DNA of 64,000 nucleotides from Ascidiella aspersa (Eukaryota). The notes beneath the pieces were generated by a model that was not told the origin of the DNA, made no database searches, and worked only from the letters and a program-made list of their open reading frames with translations. The stretch is taken from NCBI GenBank assembly GCA_963924565.1, contig OZ004610.1, positions 5,518,001 through 5,582,000 on the forward strand. Direction: 5' to 3'. Numbering within the stretch: the first letter of the stretch is position 1; the number at the start of each line of letters is the position of its first letter. Shown one piece after another: positions 1-64,000 of the stretch. The position numbers and the translations under genes were made by a program.

Positions 1-1840
1 TGAAATGACAAATCAGAGTCAGTCTTATTAGCAAAAAATGTAATTAGGTTAACCGTTTTTGTAAACATTTTAGTTGGGATTTTTATTAAATACTAGCAAT
101 CAGTAACCTAAATGAAAGTAAATGATTTTTTAACTACATTTTAATGGATAAAAAGATAGTTTCTGACTTAAGGTAGGCTACTTTATGTTGATGAATCATC
201 GACACTTAAGCGAAACAGCTATGGTGTGTTTATAAAAGTTCAAAATTAAAAAACAAAGCAAACAAACATTGATCTTCTGAAAAACGCTTTTTATAAAGAT
301 ATTGTTTGAAAACCGTGACTGTAACACTCCAACTGAACTTCAGCCTTAGCCTACACATTGTTGTTTTAGCGAACGGGTTTCCCCGTTTGCAAAAAAAGAA
401 ACTGCTCTTGTTTTTTTAAAACGCCGCCATGTTTTCCTGCAAGTTTTAACATAAAACACTCCGCCAATACCAACAGAAAGCGATTAGGGGCCGCGCGCAA
501 ACTAATTAATTAAGCCGCCCGTATACCTCTAGACTTGACGGCACAACCTTGCGCTGTGCAGTCTCAGCGAACGAAATTGATCGCGCTTAATTGCCACTGT
601 CGCTAACGATTTCTGGCCTTTTAACTCGATTAACTTGCACCCTAAATCGCTGCAGTCAGGTTTCACTTCACTTCAGCAATCGATTTTTCTTATACCCGAC
701 CCTTTGCACGCCCCGAAGTCAATTTGTTGATCCCGAAGGTCCACTTTGCGCGGATCGAGCGATCTCGGTGGAACTTTCGATCAAAGGATAGTTGATCCTG
801 CTGGCAAAAACAAAAACGACCGGCTGGAAAGCATTGCGCGATAGAATGTACGAGAAGAAAATCATGTCACATTGTTTTTGTTTGTCAAGGGTATTTGAGT
901 TGAAAGAGGAACGTTTTGAATAAATCTTCAAATAATGTCCGGAGGTTGTAGTTAGACGTAGAATGAATATTAACGCCAACTCAGTATAAGGTATCATTTT
1001 GTAAACGCTTTGAATGAGTAAATATTAATTTTTAACATCGGTATATTTGATTTGAATAAAGAATTAATAGAAATATTTGGAAGAAAAGTATTTCTAAAAA
1101 TTGGATTTTAACACGCCGGCTTTTATAATATAGGCTACTTACAAACGTCGTTTTTTCTAGTATACACATTTTGTCTGATTTGAGTTGCTGATTGTCTTGT
1201 TATTCAATGGCTGAATGCAGGTTTTTTTTAAGGTTTGGTTTGGGTGACCGCTAAGTAGTTTTAAAGAGACCGCAAGTGTTTCATTTAAATACCAAAAAGT
1301 TGCAAGTCCAAAATTTGGGAAACCGCTGGAGAAATTTGGGGGACCGTTTCAGTAACCCAAAACACCTTAAAAAAACACTGGCTGTATGATTTCATACGAT
1401 ACGTTTGTATAATAGGAGTATAGTCTGGGACATACCGTAAAAACTAAATCGCTATATCTTTTGTGGGCAACACGTCGCTAAACACTTTTTAATGTGTAAG
1501 CAAACACACTTATCTTTATTCTACACTTCTGAGTCCTAGTTCGTTTTTTTCTAGAAAAATATAGAATTCAAGTAATAGGTTTAAAAAATATTATATTTTT
1601 TATAAACACATTTTAGTGTGAGGTTGAAAAACGTCTTTGGAACTTCTAAACATGGGTTTTTGTCATGTTTAGAAAAAGGAAAAGATGTTAGATTTAATCG
1701 CTGTTATAATAATTATTACGACACGGTTGAGAATTGTTGTTAAAAGATAAACAAAGTAGGCTTAACTATTTACGGATCTGTAATGTAGCTTGATAATGAA
1801 TTGCAGAGCCAACCAGGTCGAGTAGATCGACATCATCTTG

Positions 1841-1882
1841 ATTAAGACGTTTCGATACGAACTTCTATCATCTTCAGTTAAT
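1841..1882 (-). ncRNA. Minimal type I hammerhead ribozyme motif (family B, intact core)
   Basis: AUUAA-CUGAAGA-U-GAUA/UAUC helix II-GAAA-CG-UC^-UUAAU; 5-bp helix I, palindromic ACGU helix III. Confidence 0.75.
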
Positions 1883-1907
1883 GTGACGGGCATTCACTGA
1901 GTCATCG

Positions 1908-1945
1908 TAACTGAAGATGACACAAGTTCGTATCGAAACGTCTTA
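1908..1945 (+). ncRNA. Minimal type I hammerhead ribozyme motif (family B)
   Basis: UAA-CUGAAGA-U-GACAC/GUAUC-GAAA-CG-UC^-UUA; one helix II mismatch. Confidence 0.65.
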
Positions 1946-2224
1946 ATCTATGTCGATCTATCCGATTTTTTTGGCTTTGCAATTCTTGAACAAAATTGTC
2001 AAATGTTTCAACTTCTTTGGAACACATGCCTTTGTGAAATATTCGATTCAATAATAATATGAAATAACTTGATCCTAGTTCTGATGTAGTATGCTGAGAT
2101 AGTGATACAAAAGTGGCCGACGTACGTTAGAAATTTTATTCGTAAGATACAACACTCTAACTGAGTTTTGCACTTCCAATTTGTTTTCTGAGATTTAGAT
2201 ATACTCTTGTGTTATAACCGAAAA

Positions 2225-2328
2225 ATGCTCTTATCTTGGGGCTTCCTACTTTCGACTGTTGTGGCCATCAGTGTTGCGATGAAGAATTCCGACCACCTCA
2301 TTTTGCAAGGAACTCGATGCGTCTCCCG
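2225..2328 (+). CDS. ANOS1: Anosmin exon 1 (signal peptide, start of Cys box)
   Basis: MLLSWGFLLSTVVAISVAMKNSDHLILQGTRCVSR; donor CG|GTAATG. Confidence 0.85.
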
Positions 2329-5300
2329 GTAATGCGTTGTTTCTATTTATCGAATCAAGAAAAGTAAGATCTAAAATTTGCATTTTTCCCTATAGGTGTC
2401 TGCAAAATCACGCAAAGGCGCTTCTCAAACACCGAAAGACGTTGAACGCCTCGGCAAGTACAAGTTTACTGAAAGGCTAAACCAGTGATTCCCGAACTGT
2501 GTGCCGCGGTACACTAGTGTGCCTCGAAAGATTGCCAAGTGTGCTGCGAAACTTCTAGTAATTTCACAAAAAGGCATTGTAGACTTAAATACCAATTCCC
2601 ATTACAAATTAATCGTATTGGGACATTTACATTTAGTTTGACGTGTGTTAAGGACGAATGTAAAATGACTCTACTGTTGTTCTGCTGAAAGTGTGCAGCG
2701 AAATATTGAATTTTTAGTGTGCCGCGAGCCAAAAATTTTTGGGAACCTGTGCTAAACAGTCTTACCAGACTTGGTATATTTAATCCTTCCATAGATAATT
2801 TTAACTTTTAATAGAAGGAAGTTCCATATTACAACTATTCACGCGTTGCAGTATGTTTTATACATATTTATTGATTTGTCCATATACATGTTTATGCATC
2901 AGACCCGATCCTGAATGAACAAAGTTTTATTTATGTATATAGTTTTCCACTACCTAAGCCCTCGGAAACCTGTTATAGGTCAAAGGCTAATTTTCATCAG
3001 TTTGTTCGGGTTTTAATTTTGTATCTCTGGCCTAATGGCATCGTGATTTCTTTTTTGACATGTTAAAACAGAAGTCGGCAAGTTTTTCCTGGCGGCGGGT
3101 CTGACCTAAACTCAGAAAGGTCTCTGTGGGCCTTACACAATATTAACTTATACTTTTGTTAAAACGTGTAAATTTAGGCATTTATTATGACTCTCATTTA
3201 AGGGCGGATTTTATATTTGAAAATTGGTCTAATTAGCAAGCTAGATTAAACAAAAACATACTATGTTCATATTTAAAAGACTAGTGCGCAGCACAATACA
3301 ATGCATTTAGATTTATTAAGTTGGTGAAACCTTCTTTGTTGATAGTTTCCGCCAACATACTGGCTGTGGAAATAAGATTCACGCAAGGCGCGAAAGGGTT
3401 TACGTTTACGCATGGTTAAAATAGGCAAAAATATAGAGAACGGTTTCTTGCCCGGTTGACAAAAGAGGTGGCTGGCCGGATGATATACATTTAGCGGGCC
3501 GCGGACCGCAGGTTGCCGACCCCTGTGTTAAACTAACGAAAGGCAGCCAAATTCTTCTTAGCGTTCTGTTCGTTTGCAAACTAGTAACATGGGCTATGTA
3601 TCTTGGTTATAGGAAAACTATAGCTGAGTCAAAGTAACGTGTGTGTTATATTTGTTAGGAGGAAATAAACCCGTTAAAATGGTGCGCCTTCTCCAAAGCG
3701 CAAACTTGTTCCTCTTGTATTCGGCCATGTGAACAACGCTTCGCCACCCTTCCGCAGTGCATGGCATTTTGTGAAGGCGACATAGATTGCATGTACAGGT
3801 AGGAATGTCTGGTATATTAAGTTTGGAGCTTTCACGTGATAAAATTATGGTCATAACTTGAAAAACCTACTCTCAGTATTAATGCTTATACGTTAAGTGT
3901 CATTAATAGAAAAAATACACTCATAAAATGTAACAAAAAATTGGCCAAGTTGTAACAAAAGACATGCCAGTCATTTCGTATCAGATCAGCCTTATAGTCG
4001 TATAATTAGCAGATACACATTTTTAAAACATTCCATTTTTGTTTTTCTTAATTAACAACTTAAAAAATAATTACATTTTGTCAAACATATCTATCAACGA
4101 TTACGTGTCCCCATTTGTGCAAAACAAACCTGTTGCCTATTTTCGGCAAAATGATGATGCAGTAAAAAAGTCGCGATTGTTGCATAAATCTCGTTTCAAG
4201 CCATTTTCGCATTTGCAGCTGCGCATACTTCGAGGACATTTCAGGGACCAAGATGGGCTACTGTCCGGCGCCGACAGCCTACAACTCCACTTTAAGGACT
4301 CCCACCAATCTCGTTCCACGCAGCTCTTTAGCCCCACCGCGCGGTCACAGTGACGTGAGATCGGCGAGAAATTGCACTTCGACTTGCCGCACCGACTACG
4401 ACTGCCGAAGCAACCGTAAGGTATCGAAACTGACTTGAAATTAACTTGCTGTAATTATGACTGCTTGTTATTTTTTCAAAATAACTTGACCTGGACTTAA
4501 GCTATTTCACAAAAGACTTGATTTGTTCACAACACTCGTAAGTCAGCAAGTTCTAGTCTTGTTTTGATTCTACTTAGCTCACAATCGCTCCAGCTTCCAT
4601 GCCAGTATTATAAGCAGGAGTAAAGGGAGAGTTACCGAAGCGATGAATTATTTTTGTGCCATAACGTTTAAAATGTTAAGGTATGACGTCACAATGATAC
4701 GTCATAACTGGACGTCGAAAACAAGTAACGCGATAGGAAACCTGAGGTTGACGTTCAATATAGTGCACGAGTATGCAACTGAAATCCTAGTTTAGAAACA
4801 TTAAAAGCATGGCGAATGGTCTGGTTAAAATAACATTTGTGTTTTACTGTTCAGTGCTGCGTGGTTAATTGTCGCGGTTTTTGTCGCCCTCCTCTCTCAA
4901 AGCAAGCATGGTTGCCTCTCAAGTTGCCCAGGAGAAGCGTCACGATCAGAGAGACCGACGATGGACAGTCGGCCGTCTTAATTTGGACACAGGAAAAGAA
5001 CGTAAGTCGTTCAAAAACTCTATTTAGGTTAAATTTGTCATGTTTATTTTAGGGTAGAAAGAAGTTATAATTTGATAACGTTAAATTTTAACCATTTTTA
5101 GTTGCAAAATTTATGGTACTAAATAAACAAACGTTGTTGTGCAGTTTCACCCTGTGTGGACGATGTATTTGGTGCAACAGCAATATCGACTTTCTCGCGG
5201 AATTCCTAAGCGATTTAGAAAATGGCAAACCATTACACAGGTATCGGAACTTACAATGCTGACTAACATAATCGTTGTGTTACGAATTTATAAATATATA

Positions 5301-8300
5301 AGATATTCTGCTCATTAACCTTATTTTATTATTTTGCGAAACCGCACGCAAACACATTATAATAAAATACTAACACTGTCTTAAAACTTTTTTGTTATAT
5401 AGCGGTAGACTACAACTGTAAGCATTTATGGAGTACCAAAAATATATAGTCCATATACATTAGACTTTTATAGTGAAAACTCCCGATAGCATTATAAATT
5501 TACCGTTACTCTTTTCTTTCTAAATTTCTTGATTTAGAAAAATGCCAGTAGATTTGTAAACAAAAAATTCGAGACAAACTTGCGCAAATACGATTTATTG
5601 TGTAATTTTTTACCGATTTTACACTTGAAAGTTTTACACGTAAAGAAAATGATAAAGCACATGCACCGCTTTCAAAGTTTTTAACTATTTTGGACCGCTT
5701 ATAATTACCCGAAACTAATTTTGCGATTTAGACATCGATGATGTCAGCGACATTGGTGCACCTGAGACGTGGTTACTGGTACCGGTTTCGTGTCGCACCG
5801 GTCAATGTTAACGGAACCAAGGGCTTTACGCTTTTGGAGCAACCTTTCAGACTTTCAGCTCGTGAGTTTAAATAAATGTCAGACCTGAGATATTTTGCTT
5901 GATTTGGAATCGGTAAGCTAAGCAAACGATTTTTTTATGAACAATCACGTTGAAAAAACATATATTTTCACTTAGTTTTTAACGTTTATTTTATCTAATA
6001 TTCTTGTTTATGTATGAAGGACTAATATCAGTAATTTTTCTTAGAAAATATTTAGGTTTATTAAGTTAATTTATAAAAGGGTCGCTAACTGCGCTGGGAA
6101 AAATAACTGAGGTAAAAGTTTTAGCTAAAATTTATACTGTATTTATCCAGATCCACGTGAAAAAATATCAACTCCGAGTATTGTAAGCACATTTTGTTGC
6201 TGGAATTTCTAACAAAGTTTAACACGTATATTATAACTAAATAATGTTAGAATGGTTGATTAAATAATGCCACATACAGCGCTTTGGCAAATATCACCGG
6301 TAAACAAATCGATTTATTTTTTTTAAATAGAAGGGTAAATATTAAGCGATACAGATTTTAATTTGAATCTTAAGTATAACATTGTTCTGTTTGCCGAAGT
6401 AAACCAACTATGAAAAAAATCAATGGAGTCGAACCGTTTGACTTTTTCGGTTCAGGTTCGGTTCGGGTTTAAGGATTTTGCGGAATACGGTTCAGTTGCG
6501 GCTTCGGTGCGGAGCAATTTAAAAGTTTCGGTTCAGCTTCGGTTCCACTGAATTTTATTTAAAACCGGTTCATAAAGTTCCGGTTAATTTTCACAAAATT
6601 TCGAACATGGCATGCCTTGACTCTGTAAAAAGCAAGTTGTAACGTCATGCTGAAATAAACCTCTTTTTGACAGGTTCGGGTTCGTTTAAGGTTTTTTCAA
6701 AATATTCCGTTGCGGTTCCTTAAAATCTTACAAAAACGGTTCAGGTTCTGGAAAAATTGGCCCAAAACCGGTTCATAAAGTGCCGGTTCGGATTCGGTTC
6801 GTCTCCCTGTTTAAAATCCTCTTTTTTATTTTACTGATAAATTTAACACCTCCATCGTGGTTTGCCACAGCCCCTCGCAGGCCTCCGGCACCAAGCAACT
6901 TGGAACAAGTGAGTTTGCGCATCGCACGAGGCGGCAAGTACAGCATTCAAATCAGATGGAAGCTGGTCGACTACGCAGACAGCGACCTGCCCATCACAGG
7001 TTTGAACAGTCAGGAGGAAATCAGAAAACAGGCGGCCGATAAATTTGTGGAGCCATTTATATGCTGCAAAAATTTTTACTAACCTTTTAAAGTTGTTATT
7101 TAAATAAGACTGACCGGTAGTTTGTTCAATTAAGAATGAGAATTATGAATTTAGCGAGTGTCTAAAACTGAACAATTTTTTTACCAATGTTATTTTGTCT
7201 TGCCGACACATTGAAGTTAATACTTAAAAAGTCTGTATTTAAGTTATAAGTTCGTCGTTAATTGGTCTGAAAACGGATTGGGTGATCGCGCAATGTTCCG
7301 TAGGTTAGGCTTTATCAGAGTGAAATAAAATTAACCAAAAACAGTTGAAAACAAAAAAAAAACAGAGATTTAAGCGGGGCACCATCTATTTAACTGCAAA
7401 CTCGAGAAAGAGAAAGGGAAATACACTTTTAACTTTTCATTTTTTTTAAATCTGTTTTTCGGGGGCCCGTAATACAATTTTCTTAAAAAAAAAAATGTTG
7501 TCAACTGTTTATGGCTTGCGGCACCCCTCACAAATAATAAATAGATTGCGGCACCTCTACAAGATTTTTTTGTGGATAAATCACTAGTTCACTAGAATGT
7601 CCCAATAAACGAGAAACAACACACGTCAACTCTACACAAGATAGGAAGTTATAATTGGATTTGGTCCACTCTTGGTCCAGATTTTCAAATATCTCTCGGT
7701 TGCCTTGAGCATTAGAAATTGAACCCCGGTTGAAAACCACTGTATTGGCCTATACAGCCCTACAGTTCCACGTCAACTAATTGTAGGATTCCACGTCACG
7801 TGGGTGCGGCGAAGCGTGACCGGCAATCGGGTACGTCACGGCGCGAGGCGTCGGTTCGTTAAAGTGCGACCACGGGCCAGAATCACTCGGAACAAGCAAT
7901 GGACACTGTGGCTGAGAAGAATGCGGATGTACGTGAGCTACAACGTCTCTGTGGTGACATCTAGCGGATGGATTAACAGCACGCAGTTCAGTAGAGAGAC
8001 GATAATACAAGGTATACTATAGAAGCACGTTGGTACAGATTCTTTGCTTTAGATTTTTAGAACAACACATAATTATTTTCTGTCAGTGAATGTTTTCGAA
8101 GCTAATTATTTGAAACTTGTTTTTGTTTGATGTTAATCAAAACGTTGCAAAATTTATGCCACACACACTTCTAAAACCTGCAAGAAGAGCTCAAAATTGT
8201 ATAAAATATAATGATTTCGCCCACCTTCATGGATCTGAACTTATTTTGTAAAAATAATGACTTATTTTTCTCCAATTTAAGGCGTAAAATAAAGTTGCTT

Positions 8301-11300
8301 GCAGTTTGTTATGTTTTGGTGCTTTCATTGCAAAATGTTTCTTGAAATTTAATACACTAATTTTAACGGTTTAACATTTTTGCTCGATGCCAATAATATT
8401 GGCTTGAATTGACTTACCTGGCTAAAATTCCCAGAAATAAAAGTCATTAGAGACACTTATACATGGATTTCATGAAAAAATAGTTTTGCCATTCACTGTG
8501 GCATGAATTTTAGGATTTGGAACGAATGCACAAAACTGATGTTTACATTGAGGTTTTTACCTTCTTTTTTCAAGTGAAATTTCCCCACGACACTCCAAAG
8601 CAACAGATCAGCAGCTTTAAAGTTGCGCCACCCTTCCTCATAAGCAACAACCGGGTGTCAGTGAACATCACGTGGCGATTTCAATTTACCGGTGAGTGTG
8701 CTTACTTGATCGGAAACAGTTGAAAAACTTTCCTCCCAAGTGCGCACTTATAACAAGGGATGTCCGATAATATCGGATCGGAGTCGATACCCGATGCCAA
8801 GTGGTGGAATCGGTACTTGTCCGATACTAGGGCGAAATCGGTGCCGATCCGACAGCAAATTAATATCGGAATTTTAGCCATGATTTGCAATATAATGCGG
8901 CGATTTATACTTTAAAAAGTGAATTATTAAGTATTAGGTTACAACTGAAAGTAGCTAAACATATTAAAGCTGAAGCAAATTTTGGCATTTTAGTCTACAG
9001 GAAATACTTTGGGCGTTTTACTTTTATCTTTTTTGCTTTTGTGAGGATAGCAATGACGTCACTTGTTATCAGATCGGATCGCGATATTTTTCCTGGCAAA
9101 TATCGGTTATCGGTATCGGAATGTCAAGTATCGGACATCCATACATAAGGTTGATGTATTAAAATGTTTAATGATTCTATCAGATTAAAATAGAACTTTA
9201 CTGCCATAGTCTCTAAAGGTAACGGCTGATAAACCCAATTGTCTTACCTCAATACTTTTTGATGATTATTTTAAATTCACCGATAAGTGTAGCCAACTTG
9301 ATCCTGGAACATGTCGAAGCAAATTGTTCCAACCTACGTGTGCCTAAGTTTGTATTGATTAAAAATGCAAATTTGTATTATCTTTTTAACACTAATATGC
9401 AGTGTTGTAACAACTTAAGTCGGTGACTTGCACTTAATTCACTGTTTTTAAATGTTTTGACCTGACTTAAGTCTTGTGGGCAAAATCACTTAACTTGAGT
9501 AAGTCTTTTGGACAAAAGACTTGACTTGGCTTAATTATTTTGGGCAACTTTACATTGGTTGACTTATTGCTCGTAATCGTAAGAGTATACTACTTTCATA
9601 AAATTGCGTTCAACTTTTTTGACAAAGAATTGACTTGTCCTAATTATGACTTGATTGAGACATGACATGCTATATTCAGAAAGATTACTTGACTGGGACT
9701 TTAGTAATTATTTTAATTGACTTGTTGGCAACACTGCCAATAATTAAAACAAAAGTTTTATTTATCATTATTTATTTTGTAAATTTTTAAGACAAATGGT
9801 TTAGCACTTCTTCACTAGATTAGAACAGTCAATTTCAATTTTTAACAATAAATATTCCGTTTAAAATTTGTTTACAGAGGCGCCGGAAAGCGTTGTTCGC
9901 TTCATGGTCGAATGGAGAAGTCAATTCTGTCTTGATAACGCACTTCAGTCTACGACGGACCGCGAAATTACCAATGTGAGTTACCAGAAAGCACACCACA
10001 ACTTTGTATAATGACAAAACTAGGGCTTGGGTACACTATGCACGGATCTATGTAGTTTAAAAATGAATTGCAAAACCAAAAAGTTCAAGTAGGTCAATAT
10101 CATCTCGATTAAGTCGTTTTGAAACAAGCTTGTATCATATTTCGGTAATTTTTAACTAACGATGATACAAGCTCGTATCGAAACGTCTTAATCAAGATGA
10201 AGTCAGTTTACTCGACCTTTTTGGCTTTCCAATTCATGATAAAACTAGGGATGTTTATGCAATAAAGGACCATAGGATCGTCAACACATTCTTTGCTGTT
10301 AGCGATGTGAGATACTTGACATTTAATTGCGATTCGGATACCAGATATTTTAGATAAAAAGTAACGCGATCCAAAGCGAATGACGTCATTATATGGTTAA
10401 GATAATCTAAGAAGATGAAATTGAAACATTCGAAGGTTTTTCGAAATTCAATTTTTCAGAAAATTTTGATGAAAACAAAAACTTTGCTGTAGTGTTAAAA
10501 GTTGAATTACCTCTAATATTAACTTACTGTTTTTTGAACAACAATATTTGCTGGTACTTGTCCATAGCAGTTGCTGTGGTTTTGCCACGATATTCGAGAT
10601 TCAAAGCGTAAATGTCAGGTATGGATCAAAAGTAACGATGTGTCCTCATGATGCAATTGGCAAACTCAGTTAATCCAAAATACCAAAGCGGTTTTGTATC
10701 TGCTTAAAGGGAAAATTTCCCTCTTTTTCCTGGCCGCCACATCGTGTGATGTGAACGCGCGATTAGATAAGACGTAATAGACGGTTTAAAATTGTATCGA
10801 TATTTCGGGGTTGTGGATTTCGCAACGAGAAACAGCGGTAAACAGGAAATGAGATGTCTGGCGATAAAATGGCAAGGGGTTTATATCAGGATTGTGTCGA
10901 CTAAATATAACAAATATGTTGTTGTGCTTTCGAAACAGTAAAAACTTAATTAGGGTCTACAGCAGGGGTTCCAACCCTTTTTTACACTGAGGCCCCTTTG
11001 AAGATTTTAAGAAATCAATGGCCCCCCTATTTTTTATTTTTTTTATTACCCCCTAAAATTATAATTTATACAGTAACCGGTAGTTGGAGAAATAAAAACT
11101 TAAAGATGATGAATTAAAAAAATATTATATTTTAATTTGTTTCATGTCCCCCTTAAAAAAGCCCATGGCCCCCAGGTTGGGAACCCCTAATATACAGGGA
11201 CAGAATACGTTGGAGTAGAAAGAAATTAGCTATTTGAAAATTTAGGAAATTAAAACATACGTTTGTTTAGAACTTAAGTAATTCGTGTATGTAAAGTAAA

Positions 11301-13450
11301 ATCGTAAATTATAGAGGACCTTGCTTTTGTTAGGCCCACAAACAAAAAACACAGAAAATTTATGAATCTATTTTGCAAAAAGATGTACCCTGATTAAGAA
11401 AATACGAACCAAAACAAAGCTATCACTGAAAGCGTGATAAACAAAATCGACCTACTATACGGCACTATTTATGTTTGGCAAAGTTTAGCCTCCATGTTTC
11501 AGCTTGAACAAGGGAAGTCAAGCTTGCAACGTGCGCGGGTTTGCTTAATGCAGGTTGCACGTTTAAACAGGGCTTTTTAACGCCTCTGAACACTAAAGCT
11601 CAGTTATAATTTCTTATTTATCCAACGTTCAATACCAGGGTTTCTTAACCAGGGGTGTGAGAACTGTTCCCAGGGAGTGTTGGGATGCTGAATCAGACAC
11701 AAAAGAAAACTACTGTAATTTATTTCTTTGATCAGTTAAATTTAAACTGACTCACATTTTGGTATTGTGTTATAGTGTTATCAGTTATACTTGTATAAAA
11801 ATAAAATTACAATGGTTTTGTTATTTAAGCAATTCTAGAGGGGGTGCGAGAATTGGTTGGTGATTTGAAAAGGATGCAGCAAGGAAAAAGTTTAAGAACC
11901 ACAGTTCTATACCAAATAGCAGCAAATAGCGCTATAGCTTATAGGCTCATGCACCAACTTGTTCAACCCATTCTACTTTGTGTAGCGGCTCGGAATGCTT
12001 TTGGACAATCTCCAAATGGCCTGTCACTACATCGTGTCTGTCCAGGCGCTTTACGGCTCGATGCGCCACCAGTGGTCAAACACGGCCATAACCGCCTTTT
12101 TCACTCCGCCCTGCGGCGTCATGGAGCCCAATCTTCTTCGGACGTCGAACGATTCTTGTTCCTTCGGTTGGTATTGCACTTTACGCACATATTTTATTGG
12201 CTCCTGCCGACAAATAAGGGCCGTAAAGCTATTGCAAATAATTTGACGCTTCAAACGCATACTGTATATCAAGAGTTGGATTTATTAAATTATAATAATG
12301 AATGGTGTGAAAATCACCACGTTCCGACCAAAATTTAAATGCTTTATTTCGACAGAGACACTAAAAAATGCCGTTGGACAAAGTGGAATTTTTGGTGAAA
12401 TCCGAATTAGATTAGAACTAGAATTAGAGCACATAAGCAATTCACAAATTAGATTAGAATTAGGATTAGTCGCATTTTGATCTAATTTTTCGAATCAGAA
12501 AACTAAAACTAGTTGTCCAACTCGGCATGTTTGGCGAGGCGTAAAACTACAACAACTTTTATGTCTTTTGCAAAAACCAAAGGAACAGTCCCGAGCAGAC
12601 CGCGCAAGTTGACCGCCACAAAACTGCCCGGAACCCGCTCAGTCGTGGTCAATTGGAGGGCGCCGAGGTTTCCCAACACCTGGTCCGACTTTCGCCTTGT
12701 GGGCTACTTCATGTACTCGGACGCTCGCCAACAGCGCGGCTTAAATTACACCTGGTCGGCCATCCCTCTGAAGGTAATGAGAGGTGTTCCTAATAGAAAC
12801 AATCTATTGGAATATTTGTATTCAATGTTGTTATTGATATTAGCGCTGCGTACTCGGAGTTGGTTTGTTTTTCTGAAGTCGGACTCGGGACTCAGGACTT
12901 GTGTAAGACCACGTAAAACTACTCGAGTCCCGAGTCCGACGTATGCATGCCCAATACCAAATTAAAAAAAAAGCTAATTAATTTGACAACAATTTTCGTT
13001 TAATTGGGTTTTTGTAATATATTTCTAATTTGTAAATATTGTTACACAAAAATGGGATACCACTACTTTTTTTTCAAGGTAAACACTTTGGTTTTATTTT
13101 AGTTCTAAAAACTAACGGTCGCTTGTTTTCCGCATATGCATAAGACGGTTTTCAAAGTGTCTTTAACATTTAAGCTATCTAAACAATAAGGCAGGTTCTA
13201 AATCGCTTACAGCCTATATTACAACAGTTTACATGCACAGCAATAAAACTGTGGCATGATTGATTGACCAAAAGCAAACAATACAAGTCAGCGAAAATGC
13301 GCGACGCTCTAACGTCTGTGACTTGTACAGGTTACACCGCATTGGCAGCTGCGTGATCTTCGCCCCGACCGAGTCTATCAAGTCCACGTGCTGGCTGTTT
13401 ACAGCTTAGCAGCCGCCGGTCTAGAAGCTTCGATGCAAATCAGCACCTGA
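2225..13450 (+). CDS. ANOS1: Anosmin-1 (KAL1)-like secreted protein, 14 coding exons, ~612 aa
   Basis: Exons 2225-2328, 2396-2453, 3758-3798, 4219-4420, 4855-5001, 5145-5240, 5732-5861, 6871-6999, 7787-8011, 8575-8691, 9878-9975, 11986-12166, 12583-12773, 13331-13450. They total 1839 nt, are phase-compatible and have no internal stop. Domain order is signal peptide, RCVSRC Cys-box, WAP, 4xFN3. Motifs WYRFRVAPVNVNGTKGF and FFTPPC match anosmin. Confidence 0.92.
2396..2453 (+). CDS. ANOS1: Anosmin exon 2
   Basis: Acceptor TTTTTCCCTATAG; CLQNHAKALLKHRKTLNAS; GC donor G|GCAAGT. Confidence 0.75.
2483..2749. mobile_element. MITE (hAT-like, GTGCCGCG motifs)
   Basis: Termini CAGTGATTCCC / GGGAACCTG; repeated GTGTGCCGCG. 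Confidence 0.65.
3758..3798 (+). CDS. ANOS1: Anosmin exon 3 (Cys box)
   Basis: CCTTCCGCAG| CMAFCEGDIDCMYS |GTAGGA; phase 0 to 2, fits exon 4. Confidence 0.8.
4219..4420 (+). CDS. ANOS1: Anosmin exon 4 (WAP domain N-half)
   Basis: CAYFEDISGTKMGYCP...CTSTCRTDYDCRSNRK; AG/GT boundaries. Confidence 0.9.
4855..5001 (+). CDS. ANOS1: Anosmin exon 5 (WAP end, FN3-1 start)
   Basis: CCVVNCRGFCRPP...AVLIWTQEKN|GTAAGT. Confidence 0.9.
5145..5240 (+). CDS. ANOS1: Anosmin exon 6 (FN3-1)
   Basis: FHPVWTMYLVQQQYRLSRGIPKRFRKWQTITQ; AG/GT. Confidence 0.88.
5732..5861 (+). CDS. ANOS1: Anosmin exon 7 (FN3-1)
   Basis: LRRGYWYRFRVAPVNVNGTKGFT; donor GTGAGT. Confidence 0.92.
6421..6809. mobile_element. MITE rich in GGTTC subterminal repeats
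   Basis: Termini GGAGTCGAACCG / CGGTTCGTCTCC; many CGGTTC units. Confidence 0.7.
6871..6999 (+). CDS. ANOS1: Anosmin exon 8 (FN3-2)
   Basis: PPAPSNL...IQIRW...DLPITG. Confidence 0.88.
7787..8011 (+). CDS. ANOS1: Anosmin exon 9 (FN3-2, Arg-rich)
   Basis: FHVTWVRR...LRRMRMYVSYNVSV; phase 1/1. Confidence 0.85.
8575..8691 (+). CDS. ANOS1: Anosmin exon 10 (FN3-3)
   Basis: KVAPPFLISNNRVSVNITW; donor GTGAGT. Confidence 0.87.
8756..9141. mobile_element. MITE with ATCGG/CCGAT repeats
   Basis: TIR GGATGTCCGATA / TATCGGACATCC; second copy at 59447-59841, fragment at ~24626-24654. Confidence 0.78.
9400..9736. mobile_element. MITE rich in GACTT repeats
   Basis: TIR CAGTGTTG / CAACACTG; relatives at 55763-56247 and ~4430-4535. 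Confidence 0.72.
9878..9975 (+). CDS. ANOS1: Anosmin exon 11 (FN3-3)
   Basis: VVRFMVEWRSQFC; donor GTGAGT. Confidence 0.87.
10043..10216. mobile_element. Family B foldback copy, degenerate hammerhead core (CUAACGA)
   Basis: Aligns by eye with 1773-1985. Confidence 0.72.
10963..11188. mobile_element. hAT-like MITE
   Basis: CAGGGGTTCCAACC / GGTTGGGAACCCCT. Confidence 0.72.
11986..12166 (+). CDS. ANOS1: Anosmin exon 12
   Basis: LDNLQMACHYIVSVQ...FFTPPC. Confidence 0.9.
12583..12773 (+). CDS. ANOS1: Anosmin exon 13 (FN3-4)
   Basis: VPSRPRKLTA...VVVNWRAP...VGYFMY; donor AAG|GTAATG. Confidence 0.85.
13331..13450 (+). CDS. ANOS1: Anosmin exon 14 (FN3-4 end, stop)
   Basis: LRDLRPDRVYQVHVLAVYSLAAAGLEASMQIST*. 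Confidence 0.87.
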   Translation, partial: VTPHWQLRDLRPDRVYQVHVLAVYSLAAAGLEASMQIST

Positions 13451-16400
13451 GCTCATCATAACAGCCCTTTCCTGGGCGGATTTGAGGGATTGGTAAACAC
13501 CAAAAAGAACTTTAATTTTCAAAGAAAAACAAACTGTGCATTTTGCGCGAAAAAAGTTTCTTTTTTTTCCATTTGCTTTCAGACGTTGTTCAGATTCCAG
13601 TGTAAAATACGCAATTTTACACTTGCAATAGTGATGAAACAAGTAGTTGTGATTTGTTAAGCAAATATTTATTTCAGAAATATTTAACTTCCTTTTGCTG
13701 ACCTGCTGTATTATTGCCAATGTATCGTAAGCAAAAATAGTCTCCTCCATTTTACAATTCTGTGCGAAAAACCTGGTAAATCGCTTTCGCAGTTGGTTTA
13801 TATACATTAAATCTGTGGTTTTTCAATTCAATCACTCGGAATTACACCAAAATACATTTACCGGTAGGCTAATCCCTTTTGCTAATTAAGGTATTCGTTT
13901 TACAAACGTTGTAAAACTCTAAAACGTAACGATATACTTCGACAGTGGAATATTGGTGTAAATATCAAGAAAGTCCCTTGATGGAACTCTATCTAACTCT
14001 AATTACTGCTTTTTCTACCTGCCACAAAATCTGACAATTAAACACTGATGTCCTTTCCTTCTGCTGTGCGACCGAGACAGCACCACATGTGTTTTTTTGT
14101 TAATTGTATATTGAAATGTGATGGTAACAGTATCATCGGTACAAGTATAGATACGCGAAACGAACAAGAAGTTTCCGATATACAGAGTGTTATTCTTGGG
14201 TAAATATATTGCAGGTTCACGCCGGGGCTATTGGTTCAAGTTGCACCAAAACGCAACTCACGAACTCGTGCGAAAAATACGATCGTGTCATGTATATTTA
14301 GCTGTCGAGTCAAAACGAAACAGAAGGAATCGTTCAACGCCGAGGGGTGAACTGTGCATGACAAACAAAGTAAACTTAAAATAATTAACAATAATTTTTT
14401 TTCTCCAAAAAAATGGTCGCACATATTTTTTTTAACAATTATTTTCAAATAATACGCGCTTATAGTAGCGCATCGCGCAACACACCAGTAACTTTCAACA
14501 AAACAATGTATCAGATTTTCAAACATTACCGAAACGGGGTTTGGTGGAATAACCATTTGCAACAGTGGTGGGCAGTTTTTAAAATATTTTTTGCTATTTT
14601 ACGATAAAAGAGCTCACAAAAATGACTTTGGGCAACGTTTTACATTTTTCAGCGCGTTGATTTATGCACACGTACCAGATTGCGGCGAATAGTTATACCA
14701 CCACACCCCTGCTTGGGGGTGCAGAACATAAGAAAACGAAAACGGGACGACGTGGTGCTTTTACAAAGGTGCCGTCGTCTAAAGTCGCACTGAAAGGAAC
14801 TTGGAACGAAAGAGACTCGCTACTACCGACCGCACAACAAATGTTGGTTAGTGCGCGGTAATGTGCGAGGGTTGGAACGCTGGCCGTTGGACGACGGGCG
14901 TTCACCCCGACTCTGATGTTACTCCTATACTGGATAAAGAGATTCTACAAGCTATAAGACGCGGAGAGAAATAAACACGATTCGGTGCGCGAGAGAAAAA
15001 GAGAACTGGGGTTAGCGTTGGAAAGGAAGGTTGGTGGGGGGCACAGTCGTCTTTCAGACCCTTTCAGGTAGCGGGAGCAAAGCTGGGTTCTAGGAGTGGG
15101 GTCTGCCTCAGGGGTCAGGGGGTTGGGAAGTGTGTGTAGGGGGAGAAAAGGGGGGGTCGCAACTACGCAAATCAAGTGCTCCACGACTGGGCCGTGATTT
15201 CGAAGCGGGCTTTATAAATAGGCGTTGAAAGAAAACGTTAATGGCTGCTGCCTTGGGTGTGTAAAAAGAAAAGTAAATAGGGGACTGCTGTAGTCGCTGA
15301 GGCGGCGGGAGCTGAAAGCAGATTGGCATTCGAACGAGATGTATTGGTGATTTGCGCGGATGGCTTTGGGTTAAGGGTTCAGATTAAGATTAAGGGGAAA
15401 GAATTTGAGTTGGAGATTAGGAAATGGCCGCGGCTCTTTTTAGCAAATGCAGCAAACCTTAGTGATGCGATACTTAACACAGGCCTGGCTCGTTAATTAA
15501 CTATTAGTTTTACGCAGGAGTTAAATATTTACGCGCGTGGTTACTCAAGAACGAAAAACGGGGGGTTAGGGTTAGAACAAAACAACACCGAAATCTACAA
15601 AGGATATGTATGTACAGGATAAATTGTCTGGGCGCTTGACGGTGGCCATTTGGCCTAACCGGGGAATTGGCGCCGATTCGCGGGCCGAATGAGTTTGCGC
15701 CACTAATGCGTTCAGAACTTTGTTAAGTTAAGGCACAAAGGAAGAGGGTAATGAGCAGCTGTGGAGTCCAAAGATACTAGGTATCACGCGGCGAAGCAAA
15801 TTACCTAAGTCGCTTTGAAGGCTGTTCACTGCGGCGTGCTCGCAAATTTGCAGTTCTGGTTTGTACTTATCAGGACCAGCCCTTTGCATTTCGTGGGTGA
15901 CTAAAGCCGTAACTTATGGAAATCAAAGCTGCAACGTTGCGCCATATCATTATCTGGACGCTTGTTTAGGCGTTTAGAACGCCATCGAAGGTTTGGCGGC
16001 TGCACGGCGCCGTCTTGCGGAGAAGCGTGTCGAAACGCGAGGCCGCTACGTGGCGCCATTGGTTGGTTAGCGTTTGCACATTTAATCGGTTAGCGCGCGA
16101 ACACAAGGAAACACAATAGAGCGAAGAACAAGTGATCGGTTAGGGGTCCACACTGGAATCAAGCGAAATAAATAGGATTTCGCGCGAATTGCCGCATTCG
16201 ATGCTGGTGCCTTGGGCACAGCTGGGGGTGGCCAAAATAACACTGGCGAAAAACGAAATAACGTCAGACGATTGCCGACTTGTGAATGCGACCAAGTGAT
16301 TTTCGCGTCGCGAGAAAGATTTATCAGCGGTATGACAACAAAAAACAAAACAAAGTTGGTGTGGCGAAGAAAGGTGAAAACGTGGGTAAAACGCTGTAAA

Positions 16401-16796
16401 AGGATGCGAAATGTGCGCGTGGGGATGAGTCGAACTCGCCGAGTTAAAAACAGCGGTGCTATTGTTTCGCAGTGTGTGTGTTGTTTAATATTAAGGATGT
16501 CGAACTTATAAAACTTCAACACGAGAAGCTTTTTCCGTGTGTTAAAAACGCGCCATTTGGAAATATGTTAGCGTCGCCATCAGAAAACTGACAAAAGCTG
16601 GGAAGAAAGATTTCGCTAAAATGAAAACAACGGCGTCCACTTGTCACAGTACAAAGTAAAATCGAGACGTCGGGGAACGAACAGGTGCAGGGGTAAAAAC
16701 GCAAGGCGATAAAAACACGAGACCAGGAACATGTAAGTATCTATAATACGGGTCGGTCGTTTCTTGTACGACGAGAAAGCAAAATGTGAGAGCCGT

Positions 16797-16930
16797 ATCA
16801 AAGCCCATACAGAAGTACATAGTTGAAAATGAGTGTACAACCAAATTGAAAATGAATAAAACATAGTGGAAAATTAATGAAGAGTTATTCGAAACGTTAA
16901 AATGCTACCTACTTCTGTATGGGCTTTGAT
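16797..16930. mobile_element. Short MITE/hairpin downstream of the MBNL stop (probable 3'UTR)
   Basis: Perfect 21-bp IR ATCAAAGCCCATACAGAAGTA / TACTTCTGTATGGGCTTTGAT; half-copies at 21026-21089 and 21657-21720. Confidence 0.75.
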
Positions 16931-17635
16931 ATTATTTTTACGTTTACTACAACCTCCAACCATTATGCTCCAAAATGTGAGGGCGAAGTAAGTTGCCGTG
17001 CTGCCGCTTAGCCGTGCGGTCGATAGGTAAAGCGCTTTGCCTGTACACAAAGTGCTGCAGACGTGGCCGCCTGAAAAGGTCATGATTTCTTGCGGTGGCG
17101 TTAATCCAAGGCCATAGCCCGGAGCTAGGCGCCGATAAACCAGGAGTGCTGTTGCAACTTTTGGCCGAAAGGATACACGCTGCCTGCTACGGTTTACACA
17201 CCAAATAAGGGTCTCGGCAACTTGAGATAAAGTAAACTATGGCGCTTATTTAGCCGTCCGATCGATAATGTGTTCGGTTTTTAGTCTGTGGTGAAAAAAC
17301 AATAAAGACAATACTGTCTCGCTTCTGAAGCGAAACAAGGAACCCGATTTCGTTGGCGAGAATGAAAAAAAACACGATATATATGTATATACACACAGTA
17401 CACGGAGAACAGGCACAAAAGGAGAACCAAACGGCGAAATCGGAACACAAAGAGCGAAAAGTGGTACGCGAATATGGGAACAGGGGGGTGGGTTGACAAA
17501 CGAAAAAAAAAATCCGGGGGTTGACAAAAAAGAGCACACAGGGATAAAAACAGCGACGGCTAGTCGCGGTAAAAAGGCTTCGCTTTAAATAGAACGCGAT
17601 CGAAGAGCAATGGAACTTTGCTGAACTGAAGTAGG

Positions 17636-17877
17636 TCATACCCCGGATGGGTCGGCGAGCCCGTTGGGGTAACCGTGGGGCAGAGTAGGGAGAATCCCGC
17701 CGGAAAGGACACCCATAAGGCTGGGGTGACCCAATGCGCTGACCGATTGACCAGCGGGGGCATCTACGGTTGCGAAAGCGGCTAAAGGGTGACCGTCCAT
17801 AATTGACCGGCCCTCCGCGGGGCTTGTTGGGTTAGAGGGAAGGTGGTAGAACTTGCACTGGTGTCGGGTGCAACGCC
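17636..17877 (-). CDS. MBNL: MBNL last coding exon (ZnF6 C-half, stop)
   Basis: [14 protein letters not shown]...DPSGV*. Confidence 0.82.
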
Positions 17878-20800
17878 CTGATGAATAATGGAGAAACATT
17901 GGTTATTCCGGGCTTGCAGGTCAAACGGTGGCAGTCGTGTAAAGATTTGCCATACTTAGTGTTTTATTTTAATTCCGAAAGCCGAACGACAGTGATCGGC
18001 AAACTGTTTCTGCCGCGGCCAAAAAGTACTCAATTGGAGCTATTGAAGCATTACGACAACAGGGTAAAAAAAGAAGGGGAAAGCTTTTAAGCTTTTAGCG
18101 ATGGAAAATTACCCAAAAAGCGTAAATTTACGACGTGCTATTGGCCTATTGCAGCCTTGTATATGGAGTTGCAATTTGCTTCCATGATAAGACACTAATT
18201 ACATTTGTTGCCCAATTTCACGGTGTTTTATTTGAACTATACCTCCTTAGGTAAATGGCGGATTTTGTTCGTTTACCATTTTTGAGATACCTATATATCT
18301 ACATCGATCACAGACCATAATTTTAAAACAACAGAATACGCTAACAAAAATCTAAGCAGTGAAAATGTGTGAGATTTAGAATTCCTTAACCTGGTGCGCG
18401 AAGACGTTTTCTGTGTTTTATCTCAAAAGAAGTGACGCCCTAACAGTTTCGTAGTGCTTTACAAAGTAATACATAATGTAATATTTAGGTTAAAAGCTTG
18501 TGACTGGATCACAAACACTAAGAAATACGGAAAAAATGCTCACTTAACGTTGAACAAATATACATAAAATGGCGCCCATCTTACCTTGGAGTGCGTTGCG
18601 GCAAACGGTCACTTTATCGTCTTTTATTTCAACATAATCTGCAAAGGAAGAAAACTTATTGTTAGCTTGAAAAGGGAAACATTTGGGATAAGCTTATTTT
18701 TGATTGCTGAAACAAAACTGAACTGGCGCAAAAGTGAATTAAAGGAGTTGAAATTACAACAACACAATGCAGCAGTGGCTTAGCGGCCTGCTTTCCACTT
18801 TACAGATTAGTCGAGTCGAAAGGTTGTAGGTCAATAAAATTACGAATGCGGCCGGTGTTATCCGCGAAGAAAACCCACATAAAATGGATGCAAGGAGATG
18901 TGTGCCGTTTTGCTACTATTAGTTAAACTATATTTCTACTTCTACTTTGACCTGATGAAGCACGGTTGTGCGAAAGCTTGTCATGGATCCATACAGTTTG
19001 TCTTTATATAGTGCCACGTTGATTACCCTTAAAATTCGTCAAATACGGCCGTTTACAAATCTTAAAATACTACAGTTAGATTTGAATGGGAAGGAGATTG
19101 ATTCTTTTTTTGTAAGTTTTTTGATTATGGAATAACAAAAGGATTCTATCAGGTTAATTATTTTCCAAAACGTAAATATTGTGCAAATTTGTAAGGTTGA
19201 ACTCAGATGACTTTTGTATAGGTAGATTTTCTTTACCAGACAGCAGTTTTGTAGTAACATCAATTTTGAAAAAAATGGAAAACTATGAAGGTATTACCAC
19301 TGATGTGTAACGGTTATTTCAGCGAAAAAATCTAAATGTAAACGCTTCGAGTGGGTATAATACGAGTAGCCGATATAAAATTGATGATATTAAATGGAAA
19401 TAAAACAAAAAAATAATTGCGCAACTCGTTGCCCGGCGAATTACGGTCGCAAACAAATTACAAGGATTAATTTTCAAACAGAGTGAAAACGAACATATAG
19501 AAAAGGCCGTTCAGGTGTAGTGGTATACCAGCATATTTTGTAGTGGCATACCAGCATATTTTGTAGTGGTATACCAGCATATTTCCTGCAAAAACTTAAT
19601 GTGTGTGCGAGAATCCACTGGAACTGTAGATAGGATAATATGCATAGCGGTCAGAGTCAGGTTCGGCTGAGGCAAAAATTGTTGAATGAGATGCTGTTTC
19701 AAGGTTATGTGGGAAGCACAAAGAAATAAAAAAAAAGTGAAATTTAAAAATTGTGCACGTACGAGTACTACTTGGAAAAATTTGGAGACTTAGACCAAAT
19801 TTTAGGTAAAAGTTGTGATACAGATCTGTTTAAGCTATAGAGAAATCCTCGTTCGTCAAACCGGTCTTGTTGTTCGAAATTGCCGTATGTGGACTTCAGA
19901 GGTTGTAATCCGTTACTGTTTTTGTAATAAAACGCGCGTTTTTAATTTGCGAGCGAAATTAAAAGCTCGCAGCATCTGATATAAAGTGCGGCCATTTTGT
20001 CATCAATTTCATGCTTAATTACATTAGCGCACAAGGTACTGGAGTCGCACGACTCACAAAATGTAATTATTTAAAACAATTAGGAATGGTAACAGCAACA
20101 TTTGGCACAATCGCCGAAGAATTTGGGATTAAAAAGTAATATGCCCAACTAAGGCACCGGACAAAAAAAAACATTGGGAGTTTTAGGACACTGACAAACA
20201 AGACCCATTAAAAGAACATAGTAAAACTACATCCGCATTAATAATGTCATTATTTTTCTGTCGTTCTCAAACGCGTTGTTATTGAGGTCATTTGAAACTC
20301 TAACCCTCTAGTCGACTAGGACAGAATTAATGCGATTCGTGGACGACCCATGGGTTTATAGACACGCGCGCGAAAGAAAGAAAAACGGTGCAAAAAAGTA
20401 ATTAATTCGTGCAGCCGATGTCAGCCCACAAAACACCACGTAAACCAGAGATTGCGTGCAACGCGGGGGGCACATGCTGCCGTTGTAGGTTACAGCCGCC
20501 GATAATTGCTGCTGCGCTATTTCAGCACTTCTTCCCGGGCTCGCTATACCTTCCCGAACGTGAACAAAACGGCAGTAGGGCCGCACGCACTTTCCCGACT
20601 GGTAGTCACGGCACACTGTCATGCTGGTAGCGCCACCCGCGGACTGCTGCTGCTGTTGACTCTGATGCTGTTGCTGTTGATTGGACATTTGGGCTTTCGC
20701 CGTGGCGTATTCGGCGCTGAGCTGTTGTCGCGAACGTCCCAAGGTATAGGCGGGTTGGCGTAAAGCAAGCGGTGAGTAAGGGGAACACGAGGCCGGTTAG

Positions 20801-23800
20801 TCAAGGTTACAGGGTTTGTGGCAAGCGAAAGGAAATCACAGTGCGCTATACCGGGAGATGCCGCATCGTATTAGATCGATGCTGTGGCTGGTTGAGTTGT
20901 CGTATTGCCGAACAAATTCACACAAAAATGTGTAAAATTTTAAGGTAACTGGTAAACATATTAGGCTTCGGAGCATAATGGTTGGAGGTGGTAGTGAGAC
21001 GTAATATCTGTGCCTTCTTACAATGTTGAAAATGAATAAAGAGTTATTCGAAACCTTGAAAATGATACCTACTTCTGTATGGGCTTTGATATTCTTATTA
21101 CATATTAAGCTTATATAATATAAGTCGTGGAAGTCAAATGAGGGTATTCAAATAGGCAAATAAGATTATTAGTTTTTAATTTTTTTAAAGTAGTCGCGAA
21201 CCACTTTGTTCAATTCACTTCAAAATTTCGATTTTTATCGAACTTAAACTCGTTGCTTATTGACATCTCCCGGTATCGCCATACTGATTAGGTAACGTAT
21301 CACATACAAAGCAACGTATAGTCAAAAAAGCGGTCGGTTAGTAGGGTCAGTATGGACAAAACAACGTCGACAAGCCGCTATAGTCTAAACGCACACACAT
21401 ACACAAACGAACGAGCTTGGTACAGTTAAACGTCAAAAAGTACATCAAAATGATCTAAAAACACCGACCTGGCTGGTTTGGCCGTTGAGCAGAGCGTAGC
21501 TAGCAGCAGCAGCCGCCGATCCGCCAGGGGCGCTGGCGCTGGTCGACGGCAGACTGAAGGCTGTGAGCTGTGCACTTTGGGCGGCGCCTGGTCCGGCTAA
21601 CTGGAGCATCGGGAAAGAAGCGGCTGCGAGGAAGGTAAGGGTAACAACATTGTGTGTCAAAGCCCATACAGAAGTGGGTACTATTTTGAACGTTTCGAAT
21701 AACTCTTTATTCATTTTCAAAATGACTATGTCCATAGAATGATAACCATTAAACCGATAAAAGGATGGTGGAAACGTTAGGTCTAATTTAACGGCAATTA
21801 AAAAAAATAACATTTCTTAAATTTGATCACAAACATGTACATAACAGTAGCCAAGAAATGCTATAGTAATCAAGATGATTTTATTTAGTGGTAAAAGAAT
21901 ACATATTGATTTCGTCAGCAAAGGCACCGTGAGTATACCTTAATTCAAATCAATGGAAAGAAAAAAAAATGTATTCAGCATTTTATCCCACCCAAATACA
22001 AAGAATTGTGCTTTGAAAACTCAGCCATACACTTATCAAACATTTTATTTAGTGTTAAGCATATTCAAAAGCATCGTCAAGCATGCCTTGATTCGAATGA
22101 ATCGAAAGAAAAAAACCTGATCTATTTTGCATTTTTTTTTCAACCAAATCCAAAAACAACGCATAAGTGCGACTCATAACTGGGTCATTTTCGCGATCAC
22201 ACGGCTAAGCAAAAAACCAATCCACCTATACACTTACCCTGCTGGTAATACGCAGTGGGCGAGTGCAGGCTCTGATGGGGCAGAGTGGCCAGTCCCTGGA
22301 GGGCCGCCGCGTTGCTGTAGCCGTACAGCGCCGCCAGGGTCGCCGCGTTCTGGGAGCTGGTGGGGCTTGGGGCCAATCCGGGGGAAGACCCGAGTCCGGA
22401 AGCCGATGACGTAATAATGGACGACTCGAGGGCGTGTCTCTTGAGCGGTGGCTGACCGATGCCCGAGCCGTTGGTCATCTGCGCAAGGGAGAATTGGGAG
22501 GTGTGGTGGTTTGGGGAACGGACTTTTGTCAGATTTTTTAAAAGTTATTTGCGCGTGTTTGGCGCTAGGTCGGAGACGTTTATTGCGAAGGTCAACTGTG
22601 GTTGACAACGTTTAGCTCAGCGTTTCTCAGCCTTTTATGGCTAGTGGCACCCCTCAGAAATAATAAATAGATTGCGGCACCCCTACAAGAATTTCCGTAG
22701 GTAATTTGCTAGGATGTTACAATAAACGGAACTGGAACTACACACATCAACTCTACACAAAGAAGGAAGTCATAATTAAAGTTATTCGACTCTTACACAA
22801 AAATAAAAAAATATTTTCAACATGTTAAACAAGCGGGAGTTTATGGGTTTTACTAACCACGAGAGAAAAAATCTGAGATTAATTGGTGTAAAGTTAAAGT
22901 CTGGAGGTTTGATCGCATAAAAATGATAGAAATGCTTAAAATGAAAATGAAAATCTTTAAACTCAAAAGAATATTTAGAATAACGTTGATGTCCGATTGT
23001 TGTGAATATTTTTTCGTTCAGGTGTTTAAAGGTATAAAAGTCTACAATGCTCTCTTTGGAGTGCGTAAACAGTTTAAGGGTATCATTTAGAGAAGGGTCA
23101 TATACTTTGAAAAGGGTCGACAAGTGGTCCAACGGTGACAAATTGATGATTAGGAAAACACAAACAAGGCGAAAAACCGGTAGCAAGTCATGCAGTCGTG
23201 AAAAGTAAGACACAAGTCGCCCAAGGGCCGCATGCAAAAAAGGCTTTCCCGGTTAAGTAAGCCGATACCAATTAACGCATAACGAACACAGCGTATGGTA
23301 ATCAATCAAGCTCACAAAAGCCGTCATTGAAATTTCAAGAGCGCTTTGTATACAGATCAAATTATGGGAATATTTGGGGTAAAATTTAAGTATATTTAGT
23401 TTTATTTTAGCTTACCACGTCCTCCAGTGTAAGAACCCGTTTGGGAGCCTTGTTAGTGGTGGGGTGGTGGGGGTAAATTTTGGGGTGAGACGGGGTGAAA
23501 GCAGGCAAGAGGTGAAAAAGCGGGGGGGTAACAAGCAGAAAGCGAAAAGAAGAGCAGCAGTGGGTAAAAGAAATAATAAAAATCGCCATTAATCAGTGGT
23601 AAAACTCATTTAAGTATAGTTTCAAATACAAACGCTTTACACCTCGTCAGTGGTAATTAATTAATTATAGTAATGACAAAGCATGGCAAAGGGCAGTACA
23701 TCATTTTTGTATAACTATATCGCTTTATGTTTACAGAGAGCTATACATTACAATAAACGAAATGATTGCACGTGAAAAAATGACATAAAAGCCATATGAC

Positions 23801-26800
23801 TGCTATTTGGTATTACATATTTCTAATCAATTCATTGCAATGAAAGAGCAAGACTTGTTGTTGTATTTAAGCATTTTAAATAATTTGTGTGTACAAACGT
23901 AGTTTTAATATTACGATTTTGCTTGCATTAAGAAAAAAAATCTTCGGAAAAAAGGTTCGGAATTTAAAGAAAAGTGAACGAGAACTAGCCGAGATATGTT
24001 CGATTGCTGAAAAAGGAAAGGTAGCAACATAAGGGCGCACCAAGGGCCTCCGGTTAACCGCGCACCTCTTTATTGCAGTTAAAGCACACAAAACACACAC
24101 ACGCACACCAGAAACACTGCAAATTACTACGTCGACAACCGGTTGGCATTCCGGCTGAAAAATCGACGACATGCGAGGGAAAGACGAAATAAAACAAAAC
24201 AGCACTGCCATGAGTGGATGTCGTGCGTTTATATGACGACGGCATTATGAGCATTGCGGGATGCAGCGGCTGCTAAGCTCGGTCAGGTACCAGCCCCAAT
24301 CGAAATGTATACGTCGTACAGGGCTCGAAATTTGTTTTTTGGGAATATTTCGAGCCCTGCGCTGGTACGAGGCCCAGCAAAGCGGCCGATCTTTCGCAGT
24401 GCTTAATGGGACCTACCATGACGGTGGGCTGCGGTGTTAGTGACGGCAGAAAAGCGGCGGCGCCCGGATTCTGAGCGGCGCGGATTTTGGCCTGCAATGA
24501 ATTAAAAGCAAAAACACGGGGTAAATTGCTGGGCGCGATCGGCCGGGTGTGAAGGGGGTAAGCGGTAGAAGGATGTCCGGCAATCTGTGCATTGTTTCGA
24601 TACGGACAACTGGTATTTTGCGAGCACCGATACCCGATATTATCGGACATCCCTAGTAAGCGTGACGCGGTAGCACATAGAAGTCGTGACACGATGCGCG
24701 CAGCTGTAGGTGAGGAAACGCCGTTTCCACGCGTTCCAACAGCACCGCTGCATTAGAAAGGAGAAAATGACAATGAAATAAGCGCGGATTCACGCGTTCG
24801 ATTAAAATGGCGATCGAAAACGAAGTTTGAGATTCGCTTTTCGCGCCACGAAAAATCACATTGAGGGCTGTTAAAAGGGTAGGAGGTAATATGGGCAGAC
24901 AAATCAAGTTCGGATAAGCTCAGATTAGGAATTATACCACAAAACCGATTGGGTACACACGCGGTCTTCAACGCTTCTCTTGCTTTGCTGTTTTTTGAGT
25001 TGACCGAAAATTTACTGAAAAAGTGGGATGACGATTTGGTATAGACATGACTCCGCGGAGTTGTTTTTTTGATTTATAAATTAACCTTGTTTATAACCCA
25101 CAAAGTTATTCTACCAATTTTAAATCAAGGGACTACGTTTTAAATAACCTTATACGATTGCTATGGCGTTACATGGAGGCCAGTCAGCTGTCTTAAGCAG
25201 TTTAAAACTTATAGAAAATTTAAATCAACTTGAATTGATGTCTTAACTTAACACGGCCATTTTGATAGGCCCACCTGAATATTTGTCTATAGCACTCCCA
25301 AGCGACAGGTCAAAATATATTGACGACAGTCTTGTAATGCGTTTATAATGAATGACTTGACCTACGCGTACTTAAATACTTGTCATTAAACTACTTTATA
25401 CAAAAAACCTCGGCAAATTGACTGAAATAAAACAAATACGGGACAAGCGTTTACGGAATCAAATAATAAACAATCAAAATACGGGACGAGTTATCGATTT
25501 CAATAGTTTACCATTTGTTCTATATTCAATGATTTAACTTGCCATTGTATGATGTCTTTTATTTGAAACGACTGGGCTTGGACTTATTCGCAAGCAAGTC
25601 AAGTTGGACTTACAGGCCTTATAAAAAAACAATTATATAACAAGGATTTTTTTTTAAATTTCAACCTAAATCTGAATTTTCCATTTGACGTAGCAGGGTT
25701 AATACTGAACCAAAGGTGCTCAGATTTGGTTTGTGTGGTTTTTAATCGTAACCTAACAATTCTTGGGGGGCCCACAAAAATTCGAAAAAAAGTGTTTTTT
25801 TGATCAATATACAAATTTCAAAATCGCATTTTGATTAAGGTCTAGACATGTATATGACAAAAAAGCATACGAAAACGCCGACGGCAAGCGCCCTTACCTG
25901 CAGATGGGTGGGCGGGTGAAAGTACTTGCACTTCTCGCGCGTGCACCGGCCCTTGATGCAATCCATGCAGACCGTGACCGTGTTGTCGGTCACGTCGATC
26001 ATCGATCTGTCCGGTGGGTGGCAGTAGCGGCACTCGTACTCGCCACGTGTGCAGTTGCCACGTTGGAAGTCGCGGCATACCTGGGTTAAGGAAAGCGGGT
26101 GTTCTTGTCAAGCGTTGTACGGTTATATGTTTGGAGTTTTACATTCTCAACGGACACCGAGCTTAAATCTTGTCTGTCCGAAAATGTTAACCCGGGAAAT
26201 TGTTTTTGTCTAAGGCAGGGGTTGCTAACCTGGGGTACGTGGACTCCTTGGGGCTACATGAACTAGTTTTAGGGGGTTATTAAGGCCTAATTGAATTTTG
26301 GGTGTATACTTTTAAAACTTGAATGAATTTATACGTTAGGAGTTTCGCAGTCTTAACGGGCACTAAATTTTATCTTGCCTGTCCAAAAAGGTTGATGTCG
26401 TTTTTTTTTTAAATCGGGCGAAATATTATGTTCTTCGAAAACTTCGAAAACCCTGGGGTCCGTGAACTCCTTGGGGTACATCAACTAGTTGAAGGGGGTC
26501 CTTAAAGGCCTAATTCCATTTTGAGTGTATAATGTGAACAATAGAATAATTTTTTTTTACATTTAAAAAAAAAACACGTTACTTTATGAATGTATTTCAG
26601 CATCACATTTGCTGGAAGTGGATTAAGGAAAAGGTGTTCTTGTCAAGCGTTGTATTGTTATATGTTAGGAGTTTTGGAGTCTCAACAGGCATTAAATTTA
26701 AATCTTGTCTGCCCCCCGCCATTTTAAACAATAAAACGGACGAATTTTTTTATCCCTCAAAAACCTGGGGCGATTTTGTTGTTTAAGGCAGAGGGTTCTT

Positions 26801-29800
26801 AAACTGGGGTCCGTGGATGCCTTGGGGCTACATAAAATAGTTTTAGGGGCTCTACGAAGGCTTAATTGTATTTTGAGTGTATAATTTAAAAACTTGAATA
26901 AATTTTCAAAAGAAAATTATTTAATTAAAAATATTTCAGCTTCACATTTGTTCGACTGAAAACAGCAGGTTGCCGCGCTGAAAGTCGTGGTACACCTAGG
27001 TTAAGGAAAAGCGGTGTTCATGTCAGGCGTTGTATAGTTATATTAGGAGTTTTGGTGTCTCAACGAGCAGTGAGCTTAAATCTTGCCTGTCCATAAAAGT
27101 TTTTTTTTTTTTGGAAACCCGGGGTGATTGTTTTGATTTTGTAAGGCAGAGGGCTCTCAATCTCGGGTTCCCCGAAATTAAGGGTACATAAAATAGTTTC
27201 AGGGGTTCGTCAAGACCAAATTGAACTTTGGGAGTGAAATTTGAAAAATAGAATAATTTTATCAAATAAATTAATTCTAAGAAAAAAAGTACCCCCTGTT
27301 CGGTCTTCAGTTATGTAAGATGGCACGTTTTCATAAGGTATAAACTGAGCAAAGCTATTTGCTTACTAAATGACTTACTCCCCTCAGTGCCAGTATAAAA
27401 AACATTTATGTGGCCAGTTTTTTAATATTTCAACCGTTAAAAAAATTCGCGGTCTGTATTGTCAGGTTATTTCTGACTGGGAATTCCCACATTCGAGCAA
27501 GCGCAAGTTGAAAGGAACAAAAGGAAGCGAATTCAAGACGGACACGTAGAGCGGATTTGTCTCTCAGTCAGGAAATGACCGGAGCAAATAACGTTCGCGT
27601 CAACCGAGATCATCTTTTCGCTCCACAAAATAGAAAGCACCCGTCCCGAAAAAACAACATCAGAGATGTTGGACAAGGGCAAAAAATAAAGGAGGGCCGC
27701 CCGGGGCCCACAGACCGTGGCTAAACCGCAACGGAAGCGGCCGAATGAGAAACGACCCCCGTGTGTCTTGAAGCGGTTTTGAGTGGACGAAACCCGAAAC
27801 CTGCCTGTTTGAGAAAGCGCAATACCATAGCTTCAAAATCAACCCCCACAAACACACACCGCCGCTGCGAAAGCAGATCGCCTTGTGGTTGAGCGTTGGG
27901 CGTTCTAGGAGGCTGCCCGCTTATATGGCGAGGTTTTGGGGGTCGGGGGTTTAAGCGGCAGACGGCAGGAAACCCTTGCGAACGTCGTTCATCACCCGGG
28001 CGCCGTTCCAAGGTTGGAATTTGCATTCTCATCGTTCCACCCCCTTAAGCTACACACATAGACGCAACAAGCCTTTCGCTCACTCTCGAGAAAGAAAATC
28101 ATCTTTGGGAAGTTTTTCTAGCCACGACCGCGCTGTGTTCCCGTGGAAGTAACTGAACGATTTAAGGCTGAAAATTTGCTTAAACGTGTCGGTTTTCCGA
28201 GAGGTTGTCCACCCTTTTATCGACATTTTTTTAAATTACATTAGCGCTAAGAGTAAGTTTTTGTGAATAGCCGTATTTGTATAATTCTATATACATGGGT
28301 TAATCAGGTGGCACTATATAAAGACAAACTGTATTGAAATTTTGACAAGCTGTCGCACAGCCGTGCTATATCAGGTTAAAAGTAGAAATGAAATCGATTA
28401 AAATGCTAATAATGAGGATTTACAAATGAAATATATACAATGGCGTGAATCTAAAAAGAAATTTTAAACGTGCTAAGGATATCAAGGAAATTATCGGATA
28501 TACCAAAGACCATACCTAAGTCATAAGACTTTACATACGTTTCGAAAACACCTTTAATTATTTTCAATTTTTTCGAAAACACCTTTAATTATTTTTTCAA
28601 TTTTCTTGGCTTTAACATTTTTAACATGCCCCGGACCTATTGTTTTACCATGCTTAGCCGCCAATTCAACAAATTGGGCAACAATAGCTTCGCAAAAAGC
28701 GCATAAACACGGCAAGCCATTAAGCGCATGTGCGTGAAAGCGTGACGAAAAGGAGTTTCCGCCGTCACGCATGGTTGAGCGAGGGGATCGGGTTTAAAGG
28801 ATGAGGCGGATTAGGGCTTCGCGTTACCAGCTGAAACTCGGCATCTTTAACCGTAAAAGCGACGCACTTCAACGTGATCTCGTCGTCTACTTTGTCTGCG
28901 ATACTCGGTCGTTTTCGATTTCTGGCATTTCTCACGTACGCGCTAAAGCACTGCTTTCCAACCAGTGGGTCGCAAAGCATTTCGAAATGTTACAGTTTTC
29001 ATTAGATCTGGAAATTATTACATTATCATTGCGTAACATTTATAACAATATCACAAGTACGTAACAATCAGATGTGTTGTGTGGCATAAACTATTTCAGT
29101 ACGTACGCCAGTAGTAAATATACAGGTTTTATGTAACTTCATTTGTTTGTTAATATCTCATTGTGGGTCGCACAATAAAACTTGCATTAAAAGTGGGTCG
29201 CGAACTGAAAAATGTTAGGAAGCACTGCGCTTGAGCACGGTTGCAATATGCGTCAGCCTCTATGGGGCGGAAGTCGTTGGTATGAAACATGAAAAATCTT
29301 GTAATTTTTTAACGTAGATATTTGTTTAATACAATTTGTCTTTATATAGTGCCACCCGATTACTTTATTTAGAATTAGACAAACACGGTCATTTACAAAG
29401 ATAAAAGATATTGCGTTCGTTTTGTGGATTATTTGTTAGGGAACTTCGTTGGTCTTTCGATATATGAAAAACGTTGCTTGATAATTAATCTCAAGCCAAA
29501 AAGGTCGAGTAAATCGACATCATCTTCACAAAGACGTTTTTCGATACTTACCTGTATAATCATCAGTCAATGCGACTGATATATATCCAAAGCCCACCTA
29601 TTTCGGCTTTGAGATTTTTTCTCAAGCTACATTACAGATCCGAAGTGTACAAGAAAACCGTTGATCTTGTAAGTCAGGAACATTTTTTTTCAATTTGATT
29701 TATCCCTGGTATATTTGTGTCGTAAAATCAGCGAAGGCCGCTTTTTATGAGCAAAGCGTTTGAGACTTTTTTTGGGAATCTATTTTTTAATACTTTTTAA

Positions 29801-32800
29801 ACGGTCGTTTTTCTCTGTGTTTCAATGAGGAGCAGCAAAATCTGTGTATCACGATCTTTCGTGCACGCTGGATGCAAGTAGCGATACCAGTATTCATTCA
29901 TTTTATTTCAAGGGAGCAGCTAATTGAGGTGTTAAGAAACAAAAACTAAGGGTCCTAATTTGTATTGATGCTAACGGGGGTTACTTTTATCATGAGTTAT
30001 CATTGTCATTCATATTTACTTCCTGGAGGCTGGATTCTTCACAGTGACTTTCCGAACACTTGACTACACACTACTTGTAATTTTTTAACGTAGATATTTG
30101 TTAAAAAATCGAAATAAAAAGCGAAAAAGCAAATCAACAAAAAAACGCGATCTTACCTCTAGTTTGTCGGCCCTGAAGGCACCAGCAGAGGGCAGCATAG
30201 CAGCGGCCATTTGCTGTGAAGCTGCGTGTTGCGCGAGCGCCAACTGGTGGTGACTCGGTGACGCAGCGACCGGGTAATACGTCATGTAGTGCTGGTTGAG
30301 ACTGGACAGTTCAGCTGCTGAACGGTAATGGAAAAGTACTTGTTATTAAGCCGCCCTGAACTGCGTCGTATAGCCGGCGAGACAAGTTTGAAAAAAGGCG
30401 AGAGAAAATAATTTATTGGGTCGGTTAATGGCCGCGTGAAAGCGATTATTTGTGAAACTGATTGGATCTATAATGGACAGTGGTTCAACGAGAATTCAAC
30501 GAAAAGTATTAAACTTTTTTTGACAACTCAAAAACTCGTTTGATGCTGTTTTTTTTTCGATACGCCGGTATAGACGGCGAGACGAACTTTGCCAGAAAAA
30601 AAGAAAAAAAAGGCTAGATAAACTGATTTATGGTGTCGGTTAATGGCCGCGTGGAAGCGGACTGGGTCTACATTGTACAGTGCTTCTAAGAGAACTCAAA
30701 CTTTTTATTTAAACAAAAATGATTAAGATTTTTAACAGCACAAAAACTTGTTTGATTATAATGAATGCCGAGGCCAAAAGGTCGACCAAATCGAAATCAT
30801 CTTGATAAAGACGTTTCGATGCGCACTTCTATCATCATCAGTTAAAGTGTATAAGTCAAGATGATGTCGATTAAGTCGAAGTATTTGGCTTTAAAGTTCA
30901 TTGTCAAGATACATTACAGATCCGCGCATAGTGTTTCTTAAGTATGTTTGTATCCAAAAAAACTCCTTTTTCTCACTAAAAATAAAATTTTACCCTAAAC
31001 TATATTCTTTATAAATACAAACTTAAAGTGACGTGGCAGAAGGAAATAGAAAACGAATATTTTTCAACATTCATAAATATGTGGTTAAAGGCCAATTAAA
31101 TGCTAGAATTGTTCTTTAAAGTAGTTACTGATAAAGGCGTATTGCGCCATCTTTTTGCTTAGCCTTTGAGTTTAAGAGAACGTGCTTATTGATTTGATGA
31201 ATGCTACGTCACGTCAGTTTCGTGTCATGCATTTAAAATATAGCACAAAAAGGAAAATTTCACTGTCATAAATATTTGTGTAATATTTGCCACTAAGACA
31301 GTTATGATTACTGTAAGACAGGCAACTTATTTTTTACCGCGGACTGCTAAATTATTTTTTTGCCTTGCATAGACCAAGGGTCGATAAACATTTTTTTGAG
31401 ATGACGTCACAATACAAATGAACTTCAGAAATTCGCTGTTTCCAGTCCAAAAATGTGAAAGTGAAATGGAATACATTTCTGGGCAAAGTTTTTTTTAATT
31501 AAACTTTTTTCTTTAAAAAATTGATTAGTTTTTACATTATACTAATATTTCAAGTAGGCTGTAATGGACCATGCAAAACTTGTCCACACACCTCCGAGGG
31601 GTCCATGGACCCCTGTTTAAAAACCCCTGCTATAAGGGAACATATCAGTTCATGGTACACAACCTTTGTTCACCCAAAAAACTAACACAGCACTCAATAT
31701 TCATAAAAGAACATGTTGCAAGACTACGCGCGTCAGCTGAAAAAGCAGCACACATATATATAGCCACGGCTAGGAGCGGCGGCGGGCACACTGCTGGCTG
31801 CTGCGGCTGCGCAAAAATCGCACACGCGAAAAGGTGGGAAAAAACACACAAACGAACAAAACACAACAACAGGTTGCATCTAAACAGAGCGCAAACACAA
31901 AGTATACCTGAGGGCAGAACGCTGTAAGTGGGTGTACCAGCGGCGGCCGTCGGAGCTGCGATGTTATGGTTATACAGGCTGCTGTGGAGGCTGTTGACCA
32001 TGTGGGCGCCGCTACCCCCCGTCATTTGCTGCAGGTTGGGACCAGCCGCGGGGTACAGGTGGGGTTTAAGCAGGGGGCGTGCACGAATCAACGGCAAAGT
32101 GGGTTCCGGGGATTTTTTAGTGGTTGGGTGTTTTTTTAGGGTTAATGGTCAAACGAAACGGGGTATGGGTGAAAGAGGAGAAGAAAACAAATATGATTAG
32201 AACACGCTATCGCGACACACGCCACAAAAAAGCAAAACAAGGGCAGCATTGTTAGTAGGCTAACGTTACAGAAAAAAACGCTAACGCCATGTGCAGCTTT
32301 TTAGCGCAAACTGTCTTTACTTGTTTATCCACACCCTCGTGGAAAAATTGTAGGCGCGAAACTCCTACACCATTGTCGCACTTGCTCTATAACACTTAGA
32401 GCAATAGGTAATGCGAACCTTAAAAAAAAATAGAATTGGAGGGCTAGAAGGAAAGTGGCTACCAATAAACTTTGGAACACAATACACGTTTTTTTAGTAA
32501 TGTTTTTTTTAGTAATCTTTTACACTGATGATGGCATGAGGTATTGCTGAAACGTCTGTAAATTGCGAAATGTCGATTGTATCGAATATTATGGCTTTGA
32601 TATTTTTTTATTTTTTTTAGGGAAGTGTCAGGAGTATTTGTTGTGCGCATGGCCAAAGAAAACTCAAAACCGAATCTTCCGAAACGAAAGGTACTAAGTC
32701 TAAGTGCCTGCTCGGGTGACGCGTCGTCCGGGTGCGACCTTTAAGCAGTCATTCGGGTCCACTTCACTTCCAAGTTGCGTAGGAAAACTTTAACCCAGAC

Positions 32801-34551
32801 TCACACACACCTGAAGCAACGACGACGCTTAGAGCTGCGAAAGTTGCCAAGCGCCGTTAAATGCTTGTCCGACGCGCGGATAAACGCGTTATTAGCGGCG
32901 ATGCTTTTGGCTTGACGGCGCAGCAAGACGAAACAACGCCCTTGTTTGAATAGGCGCTCGGAACGGCAGAAAACAAACAGGCGGCAGCGGCGGGATCGGC
33001 GACGGAGCTTGACTTTGACGTCAGACCGATCCTTCGTACGTCTATGCATTTTTAACGAGATGCGTACTATGGCCGGTTATAGGTTTTTGCGCTTAAGATG
33101 TGAATTTAAAATTTAATAAATTTGCGTCTAAGTTATAATTTTTTTAACGAGGTGATGCTGTATATGGCCGGTTATAGGTTTTTTTGCTTAAGACATGAAT
33201 CAAAAATTCATTAAATATGCGCTTTAAGAATAAATTAACATTCAATACATTTGCGTCTTTTGAAGTGTATATTGAACGTCATTTTTAATAATTTTACAAA
33301 TTAACAAGCCTATTGGCAACACACAATTTCGCTTGCCACATTGTTGTTCGCACTAAGCCCTAAGCCCTACATGCTTAAAGTACGTAAGTCGGTTTAACGT
33401 TGTTTTTTACAACGGCGTACCACGTAAGATTAGAGCACGCTAAAAATACACACAACTTGTACATTTGTTCTGTTATGCCAAAGAAAAATGCGACGGGGTC
33501 TTGCTGCCGAAAACAAATCAACATTTGCGAACTAATTACTGTTCGGAAATTGGCCGAACAAGAAGGTAGCATTATATTTCCCTAATGCCACTCAAACGCT
33601 TTTTTCGCGATGATAGATTAATAAAAAAACGCGTATACAAACCTAACTTTGCCTTCGGTGCCAAGTGTGGATTGCGAAAAAAAAACATTTACCGCTGTAT
33701 AACGGGCAAAAAACCTTTGACGAAGTACACTTAAAGCGCTGAGCGTTAGGCACACTACACTCGCGGGGTTGCGCAAGAAGGCTATAAAACTAGCGAAACG
33801 ACACGGCTAACATGCAGCAACGCGGTACAAAGGGCTTTTGTCGATTGGCACAACTTGCATTGCACGGTTTTCCACCACAATGTCACGTCCCTCTCCAACC
33901 TTAGCTCAGGTTCGACTGTGGACTTGGTTCACCGGTTTCGAATTGAAAAACAAATTACCAGCGCAATTTTATGGATCGATGTCCTCTTGCCTTAAAATTT
34001 TAAATCGAAAACATTATAAAACAAAAACAGCTATATACAGTGAGATCGGCTACCTTGTAAATGTCATAATGGCGTTTAATGTTAGTTTTAAAAAAAAAAG
34101 ATATTTTTTGAAAAATTACGTGAACGTGCTTCACGGGCTCCCAAGTGGTTGACAAACCATACATTGTGAACCTCTAGTTATATAAAGCGCATTTCACGTA
34201 AAACCATAGCCACCAAACGACTGTAACTAAAAAAAGTGGTTAAAAATTCCGGTGAAAAATGTGACATGGGCAGTACAAGGCGTCCAACGCAAGCTATACC
34301 CAGGAAAAAAACGCCCCAAAATAACTTACAAAACAACAAAACGGCAAAACAGCAAAGGTACCCACCTCATAGCTTATAAGGCCGGCGCTCTGCGGCAATG
34401 CAGAGGCCTGGACGACGTTTTGCTGTAGAGGCAACATCTGCTGGAGCATGGCCCGGTTCTGTAGCAGGGTCTGGCGACCGGTGATTTCGAGCTGCTGCTT
34501 TAGTTGGTAGGTGGGATGCAGGTACTTGCACGATTCGCGGTTGCAGCGGCC
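17636..34551 (-). CDS. MBNL: Muscleblind-like CCCH RNA-binding protein, 5'-partial (ZnF1 exon not found in window); ZnF2-ZnF6 present
   Basis: Minus-strand exons 34551-34366, 32028-31908, 30317-30157, 26080-25898, 24491-24417, [23448-23416], 22478-22238, 21623-21469, 20721-20550, 18638-18585, 17877-17636. They total 1590 nt (1623 with the microexon) in one open frame. Signature peptides [29 protein letters not shown]|[24 protein letters not shown]. Confidence 0.93.
18585..18638 (-). CDS. MBNL: MBNL 54-nt exon, ZnF5-6 linker and first Cys of ZnF6
   Basis: TTTGCAG| [18 protein letters not shown] |GTAAGA; phase 1/1. Confidence 0.88.
18948..18983 (+). ncRNA. Minimal type I hammerhead ribozyme motif (family A, intact core)
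   Basis: UGAC-CUGAUGA-A-GCAC(GGUU)GUGC-GAAA-GC-UU^-GUCA; palindromic AGCU. Confidence 0.78.
19516..19584. repeat. Tandem repeat, 3 x 23 bp
   Basis: TGTAGTGG(T/C)ATACCAGCATATTT x3, no spacers. Confidence 0.95.
20550..20721 (-). CDS. MBNL: MBNL polyQ plus ZnF5 exon
   Basis: [12 protein letters not shown]...[19 protein letters not shown]. Confidence 0.88.
21469..21623 (-). CDS. MBNL: MBNL low-complexity exon (155 nt)
   Basis: [13 protein letters not shown]...LLNGQTSQ|GTCGGT; phase 1 to 0. Confidence 0.83.
22238..22478 (-). CDS. MBNL: MBNL exon with LKRHALE NLS-like motif
   Basis: [18 protein letters not shown]...YYQQ|GTAAGT. Confidence 0.9.
23416..23448 (-). CDS. MBNL: MBNL 33-nt cassette microexon ([11 protein letters not shown]), likely alternative
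   Basis: AAG|...GTG|GTAAGC; phase 0/0; 154-nt AG-free upstream zone. Confidence 0.72.
23451..23604 (-). promoter_or_regulatory. AG-exclusion zone with distant branch point and YGCY cluster (splicing regulatory element)
   Basis: No AG for 154 nt on - strand; CUGAU branch candidate at 23593; 7 YGCY within ~23499-23562. Confidence 0.7.
24417..24491 (-). CDS. MBNL: MBNL exon after ZnF4
   Basis: [25 protein letters not shown]|GTAGGT. Confidence 0.9.
25898..26080 (-). CDS. MBNL: MBNL ZnF3-ZnF4 exon
   Basis: [61 protein letters not shown]. Confidence 0.96.
26081..27260. repeat. Degenerate tandem duplication (~4 units) of the ZnF3-exon acceptor region plus a MITE end
   Basis: TTAAGGAAA..GGTGTTC.TGTCA.GCGTTGTA at ~26086, ~26622 and ~27001; partial unit at ~26330. 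Confidence 0.85.
28297..28389 (-). mobile_element. Family A hammerhead-repeat copy (degenerate core)
   Basis: Reverse complement of 18942-19027, including tail TTTGTCTTTATATAGTGCCAC. Confidence 0.72.
28949..29227. mobile_element. hAT-like MITE
   Basis: CACTGCTTTCCAACC / GTTAGGAAGCACTG; 8-bp flanks CGCTAAAG and CGCTTGAG. Confidence 0.68.
29493..29642. mobile_element. Family B copy, reverse orientation
   Basis: AAGCCAAAAAGGTCGAGTAAATCGACATCATCTT...TCAAGCTACATTACAGATCCG. Confidence 0.7.
30157..30317 (-). CDS. MBNL: MBNL linker exon ending RADKLE
   Basis: Ala/Gln-rich; donor GAG|GTAAGA; NAGNAG acceptor. Confidence 0.9.
30761..30924. mobile_element. Family B copy, reverse orientation
   Basis: Same arms and terminal ACATTACAGATCCG. 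Confidence 0.7.
30806..30845 (-). ncRNA. Hammerhead ribozyme motif (family B), sense to MBNL intron
   Basis: UUAA-CUGAUGA-U-GAU/AUC-GAAA-CG-UC-UUUA; core intact, weak helices. Confidence 0.55.
31908..32028 (-). CDS. MBNL: MBNL linker exon (121 nt)
   Basis: [40 protein letters not shown]; needed for phase 0 to 1. Confidence 0.8.
32519..32562 (+). ncRNA. Minimal type I hammerhead ribozyme motif (family C)
   Basis: UUUACA-CUGAUGA-U-GGCA/UGCU-GAAA-CG-UC^-UGUAAA; perfect 6-bp helix I. Confidence 0.72.
34366..34551 (-). CDS. MBNL: MBNL exon, ZnF2 C-half plus linker
   Basis: CACAG|[39 protein letters not shown]...SYE|GTGGGT. Confidence 0.93.
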
Positions 34552-35057
34552 CTGTGGGTGAGTTAGGAACGAAATCTTACGACCGGTTCTTGGTCAAGCA
34601 GAACTCTCTCTTTCTGAGAAGCGATTGCAAATGATCGGCAGCGGCGGCGAAAAATCTCCTTTCGAAGCGTTTGACAGGCGGCGGGCGAATTAATGCGAGC
34701 TAATTGGGCGGATGGATGGCTATATTTTTTTTGCTATGTGCGGTTTAGCACTTAGGTGTGACTGCAATGGAAAGAGAATATGGGTTAGGAATGGGAGCCG
34801 GCAAAACGGGGAGGATTTGCGATAGCGGTGCGAAGTGCGTAAAATTCAGTTGCTACGAGTAATCTAAAAACATGAAGCTTGCCTGCAAGAATAGAATGCC
34901 ACTTTCTTGTCCAAAAATATCGCGGTCATTCTTACACCTTTCACCTTTCACCTTTTCTCAATTGGTGAATTTCAATATAATCCTACCACAAAGCGACAGA
35001 AAAACAGAACCCGTCACAATCAACAACTAGATAGGAGTAGATAGCTGTTAAAAATTA

Positions 35058-35330
35058 AAACCATGACGTCCCACTTTTGTTTTTTGTCCCCCAACCAAAG
35101 GCCCCTAGGGATGCAGACTCATTAACCTCTTATACGCACCTACATACCACTTTACATAAAGTCTGAAATTTTGAAAGTGCTAATAAACATTTTGTTATTA
35201 AGGCTTCGGACAAAAAACGGTCTGAAACATACCAAGCAAACCATAACAACCAAATAAGAATGAGCAAAAACAAGATGTGTTTTAAAAAAATAAAATTTCG
35301 GCCCATATAATAAGAACAACCTAAAACTGT
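35058..35330. repeat. Dispersed repeat shared with ~63412-63655
   Basis: Collinear blocks ATGACGTC.CACT, GGCCCCT.GGG, TACATACCAC, GTCTGAAA, CGGTCTGAAACATA. Confidence 0.7.
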
Positions 35331-36205
35331 AATTAACCTTTCCACGTTATCATGCTTCCCAGCCTAGCACAAGCCACGTACGTACGACCAACAAACACTT
35401 ACACACTAAAACTGCCTGATCGAAGGCGCAGCTTCTTTGCATTGCGTGGGACGACAAGGACGCGGCGTTGCCAGACAAACGATAACTTGATAGCGAGAAT
35501 TAATAAGTAACGACCTGTATTTCGGGGCGTAAGGTGCTGCGCGCACTTCAAACCGCGACAAATAGATGGGCGCTTTGCTGCAGTGTTACAAGGTGCGCGA
35601 CAGTGCAATCGCGAGGCCGTTGTTTGCATTGGGGCACCTGAGAATGGGGAAGTGTTTTTTTTGCATGCAAATTCACCAGGCCTTCCTATGTACCCGATAT
35701 AGTACCGCTTACAAGAGTCAAAAAGTAAAACTTTCAATAAAAACACTAAAAAACAGGGGCCTTGGAGAAAGGCCTACCAGGTGGCCTTGAAAATCCTAAT
35801 TGAAAAAAAAAAAAATCTTCAAATTTCTTTCATTATTATGGTATAGTTTTACGCTTTAACGATGAACCGAAAAGCGTTTTTAACGCTGAAAAGTTTCAAA
35901 TCCGTCGCCCCCGCGCCGCACTGTTACAAAGGTTACGAAAAAATACAGGGATCGGCCAATTATTTTTTGTTTGAGTGGCCACACAGTAAAGTGTCCCCGT
36001 CCAGGCGACAAGCGGCGCTTTCCCGCATCAAAGCCGATCAATTTGGTTGAAGTGAAGCGAAAAGTAAGCGCGAACGCATCTTAGTCGTCAGGGTCGAGAG
36101 TCGAGTTTGAGCGCAAAAAGCCCAACGGGGCGCGCAAATCGCTAAACGCTCGATTAGGAAGCCGACTGAATCTTTACCTTCACCAACAAACCGATATGTG
36201 TGAGT

Positions 36206-36653
36206 CAGACTTGGCCAACTAGATTGTTCTAGGTTCTTAGTTTAATGAATTTAGAGCAAAATGCGGCGAATTCTAGTTCTAATCTAATTTGTGAATTGCC
36301 AGAGTGCTCTTATTCTAGTTTCGATCTAATTCGGATTTCACCACAAATGGTATTTTGTCCAAACGCATTTTTAGACTCTCAGCTAAAACAAACAATTTGA
36401 AATAAAACTCTTTGGTCGAAGCGACTTGTTGGTGATTTGTACATTCAAAAAAGCATAGGCCATGCTAAAAATATAAAAAAATGCACTGTAATTCAAGTTG
36501 AAATTCGTTGCCATAAGAAATCGGTAATTCTAATTCTAAACTAATTTGAGAAAACCATAATGATCTAATTCTAATTTGGAAAACGTCAAACACTCGAATT
36601 TAAATTCTAATATATTTTTAAAAAGATAAAATAAATCTAGTCGCTTAAGTCTG
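36206..36653. mobile_element. hAT-like MITE (TCTAAT/TCTAGT repeats)
   Basis: TIR CAGACTT..ACTAGATT / AATCTAGT..AAGTCTG; TSD GTGTGAGT/GTGTGTGT; inverted relative at ~12300-12520. Confidence 0.75.
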
Positions 36654-39628
36654 GTGTGTGTGCGTCGCTCGTAGCGCTCGGAAAGCGTCGTGTTTCCTTC
36701 TGCGAGAGGTGGCTACAAAAATGAGTGCCTAGGCCGCTGAGCAAATCACGCTCGTGGAGTGGCGCCGAAATCGAGGGGGGCAGGGCGCATCTGGTGAAAG
36801 TGGCATCGAAGAAGCGGCGTCGAGGGCCCTCCAGGCCCAGGCCGAGGGCAGAGTTGTCCGTTCAAACAAAAAGAAGCCTCCTCTGCTTTCACCACGCGCT
36901 TTCGGTCGATAGGCGAGCCACCCTTAATCCAACAACGGCACCGGAGCGGAATTTCGGGCGTTTGTATTGTTTCTAGGAGCGCTCGGGCTTTTAATACTAA
37001 ACTGCTGAAGCCGGTTCTCGCCTGAGCGTTTTCGTTTTCGTTTTCGCACTTGTACAAAGTATATACCGCCGGGTGAGGCTGGTGCTGTGTCAGGGAGATG
37101 ATTTTATCATAAAAGGTAGCTTTTGAGAGATTAAAACGGCGGTTGAGAAAAAGAAAACTGACATAAAACTTTGTTAAGGATTCTTTTAAGGAGCCATGAC
37201 CCTGTTTGTAAGTCCTAAATGTTTGCTAATTTAAAAGTTCTCTTGTTGGCCAAGAAATAACAGAAGTATATGCCGGCAGGTGCGGCTGTTTAGTGGGAGA
37301 TTCTTCTTTTGGACAAGGTAGCTTTCGATAGATTAAAACGGCGGTTGAAAACAAAGAAAACTGACATAAAACTTTGTTTAAAGATTCAATGAACTTCTCG
37401 TGTGTCTTTCTGTTTTCCTATTTTTTCTTTTCAACTGACTTGTTGAGCGTAAGGAAGGACTGTTAGCTTGCTGGAACGTTTTTTTTACAAGGTAAACTTA
37501 GCCCCAGCAATATGCTGTCGCGTTGTGAAAAATCCTTAAATGTATCTGGTTTAGCAATTTGTCGTAGAACAAGCGACTGTCAAAGTTACGGGATTTTGCT
37601 TGAAAAAACTTTTAACCTCCTGGATACAAATCCAATGTCAAACAGCGCGCTGCTGAGCAAGTCAGTCATTCACATTTGCCACGCCTTCAATAAGGCGGTC
37701 GTAAGATTAAGGCTGAGAATCAGCAGATTGCAGTACAGCACAGGCTGTGTACTCGAGTTTCTGAGGGGCAATCGCCCTGTTTTTAAGACGCTATCGTTGA
37801 CTGATTTAAAACTTCTCTTGTTGGCTAAAAAATAACCAATTCGTAGTACTTCAGGATGCGTGCCTACTCTTTGATATTTTATTATCGGGGTACATCTTTA
37901 GCCACTTTTTTCTTACAATCCGATTTTCAGGTGCCCTGTGTTTGTGTCAAGGCGCCCTTGAATATCGCGGTCCAAGTGAAAGTCGCCTGTGCGGGGCAGA
38001 ACGGCATTTTAGCGATGTGGTGTGACGCCGTTCAAAGAACACGCGCTTGCTCGACCGTCGACACACTCGCCTTTGCAAGGTCGTGCTAAAATGCAGGCGC
38101 CTGGCGGTGACAGTGAATGACAAGATGAGAGGCAGCGCAGATACACAACAGTAGCAGTGTGTGGCTTGGTCGCCAGTCGGTAGACAAAATATAGCGGCGC
38201 AGCAACCAAGAACAGCAGTTTGTGAATACAGGGCCAGCACAGTATAAATTGGGTTAAGTTAGATTTAGCAAAGCTTCAATATTTTAAGCGGTTCGACTTG
38301 AATTTTCACGGACTTTGCAGATGGTGATAGCATGAACACAAAGGAATAAGGGTACAAGGCGCCCCAAGGGTCAAAAAGCGCCCCATGAGTCCGCAACGAC
38401 CTCGGTCAGAAGCTTCTTCCTCAGCTCGCTTCTTATTTACAAGGCTTGGAGCAAGTTACGGAAGAAGGGACTGAAAGTGGGAGCGTGCTACGGATGTGGA
38501 AAGCGTGAGAACCATCAGTAGAACAATCAGATGCAATTTTTTTGAGTGGTATCAAAACTGTTGCATCGGTCAGAAAGCTATATGATAAAATAGCGGTGCA
38601 TTTCCCTCAATTAGCACAGTTTAAACAGAACATTTCACAAAATAAGGCACTTGAGGCATAAAGTGAGAAGTGCAGTTTTAGACAGAAAACCGTGGAAAAC
38701 ATCACCAATGTCAAAACATCTGTACCGTTTGTCGAAAGAAACCCAGGAGTCCGTCTCGACGCGTGGCAAAAAACAGGCGGCGATAAAACAGTCAACAGCA
38801 GCCGCAGCAACAGCTTTGGGCCGAAAAGCGCCTGTCGACGGCTCGGGTGTGCAGCGAAGCGTGACGCAAGATCGCCCGCCGACAGACGGGTCACGTGCCC
38901 AGACGAGCTAATGACGGAAAATTGCCGGGCGCTTTGACCCGTAAAAACAGACTTGCTGCAGTTTTTTGCCAGAGATTCATCACCCCGCTTTCTCTGTGAA
39001 CAGTGGCTTAGCCAGTCGAAAATTTTGGGGAGGGACAAAAAGTTTGAACTTCTTTGTTCAGCTTTTGTCATTGCATTAACTGCCGTATCGAACACATATA
39101 AATATGCTAGCAAACCATTTCGAGCAGTAACTGACGGAGTGTTAACGCAATACTTAAAACCATTAAAATAGCAAAATCTGTCTAAAAGTAGTAAAACTAC
39201 ATCGTTTGTGACGTAACAGTGCATGACAATTGACGGTGTGGCATGCCAGTGGTCGACTGTTGTGGTTCTGCTCCAAAATGCTACAAAACAAATTATTAAG
39301 AATAAAAAAATGTTTATAAATTTTGATGTGGGCCATGGCCACTTAGCCCCCCTTCCCTGGCTACGCCTATGTCTGCGAACCCTGTGCACCGTTTGCGAAC
39401 GTGCGGAATGGCCGATGGCGCGCACTGGTCGGTAAACCTGTGGTTTTAGTTAATGGCCCCGTCTTGAAGGTCCGGCTTATTACTCGATAACTCACTGTCG
39501 GCGAAAGAGCGCGACGAATAACTCGTGGGGCAAATTAGCTGCCCGATGACCTTATGCTTCTGCTGCTGTTTGTGCTTGCTTCTAAAAAGTGAGTTTCAAT
39601 CTATTGGCGACGTGGCGTTATTTGCTTC

Positions 39629-40020
39629 CAGTGGTTCCCAACCTTTTCTAAAAATTTGCCTGATGGACTCGTTGTAATTGCTTTGATATTTCGCGGCCCT
39701 ATTAAAACTTAAGGGTCAGTCGACCATGGTGTTTCTTGTAGTACATTAGTGCGGTTACGATTCTTTCTAATGTAACAACTTTTTAACTAATGCGAACGAT
39801 TAGCTGATAGCAGGTATAGTACAGTATAATAGATGCTTTATAATGTCACAAGAGACATCGTAAAACACGCTATAAAAGACAATAGTGATGACAGATAATG
39901 TTTAAAAACATTCGCTAAAGCCTAATGTGGAAAAACTTAAAGACTAATTCTTCTTTTTGAGCCTGTGAAACTGCTGTGCCGACTCCAGTTGGTCCGGGGA
40001 CCCAAGTTTGAGAACCGCTG
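39629..40020. mobile_element. hAT-like MITE
   Basis: CAGTGGTTCCCAACC / GTTTGAGAACCGCTG. Confidence 0.7.
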
Positions 40021-41232
40021 GGCTAACGTCTCATGGCCGTCGCCAGATCGACTTAGATAACTGGGAGACGTCGGCTTGGATAACACGTTGAATCGCAAAG
40101 TAAACACGCCTACGATTTTTTTGGAGACCGTCGCTTTTTAGATTATTACCGTGTCTACGGACGTTTTCCTCTTACCATATGTGGATAGCGAAAAGGGGGA
40201 TAAAAAGTGAAAAATGGCAAGTTCAGAAGGGCGGGGTTGGCAAGGGATGATGGATGATTTGTGGGAGGTCACACGCGAATTTAGAGACGTCTGGGGACCA
40301 CACGCAAGAACCTTATACAACACGAAGTTCATTAATCTTGATGTGTGTGTTGCCGATCACGTGTTGAACGGGTTGGAAAAATATGGTTTATGCTGTCCAA
40401 GGTTTAACAGAGATACGCGGTTAGAAGACACTGCCACCTGGCAGATATATACGTGGACTTGTTACACTGATACTTTTTGGGAACATTTTTGAACAATTTT
40501 AACCCTATTACAGCTCAATTCATTTACATAGCAAACTGCCAGCGACGTTTTTCGTAAATTGCTGTTTTTTAAAAAAAATAGGCCCTGAAAACTGTTCGGT
40601 GCTCAGTCGATATATAGCACAAGCACGCATATACATTAGGGGGGACTTTTTTTAAATAATTTTAACCGCTATTACAGCCTAATTCAAATGCTTAGCAAAC
40701 CGGCTGCGACGTTTCCGGTAAATCGCTGTTTTTTTGTTAAAATACCAGGAGAAACTGTTCCTTGCTGGCAGTCACTATATATCACATGCACCATCGACCG
40801 AGGTTAGCTACGGTCCACAGTCCACACTCTACTATGTAATTAATTATATCGCTGCTGCGCTTAACACACGGCAGAAGTATATTGCTTCTTTATGAAAGTG
40901 TGAGCGACGGGCAGACAGGCGGGAATGTGACGCAACTCACGAATTCGCGATTGCGGGAGTTTTCTGCAGGATTTAGCACATACGAAGCCAGCATTCCAAC
41001 AATGGAGCCGGGCAAATCACGACACGGCAGCCAAAAAGAAAACACGGCCTGTGTGTGTTTCGCCTGTTGCGCTTGCGTTTTAAACACAAGAACACCGATG
41101 CCTATAACCCTGCCTATATATATTTCGATATATATATATATATTTACCTACATATACCATATCTATAAATATTACCTATTTATATATATTTATAAGTAAA
41201 AAAACGATTACTGCATAACTAACAGCAGAATA

Positions 41233-41379
41233 CTCTAGCAAAGCTAGCAATTCAGGCCAGACACTTTTAAAAAATCTTAAAAGGTATATCGCCAGCAAAG
41301 GCATTGTCAGTATGTCTTATGAATGAATCTTTTAAGATATTTTAAAAGTGTCTGACCTGAATTGCTAGCTTTGCTAGAG
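41233..41379. repeat. Long inverted repeat (51-bp arms, 49/51 match, 45-nt loop)
   Basis: 41233-41283 versus reverse complement of 41329-41379. Confidence 0.92.
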
Positions 41380-44300
41380 GGTTTTTTTGTTACTGATCGG
41401 GAATTAAGGTCGACATTTATCTTGCAAGAGTCAAGGTGATTTCCATTATCACATATGCAGTGCAATACTGACGAACTAAATATAAATTGGCGAAACATTT
41501 TCAAGCTCGTAATAGCCGGGGATTAACTTAAAACGAATTGCTGGAATTTACAGTGAGCATTTTACGGCAAGAAACGACTTAGAAAGTAAAGCTTAGGCGT
41601 CCGCCATTACCAGTTTTTCCCTTTTTTCCTCGCGGAACGAACCACGTTTTCAGTGCCCGCGTCAACTTCAAAGTTCAACAGCAACGCCTGGCAGTGCAAG
41701 CAAGCAAGCAAGCGTTCGTTGGTTCAGGCGTACATTACACAGCAATAAATCGCGACGATAAGCGGGGCGGGTTGAGAAAGCTGGTTAAAGATCACCCGAT
41801 CTCCAATAAAACGCCAAAGCGGGGGACCTTGTCGTGCCGGGAGACTTGAATCCGCCCGCCCGGGAATGATTTACAAGCGCGAGACAGCCGTGGCAAATAG
41901 CGGGTGAGATTGGACCCCGGCCTGGCTTCAACTTTGCGTCGATCGGCATCACAGTAAGGCAAACTCTTAGTCGCTTGAGACTGTGTGTACACAACTGAGA
42001 CATGCGCCCTGGAGGGCTGTATGGGCTGACGTATAGCCGCCGTTGTCGTCGTAAGCTCCTTTAATTAGAAGTCGAAAACAAACAGTCGGGTCGCGCTGTC
42101 ACCTGATCCGAGCCACGGCTAAACGCACCATTACCAGCAGTCTTAAGTGTCAGGTTATGTTTTCGGAATGGGTTAGAAGTGCTGCGAAATAATAACGCCT
42201 GTTTAATTAAACGTCGGTGGCCTTTCGAAACTGCAAAGTGCGTCAACAATATTTACACGACAGCCGAAAATACGCGATGGCTCATATACGGAGCTTGTCT
42301 GCAATTTACATATAACCAGTTAGCCACGGCGCGCTGATAATTTTGGGAGTAGGATGTCGACAAACCGGTGTTTAGCCTGGCGCGGTTGATATGACGTCAC
42401 TCTCTTCGCGTTGACCGGGAAATGTGATGACGTCACTGTCCCACTTAACACAGTCACGTCATGCGAGACAAGGTTTAATATTTGGGCGACAAACTAAACA
42501 TGCGAGATCTGCATCATGTATTGGAACAACTGCGCTTTAAAAGAAGTCAAACACTAAACAATATACACTAAGTAGGTTAAAAAACAAAGTTTGTCCAGCA
42601 CAAACTTAACATACATTCCTTGTCGATTTAACAGAAGTGCCTTTTACAATACTCTCTCCATCTATGTTTAACTGTAGCTTTCAGTATAGAATTTTGAACG
42701 CTATTCTGTGTCTTTATTTCTATAACTCCCAACATTTCGTCTTGTGAGTGTAATTACAAGCATACAGTGACAAATAAAAAGACCACCGAGGCTCAACACA
42801 AGCTAACACTGCCCCTGCTCTTATCCAAAGTTCAAAATCTTTACATACTAGGACAAGGCATTTCGCACACGGCGATCGGGCGAACGCAATCTAACACGCA
42901 GAAAAACTGTGATACTTTGTAAAAGGCTAGCGCTATAGCGACTGCTGTCAAGTTAGCAACAAGCCAACTGGTTGCAAAATTATTCTGTTCGTTTTTTTTT
43001 GCTTGTCTCCGGAAGCGATTTTCGGCCGGTCGCTGCAGCGGCGTTCGCCAAACAATGGACGCCACAGCCGGAGTGTCAAAGTTTGCGCACGCAAAGTCCA
43101 CGCCGAACGGCTTTTCTGGCGCATTTTTTTCTGCTCTACGGGCGATGTTTGGCGACGATACTTCGCGAAGCTGTGTTACTCATTAATTCGCGACGCTTCG
43201 AAACAAAACTGCCCAAACACACACAAACACACTACTGTAGGTCGCCGACTGGACTGACCACCTACCAACTGACGTGGCCGCCGCGAATGGCCAGCTGATC
43301 GACTGTTGAAGCAAAACGCAGCCCTCACAGCCGCCGCTAATGCCTGGCGTCAACTTATTTCGCTTTTTTTGGGAGAGTTGTCGGGCGTTAAAAGCCTGGC
43401 GACGGAAAACGCGCCGGTTTCGGGTCGAATTCGAGCCTGGACGGGAGACCAAAGAAACGAGTGGCAGCCGATAGAGGAGAGATAGAAAGAGCGAGTGCGC
43501 ACTTTGCACTTAGAGCTCCAACAATTTCGGGCGCATAAGCGACTGATGGAGGCAGCGGTAACCGACCGTGACAAAACCGAGGCTAAAGCACTTCCAAATA
43601 TGCGCATGCGAGTCGCCACTTTTTTGAGGCTCGAGTGAGCGGCTAGCCGTGAAAAAACCTATTTTCGCTCGGTATGAAAGCGTTAAAGCCCCCAGCGAGC
43701 GTTAAAAGGCACGGACGGCGAAAGAGCGATGGGCCAAGATTCGCAAGACGTGACTGAATTCGCCAGCACGGCACAGGTCTGGGGTGCGTGCGACCTTTTG
43801 GCTGTTTAGTATGAAGACCTTCAGCTAGCACGTCTGTATTTTCACCATGCCAATGTGTCCCACCCGCTGCGGTCTATCCTCTCGAATGGAACAGGTATTT
43901 TTATAGTTGACTGTTGCTTGAGACAACGTGATACGATCAATTCGCGGCACCAAAATGATGCAAAGACTGTCTTTCGGTTGCGCTTCAACTGACAAGAGGT
44001 ATATATAGCGTTTTTTAATCCGGTGACAACAAAACTCGAGTTTTAACTTGCAGCAAAAAGCAGCTGTATTTTTTTAAACGGCTATACCTATTTATGACGA
44101 TGTTTAAAATCGTCCAGAAGGCGTATGTCACGGTTACAAACCAGAAACTGTTTTATACAAGTTGAACAACTTGTTTTAAGCATTTTCACAGGAACAACGC
44201 AAAAATACTCAGAACTCTGCAAGCACCAATAAAGCCAAGCATCTCTGCAAACTGTCACCTAGTCCTGTTACAATATTGTTTCCTTTCGAGTAATTTCCCT

Positions 44301-46311
44301 TGCAATTAGTCGACGCTGCATTCGCGCCGCCTCATGACACATGGGATGCACATCTAGGTTTCCCATTGTCTGTTCCTGGCCAACTTCGTTTTCTGACTCA
44401 CCCCTGCTCCACAATACAACGCTTCCACGGTACACCGCGCTTCAACGCGTGGCCTTTAGCAACAGAAAACAACATTGTACTGCGGCCTTAAACGGGCGAT
44501 TAGCAACTGCAAAACCGCGACATGCGTGCAAGCGTGAAGGTAAAAGCCCTTGGGAAGGTTTGCCTTGCTTAGCAGACCAAACGCAACTGTATAGGATCGC
44601 TTGAAATCCAATTAGAAGCGCCTTCGAATTAACGATGACGGTTTAATGCTGTCTTGCCAAGAGCGGCGCTCGCGTATCCGCGCGTTCATACCGGTGCTGG
44701 GGCTACCATATAGGAAGGCAAGCGCGTGCGATAGACGTCAATTGACGGGTCGTGTTGCCTGTTTGCGCGTTCGAAAACACTATGGTGAGCGGCAGGTCGC
44801 CTAAGGGAAAAGGCACTGAGCATTGAAAATCGCATTTTGAATGGAACGAATTGCACACGGGCAATAGAACGTCCGCTCCAAATCGAGTTTTCCGAGCAAG
44901 CCGACCCCCCTTTTGGTGTTCCTGTGATTGAAAACTTATGGCGCAGGTTCTATCGAGGGAAATGGCGCGCGCGCCGTGCCATGTCGAATGCTCCAGAGGC
45001 GACGGTGGAATTCCGCGTATCGCAGTCCGCGCTGGAAAAACGTCGAGGCTATAGCGGCTGTTTACGAGGCTTACAACACCGATATCGGATTTCGCAGGTT
45101 AATGCGAGAGTTAAGCGCTGGTCTAAAAAAAAACGAAAAAAAGCTGTTCGCACAGAAAGCCATTTCTCCCTCAACAGGCGGCGCGATATTTCCTTTGAAA
45201 TTCCTCAACTAATGGATCGCTGGAATCGTGTAGGGAACGCTTAAACGTCTCGCCCCGATAGGGATCGGGACAGGTCGGACATAAAGGAACGCTATCCGGG
45301 TGAAAGTTATTCGCGGGAGGCCTAGATGGGAGATTGATTCCGGTTCGTGTTATTGAAACGACAAAGGACTTGATTTACACGACGCTTGTTGAGCACACGG
45401 ATGCTATGAGCGCTCAATATTTTGCCGCGATCGTTTCGAGTTAATGGGAAAAAGTGTTTGCGCGTTTACATTCGGATAAGTAAAAATCAATAGTCACTGA
45501 TTTAGAGGTAAAGGGCAATAGACAATTGTACACAAAATAGGATCAGATATGAGTAAATTAATTCGCTATTTTATCCGGATTTTTACAAACAACTTAAATC
45601 GGGTGTTTGGGCTGAAAATAACATATCCCAGTAGTTAGTTTTTTTTTGAAAAATAAAAAAAAAGAAAATATCCTACACTTGAATGTATACGATAGAGTTA
45701 TGTGTCTGACATGATAAGATTTTGCATGAAGGCAATTCTGGGCTGGGACTTACAAAATGATCGCTTAAAAAGTGAATTTTTATAAGGATTTCGCAATGTT
45801 GGTGCACCTCGTCTTAAATCACGAAGCCCAGTTAAGACTTTACACGAATAGATCACAAACAACGGATAGCCTTCAACACCGCCAGACGCACATGTGAGTT
45901 TTTTGGGTATCCCGGTGACGCACAAAGGGATAAAGAAAGCCTTATGTTATGGGGTCTCGAGACAGACACATCACCCTCACTGGCGGGTGAGTTGGTATTT
46001 TTTCGGCGGCGAATTTAGGGCTTATGGAGAAAGAAGGTGGAAATTAACAAGAACCCTTGAAACGCCGTCAGCTAGACAACAAATGTGTTGTTTCGCCGAA
46101 AAATTAGGAGCGGCCAGTCAGGGTTGGGAGAAAGTGAGTTAAAAATAAACTCGAACTATTTAAACGCCGTAGATAAAAACAACAGAATGCACTTTTGTTG
46201 TTAGCATCTCATTACCAGCTCTAAAATAAAAGGCTACTGTTCGAATCCAGTTAAATAAATCAATTGTGCCAAAACAATGCGCCCTTTCTGAATTGTTGTC
46301 TCGGTCTAAAC

Positions 46312-46577
46312 CAGGGGTCTTAAACTGGGGTCCATGGACCCTTTGGAGGTCCTTGAAATTTTTTAGGGGGTCCATGAAGGCCTAACTGAAATGTTAGTGT
46401 ATATTTAAGAAGCAACCAATTTAAAAAAAAAATAGTTTTTGGACCGAAAGCAGCAGATTTTTTGTAGTCTATTTGCATTGTGACGTCATCTCTGAAAATG
46501 TCTTGCCTATCGTGGTCCACGCGAAGCAAAAAAAATTAGGGGGTCTGTCCGCGGTAAAAAAAGTTTAAGAACCCCTG
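46312..46577. mobile_element. hAT-like MITE
   Basis: CAGGGGTCTTAAACT / AGTTTAAGAACCCCTG; flanks GTCTAAAC and GTCTAATT; relatives at ~31320-31630, 26216-27240 and 62321-62400. Confidence 0.78.
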
Positions 46578-49500
46578 GTCTAATTCGAAAAACAAACATG
46601 AACGTAAAAATACGCATTATGTGATACAAAGATCAGCCCACTGCTGATAGAACTCGTTTGCTATTTAAATGGAACTTATAACGCCAACGTCGCGCGTTAA
46701 CGCTTCTTCTGTTACAATCGCTGCTAACGTAATGACTTCAGGTGACCTTTTGCAACATCCGTCATTCTTTAATTGTTTACAAGCCAATCATACAACACGG
46801 CGCATGCCTTCAATTGACCTTGCCCGATTCGAGAAAGTGTACGTTGGCGATACAGGAGCAATCAAAATTTAAGAAAGCGTTCAAAATTGTGAAAAAAAGA
46901 AAAAGGGGCGACTTCACAGAACATGTTGTGTTTTGTTAAGCAAATTGAACGCCATCTATATAATTGTCTAGACGCAATTTGGACGCTTAACACGTAAAAT
47001 GACGGCACAGTGCACAGAGAAACTTTGTTACCTAAATAGAGGATCCATCAAAAATTTGGAAATCATTGAGAGTTGAGAAAAATAAGAATAAAGATACATT
47101 TGCCCGAACATTTGTGTTTGTTAAGCTTATGAAACGCCAGCGATATAATTCTTGAGTAGTAGGTGGACGTGAAACACAGTAAATAACTGTACAGGAATAC
47201 TGTGTCACCTAAATATTATTATGCCTCATTTATTTTTTCGGGCAATAAATGCATCGCCAGTATTCTATTCAAAGCATCAACAAGTTGTGACTAAAAGCCG
47301 CAAAGCAACGATAATTACGAATCGCATTTTGCACGTCCGGTCGTCCGGTGCGAAGGTCGCTCCGTTCATCAAACAATTTTCGTTGAGATTCGCGCGCAAA
47401 ACGGCGCTTCAGCCATTCACAGCAAGCACAACACCACGCCAGACAATTACAAAGGGGCGCCCAGCCACTCGGCAAATACGCCCGACGACTTCAAGGTCGA
47501 TTTTATGGCAGAAAGCTTTGTTCACCCGCCACTGCAATTAATCTAAGCGACCGGCCCTAGAAAGCAATAAGCTCATGCTGCAGTTTGATCACGTATTAGG
47601 TGCGAGTGCGGCGCCCACAGCGACAAAACACATGAGGGAAAGGCGCGTTTTTTCGACTTTGATTTAGAGCAGCGTTTTGGCAACATCGCGCTGTTTTTTC
47701 TAGTCCGCTTTGCCCCGTCGAGTAATGCAAACCAATCACGTTCAAGCACAAAAGTTTCTCCAAATGTGCAAGTCACACTGCACGGCAAAGAAAAAATGAT
47801 ATGGAACACATCAGGGTTACCAGACCGTTTAAAGCATTTTTAGCCATGCCTCAGTAAAGACTTGTTTTTTATTGAAAATATATATGAACTTGCCCAATTA
47901 CATGCATTTTTGTGTGTGGGAATTACGTCCTTATTTATTCCCACGGTTCTGGTACAAACCCTACATTAGAATATAGGTGTGTTATCGCGACATTTTCTCA
48001 ACAATAAAAAAATACATATAAAATCAAACTGCTTAGTAATTTCCAGCTTACACGGATGCAAATTACACTATGTATTAAGGCTGTGCTGCACGCGGGTTTG
48101 CAATAATTTCCGAAAAAATAATATTTTTTTTGTTGTCCTATTTTCAGAACTGCTATAGCAGACATAACGAAGCAATATGGAGACGTTAATTTTAATTTTG
48201 AAAGCAAAGACATATTTTTTTTACGAGCAAGACATTGATTGGACAGTACGACGTACGACCTTCCGATCCGTCAGAAATTAGTGCCGTTTTAACCAAAAAG
48301 GTCTACGACAATTCGGGCATCCAGGGCCGAAAAGGCCGATTTTTAGACCTCGAGGTCGTGGCAGTGCACTACTGGACCTTTTCGATAAACTCTCGGCATA
48401 TAGATAAATTGAGAATATTAGCTAAAGATTTACAAAAAAAACAAAAAAATATGAGATAGAAATAATAATACTTTACCCACCGCATACCAAACGCTAACCC
48501 ACACCTATGGATAATTAAATTTGTGACACCGACCTTATGTGAGAGGCTTTTACTGTTTTCACCTAGCAAGCAACCCTACTGCTTCTTGGAAAACTTATTT
48601 TACCAGAAAAACGAAAATACTTGCTAAAAATTGACAAAAAACTATGAGATAGAATTAATAATACTTGACCCACCCCAACCCAAACACTAAACAAACCCTC
48701 CCGTGATAATTACCTTTGTAACTTTGACTTACTGTTGGCGGGTTTTACTTTCCACCTAGCAAGCAGCCCTACTGCTTCTTGGCAAACTTTTTACGAGAAG
48801 TCCCCCGACAATGAATGGCTTGTTCGACTCGGCAGGTCTCAAACAAACGCGCTGTGAACTACACACGAGCGAGGCGAGACGCCTAAGATGTTATCGCTGC
48901 GCGGGTTTTCGGGCCGATTAATGTTGTTTTTGGCGGTCCTGAAGATATGAGCGTCTCACTACTTCACGTTTGTACTTGTGCAATGGCGAAGAAGAGTATG
49001 CGGGATTTTCCGGATATCCTGGTGTTCAATAAGACGATTGAAAACCCATTGTTTGCGATTTCTCAAGCGTTATCGGTTTTAATTGATAAATTATAATTCT
49101 TTACTTAGCAAGTCAGCAGACCAATGCGAAATGGCTCTAAGTATGGGCCCGTCACCATTTTGCCCTAGTTTTAATCGTGAATAATTTTAAATTTGTATGT
49201 TGCCCTCGAATTTCAACGAAACCAAATGTAGAAGGAAGTGTTTTTTCGCATTTCGAACAATACCGCTCTCTGTGCATGGTTGAAAAAATATTTAACAATA
49301 GTATTCAGATTTGTAAGAACAGTTTTTAACCACTAAGGCAGAGGTTATTCGAGCAAAGCAGTGGGCACACTCAGACAGGCATTGACAATATACCGCCACC
49401 GACTGGACAAACTCTTTTATTGGCTTTTCAAATAGGTGGCGCTGTAGCAAGTTCTACTTAAAACTGTTTAGTTTTGTCGAATTTCAAACAACTCTCATAT

Positions 49501-52500
49501 GGTTGCCTTCCGTCAAATGTAGAAAAATAAAGAACAACAAAAGAAGGAAAAGGGTAAATAACGTACTTTGCCATATATATTCCGTCTTCATAACATAAGA
49601 CGTGATGGAAAAACCAAGGAAAATTCGTATACTCGCTTTAACGCTTTAAACATGTGACACAAGTTTAACGATCAAGCAAATAGCAAAGTCATTAAAAAAA
49701 CTGTCGTGCATGACGAAAAGTAATCGAAAGGCTGCTCTATATGAAATTGGGAAACGACGTTGCTTTAACACATAAAGTGATTTTCTTCCATTATTTCAAA
49801 ATCACCCAAAACGGAGTTTGCTGCGAAAAGAAACTCGCAAACCGCGTCTAACAATGCTTTTCGGAGGAAATTCGACGTTTGCCAGTTATCAGGCCGGCAG
49901 CCATGGCATTAACTTGCCAGGCCTCATCTTTTGAAGGCAGTATACAAAGTATCACGTTTTGGACCGCAGCAGCTGAGGTCTTGAAAGCGACCCTACACCC
50001 TAAGACCTAAAACCGGCTTGTAATTTCCCACCAAGGCTACCGACTAGCTTACGTATGCGTACAATACATCTGTCAGCGAAGCAGCGCGTGCTCGCGTATT
50101 ACGGAAATAAAGGGTGGACACCGCACGAGATAGCACAGGCGCTCGACGCCGAACTTTCAAAATTCCAGGGCGCTGTTTTCAACCAGAACAAAATGCTGAT
50201 CACCAACGAAGCGTAAAAGCTCTTGGAAAACATTTTTTTGCGCTTAGGCTCAAAGAAACAATGCGTTGTGTCTCCTGTAATTAATTCAGAACAAATTGTT
50301 TTTTACTAAGCGATATCGGTCCTGTCCTTTCAGTGCTTCGGTCGGTTTATAGAATTCTGCGAAACTTTTTGCAGATGCTATACTTCCCAACGCCGTAATT
50401 CAGGAAAGTTAACCATAGTGTTAATGAACCTACACTGTGTTACCGAGGGCGTATTTTGCGTTATCCTTATAGTTTTCTCGCATGTAACTTGGTCAAATTC
50501 AAGGGCGTCGAAAAACGCTTATGCGTTAGAATATTACAGAGAGCGTCTCCAAGGTGGGTTAGGGCCGCACACGACGTCGTCCTAAGCCATAATAAGCGGG
50601 TTTACGTCAAAGTAGAGCGGCTTCGGTCTACAATTTGAATGCTCGGCCAAGATTACCAGCATCTGCCGACCAATAATTGCGAACCGATTGTCGCACACGT
50701 GGATTCAAGGCGATAGGATAAATCTGTGCGTCTTGGGAAAAATATGGACCACAATGCATTTAACGTGTTTTTAAACGTTGGCGACCAGAGCAGGATTCGA
50801 CTGCATTCGAAAGACACCCAGTCGTCATTAAAGACATTTTTTGACTTCAATGCCCCAAAGCGTAGCGATTAGGTCTTCTGACAACTGTGCTTATACACTA
50901 AGAAGTTATTTTAAGGTCGACGGGAAAAAAGTGAATGTACACTAAAAGAAGCTCTTCCGATACTTTTTGTTGCTCCAACGTTTCGGTTACATATACAGGA
51001 TGCTTCAAAAAACGTTGAGAAACTAATCAAGTCCTGTAGAGCTTCTTTTTAGTATACTATGCCTGGTAGCAACAGCATATCTTAAGAAGTGGCAGGTGTC
51101 GTTGATACAGAGTACAACAAAACAGAGCTCAGTCGAAACATTTTCAGGAACCCTTGAGCAATCGTCCCATTGTGATAAGAGGGCCGATGTTAACCATTTG
51201 CCTAATACTGTGAAGGCAACTCAAAAAAGCGACCACCTTATATAAAATACGTGTCCGGTTTGCGGCAAGAGATTGGTGTTTTGCCGTCACGAATGGCTCC
51301 TAGATTGGGGCAGACCTCCACCTCGAAACGTTACGCGCGCCCGGATTTACAGCGACGGCGGATCCTGGTTTGAACTAAAGCTGACAGAAAGTGCGATAAA
51401 AAGGCCGACGCCATTCTTTGAAGGCGCGTTCAATGTCAAAACCAACGACAAGGGCGCCCTTTTGTGCAGCGTTGCGAAAAACACAGACCAAAGAGGGGGT
51501 TCGCTTGCTGTACGATGGATAAAAGGCCCGTTGACTGAGCGTCTGTATTTGCCCACAAAGAGCAAATAAAAGTCCACATACGTCAGCGGCGGCGAAAGAG
51601 CCGCGCTAACTTTCGCTCAATGCGAACAACCAGACGGTGCGAAGGTCGAACGAAGCAGCTGCGCCAACACGAGCCACAATGGACCGTTTTTATTTCACAT
51701 CGGCCCTTTTTGAGCGTTCGTGTACCAGTTTTAAGGCAGTTCTTTCATTACTAAGATGGCAATCAGGGTAACTGTATGTTTTTTTTAAATATTGGCCATG
51801 TTCTGAAAAATAGACAAAACCAAGGATTTTAAGCAAGCCCGGCACAATGGGCCGTTTTTATTTTACATCGGTCTTTTGTGAGCGTACGTATCGGTGGTTA
51901 AGACCGTTTGCATCACTGAGATGGTAATATGGGGGACTGTCGGTTTTCACATTGGTCATGTTCTGAAAAATAGAGATAAAACCATGGCTTTTAAGCAAAT
52001 CCCTTTCTGCTTTAAATCAAGTCCGGTCATAATTTTAAGCAAACTTCGAAAACTGACTGTTCTGATGGTGCAGTGACGTCATTTAAGATCATCTTCTCCG
52101 ATTGACCTTTACTTTGCAAAACGGTTAACGCCCCTTACGTGTGGCACGCGGCTGCCTTGGAAATCATCGCATAAGCTTTGTTATATTTGACGGCAGTAAT
52201 CCAAACGCTCTTTGCTGAGGCTGAGTGTCATTGGTTTTACGCAACGCTACTGTTACGGATTTGCAGTCCGCGTATCCTAAATGGAAATAAATCCAGACAC
52301 AATGGGTGTTAGAGTGATCTGAACACGGCAACGCATATGGGTGGTTTATTTTGTTTCTCACAATACTTTTACCGTGCTTTTAATCGTTGGCGACCAGAAG
52401 AGGGTTCGACTGCATTCAACAGACATCAAGTCGTCATTGAAGACCTTCTTGGGTAATATATCCAGGCACAAATAGTGTTGGTAATCCGAACACGGCAACG

Positions 52501-55500
52501 CGTGTGGGTGGTTAAATTTCCACGCCACTATCACGCCGCCTTTCGCCACTGTTTTACCTGCAGGAAAAAGGCAGGCAAGGTGTGCGGGCGCTCCACGAGA
52601 GCACTGCGTGCTGGCAACCGGAACATCAATTATGGAAGGACAGCAGTACGTTGACACGCATCTAGACGACAGGCAACATCGTGTATATGGCACACGTCAT
52701 GTTACGTTTGACACTGATTTCGTACTATTAGTTGTTCATCGGGGTCAGGAATTTGCGAAGAGTGCTTGGTTTTGAACACTCCTCCTGATCGTAAAACACG
52801 TTTTTGAAATGCGCAAAGTGGTAACGAATATGTAATGCTGTGCAGTAATACTTTACCGTGGGTCACGTTAAAGTAGCCTCCAGTCCAGGTTTGCACGCAT
52901 CTAGACGGCAGGCTACACCTTGGTATGAATGTATATGGCACACGTCGCGTTCCGTTTAACACCGATTCCGTACGATTAGTTGTTGATTGGGTACAGGAAT
53001 TTGAAAGCGATACAAATAGCGCGTTTGGGGGGCTTGGTTTTAAACACTCTTCATCGTGAAACAAGTCTTTGAAATGCAAAAAGCGGCAAGGACGGTATGC
53101 AATGCTTTGCTGTAACACTTATACCGTGGGGGTCAAATTTAAGTCGTGTCCAGTGAGGTTTAAAAGTTCAGCGAAGAAAGGGGCCCGTCGAGTGTTGCGC
53201 TTCACCACGTCATATACCGGCAGCAAAGCAAGGTAAGAAGGCAGGAAAAATGTAGAGAAAATAATCCCGCTATTTTGGTCGGCTCGAGCCCAAACACTGC
53301 ACAGAGTCCGCCCCGGGGGATAGCCTCGATCGAGCGGGTCTCGGCAAGCTTGCAAATCGCCGAGAAAACTGTTATTTTTATCGCGTCTGCCCGGCCACGA
53401 CTTACCTCGTCTAGACGAAGAGCGGCGAACGAGAAACGGCCCTTTGGCTGCTAGCTCCATATCTTATTCTCTCACTCTCTCTGCGCGGGCTCTGCGTGTT
53501 TACATTACAGCGGTCGGCAGGCTTCGAGAAACGCCAGCACCCGTCGTAGCCTGCTGCTGATGATGATCATTTGCTGGTGGCCAAGTTCACTGTCATATGC
53601 AGGCCTACGATTTTCGTCAGATTGGCAACTATTACCAAAATGGCATACATGCAGAACACAACAGCCCCTGTCCGCCAAATACAGACCCACTCTATTGTGT
53701 TGTTATACAATTTCCATCAGGTTTGCGAATAATCTGGTTATTTCAAGTTGAATCAAAGAGTGTTGGAACTCAGCTCATTAGCATCTTAATGACAAAGGTT
53801 TGCATATGGAGGTCTCTTGTCCGCTAAAAACAGACCCACTTTATTATGTTGTCATACTTTTCTCACCAGGTTTTCGAAAAATCTGGTTATTTTCACGTTG
53901 AATGAATGAATGCCGAAACTCAGACCATAAACATCTTTATATTGAAGGTTTGCAAACGCCGTCCATACTACAAACTAAAACACAGAGCTATGTGACCATA
54001 GCACTCCTTAAATCATGGGCAAGCAAGACATCTAACCAACATTCGAACAATACCAAAATTGTTTTCGCGCTGCAAAAGCACTGGATATTAAGAGAAAATA
54101 ATAAAACGTAAAGAAAGCAGGGAAAAGTTGTGGCTAGATTTTTCTCAGTGGCCAAGAAGAAGGGTATTTCTGAACAAGTCAGTAGTGTTGTGAGCCCAGT
54201 CCTCTGACAACCTGTCTCCACTAGGGAGCTGGTGCCGCCACAGAGGTATGCAAAATAATACAAAAAACAGGTGCTGCTGCCAAATATAAAATGTTGCCGT
54301 CCAGTGGTCTGGCATGATATTGGCGTCCATGTTTAACTTGCGCAAGCGAATCATATTGATGATGGATCGGTGATACGTGTCACATTCGAACACCCTCAGT
54401 CGTTCGTCCAGTGCTTTTGCAGCGCGATTTGGCGCCGCTTCGACTGAGGTCGCCGGCCCGATGGTCAAACTCGTTAGCCAAGTGGACAAAAGCTCTCCAA
54501 CGACCCAGAAAAAGGTTGGAAACGTTTTCTGCGCATTTCGGCTGAGCGCTATAAATAGACCTTAACAAGCTACTTAAGGTTGGGTTGTGAAATTCTGAAA
54601 TGCTAATGTTAGATATCGAAATTATCATATTCCAATCGTCTAATGCAGGGGTAGCTAACACGTCGCTCGCGCTGGCTTGGAATGCAATTCACGCACAAAA
54701 TGTTTAATAAGTGTTCTTGTGACTTTTTTACTGAACCAGTCGATTGCGAGTCTGTAAAAAAATTCAAACGATAGCAATCAAACGTAAGTTGCTGGCTACA
54801 CCATCGGTATACACCATAGGTTCATAGCGCGGGATTTTACGCGAATGACCAACATATATAAGACACTTGTAAGCGTTTGTCTACGCTAAATGTTATTAAA
54901 GCATAAATGTGGAGCAAAGTTCACACGATAAATGACCACGTAATATAGCTTGTTAGCAAATGTATTTAAATTAACAGTGGACATATGATTTAATGGCGTA
55001 TAGATTCAACCGTTTGGAAGGTGACCAAAATGACCCGCGCATTGCCGACAGAGGATTGTTTGGGCAAACTGACGGTTCACAAAATGCCACCTACATGTGT
55101 TTGCACTTTGATATTCCTATCACGTTTGACAGCGATGTTTCACGCAACACTTTTGGCAATTTAAACCGAATCCGGAAACGTTGGCTGCCAAATCGAACGG
55201 CGAACACGAGAAGGATGTCGACGGCGGCAAAGAACGAGAAACGTCGATTCCAAATCGGGGATTGAAGTCCTCTCACCAAAACATCTGTCGGCGTTGAGGG
55301 TGCTCGCCAGCTCTCCAAATTGCCCGTCAAAAGGACACAAAAGGCACAGGCGACCTAGCGTCGTCATTCGCGCCACCCAAGGCTGCCCATGACATAATTC
55401 AGTTCAGTCGTGTCCGTGGGGATTTCTCTACGTGATTTGCCCATGATCTAGCTTACTGTAGGCCGATGTAGGGCTGCAAATTTAGGAGCACCACAAAACA

Positions 55501-55762
55501 CGCTTTTTGGCTGTTAAAGTTGTAAAAAATTGAGGCATTTTTATATGCGTAGTTATTAACCGTCTTTTGCATTGATTTATCCTGGGATAATCCCGCAGTT
55601 AAGTTAGCACGAAACGCTTTATGGCCTATGGCTAATGACAAGGTAGTAATCCAACTAGCCAGCTTCCCTAAACCACAGAGTCGCTTCAAAATCACAACGT
55701 TCAATAAAAATACCCTTGACAACGAATTTTGACGAATACAGAAAATACGAATCAAATAATTC

Positions 55763-56247
55763 TAGTGTTATAATGACTTAAGTCAATGAAATGACTTGAG
55801 TGCAATTTAGTCACTGTTTTCAAATAACTCGACTTGAAGTTTTTCGGGCAAAATTACTTGACTTGACTTAAGTATTTTTGACAAATAAATTGACTTGACT
55901 TGAGTTTTTTTTTAAATGACTTGAGTTGAAATGAGGGTTTTCAATTCAGCATTTTTTTTCCATAAAATCGGCTTGTTTATTTTATTTTTGCACATAAAAC
56001 AATTTGCTTGCTATATGCTGCGCTTTCGTTATTTTTTAGTTAATAATTGCTCAGAATGGGACAAGTCTAGTAGTTCTAATTTACCGTTTAATTTTATAAA
56101 AAGGGTATGGTTTGAAATTGACTTGCTCTTAAAATAACTTTGCTGGGGCTTGTTATTTATGCAAAAACACTTGACTTGGACTAAAGTTATTTTACAAATG
56201 ATGTGACTTGGAGTTAAGTCATTTCAATTGACTTGTTTACAACACTG
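55763..56247. mobile_element. GACTT-rich MITE copy
   Basis: Ends TAGTGTT / CAACACTG; many TGACTT units. Confidence 0.7.
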
Positions 56248-58115
56248 GGTAATATAACTCAAAATTGGATTTCTCTCTAGACGTAAGGGCCGAAATACGA
56301 AAATACTGCAAACGCGACCAAGCCAAAGAGGTCGCCAGACAAGATTGGCAGTTCCACGAGGTCAGAGAGCACAGACATTTACAATTCCAGAGTCACAAGG
56401 CTCCCGTAAATACCGTGATTATCCGAGAAAATTGCAGGTTTCTGACACGAGGACTCAGTCAATCCGCGCGAAACCATAAAGTAGTGTCTTGACTCTTAAC
56501 TGAAAGGCTTTGAATGCGCCCAGTCGAGCATAACAACGTACAAACCATAAATCGGCAATTTTGCGTCGTTTGGTCTTGAAAGGAACGTGACGTTTTTCAT
56601 TTTTAATGCACACCGTTAGAGTTTTGGGCTGGCAATGTAAGCTGGCTAAGTAGAGTTTTCCAGGTTTGGCAAAACATTTCATTGTTTAATTTTCAATTAA
56701 AATCGTCCCCGGCATGTGTACGAGGGTTCGTTTTTAAGTGACCTTCAGATGTGAGGTAAAACTCAGAAACTCCGGTGTCTTTTTGGTATCCCCACTATGT
56801 TGCATGCCTTTACAGACAGAATACAAAATCACAACCTGCTATAGTGAACGTATTTAAATACGCTGTCTTTGTAATGAACGATTCACTAGCTACGGTGTGT
56901 TTTTAAGGTGTTTTAAAGAACCAACTCGTTCCCTAAAAGTATTCGATGGTGTCTCAAAACGTAGCCTACTTCTGTACCAACCGGACAAGATCTAAAGTAG
57001 TTGCCAAAATTAAGATAGGATTCGAAAAAGAAGCATTGCGAAATTGAAACCAGATGCGACAAAAACTATGCGGATTGTTCTGGTACTATTGTTACACAGA
57101 TTTTTTTTCTCATTGCATAGACTTGGGGAAATATTGTAGGGATGAGACAGTCAGGTTCGTAAAGGCTGGGAGAACCATTGGCAATTGCCACTTAAGTTCG
57201 AGCCCCCTTTGTGTCGCATACCGCATAACGTTTTACGCTTGTATTATTTGTATGTGTTCTGCCTGAATTCAATACAATTATTAGACGCCTAGTGTGACGT
57301 TCAGGCATGGTTAAGCAGATGATCCAAGATTTTTGGGGTAACACTATTGGCAGCCTAAACTCTGCGAAAACTTATTGTCAGCGAATATTCTGCACCGGTG
57401 AATCTCAAGGCCACGTGCAACTCGACAAAGATTAAAAGTGAAGCGTACAGCGGTTAACCAGGTTCAATGGCACCGAAATTACACAAGTGAACTCAACCGT
57501 TGCGGGCGACGCGGTCGAACTGAATACTCCAGAAACGCCTACTGGTATAGGAATTGAAATAACAGGAGGCCGAACAACCGTTCAGGAACTACGAAATGGG
57601 AGGATAAAGCGGCGGTTCTTGAGCACATTTTCTGCATACACAGGGCAACCGTATAAACCGCGGTTCAGTCGAGAACGCAAATTTGAAAGACGAGCAAGCG
57701 CCAAATTTGGCCTTTCCCCGGTCGGTTTATTGGCGCGCTGAAGTGAATCGACAAACACAAACAGACCCCCGGTGGAATTCGGCCTTTCGCGGCGAATAAG
57801 CTCACGAAAGGAATTGGGAGACGCGAGGGAGATAGATTATACCTTTTTCGGTGTAAACAGCTGCATACAACTCACTACGGATGTTTGGCCAAGTTTTTTA
57901 GCGACGCCTGGAAAACTAGAAGTACTAAAACAAACGGTCGATTCTTGCAACGTCACTGATCGAACTTTCATTGATTGCGACAATTTGTTTTACATAAATG
58001 TGTGATTTTGGATTTGCACGCTAATGATGCTTCGTCGTTTGAATCTGAAGCAATCGCTTGACAACAAGAAAGTATTAGGTGTCAATGTATAAAGACTAAG
58101 TTGTTTTCATTTCTC

Positions 58116-58198
58116 GACAAGCTTTCGCACAACCGTGCTTCACCAGGTCAACTTTGGGAAATCAATACAATTTGTCGTTATATAGTGCCACCTGATTA
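58116..58198. mobile_element. Family A copy; hammerhead on - strand (CUGGUGA variant), tail on + strand
   Basis: GACAAGCTTTCGCACAACCGTGCTTCACCAGGTCAA followed by TATATAGTGCCACCTGATTA. Confidence 0.7.
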
Positions 58199-58957
58199 CT
58201 GTATTTACCAAAGTATCTTACCGTGCAAATTCTCCACGGGATACTTACTTCCACGTGATTACAACATAAATTTCGGTCTAAGATCATTCAGCCGCTAAAA
58301 CCGAACAAATTCGGCAAAATCAGCCACACGGATTAAAACCTATTGCTTCCTCAATAAGCTCGTTAGTGTCAACGACTTCCGCATTAGATTATCCAGAGAA
58401 GGAATAAGGCTGTATCATAAACGACACAACAACAAGCACTTTAAGGGGTTGCAGGTCAAGACTTTTTCAAACAGAATAGATTAGGATTTATTGCTGGACA
58501 AGTTTTTTTAGTGTAATGGATAGGGCGGTTCTTTTTTGATTTGTCAAAAAAAGTCAAAATTTGACAAAATTATTTCAAGTCAAAATCAATTAAAATTGAG
58601 CTTTATATAGTTGAGTATCTCTCATTCGGAAAATGTATTGAACAATATTTGCTATGTATATTTTCGCTTGTGATTTGCAATTAGCTTATTTCCTATTTAG
58701 ATAATATGCCAGGTCTTTTTAATTTTCCGCAGTTATTTTTCCCTTGTTTTTTAAACTATATACACAACAGTTTTCTAAAATAACAAGCGTCTTGTTTTTT
58801 TAGGGTGTTTTAATAGTTGTTTGTCTTTTTAAAATAACAAAAATGTCTATTAAGCCTTTTCCAGGGTTTTGCATAAACTCGAAAAAAAAAACCTGATTTG
58901 TGTTCGACCGGTAGTCGGTAAAACATCAAAAGAGTGGTTGACAATGCCTAGCTTCTC

Positions 58958-59037
58958 TACCTGATAAAGCCTGGTTGGTCAAAAGCTTGCCAAGATTTCA
59001 ATACAATTTGTATTTATACAGTGCCACCTGATTAACC
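58958..59037 (+). mobile_element. Family A copy, decayed
   Basis: CCTGATAAAGC...AAAGCTTGCCAA...CAGTGCCACCTGATTAACC. Confidence 0.65.
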
Positions 59038-59446
59038 TATTTAGAATTCGTCGAATACGGCCATTCACAAGTATGTGCAGTTTGTATTCTTGACCAGGTA
59101 ATTATATAAGGTGAGTTTGGTAAAGAAAACTGATCGTCTGCTATAAGCCATGGTAAGTATTTAGTGGAATATAACACAAATAACAAACAAAATGGTCTCT
59201 TTGTCAGCACACAAAAGACCCAATCCACAAAAGGTCGAGTGTTCGGCGCCGCGGGCACTCTTGGCCGTTCAACAGAGGCCCTTAAGGCTCCCAGGGGGGG
59301 ACTTGCGCCCCTCGATCACCTATACAAAAAGATGACGTCACAAATGAAAAAACGTTAAGAGGACGAGTTCGACTGAAAACTCGACAAATTCATCCGTCGT
59401 CTTGTGGAACAAACATTTCCAGCTGTGCGACTGACACAGATTCGAC

Positions 59447-59841
59447 CAGGGATGTCCGATAATATCGGATCGGACCCGATATTTGATAATCGGCAAGTGG
59501 CATTATCGGTACTCGCCCGATACTAGACTGGTATCGGTGCCGATACTAAAATAATACGAGAATTTAATCCGTGATTGATTAGCGACGCAACGCAGGATTT
59601 CTACCATGAAAAGTTAACTTTTTAAAAACATTAGGTTAACAAGTGGAGATAACTAAACTTCTACGAACTAAAGCGCCGTTTGGTCCAAACAACAGATAAA
59701 CACAAGTTTGAACGTTTAAATTCACCAATATTTTATTGGTTTGAGCACAGTTATGACGTCATTGGTATCGGATCGCGATACTTTTTGTCCAAAATATCGG
59801 GTGTCGGTGTCGCAATCAAATGTCGAGTATCGGAAATCCCA
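59447..59841. mobile_element. MITE, same family as 8756-9141
   Basis: AGGGATGTCCGATAATATCGGATCGG...GTATCGGAAATCCC. Confidence 0.78.
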
Positions 59842-62800
59842 AATTCGGACGTACGAAGTAACGTTATTTGCCGACAGGATTGGCTGGGCATTCGCGAGTC
59901 GCCACCCAACACGTTGATATTTTGCCAACGCAGACGACACGCCGCCGACCTTGTAATTCTCAGGAGGAAAGGCAACCAGTTGCGAAAAATGAGCGACGAA
60001 CGGCGAACCGCCACACGGAATGCAACGCTATACAGGTATAATGAATATTGTAGTGATCTATAAGGTCCCGCATTGTTTTGGTGATAACGTCATACATGTG
60101 GTAAACGGGCATATGTGTTGGAACATCGCGTTTTACAGCACGCCACGCCAGGCTAAAAATAGATACTTAATAATTTGAGTAATATACCGATATCTGGAAG
60201 GTCTTTTCTAAATCTGCGCCAGAATATAATTTCAAAAACATGAAACAAAGGACAGACGATGGCTGTTTTATTGCGTGTTCGGAATTTCCCGATTCCAGCC
60301 GCAACATAATCCGAAGAGCATGATTATCCTTCAGTACACACGATATAAAAGGTCATTGAAAATTTAAAAGGCGGTTTCTCCACAGCTTTGGAAAATAAAT
60401 CCTATTTTTCCGACTAAAATTAACTCATGAATCACCAGACTTCGCCCAACACACACAAACAATAAATAAGGAAGGTTAGAAAAAGAGTAAAGCCAGCTTT
60501 TTATTTATTTTACCTTTGCTAAAGATAGTAAAGTGCGTTTTATTCACGGTAGGTGTTGTGTTAACCATGTCAACACATTAAAAATTAAAATAACCTTTCC
60601 CTAATATACTGTGTAATGCTTTTGCCAAACCTTCTTAACCTTCAGAAAATCTTTCATAAAGTAGCCGAGCGAAAAATGAAGTCCATTAACGTTGATGGTT
60701 TATAAATGTACATGAAACGTTTCTTTAGAAAAAAAACAACTCATTTTTGGTTTTAGCGTCCAAACAAGCCGCAAAATTTTAAACGTCCATGAGTTACGAA
60801 GTTTCATGTTACATAAAACCTGATTTAGGGTACTAATAACAGTCGCAAATTAAATGAACGAACGTTTAGTCGCATTCCACCTATAAAGCGACCTGTTTAA
60901 TAAACACAAGCTTATTTTTAGGAATTGTTCGTCACATTCTAGTAAACAGATGCTTTGGCCCAAAAGCCACGCAGTTTTAAATGTCCACAAGTTACGAAGT
61001 TTCGTCCTATATAAATCCTAACCGCTTTAGGGTTCTAAATAACGGCGGGTAATTCAAATAAACGAACGTTATGTCGCATTCCATTTATTTAGAGACCTGC
61101 TTAGAGTAAACACAAGTTTATATTTATTTTTAGGCATTGCTCGTCTCGTTCTAGTAAACCGATGTTTCGGCCAAACTGGTCTGATCAGGTAACGTGCATG
61201 ACACGCCGCTTCTCGAGTTACAACGCACAGGTATTAAGGGGTTTTAGCGATGATTCAGCATCTGATATTTACCGCTCGCGTGTAACCGTAAACACCCTAA
61301 TCCGCAATGTCGGCGAAAATTGAGAAGCAAACCTGGCAGAGCGTCATTGCTCATTTCTGGGCCACTGTGCTTGAAAGATAAAGGAATCTGCCCATGAATA
61401 CTCACAATTAAGCGGAAAAACTCGTTTTTTAGGCCAAATATTTGTCGAATATAAACATCAGCAGCGCAAAAAATAGTTGATCACAGTTCTTGGGCATTGG
61501 GCTAAACGAAAATGAAGATAACATGTGCTGCTTAAATATTCACCGATAGAACACATCAACGTTTGACCCCATAACACCCTATTTTTTATTTTGCTGAAAC
61601 GATCCATTGCGGGGGTGGATATTCGAGAAAGCGAGGCATCAGCAGCAGTAGGTATTGTTGTGGCCTAACGTCTTGAAAAACAGAAGAACGCGATACGTTA
61701 CAATAGTGATTTTCAAGCGGGGTGGCCCGGCACTCTAGGGTGCCACGTGCCATGTTTAACGCTCAACAGTGCCGAGAAATATTGTAAATTCTTTAGGATT
61801 CCAATTTTTGCTTTTTTTGGTAAGCTTCTTGATACAATTTTTTGTGTACGATAAAAGTGCCAAAAATTTGAAAAGGCTTTTGTTCAACCTTGTTGCACAG
61901 TAAATGTGCTGTATCAACCTCGTTTATTGTAACGTTACAGTTAACCACTCATCACTAATACGAGCAAGGGTTCCACAAACTATTTATAATTTCTGTAGGG
62001 TGCCGCAAGTCAAAAAAGGTTGCGATACACTGGGTTAAACTAAGCGAGTGTGCGACCAAACAGGCGAAACAGCCAATTTGGTAAGCGTAGATAAACCAAT
62101 CACAGGCGTCTCCGGGCTCCGCGATAAGCAATATTTGGAAAAACCACGGCCGTTACGTCACCTTCGTCGCTCGCCACGCGATTGGTCGAGCCGATGTCAC
62201 GTGACATGTCTGACGTCATGACTTGGCGGCGTGGCGACTGCAGTCAGAAATACACACAAGGCGAGCAAGAAATGGATAGAAGAAGCGAAAAAATGCGCTT
62301 CGAACTCAGAGTGCTTAGAACAGGAATTCTTAAACTGGGGTCTATGGAACCCTTGGGGGTCCGTGAACTAATTTTTGGGGTCACGTGAAGACCAATTAAA
62401 AATGAAACGTTTTAGCACTGAATGTATTTAGACTCCATTTTACTTAAATCATTAGCAGATTTTCTAAAAGTCAAGCTACAATTTGATTGTCATTGATAAA
62501 TCTTATGGAAATAAAAAAATTAAATTATCTCCTTGAAAGAAAGAAATCGTTACCAAATATTTAATTTATTTTCAAGTTTTTATTTTCTGTTTTTGTTGCA
62601 ACGCAATCCTACTTAAAACTAATTTTGTAATGATACAGTAATGAACAACTAAACACAAATAGAGAGTGGGAAATTTGCTTAAAAAAGTTTAATTTTACCA
62701 TGAGCGTGTTTGGCTATTATATAAAACGAGCAAAAAGTTCAATGAAAAAAACGAGCAATCAGTAAACTACTAGCATACAAAAAGCTGGGCCTGTACCGAC

Positions 62801-64000
62801 ACTTAAAAACCATCAATGTTATAATTGGTACTTTTCAATATTGCTGTCTGCGCGATTAGTTATATAGAAAGTGGATAGGCTTCTGGCTTTTTGCGCCCGA
62901 AGGTTATTTTGGTTCCTCATTGGTGGAAGATCCGAACAACGCAAATGACGTCAGTCAAGATTGTTTTCGGGTCTGTGACGTCCAACAAACGTATACGCAG
63001 GCCGTAAGTGTATTTATAGAAATGATTTTTACTGTACACTGCATCAGTGGCAGTCGATACACTCGATTTACGTAGAAATGTACACAGTGGAACGCTTTCG
63101 ATTTGCCAGCTTGCCATATTTATCAAATAGTGGGAATAAAACAAAACGATTGTCTTCTCAGCTAAATTTCGTTTCGGATATTAAGCAAATTTTATTCCAC
63201 TGTTAAAACCGCATCCCATAACAAAAATTTATTAAAGTTTTTTTTTTTTTTTTTTATTAGTGTTGCACCAATTTTCGATGACCGGGGTAATTAATTCGAA
63301 ATTTGAACGAATTAGAAACTTCGAGGCTTCTAAGGTGGTAATGTAGGTATATGAATAGCGTTTGTGCCGAATAGAATAAAATTAGATGAGAGTCAATACC
63401 TACAGCCAACTAAAACAATGACGTCACACTATTTTAGTTTTTTGTCCCCTAGTCGAAGGCCCCTGGGGGTGCAGACTCCCAAAATTATGTGCACCTACAA
63501 TACATACCACGGCATGTCTGAAAATTTAAAAATTCTACGATGTACGCTTTTTCTATAAAGCTTCAAAAATCGGTCTGAAACATATCATAGCAAACCAAAA
63601 GAGAATACGGGGAAAAACAAGACATGCCCCGAAAATAAATTTTCGCCCTATATCATAAGCAGGCAGAAGGCTGACAACCAAAAACACCAACACCAGGGCC
63701 AGCCAGTCAAGCAGGCAAGTTTACCACGTGGCAGTTTGGCGAACAAATAGTTCACACTAAGTCAACGCGTCAGACAAGACGCGTAGCTGAGGTTGACAGC
63801 GCACATGGCAAACACAAGTACGAGGTACTTCGCGTCCATAAAAACACAAGAGATCGAGGAGCGAGACAAGAGTACACACGTTTCGCTTTGAAAAACTGAT
63901 CGAATCATTGAGAAAAAGACGCTTAAGATGGGTTATTATTTGGATTGAAATCCCGAAAGAAAATAAGCAGAACCTTCCAAATGGAAAATTGAAGGAACCT

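Follow-up and report, generated by a model that had tools for sequence, protein, structure and literature searches.

ZnF3/4, the second tandem pair of CCCH zinc fingers in MBNL1, holds GC steps of YGCY motifs. According to a 2025 review, muscleblind proteins have four fingers (PMC11837677), and the insect protein Mbl is made with one or with two finger pairs by alternative splicing (Irion, 2012; PMC3315501). That the muscleblind field describes one or two pairs follows from what has driven it, namely myotonic dystrophy and the human, fly and worm proteins. Among tunicates, the 'Zinc-finger X1' protein of Ciona has been put to use in splicing assays under the name CiMBL (Oddo et al., 2016; PMC5041496); finger number is noted there as variable, and the text makes no mention of a third pair.

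The gene analysed here resembles insect Mbl in two respects. A single insect gene gives rise to isoforms that differ in their number of finger pairs, as this gene in all likelihood does, and in both cases pair 1 is split by a large intron and pair 2 is encoded on a single exon. Insect Mbl as described (PMC3315501) comprises pairs 1 and 2 only, whereas the additional pair of the present gene belongs to a third class, also found in RefSeq models of Lepidoptera and Aedes albopictus.

Third-pair exons of a tunicate muscleblind gene

The window (the whole stretch of 64,000 nucleotides that was analysed) is most of a single muscleblind (MBNL) gene of a tunicate, which runs on the minus strand (Table 1). 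When Ciona isoform X1 was mapped onto the window by tblastn, ten exons from ZnF2 to the C-terminal tail proved collinear with it, and the gene can thus be assigned to tunicate and not to insect muscleblind, nearer to Ciona than to Styela. In the same kind of comparison, the exon that completes ZnF2 aligned with residues 79-156 of Ciona protein P0160 (E 1.7e-22), and ZnF3/4 was 88% identical to its Ciona counterpart. The initial annotation had assumed that ZnF1 lies outside the window. This is indeed the case: the exon with ZnF1 and the first half of ZnF2 was found beyond the right end, the remainder of ZnF2 is inside the window, and the first pair is therefore complete.

Table 1. Exons of the muscleblind gene (window positions; the entry headed C4 lies outside the window; a slash marks an exon border or a splice joint)
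Feature	Position	Strand	Details
ZnF1 and first half of ZnF2, one exon	C4:5585449-5585580	-	found by own-genome search with the ZnF3/4 exon; 3.4 kb past the right end of the window
Second half of ZnF2 (34545-34516) and start of inter-pair linker	34342..34548	-	acceptor cag/GGC, phase 0
Linker exon, pairs 1-2	31903..32052	-	P0160 residues 140-187; borders approximate, from protein alignment
Linker exon ending ...RADKLEV just before ZnF3	30154..30315	-	P0160 residues 185-236, E 1.8e-10; borders approximate
ZnF3 (26077-26018) and ZnF4 (25969-25916), second tandem pair, single exon	25900..26083	-	Pfam zf-CCCH_10, 82 bits
Exon after ZnF4	24417..24497	-	P0160 residues 295-326; borders approximate
Exon	22238..22479	-	donor at 22238, phase 1; joint 22238/21623
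Exon ending ...ALLNGQTSQ	21469..21623	-	phase-0 donor at 21469; splices directly to exon B or, as proposed, to exon A
Exon A	20721-20550	-	172 nt; acceptor cag/CTC, donor G/gtatag; carries ZnF5
Exon B	18638-18585	-	54 nt; acceptor ag/AT, donor G/gtaag; linker and first half of ZnF6
Exon C, coding part	17877-17639	-	acceptor cag/GG; second half of ZnF6 and 67-residue tail
Exon C, stop TGA and 3' UTR	17638-16948	-	stop at 17638-17636

Downstream of ZnF3/4, three exons of the same gene, here called A, B and C, encode a third tandem CCCH pair of the muscleblind type. This had been proposed in the initial annotation and is upheld, with collinear counterparts in Ciona and Styela. On direct reading, all three exons have GT-AG borders, and the coordinates and junctions of the initial annotation (20550/18638 and 18585/17877) are exact. 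ZnF5 is located within exon A (20613-20560), after a Q-rich lead-in. Exon B, when read together with exon A, encodes the linker and then CRNALQ(G), the first half of ZnF6 starting at 18603; the finger is finished in exon C, at 17843. Both fingers read C-x7-C-x4-C-x3-H, as first reported. From the His of ZnF5 to the first Cys of ZnF6, read across two splice junctions, the linker measures 15 residues, a length shared by most third pairs of relatives. Exon A is entered in phase 0 and left in phase 1; its frame and both of its splice sites are intact, as are all eight zinc ligands of the pair. Further downstream, the tail encoded by exon C contains a motif that aligns with Ciona PDLMGLISNGLV (tblastn of Ciona P0160 against the window). 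Exons A and C are single-copy: a search for paralogs of either found none in the animal's own 308.6-Mb genome. ZnF2 and ZnF6 are each interrupted by an intron at the Gly before R-C, in phase 0 and phase 1, respectively, and this offset of 1 nt neither proves nor excludes a shared origin of the two introns.

A HMMER search with a profile of exon A returned 256 hits, and the best full-length ones were six-finger proteins of Ciona and Styela. In Ciona intestinalis these are annotated as 'zinc finger protein' X1 (XP_018671400.1, 603 aa) and X2 (XP_009862110.1, 592 aa), and in Styela clava as muscleblind-like protein 1 X1 and X2 (588 and 575 aa). A further Ciona record, NP_001071913.1/BAE93303.1, contains ZnF3-6 and is presumably cDNA-derived, judging from its accession type. 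Both species have six fingers in three pairs, exons collinear with those of the window and the same alternative four-finger isoform. Their six-finger isoforms run ...NGQSQ/L...CRDFQSGKC..., and the four-finger isoforms, which are annotated too, end ...NGQSQIMLK in Ciona and ...ILLK in Styela. Because six-finger proteins are already annotated in these animals, the feature in the window is the ortholog of annotated proteins. Identity to the third pairs of Ciona and Styela amounts to 16/18 residues for exon A and 17/18 for exon B of the window; the ZnF5 of Ciona and that of the window differ at 2 of 18 residues, and the 12 letters of the linker are identical. The window differs from both relatives in that the Q-rich lead-in of exon A is longer and the tail after ZnF6 only loosely similar.

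A 2255-nt marine-metagenome contig from Tara Oceans (L002) permits a comparison at the nucleotide level. All three exons are present on it, bordered and phased as in the window, and its alignment to the window is confined to the exons. The finger frame is under purifying selection: in the finger of exon A, the two sequences are separated by seven synonymous changes and no non-synonymous one, and in exon B the finger frame shows six synonymous changes and one non-synonymous change, the other two frames displaying the reverse pattern. The first residues of exon A read LSAEY in the window, LSRDY in Ciona and LTSDEY in L002.

Might the finger patterns have arisen in intron or UTR sequence by chance alone? 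Each piece of the third pair is short, and nothing beyond this shortness speaks for such a reading, whose probability we judge negligible. Three exons are conserved together with their borders and phases in L002, Ciona and Styela, and the matches to MBNL1 structures described below are significant. Since L002 shares the exons and phases and the window is collinear with the six-finger proteins of Ciona and Styela, the third pair is not a product of chance; together with the substitution pattern in the finger frame, these observations refute a chance match.

Skipping and probable inclusion of exon A

How might one gene give rise to both four-finger and six-finger proteins? We propose that exon A acts as a switch of reading frame. 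If exon A were included, exons B and C would be read in the finger frame, and a six-finger protein ending at 17636 would result. When it is skipped, exon B provides a stop after four codons (IMLK), the product is the classical four-finger protein, and the rest of exon B as well as exon C serves as 3' UTR. Exon A exceeds a multiple of three by one nucleotide, so that skipping changes the frame and the protein ends in IMLK. Because the donor at 21469 is in phase 0, the skip form reads exon B as ATT ATG TTG AAA TAA, that is IMLK and a stop, the TAA being located at 18626-18624. The equivalents of exon A measure 142 nt in Ciona and 82 nt in Styela, as judged from the protein models. All three lengths (172, 142 and 82 nt) are one over a multiple of three, and inclusion thus puts exons B and C in the finger frame. 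A frame-shifting cassette exon is found in the three tunicates and in the related contig.

The RNA evidence in this species consists of an RNA-seq run (X4, reads of 151 nt) and a further run with spliced contigs (X3); the joints discussed here are those listed, and 46 further joints lie outside that list. The four-finger skip isoform and the junction between exons B and C are directly seen. Exon B is joined to the upstream muscleblind exon with omission of exon A (joint 18638/21469) in 4 reads and in a 1381-nt X3 contig, exon B is joined to exon C (18585/17877) in 16 reads, and the joint 21623/22238 is represented by 6 reads and an X3 contig. The initial annotation had left room for these exons never being spliced to upstream muscleblind exons; for exons B and C, the connection to 21469 settles this point. 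It had also suggested following two junctions in cDNA. One of them, 18585/17877, is present in the reads; the other, 20550/18638 (exons A and B), is absent among the joints listed, and so is 21469/20721. Exon C is transcribed as 3' UTR at least to a repeat at about 16948, with a depth of 26-41 across 17100-17899 and a piece of X3 contig that runs from 16948 to 17876.

These data could be taken to mean that exon A has become a relic in this animal, such that only the four-finger protein ending in IMLK is made and exons B and C contribute a short C-terminus and 3' UTR. Among the joints listed, the only upstream joint of exon B skips exon A, the sole assembled mRNA contig (X3, depth 110) is devoid of it, and its depth in X3 (11) equals that of the neighbouring introns. 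Run X4, however, presents a different picture. Here, exon A is covered at a depth of 10-14, which is 2-3 times that of the flanking intron, and coverage drops to 0 at 20300-20499, just past the donor. Reads that exit the exon at its donor, 20550, would produce such a step, which is otherwise hard to reconcile with reads of 151 nt. Some of the coverage of exon A may represent unspliced RNA, because X4 reads, at a depth of 6-9, also extend over 20786-20901, on the upstream side of the acceptor proposed here. The integrity of reading frame, splice sites and zinc ligands likewise argues against a relic, as does the purely synonymous divergence of the finger from L002 (7 versus 0). Exon B changes are silent when read in the finger frame but not when read in the IMLK frame past the stop, and related tunicates have both isoforms annotated. 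We consider it improbable, on balance, that exon A is a relic.

The X4 reads at 20786-20901, whose depth comes near that of exon A, may be accommodated in yet another way. The third pair could form a separate protein of about 145 residues, whose expression would be driven by an internal promoter immediately before exon A and which would start at an ATG at 20688-20686. Upstream of exon A, the reading frame closes at about 20797, and short proteins with the third pair only do exist in the databases (P0085, P0093, P0083), though these may be fragments. An internal start would nevertheless leave the conservation of the acceptor at 20721 and of the first residues of exon A to be accounted for, which fits splicing to an upstream exon. 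All full-length relatives, moreover, have the third pair in one protein with pair 1, pair 2 or both. Read starts were not reported to accumulate upstream of exon A, and the region 20900-21100 is a high-copy repeat, which attracts reads. We deem a separate protein slightly less probable still than a relic.

Inclusion of exon A, giving a six-finger isoform in this species, is hence the reading that we prefer, and we put its probability at roughly 0.85. We infer it from the coverage step at the donor, from the synonymous-only divergence relative to L002, and from the models and the presumed cDNA record of Ciona. A role of muscleblind itself in the choice between the isoforms was considered and rejected: YGCY motifs around exons A, B and C are not enriched over the rest of the gene, and the idea of autoregulation through sites at these exons is for that reason without support.

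Fold and predicted RNA contacts of the third pair

What could a third pair contribute to a muscleblind protein? Exon A alone matches MBNL1 ZnF3/4 (PDB 3D2Q) with an E value of 3.1e-7; against Pfam zf-CCCH_10 it scores 21.6 bits, below the cut-off of 27 bits. P0093, a natural protein fragment that has the third pair only, matches 3D2Q at E 2.4e-14. In its AlphaFold model, pLDDT is 82-89 over the pair, and over about 62 columns the model deviates by 1.3-1.5 A (rmsd) from 3D2Q and from 3D2S, the complex with RNA. The fold model is thus that of a relative; the exons of the window were compared singly, and natural relatives represent the spliced product. Judging from homology and from the predicted fold, ZnF5 and ZnF6 together (TZF3) would form a compact two-finger RNA-binding domain like MBNL1 ZnF3/4.

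The third pair shares with MBNL1 ZnF3/4 (3D2Q, 3D2S) and ZnF1/2 (3D2N) the tandem CCCH arrangement, the spacing C-x7-C-x4/6-C-x3-H and a linker of 14-16 residues, as well as a stacking aromatic two residues before the His and conserved Arg and Gly positions. Inter-finger linkers in MBNL1 are 14 and 16 residues long (PMC11837677), and the 15 residues of the third pair, like its C-x7-C-x4-C-x3-H spacing, fall within the limits that delineate muscleblind tandem CCCH pairs. In MBNL1, Phe202 and Tyr236 stack on the GC step (PMC9780971); by alignment, these aromatics are kept, as the Phe of CRFVH in one finger and that of CKFYH in the other. Other features set the third pair apart. In comparison with MBNL1 ZnF3/4, its first finger has x4 rather than x6 spacing and its linker is 15 residues long; the position of Tyr224 in ZnF4 is occupied by Ala (CRNA or CRDA, not CMDY); and the first His is followed by V/L-x-E-D instead of H-P-x.

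Given the structural match and the retention of the stacking aromatics, the most likely function of TZF3, as far as sequence and model can tell, is that of an additional C-terminal module for binding GC steps. RNA binding by TZF3 is accordingly a prediction drawn from its resemblance to MBNL1 ZnF3/4. If that resemblance extends to function, the six-finger isoform should bind one or two more GC steps, or prefer sites with another spacing.

Distribution and origin of the third pair

Third pairs are present in database models from a wide range of animals. They include sponges (Sycon, Oscarella), corals, molluscs, Trichuris and Trichinella; among arthropods, ticks, spiders, a barnacle, a shrimp, Lepidoptera and Aedes albopictus; and among deuterostomes, a crinoid, a starfish, hemichordates, tunicates, hagfish and lampreys. 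A word-based protein search was blind to the third pair owing to its length window and its reliance on exact words (exon A matched one 94-aa fragment only, and the Ciona third pair only Ciona and Styela), and the full HMMER search was used instead.

In a tree of 52 finger pairs, which is built on 61 alignment columns and in which the third pairs of Ciona and Styela stand for that of the window, a 96/98 branch separates all third pairs from all first and second pairs. The third pairs thus constitute a clade of their own, which makes them an old class in their own right and not a recent tunicate duplication. The last pair of the two-pair proteins of Manduca, Trichuris and Anneissia also groups with the third pairs. 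An ancestral module had been suspected from the outset, and the position of the sponge, coral, mollusc, tick, spider, crinoid, hemichordate, tunicate, hagfish and lamprey pairs on one side of this branch supports that idea.

Conceivably, the third pair reaches back even further. Streptophyte proteins resembling 'zinc finger CCCH domain-containing protein 28' (Selaginella, Closterium, Mesostigma, Ceratopteris, Zea) have three tandem CCCH pairs, ordered as in animals, and the third pair of Closterium, Mesostigma and Selaginella groups with the animal third pairs in the tree of 61 columns. These plant and algal proteins differ from those of animals in having no known link to muscleblind function, and for pairs 1 and 2 the tree gives no clean grouping with their animal counterparts. 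Being shared by these streptophyte three-pair CCCH proteins, the third pair is possibly older than animals.

At the other end of its distribution, the jawed-vertebrate proteins MBNL1-3 are without a third pair. When the hagfish third pair served as query in a word search, matches came from lampreys, hemichordates and chelicerates and none from jawed vertebrates. As such a search is non-exhaustive, the absence is only a pointer, and it points to a loss of the third pair at the jawed-vertebrate stem. The initial annotation had tentatively placed the loss in vertebrates as a whole. Hagfish and lampreys keep the pair, and the idea has to be narrowed to jawed vertebrates, for which it agrees with the result of the word search. 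Its description of the common fly and worm proteins as two-fingered needs a similar amendment: it fits the isoforms that have been studied and not the genes, since mosquito, moth and Trichuris models carry a third pair. A loss in jawed vertebrates, combined with absence from the studied fly and worm isoforms, would explain why two and four fingers are what the literature reports.

In the muscleblind literature, including that on Ciona, lamprey and cnidarians, we found no paper that describes a third pair, and the general point, a third pair that is conserved as well as optional, seems to be missing from the searchable literature. A broader interpretation would be that the muscleblind family as a whole has, in the third pair, an overlooked ancestral RNA-binding module, which occurs in animals from sponges to lampreys, may predate animals, is controlled by a cassette exon and was lost only in jawed vertebrates. 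We advance this tentatively and would put its chances a little short of even.

For the tunicate, our analysis provides a corrected gene model, in which one muscleblind gene is able to make four-finger and six-finger proteins by means of a frame-switching exon. For the family, it draws attention to a third, well conserved finger pair that is present in public protein models from most animal phyla and from jawless vertebrates. If the third pair alters the choice of RNA targets or the affinity for them, this would bear on the relationship between the number and spacing of fingers and splicing outcomes. The same would hold for the question of what jawed vertebrates have lost, and for the published splicing assays in which the Ciona protein served as a 'distant homolog'.

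Intron position and a conserved residue in ZnF6

ZnF2 and ZnF6 are each interrupted by an intron at the glycine preceding R-C, yet the two introns differ in phase (0 in ZnF2, 1 in ZnF6), their positions being offset by 1 nt. Where MBNL1 has Tyr224 (CMDY), ZnF6 instead carries alanine (CRNA). Most third pairs read CRDA at this position, making the alanine a conserved difference from MBNL1. It might change RNA contacts.

Features of the muscleblind locus discussed here
Feature	Position	Description
ZnF2 intron	34548
ZnF6 intron	17877
ZnF6	18603-18585 + 17877-17843
Coding exon	21623-21469 (-)	155 nt
Inverted repeat arms	21023-21089 + 21657-21723	67 nt, 91% complementary
Additional direct copy of the 67-nt repeat	16861-16941	in 3' UTR

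RNA reads upstream of exon A, and a repeat element

In the intron directly upstream of exon A, which encodes ZnF5, RNA read depth is 6-9 at 20722-20901, as against 0-2 both farther upstream in the same intron (21100-21499) and at 21900-22099. The reads at 20722-20901 could mean that the intron is retained beside a regulated exon, that the exon is longer, or that transcription starts internally.

The 155-nt coding exon sits between the arms of an inverted repeat. Inverted repeats flanking an exon can favour back-splicing; among the RNA joints listed, there was no back-splice joint. Word depth in the DNA runs reaches 10^4-10^5 at the 67-nt repeat and its 3' UTR copy, and the repeat is therefore a very high-copy short element, which looks like a MITE.

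Third pairs in tunicates, the green lineage and hagfish

Tunicate-type exons A, B and C (B and C together encoding ZnF6) lie within 2.2 kb, compared with 3.1 kb in the window, in three marine-metagenome contigs of Tara Oceans (PRJEB4352): L002 (ENA ERZ17089476; 2255 nt), L003 and L004. They probably derive from a tunicate, either a pelagic species or a larva.

Proteins with three tandem CCCH pairs, in an order identical to that of animal muscleblind, also occur in plants and charophytes: Closterium (P0013), Mesostigma (P0027), Selaginella (P0076), Ceratopteris (P0047) and Zea (P0096). These are named 'zinc finger CCCH domain-containing protein 28', with automatic naming as muscleblind-like in some cases, and their third pair clusters with animal third pairs; according to a 2025 review (PMC11837677), plants are without the muscleblind family. 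Of the Myxine glutinosa isoform models X4 and X5 (P0023 and P0178), one has ZnF5 followed by other sequence replacing the linker and ZnF6, so in hagfish, too, the third-pair exons may be alternatively used.

Follow-up and report, generated by a model that had tools for sequence, protein, structure and literature searches.

A conserved KR-encoding, probable cassette microexon with an AG-free upstream zone in the muscleblind gene of the ascidian Ascidiella aspersa

The single muscleblind/MBNL gene of the ascidian (tunicate) Ascidiella aspersa contains a 33-nt microexon that, judged by comparison with its counterparts in other ascidians, is a real, conserved, and optionally included piece of ascidian muscleblind. 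It is preceded by a long AG-exclusion zone and a cluster of YGCY motifs, an upstream architecture that appears not to have been described before in ascidian MBNL. With moderate confidence, we read the microexon as an ascidian exon-5-type cassette: a KR-dependent nuclear localization signal (NLS) switch that would use a distant branch point and be under negative feedback by the muscleblind protein (MBL). The NLS role, the binding and repression by MBL, and the choice of branch point are proposed parts of this model, put forward from sequence features and by analogy with better-studied animals. The features discussed are collected in Table 1, in coordinates of the window, by which we mean the whole 64-kb stretch of DNA that was analyzed.

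Table 1. Elements of the A. aspersa MBNL gene around the KR microexon (window coordinates).
Feature	Position	Strand	Basis
Exon for zinc fingers 3 and 4 of MBNL	25898..26080	(-)	Pfam zf-CCCH_10 match
Upstream constitutive exon, 75 nt, 25 aa, phase 0/0, AKIRAAQ segment	24417..24491	(-)	sequence, tblastn, RNA depth
AG-exclusion zone, 154 nt, ending at acceptor AG 23450-23449	23451..23604	(-)	AG scan
5' end of the zone: UUUAC, CUGAU, then the most U-rich tract; candidate distal branch point and polypyrimidine tract	23560..23604	(-)	motif scan
Cluster of seven YGCY (UGCUGCU, CGCU, UGCU, CGCU, UGCCUGCU); candidate MBL-binding intronic splicing silencer	23500..23559	(-)	motif scan
Probable cassette microexon, 33 nt, 11 aa, first KR dipeptide at 23442-23437	23416..23448	(-)	sequence, Phallusia cDNA, orthologs
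Downstream exon, 241 nt, LKRHALE motif, second KR dipeptide at 22442-22437	22238..22478	(-)	sequence, homologs, RNA depth

The host gene encodes an MBNL-type pair of CCCH fingers (Pfam zf-CCCH_10, E = 2e-27, at 26107-25838 on the minus strand), and its exon for zinc fingers 3 and 4 (ZnF3/4) is 88% identical to those of Phallusia and Ciona by tblastn; the ZnF1/2 exon is sited 3.4 kb past the end of the window. The 308-Mb genome holds one MBNL locus. The gene corresponds exon by exon to the MBNL proteins of Phallusia, Ciona, and Clavelina (protein comparisons with the window gene were run exon by exon, and full-length relatives were reached by a profile search over all representatives), and it was through this analysis that the host was assigned to the ascidians. 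On the minus strand the exons follow one another as 26080-25898, 24491-24417, 23448-23416, and 22478-22238, with the KR exon downstream of ZnF3/4 and directly upstream of the exon carrying the second KR (KRPALE-type), the arrangement that characterizes the bilaterian "first KR" class of MBNL exon (vertebrate exon 5, worm exon 7).

The microexon reads GCTCCC...GACGTG on the minus strand, between an acceptor caAG/G and a donor GTG/gtaagc, and preserves the reading frame both when skipped and when included. The original prediction, made from the raw sequence, had called an in-frame 33-nt exon with donor GTAAGC between the AKIRAAQ and LKRHALE exons, and this call was right. A 30-nt version using a GAC/gtggta donor is possible; the form in Phallusia cDNA differs from that version. 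In a protein from Phallusia mammillata cDNA (P0003) the same junction carries an identical 11-aa peptide, whereas the neighboring exons are only 65-83% identical. Orthologous exons of 33-36 nt are found in five further ascidian genomic loci (six with the window), and a Logan RNA contig from another species (P0004/L009) also contains the KR exon. Between the window and the exon of locus L002, 6 of the 11 codons carry synonymous changes and 3 of the 11 conservative ones; that changes between species are mostly synonymous suggests that the peptide is under selection. A metagenome scan yielded no new independent species, its hits all being additional L002 contigs (99.6% identical), and one partly spliced transcript with 51 nt upstream (L003) was set aside as uninformative on the KR exon.

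RefSeq isoforms of two other ascidians are separated by a KR block of 11-12 aa. This block is the sole difference between Ciona isoforms of 603 versus 592 aa and of 485 versus 474 aa, and between Clavelina isoforms of 621 versus 609 aa. For example, the block APKR(I/L)LALEDM may be present or absent in Ciona intestinalis (XP_018671400.1 versus XP_009862110.1), and so may TAQKRVLAIEDV in Clavelina lepadiformis (XP_076807559.1 versus XP_076807560.1). The MBNL genes of Ciona and Clavelina are direct orthologs with the same intron layout as the window, although Ciona differs in having fewer YGCY motifs and a canonical proximal branch site.

The ascidian exon shares its family and its junction with vertebrate MBNL1/MBNL2 exon 5 (54 nt; TQSAVKSLKRPLEATFDLG): in both groups it follows AKI(K/R)AAQ...M and precedes the PPLKRHALE or ...PLPKRPALE exon, is an in-frame cassette, and encodes a KRxL...D[LV] core with a second KR 19 residues on. 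In both groups, too, YGCY motifs cluster upstream, and a long stretch free of AG hints that the branch point is distant. Because the KR-X19-KR spacing is the same in the window, Phallusia, Ciona, Clavelina, amphioxus, and vertebrate MBNL1/2, the microexon is, by position and sequence, the ortholog of vertebrate exon 5, and the predicted placement at the position of MBNL1 exon 5 holds for the junction, the KR core, and the 19-residue spacing (the vertebrate comparison was made with non-human MBNL proteins). The MBNL gene of B. floridae spans 110 kb. The two exons differ in length, at 33-36 nt in ascidians and 54 nt in vertebrates; their peptides have only the KR..L....D[VL] core in common; and the AKIRAAQ segment is a separate exon in the ascidian, unlike in vertebrates. 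The vertebrate intron upstream of exon 5 is ultraconserved (PMC5082313), whereas the ascidian intron is unalignable even among ascidians, only its layout and motifs persisting. A blastn comparison (word size 7) of the window with the L002 species matched exons only and aligned no intron, so that the near-identity of introns between distant species that marks an ultraconserved element is absent from this comparison; aligned AG-free zones show scattered identity only.

The nearest AG upstream of the microexon's acceptor is at 23606-23605, in agreement with the predicted 154 nt free of AG, and only 5 of the 2987 AG-to-AG gaps on the minus strand of the window are at least 150 nt long. At the five comparison loci the AG-free zones measure 137, 142, 149, 171, and 198 nt, each being the longest AG-free gap of its intron. 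Two to five AGs would be expected per zone, and the probability of finding none given the composition is 0.09 for the window alone; multiplied across the six loci, these probabilities give about 3e-11, a joint figure in which the six ascidian species, being related by descent, do not count as fully independent. Jointly over the six loci, the AG-free stretch is longer than composition explains.

Near the 5' end of the zone, CTGAT lies at 23596-23592 on the minus strand, its A (23593) at -145, and a U-rich tract follows, both as predicted. Branch-like candidates are present at -145 and -152, with further YUNAY matches at -26, -38, -48, and -65; the A at -145 is one candidate branch point among several. 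At most of the six loci, U content peaks in the 5' third of the zone, and pyrimidines are scarcest in its 3' third. A canonical CUAAC lies near -24 in Ciona, so a distal branch point is not universal among ascidians.

The predicted seven YGCY motifs in about 65 nt are present and in fact fall within 60 nt, their start positions spanning 23559 to 23503. On the minus strand of the window only seven places reach 7 YGCY per 65 nt, and several of these are Ala-rich coding sequence. The count of seven compares with 2.7 in mononucleotide shuffles (p about 0.01) and 5.5 in dinucleotide shuffles (p about 0.18, not significant); in the window alone it is only modestly unusual, and its significance comes from the cross-species comparison. 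Pooled over the six zones there are 43 YGCY against 17.0 expected (z 7.1), with TGCT at z 7.9 and GCTT at z 5.5, and tandem YGCY pairs number 12 against 1.4 expected. An unbiased ranking of 4-mers over five loci is headed by GCTG, TGCT, and GCTT; over the six zones, PTB and CELF motifs show no enrichment (z -0.8 to 0.5). A CTTGCY core occurs in all six zones; it was chosen post hoc, and its p-value is not counted as evidence. An AG-free zone together with an upstream cluster of MBNL motifs recurs at six of six ascidian loci whose introns are otherwise unalignable. The Ciona zone has 3 YGCY, which is the chance level with no enrichment, and a dense YGCY cluster is therefore not universal among ascidians.

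These elements can be assembled into a feedback circuit. Inclusion of the microexon would place a KR 19 residues ahead of the KR of LKRHALE and so create a double-KR, bipartite-like NLS, as in human MBNL1 and C. elegans MBL-1, whereas skipping would leave a single KR and a more cytoplasmic protein. The 3' splice site has no good pyrimidine tract beside it, and the AG-free zone of about 150 nt ahead of it is selectively maintained: branch-like sites and a U-rich tract at the 5' end of the zone suggest a distant branch point, from which the first downstream AG would be taken as acceptor. Nuclear MBL would most likely bind the UGCU/GCUU/YGCY cluster between the branch region and the exon and block the 3' splice site; output of the nuclear isoform would then fall as nuclear MBL rises. 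Known systems offer close parallels. Human MBNL1 exon 5 has a YGCY silencer upstream and a branch point that has been mapped to a distant site (PMC5082313, through which Gates et al. 2011 is cited). In C. elegans, where the double KR is an NLS and autoregulation has been demonstrated (PMC10773944), mbl-1 exon 7 is, as in ascidians, an alternative exon with the first KR, the second KR lying in the next exon; transcripts that include it encode the nuclear form of the protein, the exon is repressed by MBL-1 itself, and conserved YGCY motifs lie nearby (PMC10773944). The C. elegans exon encodes 75 aa and the ascidian exon 11 aa, and PMC10773944 mentions neither an AG-exclusion zone nor a distal branch point and does not name ascidians in its text. 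The prediction that the vertebrate-type feedback architecture is retained stands in part: the exon, its AG-free zone, and a cluster of MBNL motifs recur at six ascidian loci, whereas repression by MBL, the NLS role of the peptide, and use of the -145 branch point belong to the proposed model.

A real cassette could also be controlled by something other than MBL: PTB-type or other U-tract binders, or RBFOX acting on downstream UGCAUG, the GCU words then reflecting the make-up of the pyrimidine tract or some other protein that reads GC. Pyrimidines account for 65-75% of the zone, and 21 UCUU words occur over the six loci, which together with the chance-level YGCY number of Ciona would suit such a reading, but PTB and CELF words stay at background whereas TGCT, GCTT, and YGCY reach z values of 5.5-7.9, and it is MBNL words that lead the unbiased ranking. 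Moreover, Ciona MBL represses a human MBNL1 exon 5 minigene (PMC5041496), through a cluster of this kind. The case for RBFOX draws on two UGCAUG motifs in the window, lying 180 and 222 nt downstream, on GCAUG within 300 nt downstream in four of the six species, and on the co-regulation of the C. elegans mbl-1 exon by FOX-1 (PMC10773944); such co-regulation, however, would supplement control by MBL, not substitute for it. On balance we judge control without MBL unlikely.

A different challenge to the feedback model comes from the RNA of A. aspersa itself. In a single run, of unknown tissue and about 6% read, no read falls on the KR exon (its 194-nt bin has a depth of 0.08, the flanking exons about 18-24x), a figure that reflects depth only, with splice joints unlisted, and a 33-nt middle piece may escape read placement. 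Cassette splicing is seen in the isoform pairs of Ciona and Clavelina, with inclusion in the Phallusia cDNA and the RNA contig. The depth could mean that the exon was inherited from a Phallusia-like ancestor and is now vestigial or near-silent, effectively always skipped. We consider this improbable: the reading frame is intact, as are the two splice sites, the AG-free zone, and the cluster of motifs; an expressed Phallusia cDNA carries the same peptide despite the divergence of the neighboring exons; the depth comes from one partly read run; and the feedback model itself predicts adult-type skipping. The lack of reads is also all that speaks for a chance open frame between chance splice-like sites. 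That reading is refuted by the comparative data, and we give it practically no weight, as six ascidian genomes, a cDNA, and an RNA contig all carry the exon at the same position, with mostly synonymous changes.

The wider principle is known from earlier work (Verbeeren 2023; Oddo 2016), and such exons are annotated in other sea squirts. The first-KR/second-KR arrangement occurs in nearly all bilaterian phyla according to Verbeeren, Teixeira and Garcia 2023 (PMC10773944). The novelty that the original prediction saw in conservation in an invertebrate therefore falls away, since the host is a tunicate, a member of the vertebrate sister group, and the general principle was in print (PMC10773944). 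The new detail is probably the conserved layout of AG exclusion and YGCY motifs in tunicates. Current understanding is unchanged by it, and we regard the gene as a good example and not a discovery. Tunicates keep the KR-X19-KR geometry and the AG-free and motif layout despite intron divergence too great for alignment, which supports an ancient origin of MBNL autoregulation through isoform localization, as already proposed in print. We tentatively suggest, at somewhat short of an even chance, that the splice-control module (distal branch region and U-tract, AG-exclusion zone, tandem UGCU/GCUU) predates the tunicate-vertebrate split, was since kept by architecture and motifs, and then froze as the vertebrate ultraconserved element; the architecture comparison behind this suggestion spans six ascidian loci. 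Ascidian embryos offer a simple test bed for the MBNL switch, and if the module is indeed ancestral, ascidians, as a compact system amenable to electroporation, would lend themselves to dissecting the MBNL feedback loop disturbed in myotonic dystrophy.

The microexon is part of a minus-strand muscleblind/MBNL gene of the window (see the table of features), whose ZnF1/2 exon is located 3.4 kb past the window end; the 308.6-Mb genome has no other MBNL locus. In homology searches that handled the gene's exons singly, a profile of the LKRHALE exon retrieved just 11 proteins from 1.8 billion representatives, the named ones from Phallusia mammillata and Ciona intestinalis, and a further protein search added MBNL proteins of Clavelina and Styela. 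Identity to Phallusia reaches 83-88% in the best-conserved parts of the window exons, and identity to Ciona and Clavelina is 59-66% in the LKRHALE exon, which would make the source animal an ascidian closer to Phallusia, though of a different species. The original prediction had called an in-frame microexon with a GTAAGC donor between the AKIRAAQ and LKRHALE exons; re-reading of the minus strand shows this call to be correct, and since every junction concerned is in phase 0, the reading frame is kept whether the exon is included or skipped.

Features of the MBNL gene in the window
Feature	Position	Strand	Details
Further MBNL exons	~34584-34366, 32070-31894, 30315-30154	minus	tblastn
AG-free gap	32208-32030	minus	ends at 5' end of linker-exon tblastn match (32070-31894)
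ZnF3/4 exon	26080-25898	minus	Pfam zf-CCCH_10, 2e-27
AKIRAAQ exon	24491-24417	minus	75 nt, 25 aa; acceptor ttgcag/, donor ATG/gtaggt
Nearest AG 5' of microexon acceptor	23606	minus	AG-free stretch of 154 nt
CTGAT	23596-23592	minus	A at 23593 (-145)
YGCY cluster	starts 23559-23503	minus	7 sites
KR microexon	23448-23416	minus	33 nt, GCTCCCAAACGGGTTCTTACACTGGAGGACGTG, 11-aa translation; caAG before, gtaagc after
UGCAUG	23236-23231, 23194-23189	minus	RBFOX-type; 180 and 222 nt 3' of microexon
Intron repeats	22628-22821, 21658-21851, 20882-21269		high-copy
LKRHALE exon	22478-22238	minus	241 nt; acceptor gcgcag/
Further MBNL exons	~21642-21466, 20754-20551, 18639-18562, 17890-17690	minus	tblastn; last three encode a third CCCH finger pair
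AG-free gaps	20478-20317, 19587-19426, 17561-17326	minus	

The exons for the third finger pair, further 3' in the same gene, correspond to the C-terminal region of isoforms from Ciona (592/603 aa) and Clavelina (606/621 aa), so that ascidian MBL can have six fingers; shorter isoforms (Phallusia, 484 aa) stop earlier, in ...QIMLK. In a DNA run, the intron repeats reach a summed contig depth of at least 10^5 and show numerous loose ends and odd joints; RNA reads of both strands also collect there.

Comparison with other ascidians establishes that the microexon is real. A cDNA-derived Phallusia protein (CAB3263669.1) carries the identical 11-aa peptide at the same junction, and a spliced RNA contig from another species contains TTQKRLLTLDDV (P0004/L009). 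The cassette is already annotated by RefSeq in Ciona and Clavelina: the Ciona isoforms (603 versus 592 aa, and 485 versus 474 aa) differ solely by APKRILALEDM, and Clavelina X1 (621 aa) differs from X2 (609 aa) solely by TAQKRVLAIEDV. In genomic DNA, the exon was located in five more ascidian loci, with a length of 33 nt in contig L002 (AAKRVLALEEV) and in Ciona L008 (APKRLLALEDM), and of 36 nt in L011 (AAPKRVLSIEEA), L010 (TAPKRVLTIEDP), and Clavelina L014. L001, L002, L004, and L005 are JGI contigs filed as metagenome, really host DNA of one ascidian species, with several MBNL exons called there as short 'bacterial' ORFs. Between the window and L002, 6 of the 11 codons differ only synonymously and 3 of the 11 conservatively, a signature of selection on the peptide. 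In a more remote relative (contig L013 of an ENA assembly, 4753-5051), the intron of ~175 nt between the AKIRAAQ and ALKRHAID exons holds no KR microexon, which looks to have been lost or never present in that lineage.

The prediction had also placed the microexon at the position of vertebrate MBNL1 exon 5, and the junction and KR spacing of non-human homologues from the protein searches bear this out. In vertebrate MBNL1, the upstream exon ends in ...AAAM, the KR exon reads TQSAVKSLKRPLEATFDLG, and the next exon begins IPQAVLPPLPKRPALE; the corresponding parts are ...ACM, TQSTAKAMKRPLEATVDLA, and FPPGVLQPLPKRQALE in fish MBNL2, ...QSLKRLRDPSDDLL (KR exon) and GFPPGMVPYAKRPTLD (next exon) in amphioxus, and ...VM, 11 residues, and an 18-residue start of the next exon in ascidians. 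All chordates examined, the window included (7 + 12), have 19 residues between the two KR dipeptides; the spacer measures 18-22 residues in a scallop, a starfish, and a brittle star. Judged by the shared junction and spacer, the microexon is orthologous to exon 5 of vertebrates, with a shortened 5' end. At the corresponding position, echinoderm MBNL isoforms (P0043, Asterias; P0033, Amphiura) read ...KKRAREPADDIIL... and ...LKRQRDPADYILL..., with KK 18-22 residues on, which sits uneasily with the published claim that Ambulacraria lack the KR repeat.

RNA evidence comes from about 6% of one stranded run labelled as the same species, tissue unstated. The flanking exons are covered (mean depths of 7-11 per bin, 24 reads over 22446-22464, and by our arithmetic a depth of ~18x on the AKIRAAQ exon), and the 194-nt bin with the microexon has a depth of 0.08, or less than one read, although the 33-nt middle pieces of reads may go unaligned. 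Judged by read depth, the exon thus appears to be skipped, or nearly so, in this single sample. This neither confirms nor refutes a feedback model, because such a model predicts skipping in differentiated tissue. Most RNA reads are 95-99% alike, and differences from the assembly include a CTG insertion at 20643 (one more Gln codon in a poly-Q tract, 9 of 10 reads) as well as C>T (16 of 24 reads) and C>G (18 of 24) at positions 22446 and 22464, pointing to RNA from a divergent individual or population. Such divergence is common in ascidians.

The stretch of intron just upstream of the microexon is depleted of AG to a degree that composition does not readily explain. The predicted 154-nt stretch is present, and only 5 of the 2987 AG-to-AG gaps on the window's minus strand reach 150 nt; the MBNL gene contains four further gaps of this kind, 161-235 nt long and all on this strand. 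In all five comparison loci, the gap that precedes the microexon exceeds every other AG-free gap of the intron (171, 137, 142, 198, and 149 nt, with 156 nt for the gap in the window). From composition alone, 2-5 AG would be expected in each zone, with a probability of none of 0.001-0.09 per locus and, as a product over six loci, of ~3e-11. In 5 of 6 loci, purines make up 37-43% of the 60 nt that precede the acceptor, and these are still AG-free. Selection therefore holds AG out of the zones, since the introns cannot otherwise be aligned. The zone begins, as predicted, with branch-like sites and its U-richest tract, and pyrimidines are scarcest in its 3' third. Such an arrangement would fit a distant branch point followed by scanning to the first AG, without proving it; the same layout has been reported for human MBNL1 exon 5 (PMC5082313). 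The CUGAU proposed as the branch site is present, but its adenosine at -145 is one good candidate among several: YUNAY sites also occur nearer, at -26 to -65, and a textbook CUAAC is found at ~-24 in Ciona.

All seven predicted YGCY motifs were recovered within ~65 nt of the zone, a density reached at only 7 places on the minus strand of the window, several of them Ala-rich coding sequence. Taken alone, this count is only modestly unusual (p ~0.01 in mononucleotide shuffles, 0.18 in dinucleotide shuffles). Across the six zones, relative to mononucleotide shuffles, enrichment is found for YGCY (43 observed, 17.0 expected, z 7.1), TGCT (25, 6.0, z 7.9), and GCTT (19, 6.0, z 5.5), with z about 0 for PTB words (TCTT, CTCT, TTCT) and for CELF words; close pairs of YGCY were counted 12 times, where 1.4 would be expected. 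In an unbiased ranking of all 4-mers over five loci, GCTG, TGCT, and GCTT come top and CTGC, TTGC, and CGCT fall within the top eleven, each present in 5 of 5 species, in agreement with the YGCY and GCUU specificity of MBNL (PMC5041496). Taken species by species, YGCY is significantly enriched in five of the six (the three sites in Ciona equal chance expectation), in tests that are not fully independent because the species are related; with the intron otherwise randomised, however, shared descent alone would not preserve these words. Downstream, GCAUG occurs within 300 nt of the microexon in 4 of 6 ascidian loci (background 0.66 per kb) and in none of the six within 300 nt upstream; it and the two UGCAUG of the window may be an inclusion enhancer.

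By analogy with human and worm data, inclusion of the microexon would complete a KR-X19-KR NLS and skipping would break it. Nuclear MBL may bind the cluster of UGCU/GCUU words that separates the acceptor from the distal branch region and block the 3' splice site, giving negative feedback on the nuclear isoform, as suggested by the motif enrichment, by human exon 5, and by the repression of a human exon 5 minigene by Ciona MBL (PMC5041496). Parts of this arrangement are known: MBNL genes from virtually all bilaterian phyla have a KR repeat spread over two adjacent exons, of which the first is consistently alternative, and C. elegans MBL-1 represses its own exon, with conserved YGCY nearby (Verbeeren et al., 2023; PMC10773944). 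We found no prior description in tunicates of an AG-exclusion zone with a 5' U-tract and clustered MBNL words conserved without sequence conservation. Whereas the silencer upstream of vertebrate MBNL1 exon 5 is ultraconserved, the new detail here is a tunicate layout of AG exclusion, U-tract, and MBNL words that is maintained although the sequence itself has diverged.
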